Of a stretch of DNA of 64,000 bases, positions 1 to 64,000 are shown piece by piece (position 1 is the first letter of the stretch; every line of letters begins with the position of its first letter). The stretch is from Lobosporangium transversale. Its lineage: Eukaryota. The notes under the pieces are model-generated. The model saw only the letters and a list, made by a program, of their open reading frames with translations. It did not search any database and had not been told where the DNA came from. Both the position numbers and the translations under genes were made by a program. The stretch is from positions 372,001 through 436,000 of the forward strand of contig NW_019028992.1 of NCBI RefSeq assembly GCF_002105155.1, read 5' to 3'.

Positions 1-12539: not shown

Positions 12540-13893
12540 GCAGAGGAATCTTCCGTGAGTTTGTACTTTGCAGGTCTCTCCTGCCTCTCAATTTGAGCAA
12601 GACCGATTCTTGCGATGTTTTCCGCTCCTATTGCGTCACGGTCGAAGGATACCTTACAAGCACGGCAACATTTAGAGCGAGGGTACACCGTCTCTAAAAA
12701 GCTATCGCAGAGGGGTCGGGGACAGCGGGCGCTGGTGTAAAATCTGTGCGACCCTACAGCGAAGTGTCCTCGTGCTTTGACCTAAGTGTCTCAAATGGCA
12801 GTCGTTTATCGGCAAGGGCTCTATGGCTTTCCAGCTTTTCTTATTTTTTAAAAAAAGTCATGTCTCGTTATAACAGTGTGCTTGCTGGAAACTCCTTTAT
12901 TACTTTCAAAGGGCCCTAGGCCTACGACAAGCATTCCTTTTTCCCCGAGCATCTTCAACACTCGCTGCACCGCGTAGTCGAACGTAGCTCGTTGAACCTC
13001 TCGTAAGTTCCATTTTTTTAGGTGCCATCGGAACTCATAGAACTCTTGAAGCACATCCAAATTCTTTGATCCTGTCTGGGACTCCTCGTTCACCCATTGA
13101 AAGTACTCATTGTACGTATCCCTTTCAAACACAGGGATGGCGCTCTCATCTCAATCATTCCTTTTTCACGCTTCCTTTTGTTCAACAGGTGATTGAAGCG
13201 GAGGACGGGAAGGTACAGGAACCTGCTTCTCACCTTCACCGTTTGTCGCAAGTTAGGGTTGTGAGGGTCCAGCGAGGAAAACCTAAAGGCGTTAACAATA
13301 CCAGGATCGCATCTGACGATAGTTGTGGTGTTTGCGGATGGGCATCGCTCTGGTTCGTTGAATGTGAGCTCAACGTTTTCAAGCAGTTTGGAGCTCCTCT
13401 TCCAGTTTAAGTTTGCGTAGTCTTCATCTGTCAGGTCTTCACCGGCTGCCTTTGAACACGTCGTGTTGAGAAATCCCTGAGAAAGCTCCAGTTCTTGGCT
13501 GGAGTCTTCTTCATCTACATCAGACTGCCGCTGTCTCGTCGTCTGGGTTGTGTCATAGGCGAGTAGATTCAAAACAAGGCCGTTAGTAGAAATCGTTCCT
13601 TTGAGGTTGAACCGAGTTATATCTTTGTCCTGCGACTGCAGGGATACTTTGTCTCGATATCCATGAACCATGCGATCACCTCCAATCTCACAAAAGAGAG
13701 CCTGTATCAAAACTCCTTTTGTTCCCTGTACACATTCAAACATTGCAGTCTTGGAAGGATTGTCGAGAGGCAGAATACGCTCCAGTAGCTGCTTGGTATC
13801 TTCGTTCGCCCAGAGGATGTCAACTAGGGCGTGTTCAGACAGATACACATACCCCGGGTGACCAGAAGGTTGTAGAGAAGTCTGAGTATATTT
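12540..13893 (-). mobile_element. Decayed Fanzor (eukaryotic TnpB-family RuvC nuclease) gene, C-terminal ~430 codons
   Basis: In order: GTISTNG, RuvC-I IVRCDPG, VVGLGPF, RuvC-II position GSHRFYTS followed by CPRPLC, CRAC zinc-finger half, RuvC-III DRDAIGAENIARI, then ERP. Frameshifts near 13130 and 12855. Confidence 0.8.
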
Positions 13894-13966
13894 TCACTCT
13901 TTTGTTCTCCCGCAAAAAAACTCAATGTCGCTCATATCTTCATTAATTTTCTTGACATCGAACTAG

Positions 13967-13998
<32 letters not shown>

Positions 13999-14325
13999 GA
14001 ATAGAGAGCATTTGATCGCAGAATATGCATGAAAATACTCTACTCAAGGTTATACCATTGCGTTCCTGTAGTGCTACCTCAAGTAAAGCTCGGTTTCTTC
14101 AAGTGAAAGTGAATAGTGTGAATGAATGTGTACGTGAGAATTTTTTTTGCTGGATAAAATATGAAGGCAGAGGAGGAGTAGTCAAAATCACACAGGCTGT
14201 AGACGGCCACCATTTTAGGCACGACTGCCTTACGGCGCGTCCGCTGGCTGGTCAAATGTTTGTGGCACAATCAATTTAATCCCATCCATAAAAATAGCAC
14301 TTCGCGTCGCGAGAAGCAAAAAGAT

Positions 14326-14398
14326 TGGAGAATGAGAGACTTGAACTCCCGACCTTCCGCTTTGGAGACGGACGCGCTGCCAATTGCGCCAATCCTCC
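14326..14398 (-). tRNA. tRNA-Trp (anticodon CCA), intronless
   Basis: GGAGGATTGGCGCAATTGGCAGCGCGTCCGTCTCCAAAGCGGAAGGTCGGGAGTTCAAGTCTCTCATTCTCCA folds as a cloverleaf: acceptor GGAGGAT/ATTCTCC, anticodon stem TCCGT/GCGGA with loop CTCCAAA, T-loop TTCAAGT. A TTTTT Pol III terminator follows 3 nt downstream. Confidence 0.93.
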
Positions 14399-14543
14399 TT
14401 TTTATAGGACTTGTCGTAGAGCATCTACTAGTGATCTCTGGAAACTAGTAGGTAATGATGAAAAATGAAGAATTGGGCAAGAGCCTCGTGGTTTTGGGAT
14501 ACGATAGTGATCCTAAGTAATGCTTTGAATGATTTTGAGGATG

Positions 14544-14667
14544 CTGCAAAAGGGCATCGATAATAAGAAGAGAGATCTTTAATAACTGCTAATTTTCTGA
14601 GAATTCATAATGAGAATAATGAAGATAAACTCACCTGCAAAAGGGCATCGATAATAAGAAGAGAGAT
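14544..14667 (+). repeat. Perfect 33-bp direct repeat (period 91 bp) at the 5' end of the retroelement
   Basis: CTGCAAAAGGGCATCGATAATAAGAAGAGAGAT at 14544-14576 and 14635-14667; diverged third copy begins at 17970. Confidence 0.9.
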
Positions 14668-17600
14668 GCCGTTTTTGCAGTGAAGGAAAAAGCTACTTAA
14701 ATACTATTTAAAAATGGTAGAAAATAGGATGATAGGAAATAAATAAATTGAAAGGAAATACATATTTAGGTAAATGAATAGGCGTCATTTACGACAGACT
14801 GACGTGGAAAGATCTGTCAATGATCCCAAAGATTGACAGAAAATGAACAAAATGATAATAAAAAGTTGGACGAAGTGCCAAAAGATAAATTCATAAATGG
14901 ACAAGCCCAATGCCCAGCTCATCCCAAAGGTGCTGTATAGAATTTCGGCCCAAATGTTGCCACCAAAGTTCCTACAGAAGATGACTGGTAAGTATATGTC
15001 ACTGTGTAAGCGGAAAGCACGTATGCCATCAACTACGCCAAACAGCATTATGAACCACAATAGATTGTATGCCATCAAAGACTTGGCGAACGCTCAAGCG
15101 GAAGAACAAATATCTACCCTGGCGCTTCGACTTAATGACAGCAATGTAATGGGACGGATATGTCGGACACGAGTACTGATGCTGCAGCACAGGAATAAGA
15201 TGGAAGTCTCGCCAACTTTGGAGCCACATCGTGTCAAAAAGTATCGCCACAACTTTATATCGAATGTTTGTGAAGAAATGAAGAATCGTAACATTACTTT
15301 CGACCTATCGATCGCAGCCGAATTTGGTCTCCCACACAACGCTCTCTCGACATGGAAATGGCTAAACGGAGAATTACCACACGTATGCAAGGCGCTCACC
15401 AAGCGTATGGTATACTTTGTGGATCAAATACTTACGGATGATAAGGAGGACATGATCTCATGGCACGCATTCAGGACCCGTTACGGAGGGCCTAAAGTTT
15501 CGCCATTCTGGTTCAACCAACTTCAAAACTTTTGCTTCGACAACGATTATGTGGGTAGACATGCAAGAGAATGGAACAGGAGGAAACTGGCACTCTTAGA
15601 CGTCAGTGATGATGACAGCAACAGCGACAGTAGTTATGTCAGCTCGGTAGACGGGGATACAGAAGACGAAGATCGAGAAGCGATTCGTGCACTCAACCAA
15701 TTCATAAAGGATGAGGCAGCGAACAGAACTTTGACAGTATCACCGGCTAATCAAGCTGTTGAGCCACTAATTGGAATTAAGTGGATTCTAGATCAACAGA
15801 AGGAGCGGAAAAAGAGACGAGAAGCTGTTATGAAAGAGGCGCGCAGAGCAACCAGAGAACATAATCTTAGGCGACAAAGAGCAAAGTTAGATGCCATAGT
15901 CAGAAGAGCAGAACGCCACCAGGACCGAGAGCGAAGGCATGGTGAACGCATGCGAGCCCGCGAAGAAGCGAGGAGACGCCGGACCCAGAACACAAGGAGA
16001 TATGAGGGTCTGAGCGAGCAAGCTCTGCTAAGGAGAGCAAAAGTCGACCTGGATTCCAACGAGACACCGTGCCTAAAAGTGATCCCTGAAGTCAACAGAG
16101 GCCTAGCCAGGGACACAAATGGAGTTATCATTAGCGCCAATACCGAGGAGAAAATCCAACGCCAAAGGGAACGGTACAATACCCAGCCGGGTAATGTCAT
16201 TTATACGGATGGATCTCTCAAAGATATTGGCACTGAAAGAGTAAGTATGGCATTTGGTGTGGTAGTCCAGACACAAGAGGGTGAGTTTTACACTGCGCTA
16301 TCTGGTAGAGTAGCAGGCAACGCATCCTCGACAAAGGCAGAGCTAGCTGGTTTGTTGGCAGGAATACTTATCAGCCCACGAAACAGATCTATGACAATCC
16401 GACTTGATAACAGCGCAGTTGTGACTCAATTCCGAGCATTGGTCCGAGGCAGAGTGGATAGCACGTTGCGACAACGTATTAGATCACCGTATGCAGTATG
16501 GTGGGCAGCTATACACAACGCATTTATTCAACAAGGATCGGAAGTCACGGTCGAGTGGGTCAAAGGACATGCCGGCAACAGAGGGAACGAAGAAGCGGAC
16601 GAAGCAGCAAAACATGGACATTATGGCGAGCTATGGGATATCAACATAACGGAGCATAATGACATGTACTGCCATGCAAAGTTCAACGGTGTACCAGCGG
16701 AAGATGACTTAAGGCAGATCCTTAAGTTACAGTCAACAACTCGTACACATCACACGTGGATCGCTCAGAACAGGACGCAGGAGCATGTTAAGGATTGGAC
16801 AAAAATTGATTGGCGAGCTACTATGAACATTGTTCATGATAGCAACCTACCGAAAGGACTCTTCACCAGCCCAGCGGACTGCCAAAAGCGAGCGCACAGG
16901 ATCAAGAAACTCCATGGAATGTTGCCTACACAGTCATATATGAGACACTGGAGGCCAGACCTTTATGAAGACGGCAACTGCAGAGTGTGTGGGACAGAGG
17001 ATGAAGACACATCGCACATCTGGAGATGTCCAAGGACGATGGAGACTCAGGCCGAGAAGTGGAAGGAGATAATCCAAAATGTGAATGTGATAGGGGAGAG
17101 GACATGGAGGAAAGAGTTGAAAGCAGTGCAGGAGCAAGCACAAAGGGCCAGAGAGAGGTGTAGACCCACCAAGGACAAAAGAGCCAACTTTTACTGCGGC
17201 AGAGGAGGACTACATTTGGAAAACTCTGGAGATGCATATCGATGGTGTGCGAGAAGTACGACGCCATGGTGATAGGAACGGCGATGATGAGGAAGAGAGA
17301 GAGCACACACCAGATTGGTCTGTGCAAGACATTTACCATGGACTTACGCCCAAGTCCATTGCTCAGAGTTGGAAAGTTGGCTTCAAGACAACAACAAGGA
17401 TAGCTACATATATGGCAGGGCGCTTCGTCAAGGCCATAGAGGAATTCGGTCGTACAGAAATCTGGAACAAACGGTGTAAAGTTACTGTTGAATGGGAAAA
17501 GGCTCGTGGAATCACTGCTATGAGCAAACGCGCTAGAGGACGCAACTGTGTTGGGGAGCACAGACGTAGTAGCAATGATTTCCTTGTCCCTTCCCTCAGA

Positions 17601-17937
17601 CAAAGACAGAAGCTGAATGTAAAAGAGATCTACAAGATCGCGGATGACCGAGTCCGGGACAGTTACCTTGGGAAAACCAAACTGGACGTGATGGAGCGGC
17701 TAGGTGGAATGAAGTTTTTGATGACTATGGATAGCGAATAATTTGTCGTGTTGCGCAACAGGCCACGTCGGAAAGGCGGACTTTGAGTACCAACCACGGC
17801 GGTCAGGGTTTATGAAATCATGGATACAGCGGCTCTTGTCGTTGTGCAGTAATAGCTGTATATTGACTATAGTTTCTGGAGCATTTTGTTCATAGAATGT
17901 AGAAAATAAATCCCATGACCCTGAGGGTCCTTGTTAT

Positions 17938-17968
<31 letters not shown>
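14544..17968 (+). mobile_element. Non-LTR retrotransposon with RNase H, lacking ORF1, endonuclease and RT core; poly(A)-tailed
   Basis: ORF 14897-17272 plus frameshifted tail to 17741: post-RT region (NAQLIPKVLYR), RNase H with intact acidic residues (IYTDGS, TKAEL, RLDN, WVKGHAGNRGNEEADEAAK), zinc knuckle CRVC-x8-HIWRC, IWNKRC motif. 3' end is GACCCTGAGGGTC-CTTGTTATC followed by A30 (17939-17968). No YADD-type RT motif seen. Confidence 0.88.
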
Positions 17969-17972
<4 letters not shown>

Positions 17973-18320
17973 CAAAATAGCATCAAAAGTGAAAAGAGGG
18001 ATGCTGTTTTGCAAAGAAGCCAAAGTGATTTAAATATATACTAGGATTGATAAAGGAAATAATGATAAAAGTACTGAATGATGATGGAAATAATGAAGAA
18101 GAGGATACGTAAATAGCAGATTTACGACAGGACTCTATAACATAAACTGAATATACCGAAGAATACCTTTCCACAAGCGCACGCTCCCTAAGTGCATCTT
18201 TTTATGAATTAAGTCATTCTGAACTGTGTAAACAGGGCAACCAATTTCTAGAGTCTATTTCGAACACATCCTCACGACCTCATGGGTCCCAGTTATCAAA
18301 AAAAAAAAAAAAAAAAAAAA
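17969..18320 (+). mobile_element. Short (~350 bp) non-coding, non-autonomous derivative of the same retroelement family
   Basis: Starts with a diverged copy of the 5' module (CCTGCAAAA..GCATC..AAGAG.GATGC.GTTTT), shares ATTTACGACAG about 150 bp in, and ends GACCTCATGGGTC-CCAGTTATC followed by A23 (18298-18320). Confidence 0.7.
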
Positions 18321-18850
18321 GTCATTTTGAAATCCTCACCTCTGTGGGGGGATGGAAGAACGAGGGTGAGGATGCCTACTAGGCTGTCCAAGACTTGTAC
18401 CACGGTTTGGTGCCGAGGGAACTGATACAGAGATGGAAGTCGATCTTCAGAACCACAGTATCGATCTCAAGGTACATTGTTTGCCGCTTTGTCAAGTCAA
18501 TCGAGGAACTCGGCAGGACTGATGTCTGGAACAGACGATGCAAAGTCATCGTCAACTGGGAAAGAGACAATGGCATCACCTCTGTGAGCAAACGCGCCAG
18601 GGGGGCGCAATTGTGTTGAGAAGCACAGACGTAGCAGGGATGAATTCCTTGGCTCTCACCAGGGACAACGACAAGCAGCAGACGTGAAGGCGATCAGGAC
18701 TGGTACAGATCGGCGGGTAGCGACAAGCTACCAGTAGTAGGTGGAATTAGCAGTGATGGAGCGCCTGGAAAGTTGTAAGTTTTTGATGATTGAGGGATTG
18801 TGGCAAAAGGATGACCTTCGCGCACAACAAGCCAAGTAGGGAGTAGAGCC
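18321..18850 (+). mobile_element. Older, decayed 3' fragment of a related non-LTR element
   Basis: YHGLVPRELIQRWKSIFRTT...RFVKSIEELGRTDVWNRRCKVIVNWERDNGITSVSKRARG aligns with the 17232-17741 peptide (YHGLTPKSIAQSWK...RFVKAIEEFGRTEIWNKRCKVTVEWEKARGITAMSKRARG). Stops follow and no poly(A) remains. Confidence 0.8.
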
Positions 18851-19699
18851 ATGCCACAGGTTATCAGGGGACCAATATATCATATTGAAAAATTATATTT
18901 CATCAAACACTGGTTCCTGGAGCTTGATTCCGGCACCAATGGAGAGGGAATACGAGGTCTCACAGCCACTCAAAGTTCAGATAATTCTTCTTAGTCTTGA
19001 GGGCATGTGAAATCCAAAAATCGTCTTAATACAAAAGAAAAGTAAGAAATGTCGGCGTGGAAAATATCTTCACGATGTTAATAATTATACAATACCAAAA
19101 ACAGCATTATTTTCTATCTCTTCTTGCCCATGCCTGCTTGGAGCGATATGCTCTCCAATATGTTGCTACGTTGCTGCTTGGCTGCCTTACTTCTTGTTCT
19201 ACACTGAGCAGTTTTTCCACAAATAAACGATAATCATCACGTATAAGCTTTCCCAGTAAATTAAAATAATTTGGCTTTAAATTAGACTGGTTGAAAACAC
19301 TGGCACTAAAACTAAGCTCTAGTTGCCGGAACATAGGCTGTATACATACAGTACCTTGTACTGTCGCATATAGCGCTCGGATGAAGAGTGAAGGAGTGAG
19401 TGTGAGGAGTGAAATGCTTGTAGAATAGCAAAAAGAGTAATAATTAAACACAAAGGCTCTTCAATGTCGCTCCACAACCTGCAAACATTGGTCATTAATC
19501 AAGCTCAAGCTATTTCATCTAAATTATCATGAATTAGCCTTCTCCTTGGTCTTGAACGGATTGTTTTATTTTTATTTTTGCAACCTACAAGTTAGACGAA
19601 ATTGCCTTTTTTTTTTTTTTTTTTTGCAATGTTCGAGGCGCTAGGACTATTTATTATTTTCGATTATAGGCCTTGATAGGCATGGTTGATACATCAGTG

Positions 19700-21910
19700 T
19701 TACTTTTTCTCTTCAACAACAGTGACAGGGACAGGCTCGGGTACAACGCCAGATGTGACGATGGACTCAGTCTGCACAACTGTCTCCTCAGCAGCTCGCT
19801 CCATTTTGACCTCTTCAGTGTGCGTGGCTGAAACCTCAACGACTTTGCCAGTTCTTAAGATTTTGTTGTCTGATTCCACATCAACTCCAATGGCAGCTAA
19901 GGTTATTGACATAATGTTAATAAAGTTTTAGTGTTAGAAATATGAAGCAAAGCATTACATTGTGTGATAAAGAGTGTTGAATAAGTGTAGTCTTCCTGCC
20001 ACTTACCAGCTTCCTTGGTCAAAGTCTCGATTTCTTCCTTGTCAATCGCACCCTCTGCATCCTATAGTCACAAAGACGCAAGTGAAAGAACATTAGTTAT
20101 AACAATGCAGTAACCCAAACAAACTATTAAGCACGAGGTGGTAGTAAATCTTCTCACATACCTTAGTATCATCTCCCGAGTCAGATCCAGAGGAGGATGA
20201 GGAAGAGTCGGGTTTGTAATCCTCATCTGACTCACCATCCGACTAGACCATTGTAATGTCAGGAATGTTGAGAACAAGGTCGAAAGAAGAGCATATAGAG
20301 AGATAAGTAAAATGGATTGTTCGTTTCAATTAATACTGACATTAAGTACATGCATGCTGAGATTTACAACGAAAACTTACACTGAGATCATCAAGGATAG
20401 TCTTTCCTTCGCTACCAACAGCCACACCGACGGCAGAAGCGGCTTCCTTCTTGGCCTGCTTCTCCTTCAACTTCTTCTCTTCCTTTTCCTGCTTCTCCTT
20501 CAACTTCTTCTCCTTCTTTTCCTGTTTCTCCTTTAACTTCTTTTCTTTCTTTTCTTTCTTCGCTGCCTTCTTTGCCTCGTCATCGCTGTCACTGTCGTTA
20601 CAGTCTTTCTTGATATTGGTCCTGCTGCCGCCAAAAAGACCAAGCCTCTCGAAGAAACCAGGCTTCTTTTCTTTTTGTGCCTTCTTCTTTTCTTTTTCGG
20701 CCTTTTTGGCCTTTTTGGCTTCTTCATCCAGATTCTCGTCGTCGCTGTTAGAGCTGCTAGAGTCCTCACCATCCTTGTCTTTCTTTTCCTTCTTTTCCTT
20801 CTTTCCCTTCTTTTCCTTCTTTTCCTTCTTTTCCTTCTTTTCCTTCTCTTTCTTCTCTTTCTTCTCCTTCTTCTCCTTCAATTTTTTCTCCTTCTTGTCC
20901 TCCTTATCCTTCTTTTCCTCCTTCTTCTCCTCCTCAGATTTTTCGGCCTTCTTGGCTTGGTCACCCAACTGCTCACCCAACTGCTCATCGCCGCAGCTAG
21001 CGCTGCTGGGATCCTCACCTTCTTTCTTGTCCTCCAACAATTCCTTCTCCTCTTTCTCGACATTCTTTACCTTTTTGGCTTCCTCATCCAACTGCTCATC
21101 CTCGCTGTCAGAGCTGCTAGAACTGCTAGAACTGCTAGAACTGCTTGAACTGCTTGAACTGCTAGAGCTGCTTGAGCTGCTGCAACTGCCACTGTCGGAT
21201 TCTTCGCCATCGTTCTTTTCCTTCTTCTCCTTCTTCAGCAGCTTTTTCTTCTCCTTTTCAGCTTTCTTAGCCTTCTTAGCCTCCTCATCTAACTGATCAT
21301 CATCGCTGCCAGAGCCCTCGCTGTCTTTTTTGTCTTTCTTCTCCTTCTTCTCCTTCTTCAACAGCTTTTTCCTTTCTTTCTCTTCCTTTTTAGCCTTTTT
21401 GGCCTCTTCATCCAACTGTTCATCGTCACTGCCAGAGCCGCTGCTAGAACCTTCGTCATCCTTCTTGTCCTTCTTCTCCTTTAGTTTCTTTTCTTTTTTC
21501 TCCAGCTTCTTCTTTTCCTTCTCAGCCTTCTTGGCCTTCTTGGCCTCTTCATCCAACTGTTCGTCATTGCTGCTGGAGCTACCGATGTCATTATCGTCAC
21601 CACATGAGGCCTTGATGTCCTTGGTTTCTTCCTTGGAGAGAATGATTGTTGAGGCGGAAGCACTGCCTGTAACTTGGGAAGACGAAGATGACTCGACTGT
21701 GACTGAGGTGGCGGAGAATTGACGCTCAAACGACGCGGACTGAGTGGTGGTGATAGTCTCAGTGGTGGTAGTGGAGGCTACAGATTCAGTATCGTTGATG
21801 ACGGTAGTGCTGCTGGCGGTCAAGACGGCAGGGTCCTTGACCTCAACAGTTTCGACGGTAGTTTGGACCGTAGAATGGACCTTGGGTTCTGTGCCAATAA
21901 TCTCGGACAT
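19700..21910 (-). CDS. Low-complexity, Lys/Glu/Ser-rich repeat protein of unknown function
   Basis: Exons 21910-20381, 20242-20162, 20061-20007, 19896-19700 join in frame with GT..AG boundaries. T/S/V-rich ends flank repeated DDEQLDEEAKKAKKAEKEKKK modules. Confidence 0.75.
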
Positions 21911-22508
21911 GATTTATTTGAGGTGTGAGTATGAGACAGGGGTTTGTAGAAGTGAGGAGTAAGAGTAAGGTAGATGGTATGGGCGATAAGGTCGGGTGCT
22001 AATAAAAAAGAGGAAAGAAGGGGAATGAGGAAAAGAGCGTCTTTTTTTATACTCCAGGAGTAAAATTGGGTGGCAAGACAGTTGAAGAGAGGTTGTGATT
22101 GGGGTACTATTTTATTGACTGTGAGAAATCTTGAAAGAAGAAGATGGAAAGAGTTTAAAGAAAGCACATGTGTCTGCTTGGATCAAATTGAACGGAGGTA
22201 GTCTATTGGTATAGTTACACAAACACTGGTTGGTACAATCGCTCAGGTCAGCCGAGCACGACTCCTGTCTTCACACACTTTTCTCACTCTCCGAGCATCC
22301 ACAGCTCCACAGCTGAATTGAAAGGTAAACTAAATATAGATTCATAAGATTTTCGGGAAGACGGCACGTCGTGCATTTTATCTTCCTCATACGAAGACGT
22401 ATTATACATGTATTTTAACTGTAACTGCGATATGTATTTGAACACTTGCTATGCCTGGATTTCACCATTTGTTCCCTTGTTAGTCATGTGCTACACAAAT
22501 AAAGTGAG

Positions 22509-24195
22509 TTATGCAAATAGATCGGCGTCTAGGTCAACCCCAAAGTCCCAAACGACAATATTCCGATCTTGAGACGTGCTATGAATGCAAAAAAAAAAAA
22601 AAAAATAAAAAAATCAGCCCCACAAAAGATAACATCGAGTTTATTTGTTAGGTTTATATTTATATTTATATTTTATTTTTATTCCTCTTTAGAGCCCGAG
22701 AAATTCATATACAAGGATCAGCTTCTGCTTACCTGATGATGCGGGTGGGTGAAAATTGAACGTCAAACACCCAACTGACGTGCCCGTTATTGAGATCCAA
22801 GGTACATTCACCCGTGGTCATATCCCACACTTTGACTGTTTGGTCGTAGCTTCCACTGACAACCCTATTCTGATCAAAGTGCAATGTTCGTACCAAGTTT
22901 TCATGTCCTGATAAAACTCTTATGCATCTACCTGTTGCAGCTTCCCATATTCGAATCGTCCTATCATTTGATCCTGACACGATCGTTTCGCCATTGAATT
23001 GAACACAGGCCAAGCCCCGCTCATGCCCAACAAAATCACGCACACACGAGCCGGTAGCTACATCCCATAGCTTGACCAACCCGTCACCAGAAGCAGAGAC
23101 AACTTGGCCTTTATGTAGCTGGATCGCATTTACAGGACCGCGATGACCCCTTAAACTCCTTAATAAAGCCTTGGTTTCAACGTCCCATATCTTGATAGAT
23201 GTGTCTTTAGAGCAGCTCACGATATATTTTTCATCAAAACATACATCGAGTACTCCGGCTTCATGACCATATAGCGTTGATATAGGTTGACGTGTTTCCA
23301 TGTTCCAGACAATGATGCTATTGTCAGAGGATCCTGAAACCATAATCTTATCGTTAAACTGTAAACAAAGAACAGACTGCGAATGGCCACGGAGAGTATC
23401 GGTACATTTCAATGTTGTTGCATCCCAAAACTTAATTGTACGATCTCTGGATCCTGTTACAATCTTGGTGCTATCGAACTGGATACAGTAAACACTGTCA
23501 TCGTGTCCACTGAGTTTGGTCATTGCAGGAACGGATTGCCAACGAGTTTCCAGTATTTTACGGTCATGGCAAAGATGTTTCCAATCCAATCCGGGACTTA
23601 CGCGTGCAGCAGTAGTGGCTGATAATTCTGCTGTGTCTTTGTTTTGGGATGTATCTGGTAGATATGTGTGAGTTACTGGAAGTGACTTAATCTTCCAGCG
23701 TTGATGATGAAGGAATATATTTTTCCAGAGCTCATTATCTGTTGTGAATTGATTCCAAGTTTTTGAGACCAGAGCAACCCTGCTTAAGGTAGCCATGTCG
23801 AGAAGCTTCAGGATATATATTGTCATCTCGTATGGTAGTTTTGAGAGAATGTCTATCCGTGGACTGTCCAGCAGCAACGAATAGAATTGGTTCCTGAGAT
23901 CTGTTGCAGTCTTAGTCTGGTCATCCGAAGGCAATTCTTGTACCTCTGTGTTTATGTTAATGTTTGGATCTGTTGAGCTGTTTACATGGTCCGTGTGCGT
24001 CTGCGTACATGTGAGGGAGGGCGCGTCTGGGGATTGTACCGACCATGTATCTTCACAAGACACCTCCAGCCGGTGCTGCTGTTCCTGCCCAATGTCGAAG
24101 GCAGAGATGTTTGTAGTTGCCTGGAGCTGTATGGTAGCGTCAGTGGGCCTTCTTCTCTGGACTGTTGTCATTGCAGGTGAAGAAAAAGGATTCAT
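22509..24195 (-). CDS. F-box/WD40 protein (beta-TrCP / FWD-1 / Pof11-like)
   Basis: F-box DILSKLPYEMTIYILKLLD..LVSKTW; seven WD40 repeats (GHDDSVYCIQFD..IVTGSRDRTIKFWD, GHRGPVNAIQ, GHERGLACVQF). Exons ~24195-22733 and 22578-22509. Start could be 24195 or 24171. Confidence 0.9.
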
Positions 24196-24368
24196 GGAGA
24201 GAAAAAAGAAAAAAGAAAAAAAAAATAGGAGAGAACTGAGTGTAACTTGGTTCACTTGGTAAAAAGAAAAAGCTCAAGAGAAAGGAAAGGATGTAAGAAT
24301 GAAGGAGATTTGCGAAAAGAGTAATTGAAAAAAAAAAAAAAAAAAAAAAAAAACAAAAAACAAAGAGT

Positions 24369-24413
<45 letters not shown>

Positions 24414-25967
24414 CAGAGGGAGAGAGGTAAAGAGAAAAGAAGGGGTGTACAAAAGTCTTTAATTAGATGCTGGAATGACCCGAGCAATTCAACCAAGCTT
24501 TTCAATCATTTTATTCATTCACTCTTCGCTTTCATTTTTATTCATCAACACTTTTTCATTTCATGACGCCCTTGTTGTGGAACGGAGGATCTGGGAAGGG
24601 AAGGAAGAGGGGGGGGGGAAAGAAAAGTTAGGGAGGGAAGGGTATGTGTAAGTGATAGCACACCCATGATACGCGGCTATTCTTTATGGACCATACTATG
24701 GGCAAAGGTATAACTTGAGCAACAACAACACAGCAAAAAAAAAAAGTTTCGTTTCATCGTCCATTACTCTCATACATGCTCTCAACACTCTTAGCATACC
24801 ATGGTAGTTGTATTGTGATCGGAAACAATGGGTTTGGAAACGTATAAGGGGGATGCCTGTAGCTCACCCAAAGAGCCATCCATCTGTTTTATGAGTCTAG
24901 TAATCCTGAAGCGTTGAGGTGTGAGTTATGTTGGGGCGACTCAAGGATGAGAGAAGGAAGAGTAAAGAATAAGGAGCATTTATTCCTTGGTCTATTCTGC
25001 AGAAAACAGTATTCTTGATTAGCTGATACTAAGATAGATTGTGTTGTGATGTTGTCGCGTTTCTTTTATATTTATAGTCGTTTCTTCCCAATCCTGGTCT
25101 TTATAAGAGCCCCTCCTTGGATGGTATTAACGTGAATGAGAGTGTGCATTGATTACAGTTCTGTTTTCTCTTCCTTTTCACTGATTGAGGATGTGAATGT
25201 CCCACAAACTAGTTCGTAACACAATAAACAAAGTCTGGGTGTACCAAAAGCGATCCAAAGGTCAAGGCACGTGGAATGATGGTAACAGATACAGTCCAAG
25301 GTACAGGGTGCAAACAGCCTATAACATGGTTAACATTGTAGGAAGAAGACAATGTCGAATGGAGGATGTTTGAGGTGTTTGCTTTCACTTCTCTGGAAGC
25401 AAAAGGAGCGAGAGCGAACACTGCCGCTGGATATACAGGAAGGATTGAAGCATTTGAGTTTGTATGGCGGTATGAAGGTGAACGGAAAGTCATCACTAAG
25501 GTATGAAAAGAGAGAGCCAGCAAGTCATGTCAATTATCGGTAATTCAGAGGACTCGTTATGGCATGCCAGGGATTTAACAGACATTGGTCGACCCCACAA
25601 AGCGCGCCAAACTTCACGAGGGTAGGGCAAGATGAGGTTTAGTTATTTATTAATTTAACTTTTTACTAAGTTAGTTTTATTAAAATCACAGTGGTATTTG
25701 ATGAGATTCTATTTGTTTTACTTCATTTTGTCACTCTCTCCTTCTCTTCTCTTAACAATTACTTAGCGACGTAGGTGCAATTGAAGCTCTATCATGTTTT
25801 TTTATGCATTGGATATCATCAGCATGCATTCCTTGCTTTATAGCTATTTTGCTCAAATACTTAACGGCTCGCTGATATCTGTTTGTAAATGTGGCAATTC
25901 TTAATTAGGCAGAAAAAACCTTGATCGTCCATTAATTACATTCTCATTGATTCAGCATTAATATACC

Positions 25968-28105
25968 ATGAGCGGAAGAGATCGACTTGCAGACTTTCAT
26001 GTGCGTTTTGCATTTATAATTGTTAATGTTGCGCTGCTTTCATGAGAATATTTAATTGACTTCAATGACCTTTGTGAATGAAATCACGCCACTTTTGTCT
26101 CATGTTTAGGCCCAACAGGGTAATAACAATCAAGGCTATGGGTAAGTTAATTAACTCTTTGGTCTTCTATTTAGTCTATTTTAAGACGATACCATAGCCT
26201 ACTTTCCACGGCTTCCTCACGCCATCCTCTTCTTTCTTAATTACTGAGGAGAAAGTGTCTGCGCTATCAATCATGGCAGTATGACGCCTTATCAATGAAG
26301 AAAGGATAAATGAGGTTTATGTGCTTGTATTTCATGTGCTCACAAATTGATTAGATTACACCGTGTGCTTTCCGGGCCGTGAAATGAAGGGAAAGAGTGG
26401 TGGAACTAACCATGATGTCATTGTACTCCTTCATTCTCTTATTTATTGTTCAGGCAGCAACAGAACCAGAGCCAGTTTGGCCAGCAGTACGGCCAACAAC
26501 AGCAGTATGGCCAGTACAATCAACAACCACATGGTCAGCAACAGTACGGTCAACAGAATCAGTATGGACAGCAGAATCAGTATGGTCAGCAGCAGCAATT
26601 CGCTCAGCAACAACAAGCCCAGTATCAGCAACAGCAGCCACAACATCAATATCCACCTCCCACTCGAATTGAGATGGGTACCCTTTCCTCAACATCTGGC
26701 GATATGAATGCCTTTTTTAGTGAGGTAAAGTAGCAATGAAACAGTTTGATAAGTAGATCTGAAAAAGAAGATCAAAGGATTAACAGACTTTTCCTTTTAT
26801 TATTTTACAGGTGACTTCAATCCAAAATGACATTTCTAGGCTCGAACAGAACATCACCCAAATAGAGGAATTACATGAAATTTCGCTTAACAGTGTGTCG
26901 ACAGAGGACCAAAACGTACGCACTTCTCGTCAACTGGAAGGCATCACCGCAGATACGACCCAACTTTCCAACCGCATCAAGAAGAGGATCAAGGGTACGA
27001 AATTTTTCATACTGGGAGGAACTATAGACTATGGAGACTATTGAAAAATGTATTGTAATTAGTTCATCAAGGGCACAATTTTTAACTTTTTAATTTTTTA
27101 TATGTATGTCTAGATATTGAACTCGCCAACCTTCGTCTTGCCAGCTCCCCTGATATTCAGATCCGCAGGACTCAGGCTGCAGCTTTGAAAGAAAAGTTTT
27201 TGAAGACCCTTCGTCAATATCAGACAGCCGAAAGCGAGGCTCGAAGGAAGTACCAGGGTCGCATGGAAAGACAATACAAAATTGGTAAGTTTGACAGAGA
27301 CTTTACTAGCTGTTAATCCGTGCACTTTAAAACTCCAATTTGACACATTGTTATACACATCCTTTCCTTCAAAAATAGTCAAGCCAGACGCTACTCCTCA
27401 GGAGATCGCACAGGCCATGGAAAGCGATAATCAACAAATATTTGCTCAATCGGTAGGGTAGACATGATTGGGTATTTTTTAAACTTATTACTGTGTATTA
27501 AAGAGCTTCTAACCTTATAGTTTCCTTAAAAAAACCCTTTTCCTGATCTAGGTTCTTCAAAGCACTCGATATGGGGACGCCAACAGAGCCCTTCGTGAGG
27601 TGCAAAGTCGCCATGATGATATCAAGAAGATTGAAAAGACCATTCTTGTAGGTTTATCAAGGCAGGGGAATATGTTAATTATATATGATATGAAACCTTT
27701 GTTATTAATCGACGAAAAACGAATCCTTCTGTATCTCGCTTTTCTTGACTAGGAATTGCAACAACTGTTCATTGATATGGAAACCTTGGTGACCGATCAA
27801 GGCGTTGTCATGGAAACAATCGAGCAAAATACGCAGCAGGCAAATACCTCTTTGCAATCAGGCAATCAACAAGTAGATAATGCTATTAGCAGTGCTCGTA
27901 GTGCCAGAAAAAAGAAATGGATCTGTTTGATTATCAGTATTGTTCTTTTAATTATCATTGTAATTATCGTGTTGAAGGTGGTAAGTTTTTCACTACATCC
28001 CTGAAATGATTGATATAGTCGAAACGGTGGTTGCATTAATGAATCTTAGTTGATATACTCATATATTTTATTTCTTCGCGTGTTCTCTAGACTAAGACAA
28101 TCTAA
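25968..28105 (+). CDS. Plasma-membrane syntaxin (Sso1/Psy1-like Qa-SNARE) with Q/Y/G-rich N-terminal insert
   Basis: Nine exons from MSGRDRLADFH; Habc region; RQYKIVKPDAT; SNARE motif ALREVQSRHDDIKKIEKTILELQQLFIDMETLVTDQG; SARSARKKKWIC plus C-terminal TM helix. Confidence 0.9.
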
Positions 28106-29792
28106 GACCGCCGCCATCTCCACAGGTATCGCAGGTCGTGTGAGGGTCATGCAATAATATTATTTTTAGTACTTGTTCTAATTATTTCATTGGGTGTTGG
28201 TGTGGCGTAAATCAACCACTGTTAAAAGAGTGTTTGTGAATATCTTGTCATTTTTGCTTACTTGACCACAATAATAAAAGCAGCAAATAGGGAGAAGAGG
28301 AAATAAGAGATAGTTCTGATTGTGCCTCCAATGTTCTTTGTGTCCAAAACAGTCGAGAAGGAAGGGGAAAAAAGCATGATGAATGGATGATAAAGGTTTC
28401 TATAGGCTGCATGTAAAAGCATATTCATGCACAGAATTCATTCCTTTCTGTAGACCGTGGACTAGCTGGACTGGCAAGATTAGCACGGGCGCAATGGGAT
28501 GATGTGAAGAAATTGAAGGACAGGATTTTGTTCGGAGACATTTCAAGTCATACGCTGAGAATTTTTTGTGATTTGACATCCATGTTCTTGTACCCAAATA
28601 AATAAAAGCATGAGACAGGATGATGGATGTGGGATCGATTGTACGCCCAATCCAAAACTGACAAAGTTGTTGTCTATGTGTTCTGACTGGTACAGGGTTT
28701 TTTTATGGCAGAGTTTCTTGAACAAAATAAACAAGTGCATGTAAAAAAAGTATTGTTATGCATATCATCCGTATCGTTTGGCACATCTTAATCAAAGCGG
28801 CTAACATTTCACCACTCACTCGTGGTGACCTTGGAAGAGGCAAAATAATTGACTTTCAGCATATTCGACATTATTCAAAAAAATGTAATACAGAGCGAAT
28901 GAGAAAAGACAATAATTTTTAGTGGGAGCAGATCTTCATCGCCCCTTTAAACTGTATTTTAAAGTACACATGTTATGGTACACATATATGTGGATAACTT
29001 ACACGATTAAAGTTAAAGGTTAGAAGCGTAATCTAAGTTGTTTGATAACACTAGCGAAGAAAAAAAAAAAGTAACCAGGTCAACGATCTTCACGACCCCA
29101 TCCATCTTGTTTGTCCTGCCCATCCTATTCAACTCATAAAGCTCAAATCCCATAACTCCATTATATTGATCGTGTGCATTCCTTATACTCTCATTCTGCC
29201 GATATCCGACTCTATAGTTATTTCGTCTGCCGACAAAGTACACACAGAGCTTTTTTTTTATGTAACACGGCATAGGATATTCATTGATAGTGACACACAA
29301 GAGAAATCTCTCTTCATCGATTCGCTCGATTATGATTTATCTTGCATGTCAAAAAACACATCCAAACACTAAGCGCCGTTTGACTTTTTACACTGGGTTG
29401 TGGTTTAGAACGATTTACACTATTGCTCCTTTTCTTTTTTTTTTTTTTTTTTTTTTTCTCAGGCATTTGTGCATCCATCGGTGACATTTCATCCAGGGTC
29501 CCGATATCAACTAAGCCAAGGAGACAAGATTTTTTTTAGTCTTCAATGCATGATGGTGCATAAAATAGGAGGACATAAAGATATATTGTAATTCCTCTTC
29601 CCATTTCTTCTTTTTCTTCTCTTTCTTTCTTTGTCCGTCTTCTCATTGTTCTTCCAACAGACCATCCTTATAGATCAAGGCTTACTTGCTCGCTGCTACT
29701 TGCACTCCCTTTTTTTCTTCCCTATTCCTCCCCTTCATCTCTTACAATAGCTGTAAAGCACTTGCGCTGTTAAAGCGCTCTTATCCTACGCG

Positions 29793-31915
29793 ATGTCACA
29801 CCCTTCACACCAGGTCGGCACCAATGCCAGTACGACCGAAGAAGTTCAAGACCTGTCCAAAGCCTCAACACAGTCCCCTGCGCTCCCATCTAGTGAGAAC
29901 CATGTGGAACATCCGAAGGAGATAGATGGTTTTGCCACCATCACTAATGCAGGAACTACTGTGCCTGTCGAGTCCATGACGACTTCATCTCCTGCTGCTA
30001 ATCATACAGGCGGTGCCAGGCGACGTCTGGCACTCTCATCGAACCGTCTGCTCTCCTTGGATTTACTGCGTGGTCTTGCCATCTTTATCATGATTACAGT
30101 TAACGCTCAAAATGGACCTGTGGTTTTCCCAATCCTTTGTAAGGGAATACTATTTTGAAGATTGTACAGGCCTGTGTACTATTATAGTATATTCATTTTT
30201 TTTTTTTTTTTTTTTTTTTCTTTCCTCCTCACTTGTCTATTTTGCTGTCGCATAGCGCATCCTGAGTGGATTGGATTATCTATTGCAGGTACGGAATTGT
30301 AATACCGATGACATGTGATGACATGATGATGAAGATTGGACGGAGGCACCAAATTTAACTTTTTTTTTTTATTCTTATAATCTCCATCCGTACAAAATCA
30401 TTAGACACGGTCTTTCCCAGTTTTTTGTTTATCACTGGTTGTACGATGCCTCTGTCAATCAGGGCAGCACCCAATTCGCCCAATAGTGTTTACATACGCC
30501 ACGCTATTCGCGTGTTCAAACGTTCACTCATCATTTGGGGTCTTGGCGTTATTCTTAACCTCTATGGTCTCGTCATTCTGAGTGCTCCTGCTAACCAGTT
30601 TCGCTGGCCCAATGTGCTGAACCGTATTGGATTCTGTTACCTGATCGTCGCTTGGATGCACGTTCTTGTCCTTTGGCGCGGTCGTCAACCCGAAAAGCCT
30701 CTCTCAGTTTCATATCTCTTCCCATCCTTATCCCAGCCTGCACGTCCACAAATCCATGAAGCAGATTCGAAGCGTGAACTGGAAGAGACTGCTGCTAATA
30801 ACGCTTCTACTACCCCTGCTGCACCTACCACAGGAGAGGACGATCACGGTGCATGGCCCTGGTTTGTAAGAGTAACCTTGCCTTACTACTTGCCTATTGC
30901 TTGCTTGGTCATCTGGCTCATCTGTACGTATAGTGTCCAGGTCGAGGGTTGCCCTGAGAAGGGTATGGTAGAGGTCCCGGAATGCAGTGCTCAGGCTTAC
31001 TTTGACCTTAGGATCTTTGGCAAGGCTCATACGTACCGTCACTTGGCCTTTGATCCTGAAGGAGCTCTGTCGACATTAACATCAATCCTTAATGTATGGC
31101 TCGGATGGTTTATTGGATGCACCGTCGTGGCGCTTAATGCTCAAGTCAAAGAAGTGAATAATGTTTTTAAGGCGCGCCATGAAGCGCTCAGCCATTCAGA
31201 GGAGCACGAGCAGTATCTTTTGGAGGAGGTTTTGGAGCAGGAGATCGTGACAAGGATCTATTCCGAACATTTGAGCCAATGGTTCTGGTGGGGTATCCTT
31301 TGGATGTTTGTTGGCTGGCTCGTCAGTTTGGGTATCCCATTATCCAAGCCAAGCTGGACCGCAACATTTGCAGTCGTAACCTCAGGCATCTCTCAGACAA
31401 TGCTCGCCATCTTGTTCTTCAAGTTTGATGCCCAGCCAAAGACGAAGCAGCTGCGTAAGCTGCACTTGGAACATCAGTTGACTTACCGATCTAATAACCA
31501 GCTCTCGCGTCATTATCACCATCGTCCTCAGGATGCTGAAGCTGCAGCCTCTGGCTCGGCACCTCTCAGGTCTAATTATTCAAGTGCATTGAATGTATAC
31601 TTCAAAGTGGATCACTTCTTCCGTCATTGGTTCCGTAAGGGTATCTTGTTGGTCTTGGGAAGCATGGGTCGTAATGCCATTCTTTTGTATATGTGCTCAG
31701 AACTTGTTCAAGGCACTTGCTATCTCGTACGTGCAGGACCTGCAGATCCCGAGACCGGTGAAAAATCGGATTTCTTTACTTACATCTTTTCAGTCACTTG
31801 GGGCAAAGCCGAGATTGGTGGCTGGGGTTCTTTACTCTTTTCATTGGGCTTTACATTCCTCCATGTTCTGCTGGCCATCTTCTTGGACTACAAGAAGTGG
31901 TACTTCAAGGTGTAA
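29793..31915 (+). CDS. HGSNAT/NagX-like multi-pass membrane glucosaminide N-acetyltransferase
   Basis: Exons 29793-30138, 30256-30288, 30405-31915. Motifs RLLSLDLLRGLAIFIMITVN, HPEWIGLSIADTVFPSFLFITG, RWPNVLNRIG, FDPEGALSTL, PLSKPSWT, MGRNAILLY, KKWYFKV. Confidence 0.85.
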
Positions 31916-32137
31916 AATCCCAACAGCTTCTTAGAAAAGAAGAGGAGGAGTCACCGTTGTAATTAGTATTTCTATTTTATTCTTTCACCTTTTCCCGGGG
32001 TGTTTTTTATTTTTTACTCATCTATCATTTAGTAGTATATTTCACTCTAATAACATTCAAAACCAAATATTTATCTTTGCCATGCGAAGATGCTAAACTT
32101 AATTAATGGACCTGTCATTGTAGTTTTCGAATGTTTG

Positions 32138-32176
<39 letters not shown>

Positions 32177-32249
32177 ATCCATGCAAGGAATGGAAGGCAA
32201 AAGTTTTATTGATCCATTAAAGATGATCAATAATCTCATAATTGTTGTT

Positions 32250-33450
32250 ATTACTAGGTTACATTGGTAGGACTGGATACTTTCAACTTTCGAAAATCCT
32301 TGGTCGTTTATCTCTTGATCCTGGTATCTACTTGCTTTCTTCTTGACCCTAAAATTACCTCAAAAACATACTATGGTATCCTTTCCGTCGCTGATATTTT
32401 GCTGAAAGTTGGACCCATCTTTGGATTCGAACCGTGCTGTAGCATTGGTCATCAATGTGCTAGTTGAGACTTTGAAGCCAACGTAGGTGATTGGGATCAG
32501 TCCCATAAAATGAGGGACGTGTTGGAGTAGATCTTGTGGTTGTGGGCCAGGCAGCATTAAATAACGTCAACCAAAAGGGTCGAGCGGGAAAGTGTTTGAT
32601 CAAACTGTAGGCGCGTGTGAACGATGGTTTTAGAGGCAAGAACGGGTATCGGTGGCGCAGTCAGAGATGCAGACGACGCGCCCATGTTGATTAGGGGCAG
32701 TTGTATGAACGCACGGACCCTTTTACCCATCACACCGGATGAGCCCTCATTGTGTTTGTTGTTACTGTCCATGCTTTGCTTTTTTTTTTTTTTTTTTTTT
32801 TTTTGCCTTTATTACTGGCGCCGCTACCTATATTTCTATCATTCTCGGTGCCGCCGCCCTTCCTCTTAGTAGGACCTCGGGGAGCTGTGGTCGCAAGTAT
32901 TGCAAGCCTCCAGGCCAGTCAAAACTCACGAGCCTCTGCAGGAACACCACTACCAAAGTATATGATGCTTCATCAAAGGATTTTAAGTATAACCTTGATA
33001 CCGCTTTGACATCGTTCCCAAAGCGGCAGGAGTGAGAGAAAGAAATGAAGAGGAGAGAGATGGTAGAATCACTTGTTTTATTACAACAGCCGATGTATAG
33101 GATCAAAGAATAATGGACTCGGCCTTGCCGATTATGAAGACGAAGTTTGGAGACACTCAGTTGAGTAACGTGCCCGAACCTGTACATGAAAGCCAATTGT
33201 TGCCACCTTGGCGGCGATCGAAGAGATAAATGGGGTAAGTGTTAAGATTTGAAAAGCCTTCGAGCCGTTCTACACTCAGATGCCTCGTTTGTATTGTCCA
33301 TTGTCCAACGGCACATTCGTTACTTGTGGTGATGGTGGTCCCGATGACGTTAGTGTGCTTAATGAGACGTTAGAGAAGGAGAAGCTGAATGGAAGCTGCT
33401 GTTACTGTTGCTGTTGTTGGGTCGTGTGATTTTATCATGGTGAATGAACC
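32250..33450 (-). pseudogene. Possible degraded coding sequence, family unclear
   Basis: GC-richer than flanks, with short protein-like fragments broken by many stops (e.g. LQHGSNP, LINMGAS, faintly ankyrin-like). No intact model. Confidence 0.25.
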
Positions 33451-35752
33451 CATCATAGTTTATAATGGTTGGGGCTGGAATAATGATGCTTAAAGATCAA
33501 ATGTCACAATCACATGGGATGCATAACGGAGAGATGAGCCGGTCAGATGCAGACGCTGATTCGAATCAGTAACGGCAAAAAAATGCTGAGGATACAGTGG
33601 TAAAATGTGTATCAGCATGATGACTTTCCATTGCATTGACGCGTAGCAGGTCAATTAATTCATAGACATGAATATTTGTATAAAAATATATAAATATAAA
33701 AGGATATAAAAAAAAAAAAAAAAGAATAAGCTTACTCTGGAAGAAGGCGGAGATGAAAGAGGCGTACACAACGCAATGATTGGATACAAAGAATGAAGTA
33801 ATTAATGCGGAAAGAGAAATAGATAGAAACGAATAAAGCATTTTAGCGTTCTTTTATATTTTATATTTTCTCTCTTTCAAGCTTTATTCATTCATTTGTG
33901 TCGCTTTTTGCTTTCTTGGCCTGGACTGCCTTAAGATGTGTTCTCGGCAGGATATGGGGATATGGAAAAAGGTTCATGAATTGAATATTAAAAATTTTAT
34001 TTCGAGGTTTTTTATTGTTTCATGCTCTGAGGAAAAAAGGGGTAAAAAAATGACTACGACTACAGGTTTCTGAAGATGGTTCGTGCTTTGTCATTTGTTC
34101 ACGAAAGTACATTTGGAAGATGTTCATCCTTCTTCTTTTTGCTGTTTCTTGTACCTGCACGAATGGGGACGACAAAGACAAGAGTGCATTCCTATTTTTT
34201 TTTTTTCTTCTTTTTTGTTTATTTATTTGTAACATGCTCTGTTTTAATGTTCGTTTCTTTCTTTCCTTACATCCTTGTGCTCAACATGGCTTTGTGACAC
34301 GTCGCGTCATTTGTGTCATTGGAAATGCTTGAGCCAGGGACTTTTTTTCTCTTTCTTTTTTGCTCTTTTGTAACTTTTCAATCTCTCTCTCATTCTCCGA
34401 CATGTTTTTTTTTTTTTTTTTTTTTTTTCCTTTCGTCTTGAACAAAATGCTTGTATAGACAATTGTTCACAATTTTTTTTTTTTTATTTGTGATTTTTTG
34501 GGTGAAATGTTGTTATAAACTATGGTTGTTGGCTCTTTGTTTTTCTTTTTGTGTTTGACAAGGTGGATAGAAGATTGTAAAAGGGAGAAAAGTGTAAGAT
34601 TTTATTTTTTTTCCAATCTTCTTTTCATCGATGGATGGAGATGATGACGATAAAATAGACAGGGAGAGTGTGAGAATGAGTTCAGGAGGTATCGGATACA
34701 TGCATTTGCATGTGGCATGTGCATGGTCCATTTGCAATCAATATCAACAGAGATTCATATTTATACATGTACAAATGTCCTTATAATTTTCAATTGAGGA
34801 CAATACCTTTTGCGTGACACAGATCAAGCATGTTCATCCTCTCAATCTCTTTTCAAGCGCATGTTCTGTTGTGGGCCATAACAATTATAAGCTTATTTAT
34901 TTATTTTTGCCTTGTTCCTTTTTTCCCCAACGATGTGTTCATTGTCCCTTTGCACACGCAAATGTGCATGCGCCATCTTTATTTTAAAAAGGCGAAAAAG
35001 TGGTGTAAAATGAATAATTCCCATTGTTTTCATTATTAATAACAATTAAAAACGGAATCATCTTTCCCCCCTTCTCATGCGACAATCTCTGTGTTCTTTC
35101 GCCATCTCTTTCTTTGTTCTTTCTATTTTTTATTTTTAATTTTTTTTTATTTTTTATTTTATTTTTTATTTTTTATTTTTTATTTTTTATTTTTTCCAAG
35201 GCAGGTTGCATACTTGTTCACACGGAAATATTAATAAACAATGGTCAATGTATTCTGGACCAAACAAGCTCGTGCATTCATTCATCTCTAAACATGGCAT
35301 GGCAGTATAAAGGCCTATTTAAGAGGTTTCAAAGATTGATCTTCCCTCTTTTAAACTCTCTTTGTCTCTTTGTCTCTTTGTTCTTTTTTCTTTTTTATAT
35401 TTATTCTAAAGAGAAACTATCGGTCATGATTCAATGAAGGATGGAAAGAAGGAGGAAGGAAAGGAAGGAAAGGAAAGAATGAGCGAGCGAATGGAACGAA
35501 ATGAAAAGAAGAAGAAAAAAAAGAATCAAGACTGATCTATCTTTTTTTTTTTTTTTTTTTTTTTCTTCTAGTCTAATCGACAGAAGAAGGGGGTCGTCAC
35601 TTTTCTATTCGCCACGACCTTTTTTTCTTTTTCAGACTTTTTGATTGATTGAGTTGGAATCACTTTTCTTCTTTCTTCATCATTTCTTCCTTTCTCACTC
35701 ACCTCTTTCCTTTCCTTTCCTTCCCTTCCCTTCCCTTCCCTTCTCCTCTCTC

Positions 35753-35753
<1 letters not shown>

Positions 35754-35796
<43 letters not shown>
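35754..35796. repeat. (CT)n microsatellite in a long pyrimidine-rich region upstream of the PKA gene
   Basis: About 20 CT units, with neighbouring TTCCC repeats and a second CT run near 35843-35862. Confidence 0.85.
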
Positions 35797-35803
<7 letters not shown>

Positions 35804-35989
35804 ACTCGCTTCCTTTCTCTTTTTCTTATACTTGTCATTCATTCTCTCTCTCTCTCTCTCTCACCATCGCCATCTTACATTCATATTTGTTAGCATTTCC
35901 AATTGCATTATACGCCATTGCATTTTGATTCATTTTCAAACCTTCAAAGCATTCAAAGGTGATTAATTCATTCCATTCATTTTCATACC

Positions 35990-36039
<50 letters not shown>

Positions 36040-36814
36040 CATGAGTACATGAGTACAAAGTAGAAAGCATCCATCACGATCGTCTTTTAATTTTTTATTT
36101 ATTTATTTATTTTTTCTCCCATGGCTTCATTCGATACCTTTGGGGAAGAAGAGAAACAAACAAACAAAGATCACACATGCTTTTTTTCTTAAAATCCTTT
36201 CTTTGACCTGTATCAAGTGTGTTTCTGTGTCTGTGTCTCTGTTTTTGTGTGCCTGAACTCGTGCCTGTGTGTTTTCATGAGTGAGAAATCTCATTCACAC
36301 ACACAGACATCTTCCGTCTATTTGATTGCTTCTGTTTCTCGGTCAAAATTATCACTTTATTTTTTTTTCCTTTTCACATCCTCTCCTTCTCTTTGACGCT
36401 CCACTTCAGACAATTTCCTCTTCTTCCCTTCTTCTCTTCCCTTCTTCCCTTCATTCAATCCACCCATTTCATCCTACTCTACCCCTCCCCCCCCTCCTTC
36501 CTTCCTTTCCTTTTTCCCTTTCCCTGTTTCTCTTTTCCCTCTTTCCCTTTCCCTTCTTCTCCTGTTGCTGTCTCTCTATTTGTCTTTCAATTGCTCCGTC
36601 TCCTCTTCTCTCTTCTTCTACAGTTGTTATCCAATTATAATAATTAAAATAAACCACCTCTCCCACTGATTGCTTCAATAATCAACTTCCAAAGGACTAT
36701 TTTTCTTTTTCTCCTGTCCCCCTCCCCTTACTCGTTCACTCAAAGGCATCAAACAAACAAAACAAAACAAAACAAAAAACTCGCTTCTCACCATCACTCT
36801 TACACTGCCGCCAA

Positions 36815-36849
<35 letters not shown>

Positions 36850-37001
36850 CCTTTTACAGAATATAAAGAAATATAGCAAGGGACTTGAATACAGGACCAG
36901 CAAAAAAAATCAATCATCCACTAGACAATTACTGAAACCATTTTACAGAAAAGAAAAAAAGAAAAACGAATAGCGTAATAATATAATATTATAACATAAT
37001 A

Positions 37002-39288
37002 ATGAGCAACGGACACGGCAACTTCGAGCCGGGTGGAATGGCCATGATGAGTCCACCTGACCAGAATGCATTGCGCAACGAGCAATACCAGGAACATCAA
37101 CGCAAGCTTCAAGAGAAATATGAACTCCAGTACAAACAACAAATGGAGCTTGCACAAACAAGTACTCATCCACATGATCCAGCTCCAAATGAGGGCAACC
37201 AACCTTACTATACCTCTCAAGGACAGCTCGTCATTCCAACCCCTAGTTCATGTTATCAGGCAAGACCACAATATGGCCTTGCTGACTTTGAGCTTCTTGA
37301 AACGCTTGGTAAGATTTTTGGTTTTTGGGTGTTTGTTTAGCCAGGAGGATCAGTAAAAGTGGTGTTGGAAGGAAATGTGCTCCCCTCCCTCTTAATATCA
37401 TGTAATCCAACAGTTATTCAAAGCAGAAAAAAAAAAAAAAAAAAAAAAAAACTAGCAACAATAACAATAGCAGTGACAGAAGTAACAATAACTATAACAA
37501 TAGCAGCAACAGCAACAATAACAATAGCAATAACAAAACGACAGCAGACGACAGCAGACAACAGGCATCATCTCATTAAGGAAGTAGAGTTTTGACGGCC
37601 AACAAAAAAAAAAAAAAAAAAAAAAAAAAGAGTTACTCTCATCGAATACATGTGTGGTTGGGGCAAGTGAGCATATTTGCACCTAGAAAAAAAGAAAAAA
37701 AATTGGGACAGAAAATATAAAAGAGAGAGCCAGAAATGAGAGCCGTGCAGAGCAAGTCAGTGAGCATCTGCAAAGTGAGCAAATATTTAGAGCCAACAAC
37801 GTATCCACACCAATGGATAGGGGAAGGAGACATGTCATGGCATGTCATGGATGCAGCAACAGTGGTTTTTTATCGTAATATTTCTCCTCCTGCAGTCCTC
37901 GTCACAGAGTTCTATGTGGGAGAGTCTCTTTACGGCAGCTACTCTGTTGCTCATCTGGCGTCTAGATCCTTTACTCAGTACAGCAAATAATAAGAAAGAA
38001 AAAGAAGAAAAAGAGGGGACACAAATGGAGTCAAATGGAGTCAAATAGACAGGGATATCTCAGGAGAGATACACCACAACTTGCTTTTATTTTTAATGAC
38101 GATGACGCGTTGTGAGCAAGAGGCGTTTCGCCTCTAAACAATTGAAATTGTGTCGCCTCTCTTCTGACCTCCCCCCCGCTGCGCTGTGACATATAACCGC
38201 CCACTGATAAAGGATCGACAACCATGGATACACAAACCCATTACCAACACTATGATGGCATCCCTTTGCCTCCTCTTTTTTTTTTTTTTTTTTTTCCTCT
38301 TCAACATGGAATGTTTTTCAGACTAGATTCTATCGCCATCTGTTGTTTGTTACAATTCCAGGAGCGGAGACACAGAATTGATGGATGAGAGACAAATCCC
38401 GTCATTATCAACAATATCCAAAACCTTAAAAACAGCGTTTGGCAGACATATAAACACTGAAGGCTATTCTACTTTTTCTCATGACTTGTGGGGATACGAG
38501 GGTGAAACGATGTTAGTACAGTGCAAAGAGAGGGGGATGGAGAGGGTGTGTGTATTTGTGAGCTTGAAATACCAATGTGATATTGAACTTTTTTATGCAT
38601 TGTCATGATCGACTGCACTATCACAGTCAGCTCGGTCTGAGAAGGATAGTGTCTTTATTTTCAGGAAGAAGCTCATGCTTTTTGTTTCTTTTTTCTAATG
38701 ATTTAGGTACGGGAACGTTCGGACGTGTCTATTTGACAAAGTTCCGCCGTGAACCTTCATATTATGCAATGAAAGTACTTAAAAAAACCGAGGTTGTACG
38801 GCTTAAACAGGTCGAGCATATCAACTCCGAAAAGCAAATCCTTTCCCAAGTTGATTTTCCATTTATTGTCAATCTGTGAGTGAAAAAAAAGCCAATTTTA
38901 TTTTAATGGTTATGAATGGTCTTGTCTGCTGCTTCAGACACTAATCCGAGTCTGTTTCTATACCGTATGTTAGATTTACTACCTTCCAAGACGACCGGAA
39001 CCTCTATATGTTGCTCGAGTATGTCATTGGAGGAGAGCTTTTTTCACATCTGCGGAAGGCCGGAAGGTTTACAAACGACATGACGCGCTTCTATGCAGCC
39101 GAAATTGTTCTTGCAATCGAGTATCTACATTCAAGGGATATCATCTATCGTGACTTGAAGCCGGAAAATCTTCTTCTTGATTCCAAAGGGCACATCAAAA
39201 TTACAGACTTTGGATTTGCAAAGAGAGTTGAAGACAGGTACGTAATTGTTTTAAACCGTTTTTTAACGGCAAGTACATTGCCTCCACC

Positions 39289-39323
<35 letters not shown>

Positions 39324-40013
39324 CTTTTTCATCTTTTTCAATTACTATTTTGTTTCTCATCTCAATTTTGATTCTTTTTTTGCGTGGTTTAGAACATGGA
39401 CACTGTGTGGAACACCAGAGTACTTGGCGCCTGAAATTATTCAATCAAAAGGACATGGAAAGCCTGTAGACTGGTGGGCATTAGGCATTTTGATCTTTGA
39501 GATGTTAGCAGGATATCCACCATTCTTTGATGACAATCCATTTGGTATCTATGAAAAGATCCTGGCAGGCCGCATCTACTTCCCTTCACATATTGACCCC
39601 CAGGCAAAGGACTTGATCAAGAGACTTCTCACTGCAGACCGGACAAGACGACTAGGCAACTTGAAGGTAAATCTAAAGGTTTTTTTATTTTTTTTATTTT
39701 TTTTTTTATTGGCTTTTTGTTCTCTCGATTCCATTTGTCACGACTCGGTTTCATTTTGTTTCTAATTCTTTATCTTATTTTCTGTTTAATGATTACGATT
39801 TTATTCTTTTAGGATGGATCAAATGATATCAGGAATCATAAGTGGTTCCGTGGAGTCGACTGGCAAGGTCTGTTAAACAGGACTGTGAAAGCACCTATTG
39901 AGCCACCATTTGTTCATCCTGGCGATACAGGCAATTTTGAAAAGTATCCCGAGGTGACAGACGAAGATACGGCCGATGGCGACCCCTACCGGTCACTGTT
40001 TGCCAACTTTTGA
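37002..40013 (+). CDS. cAMP-dependent protein kinase catalytic subunit (PKA-C)
   Basis: Exons 37002-37308, 38707-38875, 38974-39237, 39393-39666, 39813-40013. [64 protein letters not shown] and terminal FxxF motif (FANF*). Confidence 0.95.
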
Positions 40014-42017
40014 TATGATGCCGGAAAGATTAGCAACCAAAGCAGCATACCTCATCAATACCATTCTCCCGATAGTCAGCCAACGTCATCAGAGCAGGCA
40101 TTTCAGTCTTTTGAAGCACAAGAGCAGCAATCTCAATATCAACATCATCAATGTCCTCACAATTATCATCAACAAGAAAAGCATTTTAACTTACAGCAAC
40201 AACAACAACAACAACAACAACAACAGCAGCAGCAGCAGCAGTCATTCCATTCTCATATGGACCAGCACCCGAATCATAATCAGTCTTCTTTCGATCAAGG
40301 TTATGCTAGTCCATTTTCTGGACGAAGCCATAGCAAGAGATCGCGAATGGAGGCGGATGATGAGAGTATGACGGGTGTGAGCAATTCATCTGCTTCATAC
40401 CAAGATGATCAAAGGATAGGCCCATGGGATAGCGTACCAGAGTCGGGATTCGATCGAGACACAGCGTTGACTTCGACCTTTATTCGATCAAGCCCTGTCG
40501 ATTTGTTCCAAGGACCTGGCCCCAAAAGACATAAAGGGGAATGGGAAGGCGATTGGCCTATGTCCGGAGTCGATGGTGCAGGGAGTCCGATGGAGATGAC
40601 GTGAACAATGTAAAGCTTGGATAAGGTCGAGTTTCTGGAATTTATTTGCCTTTCACACTCCAACATTGGGCCTTCCTCATTGCTGCGTTGCCTTTTTTTT
40701 TTTTTTCTTTTCTTTTCTTTTCTTTTCCTTGCTGTTTATTTTATCTTTTTTTATTTTTTTTTTTATGCCAATCATTTTGATTGCCATCTTGCTTCCATTG
40801 TTTTTCATTTATATCCGTTTCGCTTTGTTTTGTTTTGTTCAGATCATTTTCGTTTATCCCGTTTTGCCTCTTGTGTCTCTCTGTCTCCACATGCTGCTGC
40901 TAGTCTTTCCGACATCCATCCTCCCATGGTTCCTTGCACGATTTCAAATGGATGTAGAATCATATTTTTTTCTTTCTTTACTTTTCTTTAGCATTTTCTA
41001 TTTTTATTTTTATTTTTTTTGTTGATTATTGTTATTTCTTTCATGTTTTTAGCTTATTTTCTTTCTTTATCCGCGTTGCTCAAGTTTCTTTTGTTTTCTA
41101 TTATTATTATTGCTATAGTTATTATTATTATTATGATCGCTATTATTATTAAAGGTAAAAAAAAAAAAAAAAAAAAAACTGAAGTTGAGAAGGTTGAGAA
41201 AACAAATTCCCAGAAAGCTTGTCTCTCGTTCACGTGTGTTCTCTGTGCACACAAATTTTGAGGGGGGGGAGGAACGGGATGACTGTGATCGAAATTGAAT
41301 ATTTGATATTCCATGAGCATCTATTTACAACGCAGTAAGGAGAGAGAGAGAGGAGGGAAGGAAGCCCTTGATAAATTTGATAACGGTCATTTCTGACATT
41401 AAAAAGCATCACATTAACATGCAAGAGTAGAAGGGTGTAAACAAGGATAAAAGAAAGGAAGGAAAGAAAAAAAAAAAAAAAAAAAAAACCCCTGGACGAA
41501 ATCATTACTGTCATACCTGTTTCATCAAAGAGGTTTTTACTTCGATTAATTAAATTATTGTTATTATTGTTTCAACAGCAAAGCGCGTGCTTACAGCTGG
41601 TGGCTAAATAAATAAATATAAAAAAAATAAAAAAAAAAAAATCGACATTGGTCCTTTGTCTGCGTAATGGGGTTGTGTCATATTCAAACATGAAATGTCC
41701 CGAACCCTTGGTTGAACAAGTTGTATACAAGTATTTAATTTTTTCCGGTGAATTATGGAATTGCGTATGGACGAATATTTCTCTTTTTATTTATGCTGAC
41801 AAGAAAGGTTGGGTGATAATTAATGACTATTAGGATAAAAATAATGCTGCTAAAAAGAAATGGGGTTTAAAACTATTATAGTGTACAGACAGACTTCAAG
41901 GAAAAACAATAAAAGCACATGCGGATAAAGAAAGAGTAACATTAAAAGTATTAATAATAATATATAATAATACAAATTAAAGAAAAGAAAAAAAAAAAAA
42001 AAAAAAAAAACCAGCAA

Positions 42018-43526
42018 TTAAATCCATTCCCATGTAGCGTTGGCGCGGTTAAAGCGAGCGACGCGCTGATCGCACTCAGGGCACCAATGAATACAGTCTT
42101 TGGTTTCCTCATGACCCTTGCGGAATGGCAAATACGACAATGTTCCGAGGGTTAGGAACAATAAACCAAACGCAACCAAGTAAGACATCACTCCAGGTAC
42201 AAACTGAATATGTGACACCACCTTGTTCGCGCCACAATGAGGGCAGTTGAACTTTGAAGGTCGATCTCGAAACAAGGAATGGATCGCTCCAGATTGCCGA
42301 AGCCATTCCTCCCGCCACCGATCCTGCTGTTCCTCGAGAGGAGAGCGAGGTGATGGTTGTGTAGGAAGTGATTGCGAGGGGCCATTGCTGAATTCACCTC
42401 CTTCCTGTCCAGATTGATAGTCGAACAGATGACCATTTTCTAGACCTTGGGACACAGCCATTGAAGGCGATGTATCCAACGATGACATGGAAAGGGATGG
42501 CTTCTCGCCTAGGAGGGAGGATTGTAATGAGCCCGACGAGGGCAATCTCGAACTCGGCGAAGAATGCCTACGGATCCCTTGGCCGAGGTTGCTAGCAGCT
42601 TCCGCTTTGGAAGACGCCACCTTGGACTTTTTTGATAACGAGGTGGCCTTGAATAACACGCTCAATCGCTTTTTTTTGCTTGGAACGGATGAAGGTGGTG
42701 TAATGTCTCTTGCATCTGCACGTTGAGGAGACGAAGGGAATGAAGGGGACGATGATGAGGACGAGGCAGGTGAAGCTGCAGAAAACGAGGAGGTCGCAGC
42801 AGTAGTGGCAGCAGCGGCAGCAGCAGCAGGAGCAGTTGTACGGGTAGAGGTCATTGTTGAGCGCATCATTTGTGCCTTGTACTGATCAAATTTGCTCAAA
42901 GTTGCGGGAGGATTTTGCTGACCAAAGGCGTGAGCAGCAGGATGGTTATGACGAAGGGAATGAGACTGAGGATGGTGCTGGTCGGGTATGAAGATCGTCA
43001 AGGATGGATGTCCATATTTGTATCCATCTGCATCTGCATCAGTATCTACAAATGGAGAAGGAGAAAGGGACGGCGACGACGATCCAGCAACAAGGTCGTG
43101 AGCGCTAGTATTACGACTATCTTCTCTGCTTTCACGTCGACTTGCTTGGTTGCTGTGAGAGTTGTACGACAATGGTTCTGGTACATTGCTGTAGTCGATC
43201 AGAAAAGGGTTCTGTTGTTCATGCGATCGTCGCTCTCGAAGAGAAGGTCCAACTGGAAATCGATCATAATCCCACATAGGTATGAACAGACCTGGCGGTG
43301 ACATGGGTGTGGACGTTGAGGAGGAGGTAGAAACAGCTGTGGCGGTGGTGGTAGACAGAGGTTGCTGTTTCTGCTGCTGTTGCTGTTGCTGTTGCTTTAG
43401 CAGTCGCTCCCCATGTTTTACGCCGATGGCTGCACCATTCTTTTTGACTGTAGAGGTGGAGGAAATGAAGGATGTGTGTGAGGTCGTTGTATCTAACGGC
43501 TGGGCGGCAAAAGTTGAGACAGTCAT
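42018..43526 (-). CDS. LITAF-like zinc-ribbon domain protein with long disordered N-terminus
   Basis: Single 502-aa ORF. C-terminal CPHC, hydrophobic stretch, then KDCIHWCPEC, the LITAF arrangement. Confidence 0.8.
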   Translation of the reverse strand: MTVSTFAAQPLDTTTSHTSFISSTSTVKKNGAAIGVKHGERLLKQQQQQQQQKQQPLSTTTATAVSTSSSTSTPMSPPGLFIPMWDYDRFPVGPSLRERRSHEQQNPFLIDYSNVPEPLSYNSHSNQASRRESREDSRNTSAHDLVAGSSSPSLSPSPFVDTDADADGYKYGHPSLTIFIPDQHHPQSHSLRHNHPAAHAFGQQNPPATLSKFDQYKAQMMRSTMTSTRTTAPAAAAAAATTAATSSFSAASPASSSSSSPSFPSSPQRADARDITPPSSVPSKKKRLSVLFKATSLSKKSKVASSKAEAASNLGQGIRRHSSPSSRLPSSGSLQSSLLGEKPSLSMSSLDTSPSMAVSQGLENGHLFDYQSGQEGGEFSNGPSQSLPTQPSPRSPLEEQQDRWREEWLRQSGAIHSLFRDRPSKFNCPHCGANKVVSHIQFVPGVMSYLVAFGLLFLTLGTLSYLPFRKGHEETKDCIHWCPECDQRVARFNRANATWEWI

Positions 43527-43880
43527 TGGGAAGGAATGGTTGGATTATCTTTGTATGAATGGAATAAAGAAAAAAAATAAAAAAAAATAAAATAAATAAA
43601 AAAAGATCTTTTTAACTGGACAGAGCTTTCAGGGAAATAAATGTTCTTTGTGTGGCTGTCTGAAAAAAGAGGAGAGTGTGCAGTTGTTGCTTGTGAATTC
43701 TTTGTTAGAGAAAGGGAGTGATGTCTAAAAAAAAAAAAAAGAAAGGAAAGAGCATAAGGAAGAGAACGAAGGAACAGAGAGCGTGAAGGATAGAGAATAA
43801 GTTCATTAAGATGCGTATTTACGTTTTTTTTTTTCTTATTTCTCGAAGCCCAGTAACATAAAAAAAAAAGAAAAGGAAAG

Positions 43881-43912
<32 letters not shown>

Positions 43913-45860
43913 GAGGGAGAGATGAAGCAAGAAGGATGGGACAAGAGTGTCCTTTTATATCCATTTTTATTTTTTTTGTTTATTTATTTGTGTTAGGTTT
44001 AGACTACAGTGACAGGGTGAATGTGATGCGTTCAAGTTCAACCTGGTGAAGTAAAAGGGTGCATGCGCATGAGGAACAACAGTAAATGCGTGTGTAAAAT
44101 GTACATGTACACCATTCTGTCTTTTAAAAAAATTTGCCAGAAGGGCCAAAACAGCGAAAGAGAGCCATGTGCTGCCAAAGGTTAAGTTTAAAAATCTGTC
44201 CCCCAATGCACTTTCTTTTATTTACAAGTAGCCGAATACATCTTCCTGCCTGGACCAGAAAAGTAGGACAACCAGAACTAGGTGGTTGCCATCCACAAGG
44301 GGGGCGGGTGTATATGGAAGATATGATATAGGAGCAAAGAAAAGTATATCCCGGGTTTAGTTCCGGTCATGATGCTCTACAAGGAAAACTGAGCCGAACG
44401 TCCCACATTTATACTTACTATATGTAACAGTAAAAAGTAAAGAAGGTCCTTCATTGATACACCGACTTCAGTGCTCTGTGCTCAAATGGAATCTAAATTA
44501 TCAGAAAATGACTTTGCCGTAATGGTTCTGTCTTATCTTTATACGTCTGAATAAGAATGTTGCTGAGGAAAAGGATTTTTTTTGATACGTGCATGTTTGC
44601 ATTGTAGGCATAAGGTGGTATATGTGTGTTATAGTTCTAGATGCTTATGAATAAAACAAAATAAAAAAACTCCTCAACTGTTGACGTGACAGAAAAGAGG
44701 GGGGATCTGAACAAGGACATGAGTAACAAACTTAATGTTTTTGAGGAAGATCCTTTCACAGTGACAGTAACAACAACAAGTGGACATGTCTAATGATGCC
44801 AACGATCTAGTCCATTCCTCCTTCATTTTTACACATGCCCAATGTTTTGTTTTTCTCTGTTTTTTAAGGAAGCAGGGTCAAAGAATGACTCGAATGTACC
44901 TCAATCTTTTTTAAACAGTAAGTGACGGGATAAAAAAAAAGGATGAAGTCTGAATCAAGCTTAAGTAAAGATAGGGGGACCAGGGGAACAACGTGAGAAA
45001 GACATTGAAGGGCAGATTTCCATGTGGAGTTTAGCATTTTGGCAGAAAGATCCGTTTGGAATGATGCCCAAATACAGATACGATCTTCAACTCAATGTCC
45101 GCACATGGTTCGGATTCAGAATGTATATACATTTGTGACATGATGCGTATGACAGGGCGTACAAATGTGTGTTTGTAAATCATTTTGACCCATGTCGAAA
45201 CAACTTTGGCTCTCAATTCGATTTGTAGCCCTGGGAGGAAAATATTTTATCTTCTTTTGGTGGGGGTCCGTAGATCGTACATTACATCTTTCCCTTCAAG
45301 ACATCAAGCAAGACAAGACAGAAGACAAACACTATTGTCGGGACTTTTTTTTTATATTTATTTTCTTAATTCATATATATTTCATACTACACTTGAATTA
45401 CGGCTATTTCTGTCTCATCTTCTTCCTCTCTTCCGTATCTCCTCAAAGGATACAGGTGCAGGGTAGCTGCAGGAGCTTAAAAGAGAATGGGGTAAAAAAA
45501 AAAAGATAAAAAAAGGAGGCAAAAGGATTTGAAATGTCTGAAAATATCTATCCAAGGACATTTTCTTCCAGTCATTTTGCTCCAACCGTGTTTTTTTTTT
45601 TTTTTTTTTTTTTTTTTGTGCAGCCTCTCTCCTTTCTCTCTTCAACTGTGTCAAATATATCAAAATTATTCCAACATCTATTCCCGCCACCCTTACTCAA
45701 CCATGGGTATTCACAGGAATTTTACTCCCATTCGACCGTTGTGGATATATCCGGCATTTGACGAACGCACATTGTGTTGTGCATGCATGCTGGTGCATGC
45801 ATTCATTCCTAAATTCCCCAAAAAAAGATCAAAGCGGATCGGGAACTAAGTTCATATAAC

Positions 45861-45908
<48 letters not shown>

Positions 45909-46077
45909 AGTGAAGTCAGTCAATTCCCATTGAACCAATTGGGTATATATACGTATATATGTGCACTACACAGGCAAAAGACATTTACTTCAATTACTAA
46001 AACGCGTAGCGCAATTTCTTCACGGGGACTAAAAGTCTTTTTCACACTGGAAGAAACACACGGGATGTTTTCATCGG

Positions 46078-46113
<36 letters not shown>

Positions 46114-46280
46114 GCTAACAAATCACACTAGGACATTTGACATGTTGTGGTATGCTAATCCCTGTCGTCCCTGTTCATAAGATGATAACAAACAAAACAA
46201 AAACAGGATAGTCATAAGCCTCGAGCATGATACTAATTTAGTAGTATATTTCAACCATGCGGGTACAATTCACGAGGGGG

Positions 46281-46311
<31 letters not shown>

Positions 46312-46637
46312 TTGATAGCCCAGGTACTAGCGAGTACAATAGTAAGATCTAGCTTTCTCTGTCTACACTAAAGAGACATCATGAAACCTACTCGATTAGA
46401 AATATGTATATGGGCGTGGAATGAAACGAGACTTTTTAGTGGCAGCAGATTAAACGATTTGATACCCATCACTGCGCGACACCGTTTCAAGACCCTGTGC
46501 ATCCTATTGATGTCTAAACATAAAGTAACAACAGGTATTCTATACAAAAGAAAAACGATTTAACAAAAGAAAGTGCTTTATTTTGATGGCATAATTAATA
46601 TTGATGATGCGCTCCTTTTTTTATATATATTTTTGAT

Positions 46638-47460
46638 CTAGTTCTTGACGCCCTGGATACCATTAGAGGAAAGAAAGAAAAAGTTAATAAAAATAAAAAA
46701 AAAGAAACGCAAAACACACCCTTTTAAAAACGTTGTTAAATCAATCTTCAAATAATCCATTACCCTGGCCATCTTAGTGGCACCATACAGGCTTCCAATA
46801 AGACCAACGCCTGCGAGGCAAACGAAACCGGCCATGATGAACTTGTCACCACCCTTTCTAAGATAGATGGGAGTGTGGGAAGGGGTCTAAAAACAAAAAA
46901 GATGAATTTTAGCTTGATGAAATTCAAGGACATTTGCGCGTATATGGTGTCTTTCATTGGATTATCGCCTTTCTTTATTGCTCATGAGTGGTGTTGATCC
47001 ATATCCATTTGTAGCGTAGCCCCTTGCGTTCAACAGACAAATGACGTATTTTCGACCAATTGGTGACAAATAGGTCCAACTAGCCGAATGGTTTGTATTT
47101 TGTTGATCTTTTAATAGATCAGATCATCCTGTGATAACGCGCTCCACTCCAGACTTCTAACAGCAGGAAAGCGTCCATAGTTTTTTTTTTTTTTTTTTTT
47201 TTTTCTCCTTCTTTTCAATTGCTTCTAATTGAGTATATGAAGTCTTTTCCTTATGCATCATAATATCATTTTTCTATCGCCAAAGGGAATAATTGGTCCA
47301 CGATCAAAATTCCACTGTTGCTTTGAAGAACTTTTGTAGATGCTGATTTCAACTTTATGAGAAGATTCAGTGTCGCATTGATGGGATCCTTTGCCATAAA
47401 TAGTACCTGGTAGAGGCGTTGGAGATGAGGAACGGGATTGGGGCGGTTGATGAGCGACAT
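46638..47460 (-). CDS. COX7: Cytochrome c oxidase subunit VII
   Basis: Exons 47460-47407, 46886-46764, 46652-46638 give 63 aa: MSLINRPNPVPHLQRLYQTPSHTPIYLRKGGDKFIMAGFVCLAGVGLIGSLYGATKMARGVKN (N.V..LQ..YQ...P.Y motif plus one TM). Confidence 0.8.
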
Positions 47461-47699
47461 GGTCACAGTTGTTGTTGTTGTTGTTATTGATGATGTGATT
47501 AAGAGGATGATTCGTTCCTTTTGATCCACTTATTCAAACAAGGACGGAAGGAAAAAGTAGGATTTCACGTGATTATCGGAAGCTTAAGAGCTACGTGTGT
47601 CAAAAAGTGTACGTGAAATAAGAAATTATTCGTTTTGTGTATTGGCTGAGCTTTGCTTTTTTCGTCCTTCTCTCTTGCCTCGATAATTCGATTCTTCCG

Positions 47700-49209
47700 A
47701 TGACGAAAGGTGCGCAGAGAGAGATAAAAAGGCGACATAAATCTACTTAAACAGGACATCCATCGATCAACTATATCAGCTATACCCACTCTATCCCATC
47801 GACGATGATAATTCTCATCATAAATGGATCTGTACGAAAAAATAAAAAAAAAAAATAAACATCCATACAACCTATCTAGGCGGAGTAAATCTATGTAGTA
47901 ATAGTCGGCACAAAGAGAAAAAGACAAAGGATCGCATCTGTGTGGTAATGAAGTAGGGAACAGGAGAAAAGGACTAAGAAGTAGGAATGAGAACTTTGTC
48001 ATCAACCCGCCTATTCACATAAGCCTTAAGAAAGAAGGATTACAGGAGGGAAGCCAGACAACCATTCCTACTTGACTATGGGAATCAGGATGTGGGACTT
48101 CGTCCTCAAACCTGGGATAGTGATTACCAACAGTGAGAACCAACTTTTTTTTTTTTATTTTATTTTATTCCTCGGGAAATATCGTCCTTTTTATAAATGG
48201 AATACTATGCTGGATCGCGTGTGACTGGAGAGAACACCTGTTACGAGCTACAACTATTCAAATGACAGAGTCGACTGACAGCAAGCTTATTTGTTTGGTA
48301 AACGTTGTCATAATTGACAATTATTGTAGCCACTCCTTCAGACAAGAACAAGGCTCTCGCCGCCAAGAAGGCTGCCTTGAAGGGCGTGAACGGTCAGAAG
48401 GCTCGTAAGATTCGCACTTCGACCACCTTTAACCGCCCCAAGACCCTCAAACTTGATCGCAAGCCCAAGTATGTCCGCAAGTCTGTTCCTCACGCTCCTC
48501 GTTTGGACCAGTACAAGGTCTTGAAGGCTCCTCTTAATACCGAGTCGGCAATGAAGAAGATTGAAGAGAATAACACACTCGTCTTCCTCGTTGATGTCAA
48601 GGCCAACAAGCGTCAAATCAAGGAATCCTTGAAGAAGATGTATGATGTTACCGCCCTCAAGGTCAACACTCTTATCCGGTATGTAAATATGATCACTCTT
48701 TTTGAGGTTTTTATTTATTTATTTATTCTTACAGGATCTGGATCCTCAGAACGGTTAAGAAGGCGATACAGCATTTTTTGGAGAGGGAAAAAAAAAAAAA
48801 AAAAAAAAAAAAAAAGTGATGGACCGGGAATGATATTGTCATGAAAGCATATTGATGGAGAGCATTTTATACAACAGAACAAGTGAAGGCGTCAGAAGAC
48901 AATTGAGGGGTCAGAGATCTTTTTATTTATTTTTGAGCAAGCTGGGTAGATGGGGAGCATTTAGTTCAGGAATGTTGGATAGAATGGATGAATAGCAGTG
49001 TTAACAGTGCAAAGACGTCAAGTTTTTAAAAATTAGGAGTTGTGTAATATGGGCTTTCAATCTATCGTAACTAGCTTGAGAAAAAAATCAGCTAATTGAT
49101 CAATATTTTTTTTTTTTTTTCTAGCCCTGATGGTAACAAGAAGGCTTACATCAAGCTTACTGCCGATGTCGATGCTCTCGATGTTGCCAACAAGATTGGC
49201 TTCATTTAA
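47700..49209 (+). CDS. RPL25: 60S ribosomal protein L25 (uL23 / L23a)
   Basis: Exons 47700-47709 (inferred), 48330-48678, 49125-49209. [63 protein letters not shown]. Confidence 0.95.
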
Positions 49210-49883
49210 ACGCCTCTTCCATTTTTTTTTTTAAAAAAAAAAAATAAACAAATAGATAGCGCAGGTGTATAATTCTATATTCAAAATCATGGCGTATGAT
49301 TGTTATGTTATTTTCTTTTAAAAAAGAAAAGGAGAGTCTGTTGCAGAAGATAAGCCTTGGGCGTCGATACTGGTTATACTTCATTAGCGGTTATTATTCA
49401 AAAGGAGGGATATTAAAGCATGATCATGCATTATCTTTGTAACGAAGCATGGTGTCTGTGATCCAATCTTAAGCAACCTGAAATAATTTATTCCATGAAT
49501 GTTATGCACCGAGTGTAATTCGTGTAATTCGTGCCATCTGCGTGGAAAGTAAATCCAATTCCATCCCTGTGTCACCTCTGCGATCTGTTGGCTAGTCCCT
49601 CTTTTCTGCTCTGAACCGCAATCTCTCTCTCTCTCTCTATTTCTCTCTCATATTTTACGCTTGATTCTTCATCCTGAAAGAATTCATCCTCATTAGCATC
49701 TCTCTCTCTCTTTCTTCTTCATTTCTTGTCATCACACCCCTTCTCCTCCTCTCCCTTTTTATATATTCTTATTCCTCTTATTCATTTCCTTTCCCCTTTT
49801 TTTTTTTTTTTTTTTTTTCTTCTTCTTCTTCTCAAGATATCAATTGTACCTCACAACTAACATCATAGTTTGTAACTCGTCCA

Positions 49884-52717
49884 ATGCCACTTGTAAGCAT
49901 TCTTCAGACACTATTATTGTCTAACACCCACTCATACAATCACACATTCACATATTCACATATATTCACATATACACACCAATACACTTTCGCACATCCC
50001 GTTCTGTCTCAAGATCGTCACTCATTGTATCCTGTTCACTAGTAATGACATTCATTGTTTAATTCCTAACGTCTTTTTCTCTTTCTCTCTCTCTCTCTCA
50101 TTAATTGTTCTATCCCTGCAACGAAACATAATCGGTTCTTTTTATCAGGAATTTGCCCATCAACACAAGTAAGCCAGTTGGAAGCAAAACCCTTTTTTAT
50201 ATGTATATTTATATATATATATATATGTATTCGACGATCCCTTGAACAGTTGACCAATTGAAGTCTATCAAATTTTTCTTTTTTCTCATTCTTCACTTTT
50301 CATCGTGCGCAAACTTAGTGGCCAGTACCCAGACCCAGGCCCATGGAAGCATGCAGAGCCAAGGCCCCTGACACTCACAGGGCCTCTCGGACTCGACTCA
50401 CTTCCTACTCAACGTTTCACCAAAGTAAAGCGTGCCTCTTTTGGATTAAACCTGATGGTCGTCGGTAAGTCTTCATCTTATATCTCACACAAATAGTTCT
50501 GTGGGTGAATTCTCGAGAATGAAAAAATGCCGAGGAGGGTGGGCAGTATGGAATTCCTCTCCCTCTGCTATTTTTTTTTTTTTTTTATTTTTTTTTTTTA
50601 GCTTGTTTTATTGTCTGAACGCTCATTACATCTATTTCGACAACGTTTGTACTACGCTTAACATGTGCTCATCTATTTATTCGTTCTCAACACATTCTTG
50701 TTCTCCTAAGGCGAGAGTGGTCTTGGAAAGACAACTTTTATGAACACTTTGTTCAATTCGGACCTCAAAGAGGAGATTCTCCCAAAGAATCCTCAGCAAA
50801 CACAAACTGTAGAGATCCAACCTTCATATTATGGTAATTTTTATTTTTATTTTTTATTTTTTTTTTTAAGGTATGATGTGAACTTTTACAGAGCTAAAAA
50901 AGACAAATTGTAACCTTATTTTATTATATTTTATTTTTTATAGAGCTGTACGAAGATGGTGTCCAGCTTAACCTTTGCATCGTTGACACTCCAGGGTTCG
51001 GAGACCAATTAAACCGTGAGCACAAGTAAATATCGCACCATTATTGTTGGATAGGATCCAACCTGGATATATATATATATATATTCACCCTTGCTTTTCT
51101 GTTCATTTAATATTGCCCTGCCTTCTTTTTTTTTTTTTTTTTTTTTTTTTTTCCTTGACTGAAGGCTACTAAACTGCATGCTCGCATATTTTTTTGCTCT
51201 CGGACAATCCACTTTTTGTGCCTGATCCTATATTTACCATTTCAACCACTTCGTTGTTTATGTGTAAATATTGTGTGTGTGTGTGTGTTGAGTTTGCTCC
51301 TCTCTGAAGTTGTTTTCTGTTGGATGAGAGCATCTCTATCTGTCTTTGTTTTATTTTTTCCTCTTGGTGCAGGCACCTTCTCTCTCTCTCTCTCTCTCTT
51401 TTTTTTTTTTTTTTTTTTTTTTTTTGGCTAGATACTTACTGTCGATTTCTATGTGTGTTACTCAATTTCCTTCCCTAGCGTTGCCCCCATTGTGGCATAT
51501 ATTGACAAGCAATTTGAGGAGTATATGGCCGCAGAAGGTCATCCTGGATTCCGCAAGAGTATTCCTGATACTCGAATTCATGCAGTCCTCTACTTTATCG
51601 CGCCTAATGGTCATGGGTATGAACATTTATTTAGTTCTTTCCAATCGCTTGGTCATATTTGTTAACCGCCAAAAAAAAAAAAAAAAAAAAAAAAAAGCGC
51701 ATATTTCTTAAACATCTCAATGGGCTCTTCTTTGAATTGGATTAGTTTAAAGGAACTTGATGCCAAGGCTCTGAAGACTTTGTCCGCCAAGGTAAATGTC
51801 ATCCCCATCATCGCCAAGGCTGACACCATGACAGCAGAAGAAAAGGTTTCGTTCAAGAACATCTTGCTTCAGGATCTGGAACACCATAACATCAGGACCT
51901 TTCCTTCTTCTTATCCTGATGAGGTCGATGGTGCCGATGACCTTCTTGTAAGTTGAATGAAAAGAAGAGGAAAAATATATATATATATATATATTTCTAG
52001 ATCTAACAGCATACCTTCATCCCTTACCTGAATAGCAATATATCCCATTCTCGGTCATTGGAAGCGACAACACAGTCGAAATTGGTGGCAGGAGAGTGCG
52101 TTGCAGGACATATCGTTGGGGCATTGTAGAAGGTAAGGAAGACAGAGTGCGAACATGGATCATTCACAAATACTCCTCGAAGAAGTGGAAAAAATAAATA
52201 AATAATAATACAGAAGAGCTTATCAATTATCTTTCTCGCCACCGATTGTGTTTATCTTATAGTTGAAAACGCGGAACATTCAGACTTTGTCCACTTGCGG
52301 GAGCTCTTGATGTCAACCTGTTTGCATGATTTGGTCGAGACAACCCATACTGTGCACTATCACCGACATCGTGGTGATGCTCTCCGTGCAAAGGGGCGTC
52401 CGATCTCGATCCTAGAATGTGATGACTCGTACGAATCTCAGATTTCGGGCACAAAGATCAAGAACAAGGAGGAGTTGAACCGCAAAGAAGAAGAGATCCG
52501 TCAACTGTTCGTTCAGAAGGTGAAGGAGAAGGAAACTGAGCTGCGTGAGCGTGAGGAGAAATTGAGTACCAAGAAACAGCAAATGGAAGCCGAGCTGGAA
52601 CAGCTTCGTGCCCAGATTGAGGCTGAACAACGAGAACTGGATGAGGCGGTCTCGACGCTCGCGCGCAATGGAACAATTTCAAAAGCTCCCAGTAAGCTGT
52701 TCGCCAAGGCGAAATAA
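49884..52717 (+). CDS. Septin GTPase with C-terminal coiled coil
   Basis: Eight exons (first exon 49884-49892 and acceptor near 50326 inferred). G1 GESGLGKTT, G3 DTPGFGD, G4 AKAD, septin unique element RTYRWGIVEVENAEHSDF..LRELL, coiled-coil tail. Confidence 0.92.
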
Positions 52718-52975
52718 GGAAAAGGAATACAACTGCTCATCTACAGTAAATTCATACGCGCACATACATACACACGCAATATCATCACCAATAAGAATCA
52801 ACATTCAAATAATCCATGATATCGTATAACAGACTAGAAAATTAATAATAATAATAATAATAGTAATATTATCTCAGCCAAACAATTTTCTGTCTGGTAA
52901 ATATGCGTCAATTGAGAACAATATCTTAGTAGTAGGGTTTTCTCTTGCTTAATAATTAAGCTTTATGAAGGTCCT

Positions 52976-53072
52976 TTAAAGCAATGCTGCATGTCTATCC
53001 ATTAGTCGCTCTAATTCATCCAAATGGTATTGCCGACTAGTGATATCTTTGCGCTATTGTAATGTATCCAAG

Positions 53073-53107
<35 letters not shown>

Positions 53108-55951
53108 TAGTCAGTCATATGAGTATAAGAGCACTTTCAACATGTAAAAATGGCATGGGAGACCTTGACTTACCATGGCAAAAGTAACACTCCTGTAAAG
53201 ATTTGCGGCGCATTCTTTATAGTCTTCATGATCCGTTGTGATGTTAATCCTGGACAAGACTGGTGCAAGTAGGCCTTTAATTGTCTATAGGCGATAAAAA
53301 AAACGGAAATGACAATAAGCAAATGACCAACTGTGGTTGTAAAAGTCCATAGCAGCAGCATATTAATAGTGTTTGACTTACGGCCTTGTTGTGAGCCTCG
53401 ATTGACTTCGTGCTCGTTGTTAGTGGAATGAAACTCGCAGAAGGCAATCCTGTGCGTATTGATCCAGGACCTAGCAGCCTCCTTCGTAAGCTCTCGGTCG
53501 TCACATCCAATGGTTGTTGTGGGGCCCTTGATGGGCTTTTGACGCGACTTAAGCCCTTTCGGATGACTTTTGTTGCTGATACTGTTCTGGAAACTTTTGT
53601 ACTTGAGGCGGTTGAGGCTGGTATGGTTGCTGTCATCGTCGTCGTCGCCGCAGTTTGATCTGCTATATCCATACCATTTGAGATAGTCTGTTTACAGCCT
53701 ACAACATGAGAGTCCATGCTGCGATGCCTTGACAAAGTATGGCCTGTGTCACTCGACACATCTTTATTAGCAAAGGCCATTCTGTTCAATGTCTGAGTAC
53801 GCGTGAGAGCTCTTTCCTTGAGATTATCTTTGGCAGTAGCTGAAGACAGAGAGATAGTTTGGGCTGACAGAGTGCGATCAGCTTGTGGTAGAGGCACTAT
53901 ATAAGGAGTCCAAGTTTTGCTTCTTTCAAGAGCTCGCAACATTTCTATTTCTTGTCGTAATGATTTGTCTAATATTGAAGTTTTTTGGAATCATTACCCA
54001 GTGTTAATTAAAAAGAAGCTTTCGTGGGTTAATTATGTAGCTAGGTTTAATATGAGTTAGTTATCTGCTTTTGAAGCTTATTACCTTCATCCACATTCAT
54101 GTCTAAGAAAGCACTCCAATGTGATACATGTCCTGAATCCTCTTCATTAGTGTCATCATCATTTTCACTACCATTCATTATACTATTGACGATGGGGTCT
54201 TCGTATTGGATGTATGCTTCTGCATCTGCCCCTATTGAGGCCCCCAACTTTATATTGTCCCTGAACAGCTCTACGTCTGCGCTTGAGAACTGAGCTGCTT
54301 CAGTATCCTGCTTCAGTCTTTCCAGCGAGCGTGAATTTAGAAAGATTTGTTCTGAAAGGTTGACTTGATCAACTAGTGGATATGCAAAAAAGGATATGGT
54401 GGGAACGTTGGTCTCACTCACATAGCCGTGGTTATTATCGCTATTGCCATCCAGTATGCCATATACTAAGAACATAGTTGTTTCCTGATACAATTTTAGC
54501 CGAGGATCTTCATACACTTCTGCCAGGTCAAAAAATTGAAGCATAGCCTCAGCTTAGTAAATTAACGATACAATGAGTTTGTGTAACATGATGAGGCTGT
54601 CCTTGAGATCTATCAGTCGCTGCCTACCTGCTGTACTATTTGCGGGCGATGATGTCCCTGCATTACCTGTCGATAGCAAAAAAGGATTCTCATCTTGTTT
54701 CGAAGCAGCAGACAGCATACCCTTCTTCTTCGACGATTGTCCAGGTTTCTTTACCACTCTCAACAACAATCCTATTTGCCCCATAGCCATACCACCGCCC
54801 TCTCGGCAACGTGCTCTCATGTCATCCTACGGAATGGATAATGTAAATACAGCAGGTGCTCATTTAGCGTTATTTGATGCGAGAAAAGGGGTATATCAAA
54901 TTGGTTGTCAATGTCATCTGGGATGAAGACTGTATTACAATGTCGTCTTGGTCGAACAACTCCATTAAATATTGAGCAGATACTGTGCTCTCTGGTGATG
55001 TGAAGCTAATGCGGAGAAAATAGAAAAAGCCAGACAAAGTTGAGTTATCATGATTATTGAGATCAAGCATATAAATAGTATGTAGAAATATTTTGCTTAC
55101 ATGCGACATGGTTCTGTACAACCTGGAGCCAGCAGGAAAATTGGGAAGCTACTAATTTGGATTTTTGCTATAAGATGCATCTCTGTATTTTCCCTCGCAG
55201 GCTGTGAGTATATGGTCCCCTGCTGGTGCTCATGTAGTTGTTGTAGATGGAGCTTGGAAATGGCGAAACCAATCCCTGGCAGCTCTGTGACTGTTGGTTG
55301 TAATTTAACTCCACTACATCCTTCGAAGATGGTCTGCTGGCGTTTGTCAAGACTAGCCTTCTTCAAAGAACCAGGCTCTTTGCGACCAGAAGATGATAAC
55401 GACGTTGCTATGGATGCCGAAGTGGAAGTTGAGGTGATCGGTTTCAAGGAGGGAACAATCCAAGATCCACCCCAGATAAGATCCCATTCTTGTTCATCGC
55501 TTTTCCTTCCTTTTCCTCTTCCAGATTGAATCTCCTCTATTGTTGTTGAAATCAACTTATGTTCAAGTAGCGATGACGAGGAAACTGGTGAATAACATTG
55601 CTTCAAAGTTGATGAGGGATGGGTGACCGGTGTCACATCTGCGGATGTTGGTGGAGAAGGTTGTTGCTGTATCCGTCTTGATTTTGGCGTAAAGGCTGGC
55701 TTTTTTTTATCTATCATTAGGAAAGGTGATTGTTCGTAAAATGAGGCTGGCCCGACCTTGGTCCCGCCATTCGCTAGTTTCTTCCTTCTGAAGGAAAATA
55801 CTGATGCTTCATCGATAGTTTCATTGCCGCCTTGTGGGATGCTTCCTCCTAACTCCTGTATATCTGTGATGTCATTTGAGCGTATATTTCCATTTAAAAC
55901 GGTGGTGGACGACTGGCTGAGACGACGAGAAGGAACATCCTGGCGCTTCAT
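52976..55951 (-). CDS. Sld7/MTBP-like replication-initiation factor (tentative)
   Basis: Multi-exon gene. Spliced C-terminus reads EAHNKA|TIKGLLAPVLSRINITTDHEDYKECAANLYRSVTFAM|RKDITSRQYHLDELERLMDRHAALL*, resembling the Sld7/MTBP C-terminal helical domain. N-terminal part has LIWGGS..LPGIGF..ISSFPIFL. Internal exon boundaries not fully resolved. Confidence 0.6.
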
Positions 55952-57371
55952 AATGGAGGCGAGTTGAGATTAGATTTCTAGTAACTGGCAAATGAGTAAC
56001 TTTGCTTATGCAAATTCTTTTAAACAATGTTTTAGTCAATGGTTTGTCCAATGGTGGCAAAGAATGAGTTTTGAATGCCAAGTCGAACACAGAGCAAAAC
56101 ATTCCAATGCCGAGTCACGAATATTTTTAGTACGCGTTTTGCCACCAAATCACACGACGCGCTGAGGTATTCTTTTTATTCAAATCCATTTTGCCATTGG
56201 GTGTCTATTTTTTATTTGCGAAATACACAGAACATTGATTCTTTTCATGAGTTGGCGATTTAAATGTCCAAGTGCATGGGGAATCCTTATTAAAGAATTG
56301 TCGCTATGCTACTTTTGATTTTGATTATATCTTCCACAGCGAAAGGGTCGCAAATGTTTATTGATCAATTTATCTCTATAATGACTAGGACCCACTTCAA
56401 GATGTTATGTTCTTCCGCGGGAAATGTTTCCACAGTGCCTTGTGGCAATTTTAAATGAGGTTGGTCTTAATGCTTCGATCTCGGCTGATTTTATAACTGA
56501 TTCAATCTTTTGTAAAAAAAAAAAAAAAAAAAAAAAGATAAAGAATGACTTAAAGTGATCAAATGAAACTCTTTCGAATACAATGAAGGGACGTAAAGCA
56601 GTGCCGCTCCTTATATCCAGGTATATGATCAAAAGGTTCAACAGCCTACACTGCTGCACTTAGCAAGTTATCAAGCATCTGTTTATCTTATTCCAAAAGC
56701 GACCGAGGGTTCAAGCATAAGCACTATGCCGATTATAAGAAAGCATAGATTGCTGTGTGTCCGCATAGAGTTTTGTATATTTTAGCATTTTCAACAGCGT
56801 GTCGATATGTTGAAGCTTTACTCTAATTGAGTACTGAATATGAGCGCCAAATATCATACGAAATGATGGGTTGCAACGATAGTACAATAACCGCAGCTGC
56901 AATAATGACAAGATAAAGAACGACGAATGCAAAAGAGGTGTTTCCTTTCCTTGTGCTTGCATATCTTTCTGGAGGACGAGGAATGATGCGATTGTGCATG
57001 GTGAGTAAAAAAGCATGGTCGTTTTTTTGTAATGTTGCACAAGCTCCTGTGCCTGTCTGTCTGTGTATGCCTGTGTTTTCTGCAGGGAAAAGAAATAAAA
57101 GAAAAACCTTCGTCTTTTAGACGCTTAATCTTCTTCCTTTTTTCCTCCTCTCTCCTCTTTTCTTTCTCTCCACTCCCTTTCCCTTTAAACAAATACTCAT
57201 TCAAATACAGTCGCACACTCTTTTCATTCATTTTTCTTCCATCTCGACTCGTTTGTTTGCTTCATCAAGATCATTACTGCATCACAACAACTAAGCCAGT
57301 GATTGCAATTGCGCGTTAAAAGCACCACCCATTACGTCTTTGCAAGTTACTTAAAATAAACAATTTCAACC

Positions 57372-59063
57372 ATGACATCACTCCTTGAGTCTCTACTCAA
57401 TTGGCTGCGCGGTCTCTTCTTTAAGGTACTCCCTCTTCCATTCAGGCTACCTCCAAGTACTAGACTCGCTTTTAGAAATGTTGACATTTGTATTTGATTC
57501 TTCGGCGGAAAACCACTAACTTACTCGATTTTCTCTTTTCTTCTGGGAGACAACTTAGACTGAGATGGAGCTGACCCTAGTTGGATTGCAAAACAGTGGA
57601 AAGACTACATTAGTTAATGTTATTGCTGTAAGTTTTTTTTTTTTTTTTTTTTTTTTTACCATGGATTCTGAAATACATTGGCCATTGCCCTTTCTGGAGA
57701 TTTTTTTCGTTCCGCTATTTTTCAATTGCCCTATTACGTGAACGGAGAGTTTAGTCAGGAGCTTTCGACTCTAGCTGTTAGCCGGCTAAACTTTTCTACT
57801 TATAAACATATCATCACTGGGAATATCAGCAGGGGTGTCGCAAACATGGATGGATCGATGTTTATAACCGTTGACAGCACAGTCGTCATACTGTCACCGA
57901 GCAGCAGCCCCAAAATAATATCAAGGAGAGCAATCCAATGGTCATGTGGACAAGAAAAGGGGATTTTTTTTTATTGACGTACTTGCGACTTCAAAAAAAT
58001 AGAGCGAATATGCAGAGAAGCATTTAAGACAGCCTCCTTTCTATCCCCTCTTTGATTTTCTTTCTTGAAGCGATGCTGGATCAACACAATAACTCTTGAT
58101 TTGTAATGATGAATAGTCTGGCCAATTCTCCGAAGACATGATTCCCACAGTGGGCTTCAATATGCGTAAGGTCACCAAAGGAAATGTCACTATGAAGCTA
58201 TGGGATATTGGTGGACAACCAAGGTAAACGTCCAACTTTTTTTTTTTTTTTTTTTTTTTTTGCAACATTGCTTTCATGCAAGAGGGAGAATGAGCTACAG
58301 TATTACCCTTTGATAATACACTATCCTTAGACTAACAAATCCTTTGGTGTTTTATTTCATAATGTAGATTCCGGAGCATGTGGGAAAGATATTGCCGTGG
58401 TGTTAACGCTATTGTGTAAGTCCCTCCTTCTCTTTTTTATTTTTTATTTTTTATTTTTTCATTCGTTTCTTGCCATTCTTGAACCATATGGTTTGCGTCA
58501 CCTACATTATTTTGGATCTGATGACATCCGAAAGAGAGAGAGGGAGACAGGAAATTGATTAATAAATGATTGACGTCTCATTTTTTTTATTTTATTTTAT
58601 TTTTTTTTATACCTAGGTTTGTAATTGATTCTGCGGATCACGACAAACTGGATGCAGCGAGGACGGAACTCAGGAATCTGCTGGACAAACCACAGCTGGC
58701 TAGCATCCCTGTCCTTGTTCTTGGGAACAAGAACGATTTGCCGGGAGCACTATCGGTGGATCAGATCGTTGAAGTCATGTAAGATTAGCATGTAGCAAAA
58801 ATGGATGATCGTAGATCTGGATGTTTCTTTATTTTGTTTTTTTATTTTTATCACTGAGTTATACGCATTATAACAAAGATAACTGAGCGCGCGCCTATGA
58901 TTCTTTTTTTTTCCTCTCTTTTTTTGTCTTTGGAATTTCTTCAAATAGGAACCTGAAGCATATCGCAAATCGTGAAGTTTCCTGTTATTCAATCTCGGCT
59001 AAAAATCAAATCAACATTGATATCACGCTTCAGTGGTTGACTAAGAAGGGCAAGGGCAAGTAA
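57372..59063 (+). CDS. ARL8: Arf-like small GTPase Arl8
   Basis: Exons 57372-57425, 57559-57627, 58117-58223, 58368-58415, 58617-58778, 58949-59063. [73 protein letters not shown]. Confidence 0.95.
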
Positions 59064-59508
59064 ACAGGCTTCCAAAAAGACATTAACGGCTTATAAACAT
59101 TGTTTTTGGCTTAATAGTTGGTGAGGTGGAATGTCGAGCGAGATACATGTAGAGCGTAAAAACATAAACTATATCGATACTATCAATAAAATGAATAAGA
59201 CAAAATTATGCTAGATTGTTAAAGACAAAAAAAAAAAAAAAAAAAGTTCTGCAAAGTAGTGATTGCTTGGGTCAATCAGTTTGTTTTAATGATCAATTAG
59301 CAAATACGGTGACCCAGGTCAGGGACACAGAATACTTCAGACTAAAAAATAAATAGATAAACATTTGTATTATATTTTTATAACGGTGCTAAAATCGTCT
59401 AGATGGTGATGTTGATGATGAGGAATATTTTAAAGATAGATGAATTGGTAAAAAAAAAAGGGGGGGGGGGAAAGGAGGATATGCAACGAATAAAATAAAA
59501 TAAAACTT

Positions 59509-60139
59509 CTAAATCATGAATAAACCAGCAACAAAGACGATCACCAACGCCATTCTCGACTCGACGCCCTTGTCCTGAGATGCGGTAGCGCCACTTGGCT
59601 TTCCTGTAGGTTGGAGCTGGAATGTGGCACGAGAGCTCGTATAGGCGCCAGGAGAACTAGAGGCTGATGGTTGGCTAGTTGTAACAGCAATTGTGGTGGT
59701 AGAATCAGCTGTTGTTGTGGGGAACGCAACCGAGGTGGTGACAGTGGTCTGGTCGGATGTGATGGGAGCAGTAGGAGTGACTTCTGTGGGTGATGGTACA
59801 TCTGAAGTAACGCCTCCTGTGGGACTCTGAACACCTCCACAAGGAGCTCCAAATCCTGATTGACATCCTGCTCCACAATACATCTCTCCAGTTCCGCAAT
59901 AGCCCTACAATCCGAGGAGGAAAAAAAAAAAAAAAAAAATGTTTAGATATGTGAATACTTTTTTTTTTTAGCGATAAGAATAAAAAAGTGAGAAAAGAAA
60001 CACATACGTTGACAGAACAACAATCGGTGGGTGTGCAAGAGAGACCGCCAGCTTGGCTTCCACACTGTGCTTGAGCTGTGACCATGGACAAGATTCCAAG
60101 GCAGCATACTAGCATGGCAATGAATGTACTACGGTGCAT
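59509..60139 (-). CDS. Secreted hevein/CBM18 chitin-binding protein with S/T stalk and probable GPI/TM anchor
   Basis: Exons 60139-60008, 59904-59509. Signal peptide, QCGSQAGGLSCTPTDCCSVNGYCGTGEMYCGAGCQSGFGAPC (8-Cys hevein), S/T/P-rich linker, hydrophobic C-terminus. Confidence 0.88.
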
Positions 60140-61159
60140 GTTGATGTTCCTGGCTTTTATATGTATATATTGTATATCTTTATCTTCAGTCTTTGGTGTG
60201 TTTAAAAAATCTTGATTTCCTTGATTGATGAAGGGACGGATGAAATGAAGTGAAGAAAAAAATGAAGAGAGAGAAAGAGAATTGGGAGGAATGATTTTTC
60301 TCTTTTGTAGAGTGTTATCATCGCACCGTCAACAGATTTGCATTGCCATCATAAAAATAGATTGAGCACGTGCAGTGGGCTGTCCCTTCCCCTGAAAAGT
60401 GAACCACAGACAGTTGATGATGTTGCATGTATAAATATCGTGGTGCAAGAATCGAACAATTACAACGGTACTACTTATATTAATGACAAAGTGGTTTTTA
60501 TTTATTACGATATGCTCTAAAGAGAACCTTCTCACATCATGTCAATGATACAAAATAAATAGATAAGAATTGATCGTATTAATAACCGGAATAGCGTCAT
60601 AAGGGACTTTTCCACATCTCATATTAAACTGTCGTTCCTTTTCTCAATCGAATCATACAAACTAATTAAGTGGTTCTGAATAGCATGCGAGCGCCCAATA
60701 TCTCTGGTTAGATCAGGGGTGTTGAGTATGTTGGAGTCAACGCGATGGCGGTCTTGTTGGAGTAGAAAAGTTGATTATAGAAAGAAACATGCGAGGACTA
60801 AAGTCGCTCAACAGACCTGAGTGGAGCTGTTAGCTTCACAAAGCAAACATGAGTAGAGCAGCAGGAGCGGCAGCTGTGCAAGCTGGTGAACGATTACCTT
60901 TTAGAGAAAATGGCATGGCATTGTGAGAGACAGTTTTTTGCAAATGTCCTTTTGGCTCTGAATGACAATCAGCACAGCCACACATTTAGCTACGCCTCCT
61001 GTAATGGCCGATATACATGTATACATAATACACTCCTGTCTCGCCTTCACAGATTTTTTTTTTTTTTTTTTTTTTTTTTCAACACTACACTATACCACGT
61101 TCAAAAAGTTATCAACACATTGATTCCGGGCTTCGTCAAAAAATTATCAGATCCAACTT

Positions 61160-62125
61160 TGATGAAGGATTGACTCCTGCAAAGATTGCTCGTCGTTTCG
61201 GCTTCTCATATTCCACTGTAAGAAACATTGTAAGAGTTTTTGAAGAGGAGGGGAGAGTAGAGAGGGGGAAAAAAGGCGGTAAAATCGTCATAGAGTCCTT
61301 CAAGAAGAACATAAATCATGGCTGCAAACTAAGCTTGATGAGGACCCTAGCCTTACTATCACTAGTCTTCATCAATCACTAAACGAGCATTTTCACCTTG
61401 ACCCTCCTGTGTCGATTTCAGCCGTTTCCAGAGCTGTTCTCCAACAAGCGGACTATACTCTCAAGCTTATACGTTATGAGCCAGAAGATTACAGCAGTCC
61501 AGAGAGGATTGCTGCTCGCGTCCAATGGACGAGTGATTTGATCAAAAAAGGAATCAACCTAACAGAGGCTGTGTTCGTTAATGAAGCGGGTTTCAACCTG
61601 CATCTCACGCATAAATTTGGTCGAGCATCGTGAGGAAAAAGGGCATTAAAGCGTCGCCCTAGCCACCGGGGACAAAATGTTTCCATCGTAGTTGCTGTTG
61701 GCAAGGAAGGAGTTATCGCTTCGGAAGTGCATTTAGGTGCCTTCAATGCCGAAGCTTTCCAAGCTTTTTTGGCCAATAAACCTATTCCTGCTCTCCCAAC
61801 TTAGAGAGTCATCATCATGGATAACGTCCCTTTCCACAGATCACAAGATGTAAAAGACACTTTAAATGACAAGGGACATGTTTACTTGCGATTGCCTCCC
61901 TACACCCCACACCTCAATGCGGCCGAATGGGTCTTCAATAGCATCAAGGGGCATGTACGGCGTCAAGAGCTTCAGAACCAGGAAACCTTGACAAAGCATA
62001 TCAATGATGGCATTCTACAGACTGACGCAAAAAATGTCCAGGGATGGATCCGTGAAGTCGATAGAAATTTTGTCCTTGCAAATAGAGGCGAACCTTTGGG
62101 TAGATTCTACAACAGTGCCCACTAA
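61160..62125 (+). mobile_element. Decayed Tc1/IS630-family (DDE) transposase
   Basis: HTH AKIARRFGFSYSTVRNIV; AVFVNEAGF (first Asp changed to Asn); IIMDNVPFH; LPPYTPHLNAAEWVF. In-frame stops near 61631 and 61802 and a frameshift. No TIR pair found. Confidence 0.85.
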
Positions 62126-62376
62126 TAAAAAAATCGCCAAGTTGATCAATTTAACTGGTCAAAAGAATAATATTAACTAATTAGGCTTTTCTTACAAGAA
62201 AGATCCCCGGGAATGGGCAACCCGTTTATCTGTTTAAAGAGCTAACATCTAAATAAATGCTACATAGCTTCGTGGGCCCTTAATATTAAAAAAAAAAAAA
62301 AAAAAAAAAGCTTTCTTTACAAGAATTTTTTATTTATTTACAATAATAGAGTGTCAAAACACGCTATCATATCATT

Positions 62377-63059
62377 CTACTGGTGAGCTTGGATAGCAGC
62401 ATGAATGGCCTCGCCAAATCCTGGAGCACTGGCAGGGTTTTGTCCTGTGACAATGCGACCATCAGTCACAACCTTGGCGCCCCACTGCTTATCAGCCTTG
62501 TGATAGTTGGCTCCGTTTTTCTTGAGCTTGGTCTCCAAGAGAGAAGGAACAACTTGATGACAAAAAGAAAGTTGGTGGCAAGCAGTTAGATTTCAATGAC
62601 TGGATCAAGCAAGAGGGCTTTTTTTCTTTTTCTTTTTTTTTTTTTTAAAAAAAAAGTAAGTAAAAAAGACTCACCATTTTCAAGACCAACGGACTTCTCC
62701 TCATCATCACTGAACCCAGTAACGTTTTTGTCTTTAACCAGGAAAGTTCCATCCGAAAGCTTGACATCAGTCAAGCCGATGGAGCCGTGGCAGATTCCAC
62801 CAACGACCTTGCCTGCTTCATAGGCTGCTGCTGTGAGCTTAATAGCAGCCTCATTGTGCTCTAGATCGTACGCGGGACCATGACCGCCAGGGTAGATGAT
62901 GGCTGCGAACTCGTTTTCTTTGCCAACAAACTCCTCGATCTTATGAGTATTGTCAATTTTGTGAGCAATATCCTTATTGTCCAAGAATGAGGTGACAAGT
63001 GGGTTATCCTATAGAGCAGAAAAGTAAGGAGAAGTTGAGTATGGTAAATGTTGCAAAGG

Positions 63060-63098
<39 letters not shown>

Positions 63099-63299
63099 TA
63101 CCTTAGCATCTTCAACTGAGTTGGGATCAAGAGGGGCCTTACCACCCTTGGGGGAAGCATAAACGATTTCATAGCCATGGTTGGTCAAGATAGTGGCAGG
63201 TACTGCAACTTCTTCAGCATACCAGCCAGTCTTTTTGCCAGTGTCGCCCAATTGATCGTGTGAAGTCAAAATAAAAAGAATCTTTTTGTTTGCAGCCAT
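62377..63299 (-). CDS. DJ-1/PfpI family protein (Hsp31-like class I glutamine amidotransferase fold)
   Basis: Exons 63299-63102, 63008-62675, 62552-62377. KILFILTSH, TGWYAEEV, ASPKGGKAPLDP, YPGGHGPAYDL, GICHG, VTGFS, IVTGQNPASA. Confidence 0.92.
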
Positions 63300-64000
63300 G
63301 GTGTTGCTTTTCAAGAATGTATTTGTTGTTGTGAAAAATGAGAGTGATATGTAAAGTGAATGTTCTTTGGCTCGAAGCAAGAAGAAAGGATAAAGAGGAG
63401 AGGGTGGGAGCAAGTGGGTAGTATTTATACCTGAATGACTGTTTCTTGCGTAAGTGTGCAACAAAGTCATGGAACCTGTGTTGGCTGATTAAATCACAAA
63501 CGACAAAAAATGAGCTCATCCGTAAAATATGGGCGATCGTACAAGAAAAAGACGTTTTCATGTCAATAACGTCGATGGAGTCGACGCTCATTGGATCAGT
63601 ATCCTTTGTTCATTATCGACATCTAAATTCTATAATTCATCATCGATCACAGCTATTGCATACAATCAAGCTGACTTTTATTACAAGTTTATAAATACAA
63701 AAGCCAAATATGGAAAATATCATTATGATGGCGCTGATGAGTTTCTTCTAATAACGAAATGATTGTGTCCATGAGCTTTTTCTCTGTCTATTTGCTTTCT
63801 GCTAGAAATGCGCAATGACCCTGCAGTCAAATTTATTGAATACCCTTCAAGCATTTACCCAAAAGGGCATTTTTTTTATTCGGAGAACAGATCAAATTAT
63901 CCTCCAAAAGAGGCCATGGACGAGATCTCTTGTAGAAAACCATCGAAGTCCAACAACGTCAGTTCCAGTAGTCTGGAACCATCTTAAAAAAAATAAATAA

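Follow-up and report, generated by a model that had tools for sequence, protein, structure and literature searches.

A decayed, 5'-truncated Fanzor1-type gene in Lobosporangium transversale and its full-length relatives that carry a FEN1/EXO1-like nuclease

Positions 12403-13959 on the minus strand of the window (the whole 64-kb stretch of Lobosporangium transversale DNA that was analysed) hold one copy, decayed and truncated at its 5' end, of a Fanzor1-type gene that exists in multiple copies. We put the probability of this reading, in which the copy probably no longer encodes a working protein, at about 0.88. Taken alone, the relic is an ordinary find, a further dead Fanzor from a fungus, and Fanzor1 genes and their remnants have been described as common in early-diverging fungi (PMC3627910). 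The interest lies in the lineage to which it belongs, in which the full-length proteins (1,000-1,360 aa) combine a FEN1/EXO1-like 5' nuclease with a Fanzor core. Studied members of the Fanzor family are RNA-guided DNA cutters, and the intact relatives of the relic would, by family membership, be omega-RNA-guided DNA endonucleases. The parts of the relic and its surroundings are as follows, from the upstream end of the gene to its 3' end.

13997-14079, minus strand: repetitive DNA on the upstream side of the T tract, belonging to the repeat unit (summed depth 2258-3916 in run X1, compared with ~140 in the adjoining unique DNA; loose contig ends at 14079 in X2 and X7)
13966-13996, minus strand: T31 tract where the gene homology stops (last homologous position 13959)
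12403-13959, minus strand: entire relic, covering the 3' portion of a Fanzor1-type gene (tblastn of P0021 and of P0003, P0004 and P0005; tail exon and stop read from the sequence)
13151-13959, minus strand: part in frame -2, RuvC-I preceded by the last part of the REC/WED-like region (aligns to P0003 656-1014 and P0021 245-532)
13894-13896, minus strand: in-frame TGA inside the homologous region (the tblastn alignment passes through it)
13300-13308, minus strand: RuvC-I DPG motif within CDPG, Asp codon GAT at 13306-13308 (aligns to GIDPGE of relatives)
13147-13150, minus strand: the sole true frameshift, a 1-nt loss (frame -2 to -1)
12863-13146, minus strand: part in frame -1, with VVGLGPF at 12908-12928 and the helical insert within RuvC (aligns to P0003 1016-1106)
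12782-12859, minus strand: remnant of a family-conserved phase-0 intron (acceptor TTAG kept at 12782-12785; donor and last four exon codons, ~16 nt, deleted)
12506-12781, minus strand: exon with the alternative-Glu site, zinc finger and RuvC-III (PF07282, 27.2 bits; aligns to P0003 1107-1182)
12743-12745, minus strand: AGA (Arg) at the alternative catalytic Glu position, six residues before the first Cys (relatives read HEY(F/Y)TS)
12656-12724, minus strand: C4 zinc finger, C-x4-C ... C-x2-C (CPRPLC...CRAC; conserved in family alignments A1, A2 and A4)
12635-12643, minus strand: RuvC-III DRD, followed by AIGAENI (DRDAIGAENI)
12415-12505, minus strand: putative second intron, with GTAAGT at 12500-12505, ACTAAC at 12431-12436 and TTACAG at 12415-12420 (splicing predicted)
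12403-12414, minus strand: putative last exon (INK) with a TAG stop at 12403-12405, coinciding with a repeat boundary

The relic was recognised by homology along most of its length. A tblastn search with the related protein P0021 aligned to 13959-12560 (E 4e-100) and one with P0003, a 1186-aa protein of Mortierella alpina that shares 33-43% identity with the relic, gave E 1e-43; in terms of P0003 the relic is equivalent to residues ~650-1186. The original prediction, made from the letters of the window, had placed a Fanzor or TnpB-like gene at 12540-13893, and its identification is borne out by the Pfam TNB match, the family profile, the fold of P0003 and the details of the motifs. Its limits lie within the relic, and the homology itself runs over 12560-13959, continuing past 13893 through the in-frame TGA. 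The three minus-strand reading-frame pieces that it described (13090-13893, 267 aa; 12848-13150, 100 aa; 12467-12781, 104 aa) do carry RuvC-I, YTS, the zinc finger and RuvC-III in that order. The third piece matched the Cas12f1-like TNB model of Pfam (PF07282, E 4.3e-6, 27.2 bits with a cut-off of 26.3) and, under that model's whole-protein cut-off, the NCBIfam guided_TnpB model (NF040570, E 0.012). A search of the 64-kb window by tblastn found no second copy.

The motifs agree in detail with those reported for Fanzor proteins. The relic reads TSARC...C...C..C and then FDRD, and the order and spacing of its motifs fit the D-X(125,275)-[TS][TS]-X-X-C4-X(5,50)-RD pattern published by Bao and Jurka (PMC3627910). 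Hallmarks named by Yoon et al. are DPG at RuvC-I and a catalytic Glu that precedes the zinc finger by six residues (PMC10711439), and Fanzors have Gly or Pro in place of the canonical RuvC-II Glu (PMC10530073). The relic retains the DPG Asp of RuvC-I, all four Cys codons of the finger (12722-12724, 12707-12709, 12665-12667 and 12656-12658) and the RuvC-III Asp, the last next to a stretch (RDxVGSENI in the family) that is one of the two most conserved in these proteins. To judge from the sequence, the Gly of VVGLGPF probably occupies the canonical RuvC-II Glu position. The relocated Glu is missing from the relic, however, which reads HRFYTSARC with AGA at 12743-12745, as had been predicted. Because relatives have HEY(F/Y)TS and other copies in the same organism have GAA at this codon, the ancestral gene had the alternative Glu and the relic does not. 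In the ApmFNuc protein, mutating the catalytic Glu abolished cleavage (PMC10530073).

The call of a dead copy is likewise upheld: the relic has a single frameshift and an in-frame stop, lacks its front and one splice donor, has Arg in place of the alternative Glu, and contains no complete open reading frame. One detail changed: two frameshifts had been proposed, and only that at 13147-13150 is real, since pieces 2 and 3 share frame -1 and the break between them is a family-conserved intron. A GT...AG intron lay at exactly the same position in all eight metagenome loci (of 11) that had both flanking anchors, and all five stop codons that separate piece 2 from piece 3 fall inside it. Contigs of other copies run on here as ...LVTQ followed by GTATGG, with loose ends at 12856 and 12860, and the segment left in the relic has no GT upstream of the kept acceptor. 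An intron was also considered as the cause of the first frame change and was ruled out, as there is neither room for one nor splice sites. Relative to P0003 (1186 aa), ~650 N-terminal residues are gone, in agreement with the absent N-terminus noted originally. The place of family residues before ~650 is taken by the T31 tract and then a tRNA gene, and tblastn with P0001-P0005 found no homology upstream of 13959, the FEN-like head included. We infer that a truncation or an internal deletion produced the relic, which then decayed neutrally.

Other copies were examined through contigs assembled from public sequencing runs of the same organism (X1, X2, X4 and X7). Contig depth across the relic was 7-160 times that of its flanks (in X1, summed depth was 1,017-22,352 over 12336-14099 against 136.8-139.8 in the flanks), which identifies the relic as one copy of a repeat family, although summed contig depth of a run does not equal copy number. 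Many variants of the region were present, 85-99% identical and differing mostly by transitions. Several were better preserved than the relic. The changes at 12744 and 12745 that give GAA accounted for 6358.9 and 6342.6 of a depth of 6444.6 in X1, and GAA made up the full depth in X2 (432 of 432). An extra base at 13147 or 13149 that restores the frame was found in 3658.8 of 6116.5 depth in X1, 175.6 of 175.6 in X2 and 443.3 of 443.3 in X7. The intron donor was intact in some copies (GTATGG) and decayed in others (TTATGG); given these decayed donors, the entire family in the Lobosporangium genome may be dead. The suggestion that intact members exist elsewhere in this genome thus holds as far as copies with GAA, the frame base or the GT donor are concerned, but no intact full-length copy was seen in the run contigs, and P0001 (577 aa), the only gene model of the same lineage, is also truncated.

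The preserved 3' end invites the alternative that the relic is a non-autonomous deletion derivative that supplies guide RNA from this end to the proteins of intact copies. The 3' end of the gene is preserved as far as the repeat boundary at 12404, where contigs of other copies diverge in X2, X4 and X7; the truncated unit, 13997-14079 included, occurs repeatedly, and both its boundaries are also the ends of other copies. Furthermore, GTAAGT with an A-rich lead-in stands downstream of the open reading frame, 59-192 nt past the RPxKY codons, in seven of the eight sequences that reach that far, and the ghost loci of Spizellomyces described by Saito et al. have omega-RNA without protein (PMC10432273). 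However, the candidate hairpin upstream of the conserved GTAAGT showed no sign of a conserved structure (0 pairs by RNAalifold; z of single folds from -1.48 to +1.04), an Rfam scan over 11500-15000 returned the neighbouring tRNA only, and GTAAGT is more simply read as the donor of a 3'-UTR intron. In a nucleotide comparison of the 5' segment and 3' end of the relic with the 11 metagenome loci, nothing extended past a 13-nt match at GTAAGT. We therefore consider a guide-supplying derivative unlikely; a truncated transcript or RNA product may still come from the kept 3' end.

It is a little harder to believe that the family consists of domesticated host genes, two-nuclease proteins of repair or defence of which the relic would be a pseudogenised paralogue. 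Pfam detected no transposase domain in the family proteins scanned (it may lack a model for Academ transposases), a search for terminal inverted or direct repeats over 12300-14200 turned up only short matches of the size expected by chance, and neither a target-site duplication nor an omega-RNA was found at the relic. The introns are conserved in the family, and some Fanzor loci are reported to have no inverted repeats or link to a transposase (PMC10432273). The copies follow a selfish-repeat pattern instead: a single genome holds a very large number of them, diverged and decayed, fragmentary gene models are numerous in each species, and the repeat units share sharp boundaries at 12404 and 14079. 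With no omega-RNA, terminal repeats or target-site duplication found, the mobility and RNA guidance of the lineage rest on analogy with other Fanzors: the family would be mobile, now or formerly, and the ancestral protein would have cut DNA with RNA guidance.

Far less probable is an intact gene, a working short Fanzor in which all breaks are introns or assembly errors. One of the two apparent breaks is truly an intron, and introns are known in Fanzor genes (PMC10530073), but the frame change at 13147-13150 sits within continuous homology, the remaining intron has lost its donor, TGA interrupts the frame at 13894-13896, Arg replaces the Glu whose mutation stopped ApmFNuc, and everything before family residue ~650 has given way to the T31 tract and the tRNA gene. 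An origin of the motifs by chance or from an unrelated zinc-ribbon family can practically be dismissed: piece 3 by itself had no phmmer match in the PDB and exceeded the PF07282 cut-off by only 0.9 bits, yet the relic is homologous at E 4e-100 to a family that scores up to 57.3 bits on the same model and in which the modelled member resembles Fanzor1 structures most closely in fold.

The relic is of use mainly in pointing to its relatives. Among cluster representatives, 920 matched the family at E <= 0.001, and all named relatives come from Mortierellomycota. Gene models in the family are often fragmentary, with many such models per species. The full-length proteins are ordered as an N-terminal FEN1/EXO1-like nuclease, a basic disordered linker, Fanzor1 REC/WED, an acidic disordered loop of ~120 residues and a RuvC domain with its zinc finger. 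In three scans the PF07282 cut-off was exceeded in 13 of 21 relatives, two of six and six of 10 long representatives, and guided_TnpB matched the C-terminal 50-70 residues of six of seven relatives (E 2.9e-7 to 1.2e-4, all under its whole-protein cut-off). A first, narrower family profile (A1) reached SpuFz1 at only E 3.4, and the broader A2 was needed to match SpuFz1 (8gkh, E 0.0014) and a TnpB-like structure (8j3r, E 0.045). The stretch matching residues 807-870 of 8gkh falls in the part of the family that corresponds to 12863-13146 of the relic.

A fold comparison, which the original prediction had proposed as a check, was made on an AlphaFold2 model of P0003 (mean pLDDT 76.4) and not on the relic. 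Its best Foldseek matches were solved Fanzor1 structures: SpuFz 9cey (1.5e-11), 9ceu (7.3e-11, TM 0.59) and 8gkh (1.4e-9), PpFz 9cf1 (8.1e-8) and GtFz 9cer (4.2e-7). A Fanzor1-like fold, with WED/REC, split RuvC and TNB, is thereby predicted for P0003, the protein modelled in place of the broken relic. The N-terminal nuclease could not be seen from the window. By profile, the N-terminal ~330 residues of full-length relatives matched FEN1 (1a76, E 2.4e-6 over residues 17-281); by fold, the head of the P0003 model matched 3q8k (E 4.1e-9, TM 0.61) and EXO1 (5v08, E 1.7e-7), and acidic motifs are kept at the aligned metal-site positions. Pfam XPG_I or XPG_I_2 exceeded its cut-off in P0168 and P0127 (XPG_I in P0168, 28.9 bits against 24.9). 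The XPG-N/XPG-I core with its metal-binding carboxylates is present in the full-length relatives and absent from the relic. The pairing of FEN-like nuclease and Fanzor is a natural one, conserved across genera.

The closest described system is SpuFz1 of Spizellomyces punctatus (PDB 8gkh, 9ceu-9cez; PMC10432273), the best structural match of the P0003 model. The family of the relic shares with it DPG at RuvC-I, Gly at canonical RuvC-II, Glu six residues before the C4 zinc finger, RD at RuvC-III, introns and a basic disordered stretch. The relic differs in being dead and without its front, and the full-length relatives differ in being about twice the size (SpuFz chains have 590-607 residues), in carrying the FEN1/EXO1-like head and acidic loop, and in being only 11-13% identical in the structural alignment. 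Bacterial TnpB (IS200/IS605, IS607) and Cas12f have the split RuvC and zinc ribbon (TNB) in common with the family, as seen with PF07282, NF040570 and 8j3r, but their models match only the last 50-70 residues, and the family is eukaryotic, has introns and a rearranged Glu and lacks a TnpA partner. Unlike proteins of the FEN1/EXO1/XPG-Rad2 group, the relatives have this domain in fusion with a Fanzor core. AcademX elements, attributed to Kojima in 2020, are reportedly DNA transposons with an XPG-type nuclease beside the transposase, and would thus also be mobile elements encoding such a nuclease. Academ has a DDE transposase, whereas Pfam found none in the family, where the partner is a TnpB-like RuvC nuclease. 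The AcademX protein is called simply a 'nuclease' in PMC10045372.

We did not find the FEN1-Fanzor fusion in the literature searched, though supplementary locus tables of the main Fanzor papers could list it, and the available parts of PMC10432273, PMC10530073, PMC10711439 and PMC3627910 make no mention of a FEN-like domain. More tentatively, and with the odds somewhat against it, the relic could be the fossil of an undescribed natural class of two-nuclease enzyme. The fusion architecture is observed in full-length relatives; the FEN-like head would process the cut, and a FEN1/EXO1-type nuclease fused to Fanzor1 would resect the guided cut and steer repair into homology-directed copying of the element, making a self-contained 'cut and resect' homing module. 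Genome engineers have built comparable fusions by hand, in which TREX1, TREX2 or T5 exonuclease was joined to MmeFz2 and all impaired it (PMC12923547); those are artificial, whereas the Mortierellomycota pairing is natural. If the proposal is true, the module would be a ready-made template for editing tools. The biological role of Fanzors, and how a cut becomes propagation, were stated to be open by Saito et al. (PMC10432273). A FEN1-Fanzor lineage is spread through Mortierellomycota, and a nuclease built into the protein to process the cut ends would be directly relevant here.

The window is eukaryotic and rich in ordinary fungal genes (SPX/VTC, RPS17, aminoacyl-tRNA synthetase, F-box/WD40, kinase, RPL23A, and septin), with a GC content of 34-47%. 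An ORF scan and direct reading of the sequence found the three minus-strand ORF pieces and their ordered motifs just where the original prediction had placed them:

13090-13893, minus strand: ORF piece 1, 267 aa, stop to stop
13306-13308, minus strand: Asp codon GAT of CDPG (RuvC-I)
12848-13150, minus strand: ORF piece 2, 100 aa, stop to stop
12908-12928, minus strand: VVGLGPF
12467-12781, minus strand: ORF piece 3, 104 aa, stop to stop
12743-12745, minus strand: AGA (Arg) of HRFYTSARC
after the HRFYTSARC AGA and before DRDAIGAENI, minus strand: CPRPLC...CRAC
12635-12643, minus strand: DRD of DRDAIGAENI
12415-12505, minus strand: putative second intron (GTAAGT 12500-12505, ACTAAC 12431-12436, TTACAG 12415-12420)

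Querying a word index with the longest piece brought up two longer proteins, P0001 from L. transversale and P0002 from Mortierella alpina; the last ~100 residues of P0001 contain blocks that are almost identical to the window (88 identical columns and 39 gaps in a 137-column alignment). Searches seeded with P0002 and with P0005, another relative, returned 7 and 27 proteins, and all 21 of the latter with a named source came from Mortierellomycota genera (Mortierella, Podila, Dissophora, Gamsiella, Entomortierella, and Linnemannia). Exhaustive phmmer comparison of P0003, a 1186-aa M. alpina relative, with 1.84 billion cluster representatives gave 920 matches at E <= 0.001, of which 435 are at or below 1e-10 and 98 at or below 1e-30. 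Ten long representatives were looked up from these matches, and the seven with a named source were all Mortierellomycota (two each from Entomortierella and Mortierella, and one each from Dissophora, Actinomortierella, and Benniella). The protein closest to the relic was P0021 (720 aa; 43% identity, tblastn E 4e-100, 13959-12560). UniRef's automatic names differ by member: 'Cas12f1-like TNB domain-containing protein', 'PIN domain-like protein', or 'transposase'.

The relic's family is a Fanzor1 lineage, with the fold compared on P0003 rather than on the relic. Piece 3 exceeded the Pfam cut-off for PF07282 (Cas12f1-like TNB domain; E 4.3e-6, 27.2 vs 26.3 bits), as did 13/21, 2/6, and 6/10 relatives in three sets, the highest score being 57.3 bits among the ten long representatives. 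NCBIfam guided_TnpB matched the last 50-70 residues of six of seven relatives (E 2.9e-7 to 1.2e-4), under its whole-protein cut-off. Against all PDB sequences, a profile of 12 family members matched SpuFz1 (8gkh, E 0.0014) and a TnpB-like chain (8j3r, E 0.045). An AlphaFold2 model of P0003, built from a 29-row alignment (mean pLDDT 76.4, pTM 0.56; two long disordered stretches, 348-427 and 792-912), had 96 Foldseek matches in the PDB at E <= 0.001. Fanzor structures were the best of them: Spizellomyces Fanzor at the top (9cey, E 1.5e-11; 9ceu, E 7.3e-11, TM 0.59 on target; 8gkh, E 1.4e-9), with matches also to Parasitella (9cf1, E 8.1e-8) and Guillardia (9cer, E 4.2e-7) Fanzors. The family motifs likewise agree with the rules in the available parts of the literature, namely a RuvC-I DPG and a catalytic Glu six residues ahead of the zinc finger (PMC10711439), Gly/Pro at the canonical RuvC-II position with an essential alternative Glu (PMC10530073), and D-X(125,275)-[TS][TS]-X-X-C4-X(5,50)-RD (PMC3627910). 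The Fanzor/TnpB assignment is thus supported by domain, profile, structure, and motif.

Full-length relatives (1,000-1,360 aa) carry an additional N-terminal domain of ~330 residues, which opens MG(L/Q)..(F/Y)F and holds acidic motifs (vDiDLLGT; hLDG..eK; C.(T/S)E(A/S)D; vvSgDSDl; NDY..Ni.GlG) preserved across genera at 33-37% identity. The family profile matched FEN1 (1a76, E 2.4e-6, residues 17-281) and many other FEN1, EXO1, Rad2, and XPG chains, with a family Asp aligning with FEN1 Asp86, and the P0003 model matched FEN1 (3q8k, E 4.1e-9, TM 0.61) and EXO1 (5v08, E 1.7e-7) in Foldseek. One 1281-aa relative, P0168, passed both Pfam cut-offs (XPG_I 28.9 vs 24.9; PF07282 27.8 vs 26.3), another, P0127, passed that of XPG_I_2, and, as a lead only, residues 1-345 fell nearest to XPG_N/XPG_I clusters in the ESM Atlas (score 0.95). 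A gene-prediction artefact is ruled out, because the FEN-like (492-1043) and Fanzor (1487-4238) parts are collinear on one strand of the metagenome contig L008. The fusion of a FEN1/EXO1-like 5' nuclease to a Fanzor1 core, present in P0003, P0004, P0009, P0016, P0018, P0025, P0028, P0168, and L008:492-4238, is conserved in several Mortierellomycota genera. We did not find this pairing in the published Fanzor literature searched, including the available parts of PMC10432273, PMC10530073, PMC10711439, and PMC3627910, although supplements may list such proteins. The window copy has no part of the FEN-like head.

The original prediction had read this copy as dead, and we uphold that reading with a corrected anatomy. 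The relic is real within 12540-13893, but the 13893 limit is not, as tblastn homology crosses an in-frame TGA (13894-13896) and continues to 13959, stopping at a T31 tract (13966-13996). The predicted loss of the N-terminus was borne out: the relic covers only ~656-1182 of P0003, so ~650 residues are gone. One of two proposed frameshifts also stands. Within unbroken homology the reading switches from frame -2 to frame -1 at 13147-13150, and contigs of other copies from public sequencing runs of the same organism have an additional base at this point (at 13147 in X1, 3658.8/6116.5 of summed depth; at 13149 in X2, 175.6/175.6, and X7, 443.3/443.3), which makes this a real 1-nt loss.

The second proposed frameshift is ruled out, since pieces 2 and 3 share one frame and flank a conserved intron. 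Among 11 soil-metagenome loci encoding relatives, all eight in which both anchors were found have a phase-0 GT...AG intron at the identical position, between ...LV(T/Q)(K/R) and A(R/K)xLGY...HEY(F/Y)TS; the five stops between the pieces are therefore intronic. The window retains the acceptor TTAG (12782-12785) and lacks ~16 nt where other copies read ...LVTQ codons and then GTATGG (loose ends 12856, 12860), so the lesion is a lost splice donor. Some other copies are also decayed, because their donor reads TTATGG. P0021 is uninterrupted across the intron position, and its source contig may thus come from a spliced transcript or from a copy that lacks the intron.

The predicted Arg at the Glu site is present, with other copies mostly GAA. 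Changes at 12744 and 12745 convert AGA to GAA, and contig depth differs from the window at these positions in X1 (6358.9/6444.6 and 6342.6/6444.6), X2 (432/432 at both), X4 (525.5/537.2 and 537.2/537.2), and X7 (31.2/43.4 and 34.8/43.4). Glu is thus ancestral at 12743-12745 and the majority state today in the L. transversale genome. Mutating the equivalent residue of ApmFNuc abolished cleavage (PMC10530073, available part). The start and the front half are absent, a stop and a frameshift interrupt the coding sequence, the intron cannot be spliced, and an essential residue has become Arg, so the relic is most likely inert as a gene.

Contigs from the four runs, each from a different study, were also compared with window 12000-14500. 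In X1, summed depth rises from 136.8 at positions up to 12335 to 1,017-22,352 over 12336-14099 and falls back to 139.8 at 14100-14267; because summed contig depth is not copy number, we claim only many copies. Dozens of short variant contigs (85-99% identity) fall in this region, and differences between copies are mostly transitions in all four runs (C>T, T>C, G>A, A>G), an excess consistent with old neutral decay, or possibly with a deamination-type process on repeats. Other copies part from the window at 12404 (X2, X4, X7) and 14079 (X2, X7), giving a repeat unit of ~12404-14079 that takes in the T31 tract and 83 nt past it (13966-14079), upstream of the truncation point. The truncated form seems itself to be repeated, which would fit a non-autonomous deletion derivative; a search for terminal repeats or target-site duplications of this unit defined none.

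A tRNA-Trp (CCA) gene (14326-14398, minus strand), flanked by two repeats, lies ~370 nt upstream of the relic and ~330 nt beyond the T31 tract. Contig depth climbs again from ~14411, so 14411-17269 is likely to be a piece of another repeated retroelement; it includes a 791-aa ORF (14897-17269, plus strand) matching RNase H (E 2.2e-12) and, weakly, RVT_3 and zf-RVT, with no reverse-transcriptase core among its domain matches. ORFs at 20345-21913 (minus, 523 aa) and 30359-31912 (plus, 518 aa) had no Pfam match at E <= 0.001.

The second intron is likely from its signals, with ATC AAC AAA TAG (stop 12403-12405) following TTACAG. GTAAGT lies 59-192 nt past the RPxKY codons in seven of eight sequences reaching that far (the window and seven loci), or six of seven independent ones, as L003 and L004 are near-identical. 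With an A-rich lead-in it is common to L002, L003/L004, L007, L008, L009, and the window (12500-12510). In most loci it falls beyond the stop codon and so points to a conserved intron in the 3'-UTR or a signal for RNA processing; three loci also have a short GC hairpin upstream of it, with no statistical support. The retained 3' end could still supply guide RNA in trans, for which Saito et al. (PMC10432273, available part) offer a parallel in their 'ghost' loci, but Rfam and RNA folding gave no structural sign of a guide RNA there.

In the ancestral protein, the RuvC site would make an omega-RNA-guided double-strand cut, like SpuFz1, and the FEN/EXO1-like head may process the end left by this cut, through either 5' resection or the removal of flaps. 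Such processing would promote homology-directed copying of the element. Taken by itself, the relic is an unremarkable dead member of a group already known. The lineage behind it is a Fanzor1 variant with a natural second nuclease, and the value of the finding lies there rather than in the relic.

Follow-up and report, generated by a model that had tools for sequence, protein, structure and literature searches.

Does a fungal LINE choose its insertion sites by tRNA genes, as the TRE5 non-LTR elements of Dictyostelium do, which insert orientation-specifically upstream of tRNA genes and form tandems, and as yeast Ty1 and Ty3 do as LTR elements? The question is posed by positions 14326-18850 of a 64,000-nt stretch of the soil fungus Lobosporangium transversale (contig NW_019028992.1 of assembly GCF_002105155.1; this whole stretch is called the window below). 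An initial annotation read the region as a head-to-tail array of non-LTR retroelements upstream of a tRNA gene. We conclude that the locus probably comprises three 5'-truncated copies of an RNase H LINE and two pieces of a TG...CA repeat, and that both elements likely aim at tRNA genes. The LINE family is likely to be tRNA-aimed because copies at three other sites also face tRNA genes, from ~100-150 bp away.

Architecture of the tRNA-Trp locus

The region was resolved into the following features:

14326-14398, minus strand: tRNA-Trp(CCA) gene, 5' end at 14398 (ARAGORN; Rfam RF00005, 64.1 bits)
14399-14411, unstranded: spacer of 13 bp; its last letters form the 4-bp duplications GGAC (14407-14410) and GACT (14408-14411)
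14412-14796, unstranded: LTR-a, a solo-LTR-like repeat of 385 bp, TGTCGTA...TACGACA, with GACT on each side
14800-14901, unstranded: probable left part of LTR-b, beginning TGACGT (putative)
14917-17968, plus strand: LINE copy 1, 5'-truncated (Pfam, tblastn and comparison with family contigs)
17969-18129, unstranded: right part of LTR-b, with the terminus TACGACA and then GGAC (alignment to the right half of LTR-a)
18130-18223, unstranded: displaced original tRNA-upstream DNA, with the left target duplication of copy 2 at 18211-18223
18224-18320, plus strand: LINE copy 2, ~75 bp of 3' end and a 23-A tail; right copy of the target duplication at 18319-18331
18338-18862, plus strand: LINE copy 3, a decayed C-terminal ORF2 piece and the start of the 3' UTR; tail absent

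ARAGORN and Rfam both confirm the tRNA-Trp gene, which is the sole ARAGORN tRNA call in the 64-kb window. As first described, the three related LINE pieces share one orientation (all plus strand), with their 5' ends toward the 5' end of the tRNA gene, and the best-preserved of them, copy 1, is the closest. The stacking of three LINE pieces therefore stands, but the architecture differs from a simple head-to-tail array, with LTR-like repeat pieces interspersed. Nor do the copies abut at their poly(A) tails, as had been thought: the tail of copy 1 adjoins the right part of LTR-b, and 17-31 bp, containing a target duplication, separate the tail of copy 2 from copy 3. Only the ~75 bp of 3' end are LINE sequence in what had been taken for a ~350-bp unit at copy 2, and in copy 3 a hairpin-poly(A) end could not be recognised.

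An LTR-like repeat separate from the LINE

The sequence between the tRNA gene and copy 1 had been interpreted as a LINE 5' module resembling that of TRE5, starting 146 bp from the tRNA. It proved to be an element apart from the LINE, a TG...CA repeat present in many copies and flanked by 4-bp target duplications. Its left edge is sharp in Logan contigs at 14412, 13 bp from the tRNA, and the LINE match begins only at 14917; the supposed start falls on an exact 33-bp duplication inside LTR-a (14544/14635), which is missing from a joint in X5 that connects 14543 to 14635. The depth of LTR-a is ~31x to 40x that of the single-copy flank (runs X1 and X3), and record 28 of X8 terminates at 14796, the right end of LTR-a. 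Upstream of 14917, LINE family contigs continue for 1.4-3.8 kb with different sequence (records 1 and 9). The anatomy on which the original targeting argument was built thus belongs to another element; two elements, both likely tRNA-targeting, have therefore left traces at the locus, and the LINE stands at ~100-150 bp, in place of a single module at 146 bp.

Two ways of keeping the module within the LINE were rejected. Were it the LINE 5' UTR, with copy 1 an internal deletion of the TRE5-A.2 kind, it should resemble the 5' ends of L001, L003, L005 or L006; no similarity was found, and the module's own edges and target duplications also rule this out. Were it a large target duplication of copy 1, its copies should be as alike as copy 1 and the family contig (~0.4% apart), and they differ strongly.

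The second piece was assembled from two parts. The right part of LTR-b aligns to the right half of LTR-a with a score of 86 (maximum 58 in 1000 shuffles) and has near-identical pieces in X5 and X8. The repeat status of 14800-14901 is suggested by loose ends in X8 at 14828, 14898 and 14901, and by the fit of the GGAC duplication; its similarity to the left half of LTR-a is not significant (equalled by 109 of 1000 shuffles), no contig joint connecting 14901 to 17969 was found, and the X5 contig that matches the right part has 1223 preceding letters with no reported match to 14800-14901. Nested 4-bp duplications, GGAC and then GACT, explain each base of the three junctions.

At 14412-14796 the hallmarks of a solo LTR are present: TG...CA ends, short inverted termini, a 4-bp target duplication and high copy number. 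No gag-pol was seen for the repeat, and viral contigs gave no match. The pieces at tRNA-Trp are likely solo LTRs; a MITE is possible. At one further flank (X1, X2 and X3), 14 bp separate the repeat from the 5' end of a tRNA-Glu that by eye agrees in 16 of 17 letters with the tRNA-Glu of LINE locus L003; one of the two long flanks is not tRNA-like. A TG...CA candidate at L001 (208-647, with a TTGA duplication) lacked inverted termini, was at chance level and was discarded.

LINE copies and their family

Copy 1 is truncated inside the post-RT region. It retains RNase H (aa 434-574 of the ORF at 14897-17272; Pfam PF00075, E 2.2e-12), followed by a CxxC-H-C motif, the C-terminus, the 3' UTR and a 30-A tail, and carries one 2-bp frameshift near 17149. 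By tblastn it matches aa 938-1886 of P0001, at 58% identity. With six differences from a collapsed family contig over 14917-16385 (about 0.4%), copy 1 is a young insertion. Copies 1 and 2 share a common 3' end ahead of the poly(A) (85% over 48 nt). Copy 3, which starts somewhere in 18338-18352 and contains stops and a frameshift, is 74% identical to copy 1 across 189 bp, with 24 differences across 18349-18664 from the closest family contig listed.

LINE hallmarks are the poly(A) tails of copies 1 and 2, the 5' truncation at 14917 and the 13-bp target duplication of copy 2, a mixed sequence in which 12 of 13 letters agree (1 of 2000 shuffles was as good). Since the window contains 72 A/T runs of at least 12, poly(A) by itself is weak evidence here. 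Searches at copy 1, at the full-length copy of L003 and at the upstream copy of L001 gave no target duplication, which leaves the 5' boundary of full-length elements uncertain by about 35 bp. The 3' ends of three single copies fold a 5-bp stem-loop; the 3' hairpin is unproven as a conserved structure because RNAalifold found zero consensus pairs in nine aligned 3' ends.

The LINE is of the APE-RT-RNase H type, and its named relatives are exclusively from Mortierellaceae. Full-length relatives have an ORF1 and an ORF2 with APE, RT, RNase H and a C-terminal Cys-His motif, in that order; the truncated window copies are without the APE and RT parts, which are known from P0001, an intact full-length ORF of 1887 aa with 28 cluster members (PF03372, PF14529 and PF00078 above cut-off). 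In the ORF1 of L001 (599 aa), zf-CCHC (E 0.0058) was matched and so was RRM_1 (E 0.0077), neither of them reaching its curated cut-off. P0001 scored 72 bits against human L1 ORF2p and 56 against R2; the L1-like protein P0004 scores 171 against human L1 ORF2p. In a FastTree of 93 RT rows, built without named reference clades, the family is separate from the P0004 group. In another tree, the three tRNA-adjacent elements occupy three separate subclades: the window copy with L001 (100/98), L006 with P0051 of Mortierella alpina (99/100), and L003 with L004/P0003 (97/90). The ESM Atlas yielded generic RT clusters only, and scans of viral contigs and genome contigs gave no matches.

tRNA genes beside LINE copies at other loci

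A metagenome scan identified seven family loci, three of which carry at least 150 bp of flank ahead of the conserved 5' core. Two of these three have a tRNA on the opposite strand: tRNA-Glu at L003 (60.4 bits) and, at the contig end, tRNA-Cys at L006 (54.5 bits). Measured to the core, these tRNAs lie 146 and 152 bp away, respectively; measured to an upstream motif that the loci weakly share, the values are 114 and 115 bp. Under a lenient model that assumes 150-500 tRNA genes per 30-50 Mb, the chance of at least two tRNA neighbours among all seven loci is at most 4e-4.

Another tRNA-Trp record from the same species (236 letters; X1 and X3, possibly one strain) runs from tRNA-Trp through ~120 other letters into the LINE from 16679. 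This LINE is truncated, lies on the same strand and is ~122 bp from the tRNA; the record was detectable only since the query stretch contained both tRNA and LINE, which left distance and strand unconstrained. Once the LTR-like pieces are taken out, the window copies stand 114-129, 102 and 108-122 bp from the tRNA, values that depend on a reconstruction with the putative left part of LTR-b.

All eight copies at the four tRNA-adjacent loci face the tRNA. L003 repeats the order of the window, with an intact copy beside the tRNA and a frameshifted fragment 14-17 bp past its tail; the intact copy is thus closest to the tRNA in both tRNA-side stacks, and about 30 bp is the most that separates one insertion from the next. 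Apart from the discovery locus, this small sample comprises three loci. We conclude that the family likely aims at tRNA genes from about 100-150 bp. The proposal of repeated, fixed-orientation insertion at a tRNA-defined site gains support from L003, L006 and the second tRNA-Trp record, but L001, the closest relative of the window copy, does not show the pattern: over the 930 bp ahead of its full-length copy no tRNA could be called, that copy sits ~20 bp past the poly(A) of a truncated copy, and the intact copy is not the nearest to the contig 5' end. Relaxed ARAGORN settings produced noise only.

L001 bears on two other explanations. In the first, the LINE would insert near-randomly or wherever DNA is open and AT-rich; the genome is gene-dense, with many host ORFs, and selection would spare survivors in the harmless space upstream of tRNA genes. 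The position of L001 and the fact that the insertions examined are all fixed and old fit such a history, but selection alone accounts neither for the single orientation nor for a distance band of ~50 bp with such closely spaced insertions, and we regard it as very unlikely.

In the second, the LINE would seek poly(A) tracts and older tails, inserting in or beside them in the manner of Candida Zorro3, which is described as targeting poly(A) (PMC7175516), and stacks would grow at chance founder sites. The arrangement at L001, the fragments close behind tails at L003 and L001, and the abundance of A/T runs in the window are all compatible with it. However, no poly(A) tract lies ahead of the tRNA-proximal copies of L003 and L006 or of window copy 2, and the target duplication of copy 2 is not an A tract. 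Tail-seeking also predicts that the youngest copy is farthest from the founder, the reverse of the order in the window and at L003; L006 and the second tRNA-Trp record look solitary on the 5' side at the tRNA distance; and, in three lineages, the spacing of 114-152 bp between founders and tRNA genes would have no explanation. It is very unlikely.

Misassembly could also create such neighbours if collapsed repeats were misjoined to repeated tRNA genes, in the metagenome contigs and in the window. The L003 and L006 contigs both terminate at the tRNA, the terminal 71-bp piece of L001 is 100% identical to its own interior, and the tRNA-LTR junction of the window (14402-14407) has zero cover in the four sequencing runs examined, although a coverage hole proves nothing. 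Against this, each locus has more than 100 bp of differing unique DNA between tRNA and element, three different tRNAs give concordant distance and orientation, and the window junctions bear matching target duplications. An artefact is very unlikely.

A candidate mechanism and its implications

In a proposed targeting mechanism, Pol III factors that occupy the tRNA gene (TFIIIC/TFIIIB) would hold the LINE RNA-protein particle in place, as has been shown for TRE5-A. The particle would nick ~100-150 bp upstream, farther out than TFIIIB reaches and probably where the first upstream nucleosome lies; insertion would proceed by target-primed reverse transcription. Contact of ORF1 with TFIIIB and dependence on the B box belong to the TRE5 pattern. 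Each new copy would arrive at a constant distance and displace older copies outward. For the LTR-like element the point of entry would be where Pol III starts, 12-14 bp ahead of the gene, as for Ty3 and DGLT-A, and 4 bp would be duplicated. The insertions probably began with copy 3 and went on with copy 2, LTR-b, then copy 1, which entered LTR-b, and lastly LTR-a.

If this is true, a fungal LINE clade shares the orientation of the amoebal elements at another distance, and the strategy is older or has been reinvented more often than thought. At this locus two unrelated retroelement classes would split the space before one tRNA gene. Intact full-length ORFs such as P0001 in culturable fungi offer a system for questions of Pol III-gene tethering and nucleosome-set nicking, and LINE integrators with a position-specific, safe-harbour habit have a further appeal as tools for inserting genes. 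In the table of Pol III-targeting retrotransposons of a 2018 review, the non-LTR cases are dictyostelids alone (PMC5911963). No non-LTR element that targets tRNA genes in a fungus came up in our literature search; it did not extend to subscription journals or Repbase Reports, where a prior mention is possible.

Comparison with known tRNA-targeting elements

Close counterparts in domain order are NLTR-A of Dictyostelium purpureum and NLTR-B of Polysphondylium pallidum. These non-LTR elements are described as lying upstream of tRNA genes and as carrying RNase H after RT, as the Mortierellaceae LINE does, and no known RNase H-bearing clade could accommodate them (PMC5006619). Their hosts are amoebae rather than a fungus, and their reported distances are 2-6 bp (16 copies) and 39-64 bp (3 copies), in contrast to ~100-150 bp here (PMC5006619). 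A tentative extension, which we hold to be conceivable though unlikely, is that the LINE lineage is the fungal sister of NLTR-A/B: tRNA targeting would be ancestral to amoebae and fungi, and Mortierellaceae would have retuned it to the first upstream nucleosome, in a two-tier arrangement with a Ty3-like element at the Pol III start and the LINE 100-150 bp out.

TRE5-A/B/C, of the L1 group, are described with a strict 5'-to-5' orientation at tRNA genes and with tandems from re-targeting of the same tRNA (PMC5391098). The Mortierellaceae LINE resembles them in its two ORFs, its APE and RT, and its 5'-to-5' tRNA-upstream orientation and tandems (in the window, L003, L006 and the second tRNA-Trp record, and not in L001). 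It differs in having RNase H, which is absent from TRE5 ORF2 as drawn (APE-RT-ZF; PMC5391098), in its distance of 102-152 bp, compared with about 50 bp for TRE5, or 31-98 bp across the TRE5 families (PMC5006619, Table 1), and in that the A-module of TRE5-A belongs to the element, whereas the LINE does not include the 5' "module" seen at tRNA-Trp.

For the LINE distance of 100-150 bp the closest model is Ty1, a Ty1/copia element of S. cerevisiae described as inserting into nucleosomes well upstream of tRNA genes (PMC5911963). Ty1 differs as an LTR element with an integrase, an insertion range of up to ~1 kb and no reverse transcription at the target. The LTR-like repeat is best set beside the Ty3/gypsy elements Ty3, Tca8 beta, Tyl3/Tyl6 and DGLT-A; its host is outside Dikarya, its duplication is 4 bp in contrast to the 5 bp of Ty3, and no interior coding region was seen for it. 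The best reading is an orientation-fixed, Pol III-anchored insertion like that of TRE5 and NLTR-B, placed further upstream, at a site held in common with a Ty3-like element.

Truncated LINE copies are stacked upstream of tRNA-Trp

The array that the initial annotation placed upstream of tRNA-Trp is a real stack of LINE copies (numbered here outward from the tRNA gene), although it was partly misread, as the repeat taken for the LINE 5' module belongs to another element.

Features of the tRNA gene and LINE copies in the window
14326-14398, minus strand: tRNA-Trp(CCA), called by ARAGORN and Rfam; sole tRNA called in the window
14897-17272, plus strand: copy 1, ORF with RNase H domain (PF00075, E 2.2e-12)
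17121-17741, plus strand: ORF continuation past one frameshift (open-frame scan)
18273-18320, plus strand: copy 2, common 3' end shared with copy 1, and 23-A tail
about 18340-18862, plus strand: copy 3, decayed, with stops (sequence comparison)

Both copy 1 frames aligned to residues 938-1886 of P0001, a 1887-aa relative containing APE, RT and RNase H domains. All organism-named relatives (6 of 17 rows in one listing, plus one further row) were Mortierellaceae: Podila, Mortierella alpina, Entomortierella, Haplosporangium and Gamsiella. These names suggest that the host belongs to that family too. The window's host genes were fungal in appearance.

In Logan contigs of the same species (four of eight listed runs in each of two comparisons, five runs in all), the LINE match began at 14917, with a depth ~8x that of single-copy flank, a rough figure, as depth does not equal copy number. 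Family contigs extended 1.4-3.8 kb further upstream; copy 1 is therefore a plain 5' truncation. Copy 2 is flanked by a target duplication of 13 bp at 18211-18223 and 18319-18331 (12 of 13 letters match, a level reached by 1 of 2000 shuffles), which delimits it as a 75-bp LINE 3' end. Because A or T runs of at least 12 bases number 72 in the 64-kb window, poly(A) alone means little here; the genome is unusually homopolymer-rich.

With later inserts subtracted, copies 1, 2 and 3 lie 114-129, 102 and 108-122 bp from tRNA-Trp. Copy 1 differed from its family contig at 6 of 1469 bp and copy 3 from the closest contig among the matches listed at 24 of 316 bp; age thus increases away from the tRNA. 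The initial annotation had the nearest copy best preserved and the farthest most decayed. The stack might instead reflect selection acting on random insertions, or misassembly, yet neither explains orientation, distance band and age order together.

Two further features flank this region: a broken TnpB/Fanzor-like remnant (12467-13893, minus strand; Cas12f1-like_TNB, E 4.3e-6, on 12467-12781), which begins some 430 bp past the tRNA-Trp 3' end, and a 523-aa low-complexity K/E/S repeat ORF adjoining the array (20342-21913, minus strand).

The former 5' module is a separate, solo-LTR-like repeat

Full-length relatives (L001, L003, L005 and L006, all metagenome contigs) share a C-rich 5' core directly ahead of ORF1, to which the window's 5' module had no match. 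The module has its own sharp edge at 14412 in same-species Logan contigs, with depth about 31-40x flank, and GACT on both sides; it is an element distinct from the LINE. This repeat, LTR-a, runs from TGTCGTA (14412) to TACGACA (14796). TACGACA recurs with its end at 18129 and GGAC directly behind it; the sequence TGACGT begins at 14800. These ends suggest that a second repeat, LTR-b, first inserted 12 bp from tRNA-Trp, duplicating GGAC, that copy 1 would then have landed inside it, and that LTR-a may later have entered one base further out, duplicating GACT. This nested-insertion reading accounts for every base. Alignment of the right half of LTR-a with that of LTR-b scored 86 against a shuffle maximum of 58, which shows the two to be related. 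The left halves had no significant similarity, as 109 of 1000 shuffles did at least as well; we therefore infer the left part of LTR-b.

No internal coding region was seen in the repeat, which we call solo-LTR-like; it may possibly be a MITE. Each of the two copies contains an inverted repeat of 14-15 bp in its interior (14635-14678 and 17970-18013), whose arms differ in sequence between copies with pairing kept. One of two long flanks at the LTR left edge had a tRNA-Glu 5' end at a distance of 14 bp and on the other strand (same-species runs X1, X2 and X3); the other was not tRNA-like.

Related elements lie head-to-head with tRNA genes

A metagenome scan yielded at least seven loci, of which three (L001, L003 and L006) had enough 5' flank to be informative; L002 and L007 lack a 5' end, L004 begins within the 5' UTR, and just 123 bp precede the core in L005. 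Full-length elements in L003 and L006 lie head-to-head with tRNA-Glu (5-76, minus strand) and a contig-end tRNA-Cys (1-67, minus strand), respectively. The distance from tRNA to 5' core is 146 bp in L003 and 152 bp in L006; measured to an upstream motif that is weakly shared, it is 114 and 115 bp. L003 is stacked as in the window: a frameshifted fragment lies 14-17 bp past the tail of the full-length copy, followed by a short 3' UTR piece recognised by alignment only. The chance of at least two head-to-head tRNAs within 250 bp across all seven loci was at most 4e-4 when a 30-50 Mb genome is assumed to carry 150-500 tRNA genes, both unmeasured figures. In addition, a 236-letter record from the same species (X1, X3) links tRNA-Trp with same-strand LINE sequence beginning at 16679; of its 161 loose letters 41 are LINE, which places the two about 122 bp apart. 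Because truncation point and spacer differ from the window, this is a separate insertion, in what may be either another gene copy or another allele.

These loci support the proposed tRNA targeting, although L001 does not fit. There the full-length copy stands behind a truncated copy's tail, and neither ARAGORN (default settings) nor Rfam called a tRNA in the 930 bp upstream. This arrangement keeps alive a rival in which the LINE inserts at poly(A) tails of older copies, which nevertheless leaves the combined orientation, distance band and age order unexplained. As tRNA-like sequence, the 930 bp upstream in L001 contain only two decayed stretches (1-200), placed tail to tail and bearing B-box-like motifs, which may be relics of former targets or a SINE. 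Between L001's upstream poly(A) and its 5' core lies a 19-bp exact inverted copy (912-930) of its own 3' UTR (8686-8704), possibly from an RT template switch onto nascent cDNA or an assembly effect.

The habit probably spans a clade

In a 30-row tree of the RNase H region, the window copy paired with L001 (support 100/98), L006 with M. alpina P0051 (99/100), and L003 grouped with L004/P0003 (97/90). An 18-row clade (89/100) contains all three groups and all named Mortierellaceae rows used. As tRNA-adjacent elements fall in separate groups of this clade, the tRNA-upstream insertion habit is probably clade-wide. The family RT scores 72 bits against human L1, a distant match compared with the 171 bits that an L1-like protein scores against it. 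Among 50%-identity representatives, 168 relatives of the RT reach E 1e-30 or better, many of them with RNase H. In ORF2 of P0002 and P0003 (L003 and L004 type), RT and RNase H are separated by a long R/E/Q/P-rich insert, which changes fast, occurs in every family member and may act in targeting or dimerisation.

Comparison with known tRNA-targeting elements

For this family we directly observed LINE anatomy, truncation, tail, one target duplication, orientation and distances. In the account of TRE5-A consulted, insertion is strictly 5'-to-5', a B box is required, ORF1 contacts TBP, and tandems arise at reused tRNA genes (PMC5391098); for Ty1, nucleosomes upstream of tRNA genes are described as insertion sites (PMC5911963). 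By the TRE5-A logic, the LINE would be tethered to tRNA genes and would nick the DNA 100-150 bp away, likely where the first upstream nucleosome sits.

The literature searched described no fungal tRNA-gene-targeting non-LTR element; the portion of PMC7175516 consulted gives only poly(A) and subtelomeres as fungal non-LTR targets. The window LINE family works like TRE5 yet is not TRE5, differing in RNase H and in a distance from the tRNA outside that of TRE5. By their published description, as far as consulted, the closest match is NLTR-A/B, also RNase H-bearing and tRNA-upstream (PMC5006619), and the locus probably shows tRNA-gene targeting in a new, fungal form.

What the first reader, a model, noticed from the sequence alone, without database searches (positions are those of the whole stretch)
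40011..40604. PKA catalytic subunit stop codon is followed by 196 in-frame sense codons
Seen: after ...FANF-TGA (40011-40013) the same frame stays open to TGA at 40602-40604, encoding YDAGKISNQSSIPHQY...polyQ...MDQHPNHNQSSFDQGYASPFSGRSHSKRSRMEADDES...GPKRHKGEWEGDWPMSG...SPMEMT. Composition is coding-like and drops to T-rich UTR right after the second stop. The CAA/CAG repeat sits in the Gln frame. Inference: programmed stop readthrough, stop editing or alternative splicing gives a long PKA isoform that masks the normally terminal FxxF motif and adds a disordered tail with basic, NLS-like patches. An in-phase acceptor-like TTTTAACTTACAG ends at 40196. The context UGA-UAU is not the classic UGA-CUAG leaky signal.
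Basis: partly seen in the sequence, partly recalled or inferred. Interest (0 to 1): 0.75.

Follow-up and report, generated by a model that had tools for sequence, protein, structure and literature searches.

The report
Conserved readthrough tail on fungal PKA
In a family of soil fungi the stop codon of a protein kinase A gene is followed by a long protein-like reading frame kept across seven genera, so ribosomes likely read through the stop, probably aided by a predicted pairing with a distant part of the mRNA, to make a longer kinase with predicted nuclear-targeting signals.

Summary
Confirmed and extended. The gene is a Mortierellaceae PKA catalytic subunit. Its TGA (40011-13) is real in four DNA runs and in a spliced RNA contig, and 196 open codons follow (8 of 20,000 shuffles). 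Two metagenomic orthologues keep TGA-TAT-GAT and an open, homologous frame. Homologous tails occur in seven genera, annotated as neighbouring hypothetical genes or joined to PKA by discordant predicted introns; they share two basic clusters and a P/A-M-E-[LIM] end. New here: the first 13 codons after the stop are conserved at nucleotide level and can pair (25 of 26 nt) with a transcribed 3'UTR segment about 850 nt downstream. The 13-bp core starts after an 8-nt spacer, the anatomy of kelch and alphavirus readthrough stimulators. Best reading: structure-stimulated UGA readthrough (0.68). Main rival: a minor 75-nt alternative intron across the stop (0.20). No readthrough protein was shown, and the distal arm was seen in this genome only. 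No paper on it was found. The scan earlier reported other fungal readthrough candidates on other DNA, not this gene.

The parts
37002..37308 (+). PKA coding exon 1
   Evidence: RNA joint 37307>38706 GT..AG in X5; N-terminus like P0003/P0004; 404-aa frame
38707..38875 (+). PKA coding exon 2
   Evidence: RNA joints, translation
38974..39237 (+). PKA coding exon 3
   Evidence: RNA joints
39393..39666 (+). PKA coding exon 4
   Evidence: RNA joints; Pkinase E 5.8e-21
39813..40010 (+). PKA last coding exon, ending in the hydrophobic motif FANF (39999-40010)
40011..40013 (+). First stop, TGA, context TTT TGA TAT GAT; likely leaky
   Evidence: same in window, L001, L002; unchanged in four DNA runs and in X5 contigs
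40014..40604 (+). In-frame extension of 196 codons and second stop TGA 40602-40604
   Evidence: homologous tails in 17 other sequences
40017..40048 (+). Proximal arm of the predicted long-range helix: +4..+7, mismatch at +8, 13-bp core 40022-40034, 6-nt bulge 40035-40040, second helix 40041-40048
   Evidence: 22 of 26 arm positions invariant in 3 sequences
40891..40916 (+). Distal arm of the predicted helix, in the 3'UTR about 290 nt behind the second stop
   Evidence: 25 of 26 nt paired, pair probabilities 0.82-1.0; X5 RNA contigs cover the region; not reached by L001 or L002
40194..40241 (+). Poly-Gln (CAA/CAG) linker
   Evidence: sequence; Gln-rich in all full-length tails
40335..40346 (+). 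Basic cluster 1 (KRSR), predicted NLS-like
   Evidence: 15 of 18 tails, the 3 others begin behind it
40524..40535 (+). Basic cluster 2 (KRHK), predicted NLS-like
   Evidence: 17 of 18 tails, L001 is cut before it
40587..40601 (+). Conserved terminal motif P/A-M-E-[LIM]-x
   Evidence: 17 of 18 tails, L001 is cut before it
39954..40028 (+). Rival reading only: possible 75-nt intron (GAG|GTGAC ... GGAAAG|) across the stop
   Evidence: same sites in window, L001, L002; junction used in 3 of 8 deposited fused models; no RNA joint in X5

Best explanation
The spliced mRNA of this PKA catalytic gene carries TGA followed by a conserved in-frame tail, and a share of ribosomes likely read through the UGA, probably slowed by a predicted helix between the bases just behind the stop and a 3'UTR segment about 850 nt downstream, to make a predicted 601-aa kinase beside the normal 404-aa one. 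Shown: the stop, the unspliced passage through it in an RNA contig, the conserved open frame and motifs, the nucleotide-level conservation, the complementarity. Inferred: that the helix forms in cells; that its 13-bp core, starting after an 8-nt spacer, sits at the ribosome's mRNA entry and delays termination; that a near-cognate tRNA is inserted. Inferred for function: the long form keeps the whole kinase with FxxF, gains F-A-N-F-X-Y (like the six-residue AGC hydrophobic motif, consensus recalled), and carries a disordered Gln-rich linker and two basic clusters that would send a share of PKA to the nucleus or change its partners or turnover.
For: Stop and frame kept in 3 of 3 DNA sequences: 196, 200 and at least 112 open codons. 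Window against L002: four non-zero length changes between anchors, all multiples of 3; 18 of 30 identical distal residues use different codons. Tail homologues in seven genera; three are annotated as the gene next to PKA by locus tag. Their first Met differs in every case. Third positions vary in 1 of 13 codons after the stop against 41 of 66 in the last exon (p=4e-4), the pattern described for Drosophila dfr (PMC13170385, passages). The conserved block matches the predicted helix: the core is invariant at 12 of 13 positions and the one change keeps a G-U pair; L002's block pairs with the window's distal arm at 26 of 26 positions (-41.5 kcal/mol against the window's own -36.7) and this is its best site in the window on both strands, its own complement apart. 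The helix is in the minimum-energy and centroid folds. Kelch has an 8-nt spacer, 14-bp stem, 268-nt loop and a non-CU context (PMC3159437, passages); a duplex placed just behind a stop induces readthrough in lysate (PMC11347175, section 17). X5 shows no joint across the stop although it shows four other introns and one minor acceptor.
Against: No protein, ribosome-profiling or reporter evidence. Only three DNA sequences span the stop, and only the window reaches the distal arm, so no compensatory change was seen; two G>A changes in L001 (+7, +29) break pairs against the window's arm. The helix is unusual but not extreme: 5 of 400 random probes reach its energy, 27 of 3000 random and 12 of 3000 shuffled probes reach its pairing score, at least 8 of 3000 reach L002's score; it was found in an exploratory scan after the local hairpin test failed. 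Invariance in the arm (22 of 26) is not far above that beside it (10 of 17). The whole 936-nt region folds no better than shuffles (z -0.23). UGA-UAU is not the fungal UGA-CU signal (PMC4207609, passages). RNA data are contigs of one run, which drop minor isoforms, and X5 has no contig over 40249-40431. Three deposited models from two genera use the same 75-nt intron. In the first 13 codons the few changes fit the +1 frame as well as the tail frame. The Actinomortierella tail begins with 10 residues unlike Y-D-x-G-K (P0097) and its DNA could not be read.
Confidence: 0.68

Rival explanations
1. A minor alternative intron (39954-40028, 75 nt, phase 0 to 0) would remove the last 19 PKA codons, the stop and five more codons, joining ...YPE to ISNQ...; the retained form gives normal PKA. 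The helix would then hide the acceptor and act as a splice repressor.
For: GAG|GTGAC, a branch-like TTGAT and an in-frame first AG (AAG) stand in window, L001 and L002. P0091, P0111 and P0130 use this junction; P0111 comes from AUGUSTUS with cDNA input (PMC8759367, part 1 of 2 read). 8 of 18 tails carry F-x-x-F-D, which could replace the lost hydrophobic motif. The acceptor lies inside the helix core.
Against: No such joint in X5. The 8 fused models use four donors and at least five junctions, and near-identical kinases are annotated short in one strain and fused in another (P0001/P0064, P0096/P0099), as expected of predictors bridging a stop. Linnemannia zychae keeps the tail but has E-A, so no GT at this donor (P0095). 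10 of 10 real acceptors seen are YAG and 6 of 9 donors have +5 G; the candidate has AAG and +5 C. The product would lose FxxF, and the window's tail has no F-x-x-F-D.
Confidence: 0.2
2. The tail would be a separate small protein, made by reinitiation or from its own transcript.
For: Several annotations call it as a separate gene. An ATG follows the stop at once, in the +1 frame. The A. wolfii tail model starts M-E-R, like M-P-E-R of that +1 frame. X5 has a gap at 40249-40431.
Against: No conserved start Met; the frame is open and conserved from the stop onwards, 81 codons before the window's first in-frame Met; the +1 frame closes after 118, 25 and over 111 codons and does not reach the motifs; one RNA contig joins exons 2-5 to the first 170 nt of the tail.
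Confidence: 0.05
3. A-to-I editing would turn UGA into UGG in one developmental stage, the helix serving as editing substrate.
For: Stop-loss editing extends a fungal kinase, Dbf2, with a disordered tail (PMC13123824, abstract and passages). Weak pairing may reach the stop. One RNA run samples one condition.
Against: That system uses TAG in hairpin loops, in Sordariomycetes; here the stop is TGA, with no local hairpin and no A>G in X5 contigs. One search gave no paper on mRNA editing in Mortierella.
Confidence: 0.04
4. The open frame would be a relic or a by-product of an RNA element, and not translated.
For: No direct proof of translation; Gln repeats lower the chance of stops.
Against: Synonymous-type conservation and frame-keeping indels; motifs kept from Actinomortierella to Lobosporangium; open in 3 of 20,000 shuffles without the repeat.
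Confidence: 0.03

Closest known systems
Drosophila kelch and alphavirus/Virgaviridae UGA readthrough with an extended 3' stem (Firth et al. 2011, PMC3159437, passages)
   Same: UGA stop, raised synonymous-site conservation behind it, stem of 11-14 bp after a spacer of about 8 nt, large loop; kelch also lacks the CU context (UGA-AUG).
   Different: Loop here is about 840 nt against 101-268 nt; the distal arm lies in the 3'UTR behind the second stop, so the whole extension is looped out; a second 8-bp helix follows a 6-nt bulge; fungal kinase gene; compensatory changes not yet seen.
Tombusvirid PRTE-DRTE long-distance readthrough interaction (PMC5893793, passages; PMC3234231, search listing only)
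   Same: Stop-proximal sequence pairs with an element in the 3'UTR over a long distance.
   Different: There a 7-nt kissing contact with the bulge of a local stem-loop, in a viral RNA at UAG; here no local stem-loop is predicted and the long-range helix would itself be the stem, in a cellular mRNA.
Drosophila dfr readthrough (PMC13170385, passages)
   Same: Nucleotide-level conservation around the stop, followed by protein-level conservation with synonymous changes.
   Different: dfr uses UAG and a local hairpin at +9 to +59.
Fungal UGA-CU(A) readthrough to cryptic peroxisomal signals (PMC4207609, passages)
   Same: Fungal UGA readthrough making a second isoform with another location.
   Different: No CU context, no PTS1; the tail is about 200 aa.
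Fusarium DBF2 stop-loss A-to-I editing (PMC13123824, abstract and passages)
   Same: Fungal kinase given a disordered C-terminal extension past a conserved stop.
   Different: TAG, editing, Sordariomycetes, short unconserved destabilising tail.

Membership tests
PKA catalytic subunit (AGC kinase) | Kinase domain closest to PKA-C, with AGC C-tail ending in FxxF | tested here: met
   P0065, identical to the window's kinase from GTGTFG on, hits PKA C-alpha structures at E 3.8e-126; 88 of 108 retrieved relatives end in FxxF. NCBI names P0065 PRKX-like; PKA against PRKX was not tested.
Structure-stimulated stop codon readthrough (kelch/alphavirus type) | Stop codon kept in orthologues | tested here: met
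   TGA in 3 of 3 DNA sequences
Structure-stimulated stop codon readthrough (kelch/alphavirus type) | In-frame downstream ORF with a protein-coding pattern of change | tested here: met
Structure-stimulated stop codon readthrough (kelch/alphavirus type) | Raised conservation at synonymous sites just behind the stop | tested here: met
   1 of 13 against 41 of 66 variable third positions, p=4e-4, three sequences
Structure-stimulated stop codon readthrough (kelch/alphavirus type) | Stem of 11 or more pairs after a spacer of about 8 nt | tested here: met
   predicted only: 13-bp core from +9, pair probability at least 0.99; chance level 0.4-1.3%
Structure-stimulated stop codon readthrough (kelch/alphavirus type) | Compensatory changes between the arms | tested here: inconclusive
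   L001 and L002 end before the distal arm; one-sided check: L002 keeps all pairs, L001 breaks two
Structure-stimulated stop codon readthrough (kelch/alphavirus type) | Stop not removed from the mRNA by splicing or editing | tested here: inconclusive
   not removed in contigs of one presumed RNA run, which drop minor forms
Structure-stimulated stop codon readthrough (kelch/alphavirus type) | Extended protein shown by reporter, proteomics or ribosome profiling | not testable with these tools
   none available
Fungal UGA-CU(A) readthrough to PTS1 | UGA followed by CU; extension ending in a PTS1 | tested here: not met
   UGA-UAU; tails end P/A-M-E-[LIM]-x
A-to-I stop-loss editing (DBF2 type) | TAG stop in a hairpin loop | tested here: not met
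   TGA; no local hairpin, z 0.97-1.73 for the post-stop pieces
A-to-I stop-loss editing (DBF2 type) | A>G in RNA at the stop | tested here: inconclusive
   none in X5 contigs; no raw reads, no sexual stage known
Alternative C-terminus by alternative splicing | Junction across the stop in RNA | tested here: inconclusive
   none in X5 contigs
Alternative C-terminus by alternative splicing | One conserved donor and acceptor in all tail-bearing orthologues | tested here: not met
   E-A in P0095; discordant junctions in 8 models; protein-level evidence only outside three sequences
Selenocysteine recoding | SECIS element | tested here: not met
   Rfam scan of 39700-41400 gave one chance-level miRNA hit, no SECIS

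The most novel reading that the evidence does not exclude
A family-wide programmed readthrough of the PKA catalytic subunit, in which the 3'UTR folds back some 850 nt over the whole extension to form a virus-like stimulatory helix behind the stop, and so doses an active, nuclear-targeted long PKA: a long-distance readthrough switch in a cellular mRNA and a new layer of cAMP signalling.
Probability: 0.45. Interest if true: 0.88.

Novelty: new variant of a known kind. Interest (0 to 1): 0.76.

Why it matters
PKA-C is the model kinase, normally ending at FxxF. A conserved second form with a 200-aa tail would be a new way to place or dose cAMP signalling, in a fungal family used for lipid production and common in soils and roots (own knowledge). 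The predicted helix extends the known cellular stimulators (loops up to 268 nt in the papers read) to an arm in the 3'UTR, so far described in plant viruses, and gives a direct test by compensatory mutation. It also explains a recurring annotation error: the tail is called as a separate gene or spliced on in discordant ways.

Tried and rejected
No whole genome is held. The extension alone found no longer homologue (0 of 163 candidates; weak, as fused forms later appeared), no Pfam family and no Atlas hit. Of 34 metagenome loci only L001 and L002 were Mortierellaceae orthologues; L003, L010, L015 and L023 were read and have no open tail; the other 28 (37-51% identity) were not examined. Prokaryote genomes gave 3 bacterial pattern matches, not examined further; viral contigs gave 0 of 17. 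Local hairpin behind the stop: none. The inverted-repeat list was swamped by A/T runs. No listed holder is on record as RNA; X5 is RNA by guess and by its spliced contigs. X5 has no contig over 40249-40431, which proves nothing. X6 and X7 show only G>A and C>T, read as bisulfite libraries, and were not used. The HMMER hits P0041, P0042 and P0044-P0054 were dropped as Gln-rich or repeat matches (9 of these 13 were read). A first motif count was confounded by overlapping patterns and was redone; the first QP anchor was misplaced and is counted as no change. A fold of P0111 was of low confidence (mean pLDDT 52, poor alignment) and says nothing on docking of F-x-x-F-D; a cleaner run could not be queued. 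The tree is the quick version. A +1 frameshift at UUU-U was considered: that frame does not reach the conserved motifs. A general recoding of TGA was rejected: Rps17 in the window ends at TGA. No supplementary files were read; lists of fungal readthrough candidates in supplements could hold this gene.

Full report
Observation. The sequence is as described: FANF, TGA at 40011-40013, 196 sense codons, TGA at 40602-40604. The frame is open in 8 of 20,000 dinucleotide shuffles, 3 of 20,000 without the CAA/CAG run; five other genes of the window have 10-55 open codons behind their stops. Four DNA runs (three studies; one may be the window's source) read the same letters.

The gene. Spliced contigs of run X5 define introns 37309-38706, 38876-38973, 39238-39392 and 39667-39812, which give a 404-aa protein. 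From GTGTFG on it is identical to P0065, deposited for Lobosporangium transversale, and its best solved relatives are PKA C-alpha. One X5 contig runs from exon 2 through the TGA to 40184 with no other letter and no joint; others cover 40432-40680 and 40773 onwards, while depth falls to 0.93 at 41169-41300. So the main mRNA keeps the stop and likely has a 3' region of about 1 kb. Contigs show neither strand nor minor forms, and none covers 40249-40431.

Conservation. Two of 34 metagenome loci are orthologues. Both read F-TGA-TAT-GAT-NNC-GGA-AAG-ATT; L002 stays open for 200 codons and ends like the window, L001 is open to its contig end at 112 codons. Between window and L002 the four length changes between anchors are multiples of three, and 18 of 30 identical distal residues use different codons. 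Profile searches found the tail as separate hypothetical proteins, three of them next to the PKA gene by locus tag: BGX23_003022/3, BGZ68_002401/0, BGW41_006364/3. Eight of 108 retrieved kinases are annotated as PKA-tail fusions and 88 end in FxxF. The 18 tails span Lobosporangium, Mortierella, Entomortierella, Linnemannia, Podila, Dissophora and Actinomortierella; basic cluster 1 is in 15, basic cluster 2 in 17, the terminal motif in 17, and every miss is a truncated sequence. In a quick tree 7 fused models lie in one paralogue group of 29 rows (support 82), one in Actinomortierella outside it, none among the 27 other Mortierellaceae rows; lack of a fused model is not proof that a tail is absent.

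The signal. Third positions vary in 1 of the first 13 codons behind the stop and in 41 of 66 in the last exon (p=4e-4). No local hairpin explains this. A scan of the downstream sequence then showed that 40017-40048 is complementary to 40891-40916: 4 pairs, one mismatch, a 13-bp core from +9, a 6-nt bulge and 8 more pairs. The helix stands in the minimum-energy and centroid folds, with pair probabilities of 0.82-1.0. Chance levels: 0 of 100 and 0 of 300 shuffles and 5 of 400 random probes by energy; 12 of 3000 shuffles and 27 of 3000 random probes by pairing score. L002's block repairs the mismatch and pairs at 26 of 26 positions with the window's arm, its best site in the window apart from its own complement; at least 8 of 3000 random probes score as high. 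The core is invariant but for one A>G that keeps a G-U pair. L001 breaks two pairs, at +7 (in the spacer) and at +29 (near the bulge). Neither contig reaches the distal arm, so its conservation is untested.

Mechanism. An 8-nt spacer and a 13-14-bp stem with a large loop is the anatomy reported for kelch and alphaviruses (PMC3159437, passages); nucleotide-level conservation followed by synonymous change is reported for dfr (PMC13170385, passages); a duplex just behind a stop stimulates readthrough in lysate (PMC11347175, outline and section 17); 3'UTR partners are known from tombusvirids (PMC5893793 and PMC13517186, passages). I infer structure-stimulated UGA readthrough (0.68). The product would keep the full kinase. 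PKA has a truncated hydrophobic motif (PMC6969211, passages); readthrough would give F-A-N-F-X-Y, like the full motif (consensus recalled; the Tyr is seen in three sequences only). Five Mucorales orthologues end FxxF plus sense residues, so extension past FxxF is tolerated in nature. The helix might also bring the poly(A) tail near the first stop and guard against decay of a long 3'UTR (own knowledge, untested).

Rivals. A 75-nt intron (39954-40028) is possible in all three DNA sequences and is used by three deposited models, one from AUGUSTUS with cDNA input (PMC8759367, part 1 of 2); 8 of 18 tails carry F-x-x-F-D. Against it: no RNA joint, discordant junctions in the other five models, E-A at the donor in a tail-bearing species, AAG against 10 of 10 YAG acceptors, and loss of FxxF (0.20). 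A separate protein (0.05) lacks a conserved start. Editing (0.04) has the wrong stop type and lineage (PMC13123824, abstract and passages). A relic (0.03) does not fit the motifs. Unexplained: the A. wolfii tail model starts with ten residues unlike Y-D-x-G-K.

Novelty. Searches for Mortierella with readthrough, PKA with readthrough in fungi, Mortierella PKA isoforms, Mucoromycota extensions and long-range pairing in cellular readthrough listed no report of this gene; only listings were seen, the library is partial, and no supplements were read. Earlier scan notes describe other fungal readthrough candidates and none on this gene. Verdict: a real, conserved feature and a new variant of structure-stimulated readthrough; interest 0.76.

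Noticed in passing
window 37309-38321 and 38322-38326: X5 shows a second acceptor at 38321 in intron 1 (depth 24.7 against 61.5); it gives L-E-T-L-D-stop, a kinase-less product or decay isoform that could dose PKA.
   Followed up: partly
window 40249-40432: X5 has no contig over 40249-40431 and one begins exactly at 40432, the G of a TAG, while DNA runs are continuous; a filter or an RNA-level branch could cause it.
   Followed up: no
window 37002-37308 against 38592-38706: The deposited model P0065 starts in intron 1 and misses the real exon 1 shown by RNA joints.
   Followed up: yes
P0040, P0043, P0091, P0095, P0097, P0099, P0101, P0111: 8 of 18 tails carry F-x-x-F-D behind the first basic cluster, like a second AGC hydrophobic motif or PDK1-docking site (likeness recalled); absent in the window.
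   Followed up: partly
   Followed up: no
P0021, P0022, P0023, P0025, P0029: Mucorales orthologues end FxxF followed by Cys or Ser and 1-7 more residues, as if a TGA had become a sense codon.
   Followed up: no
window 14897-17741: Two overlapping ORFs (791 and 206 codons) that look like a non-LTR retroelement with an RNase H region; read by eye, not searched.
   Followed up: no
window 20342-21913 (-): 523-codon ORF of Lys/Glu and Ser repeats, open on the other strand for 311 codons.
   Followed up: no
window 42018-43544 (-): Convergent neighbour with a C-terminal LITAF-like zinc ribbon and a long low-complexity N-part.
   Followed up: partly
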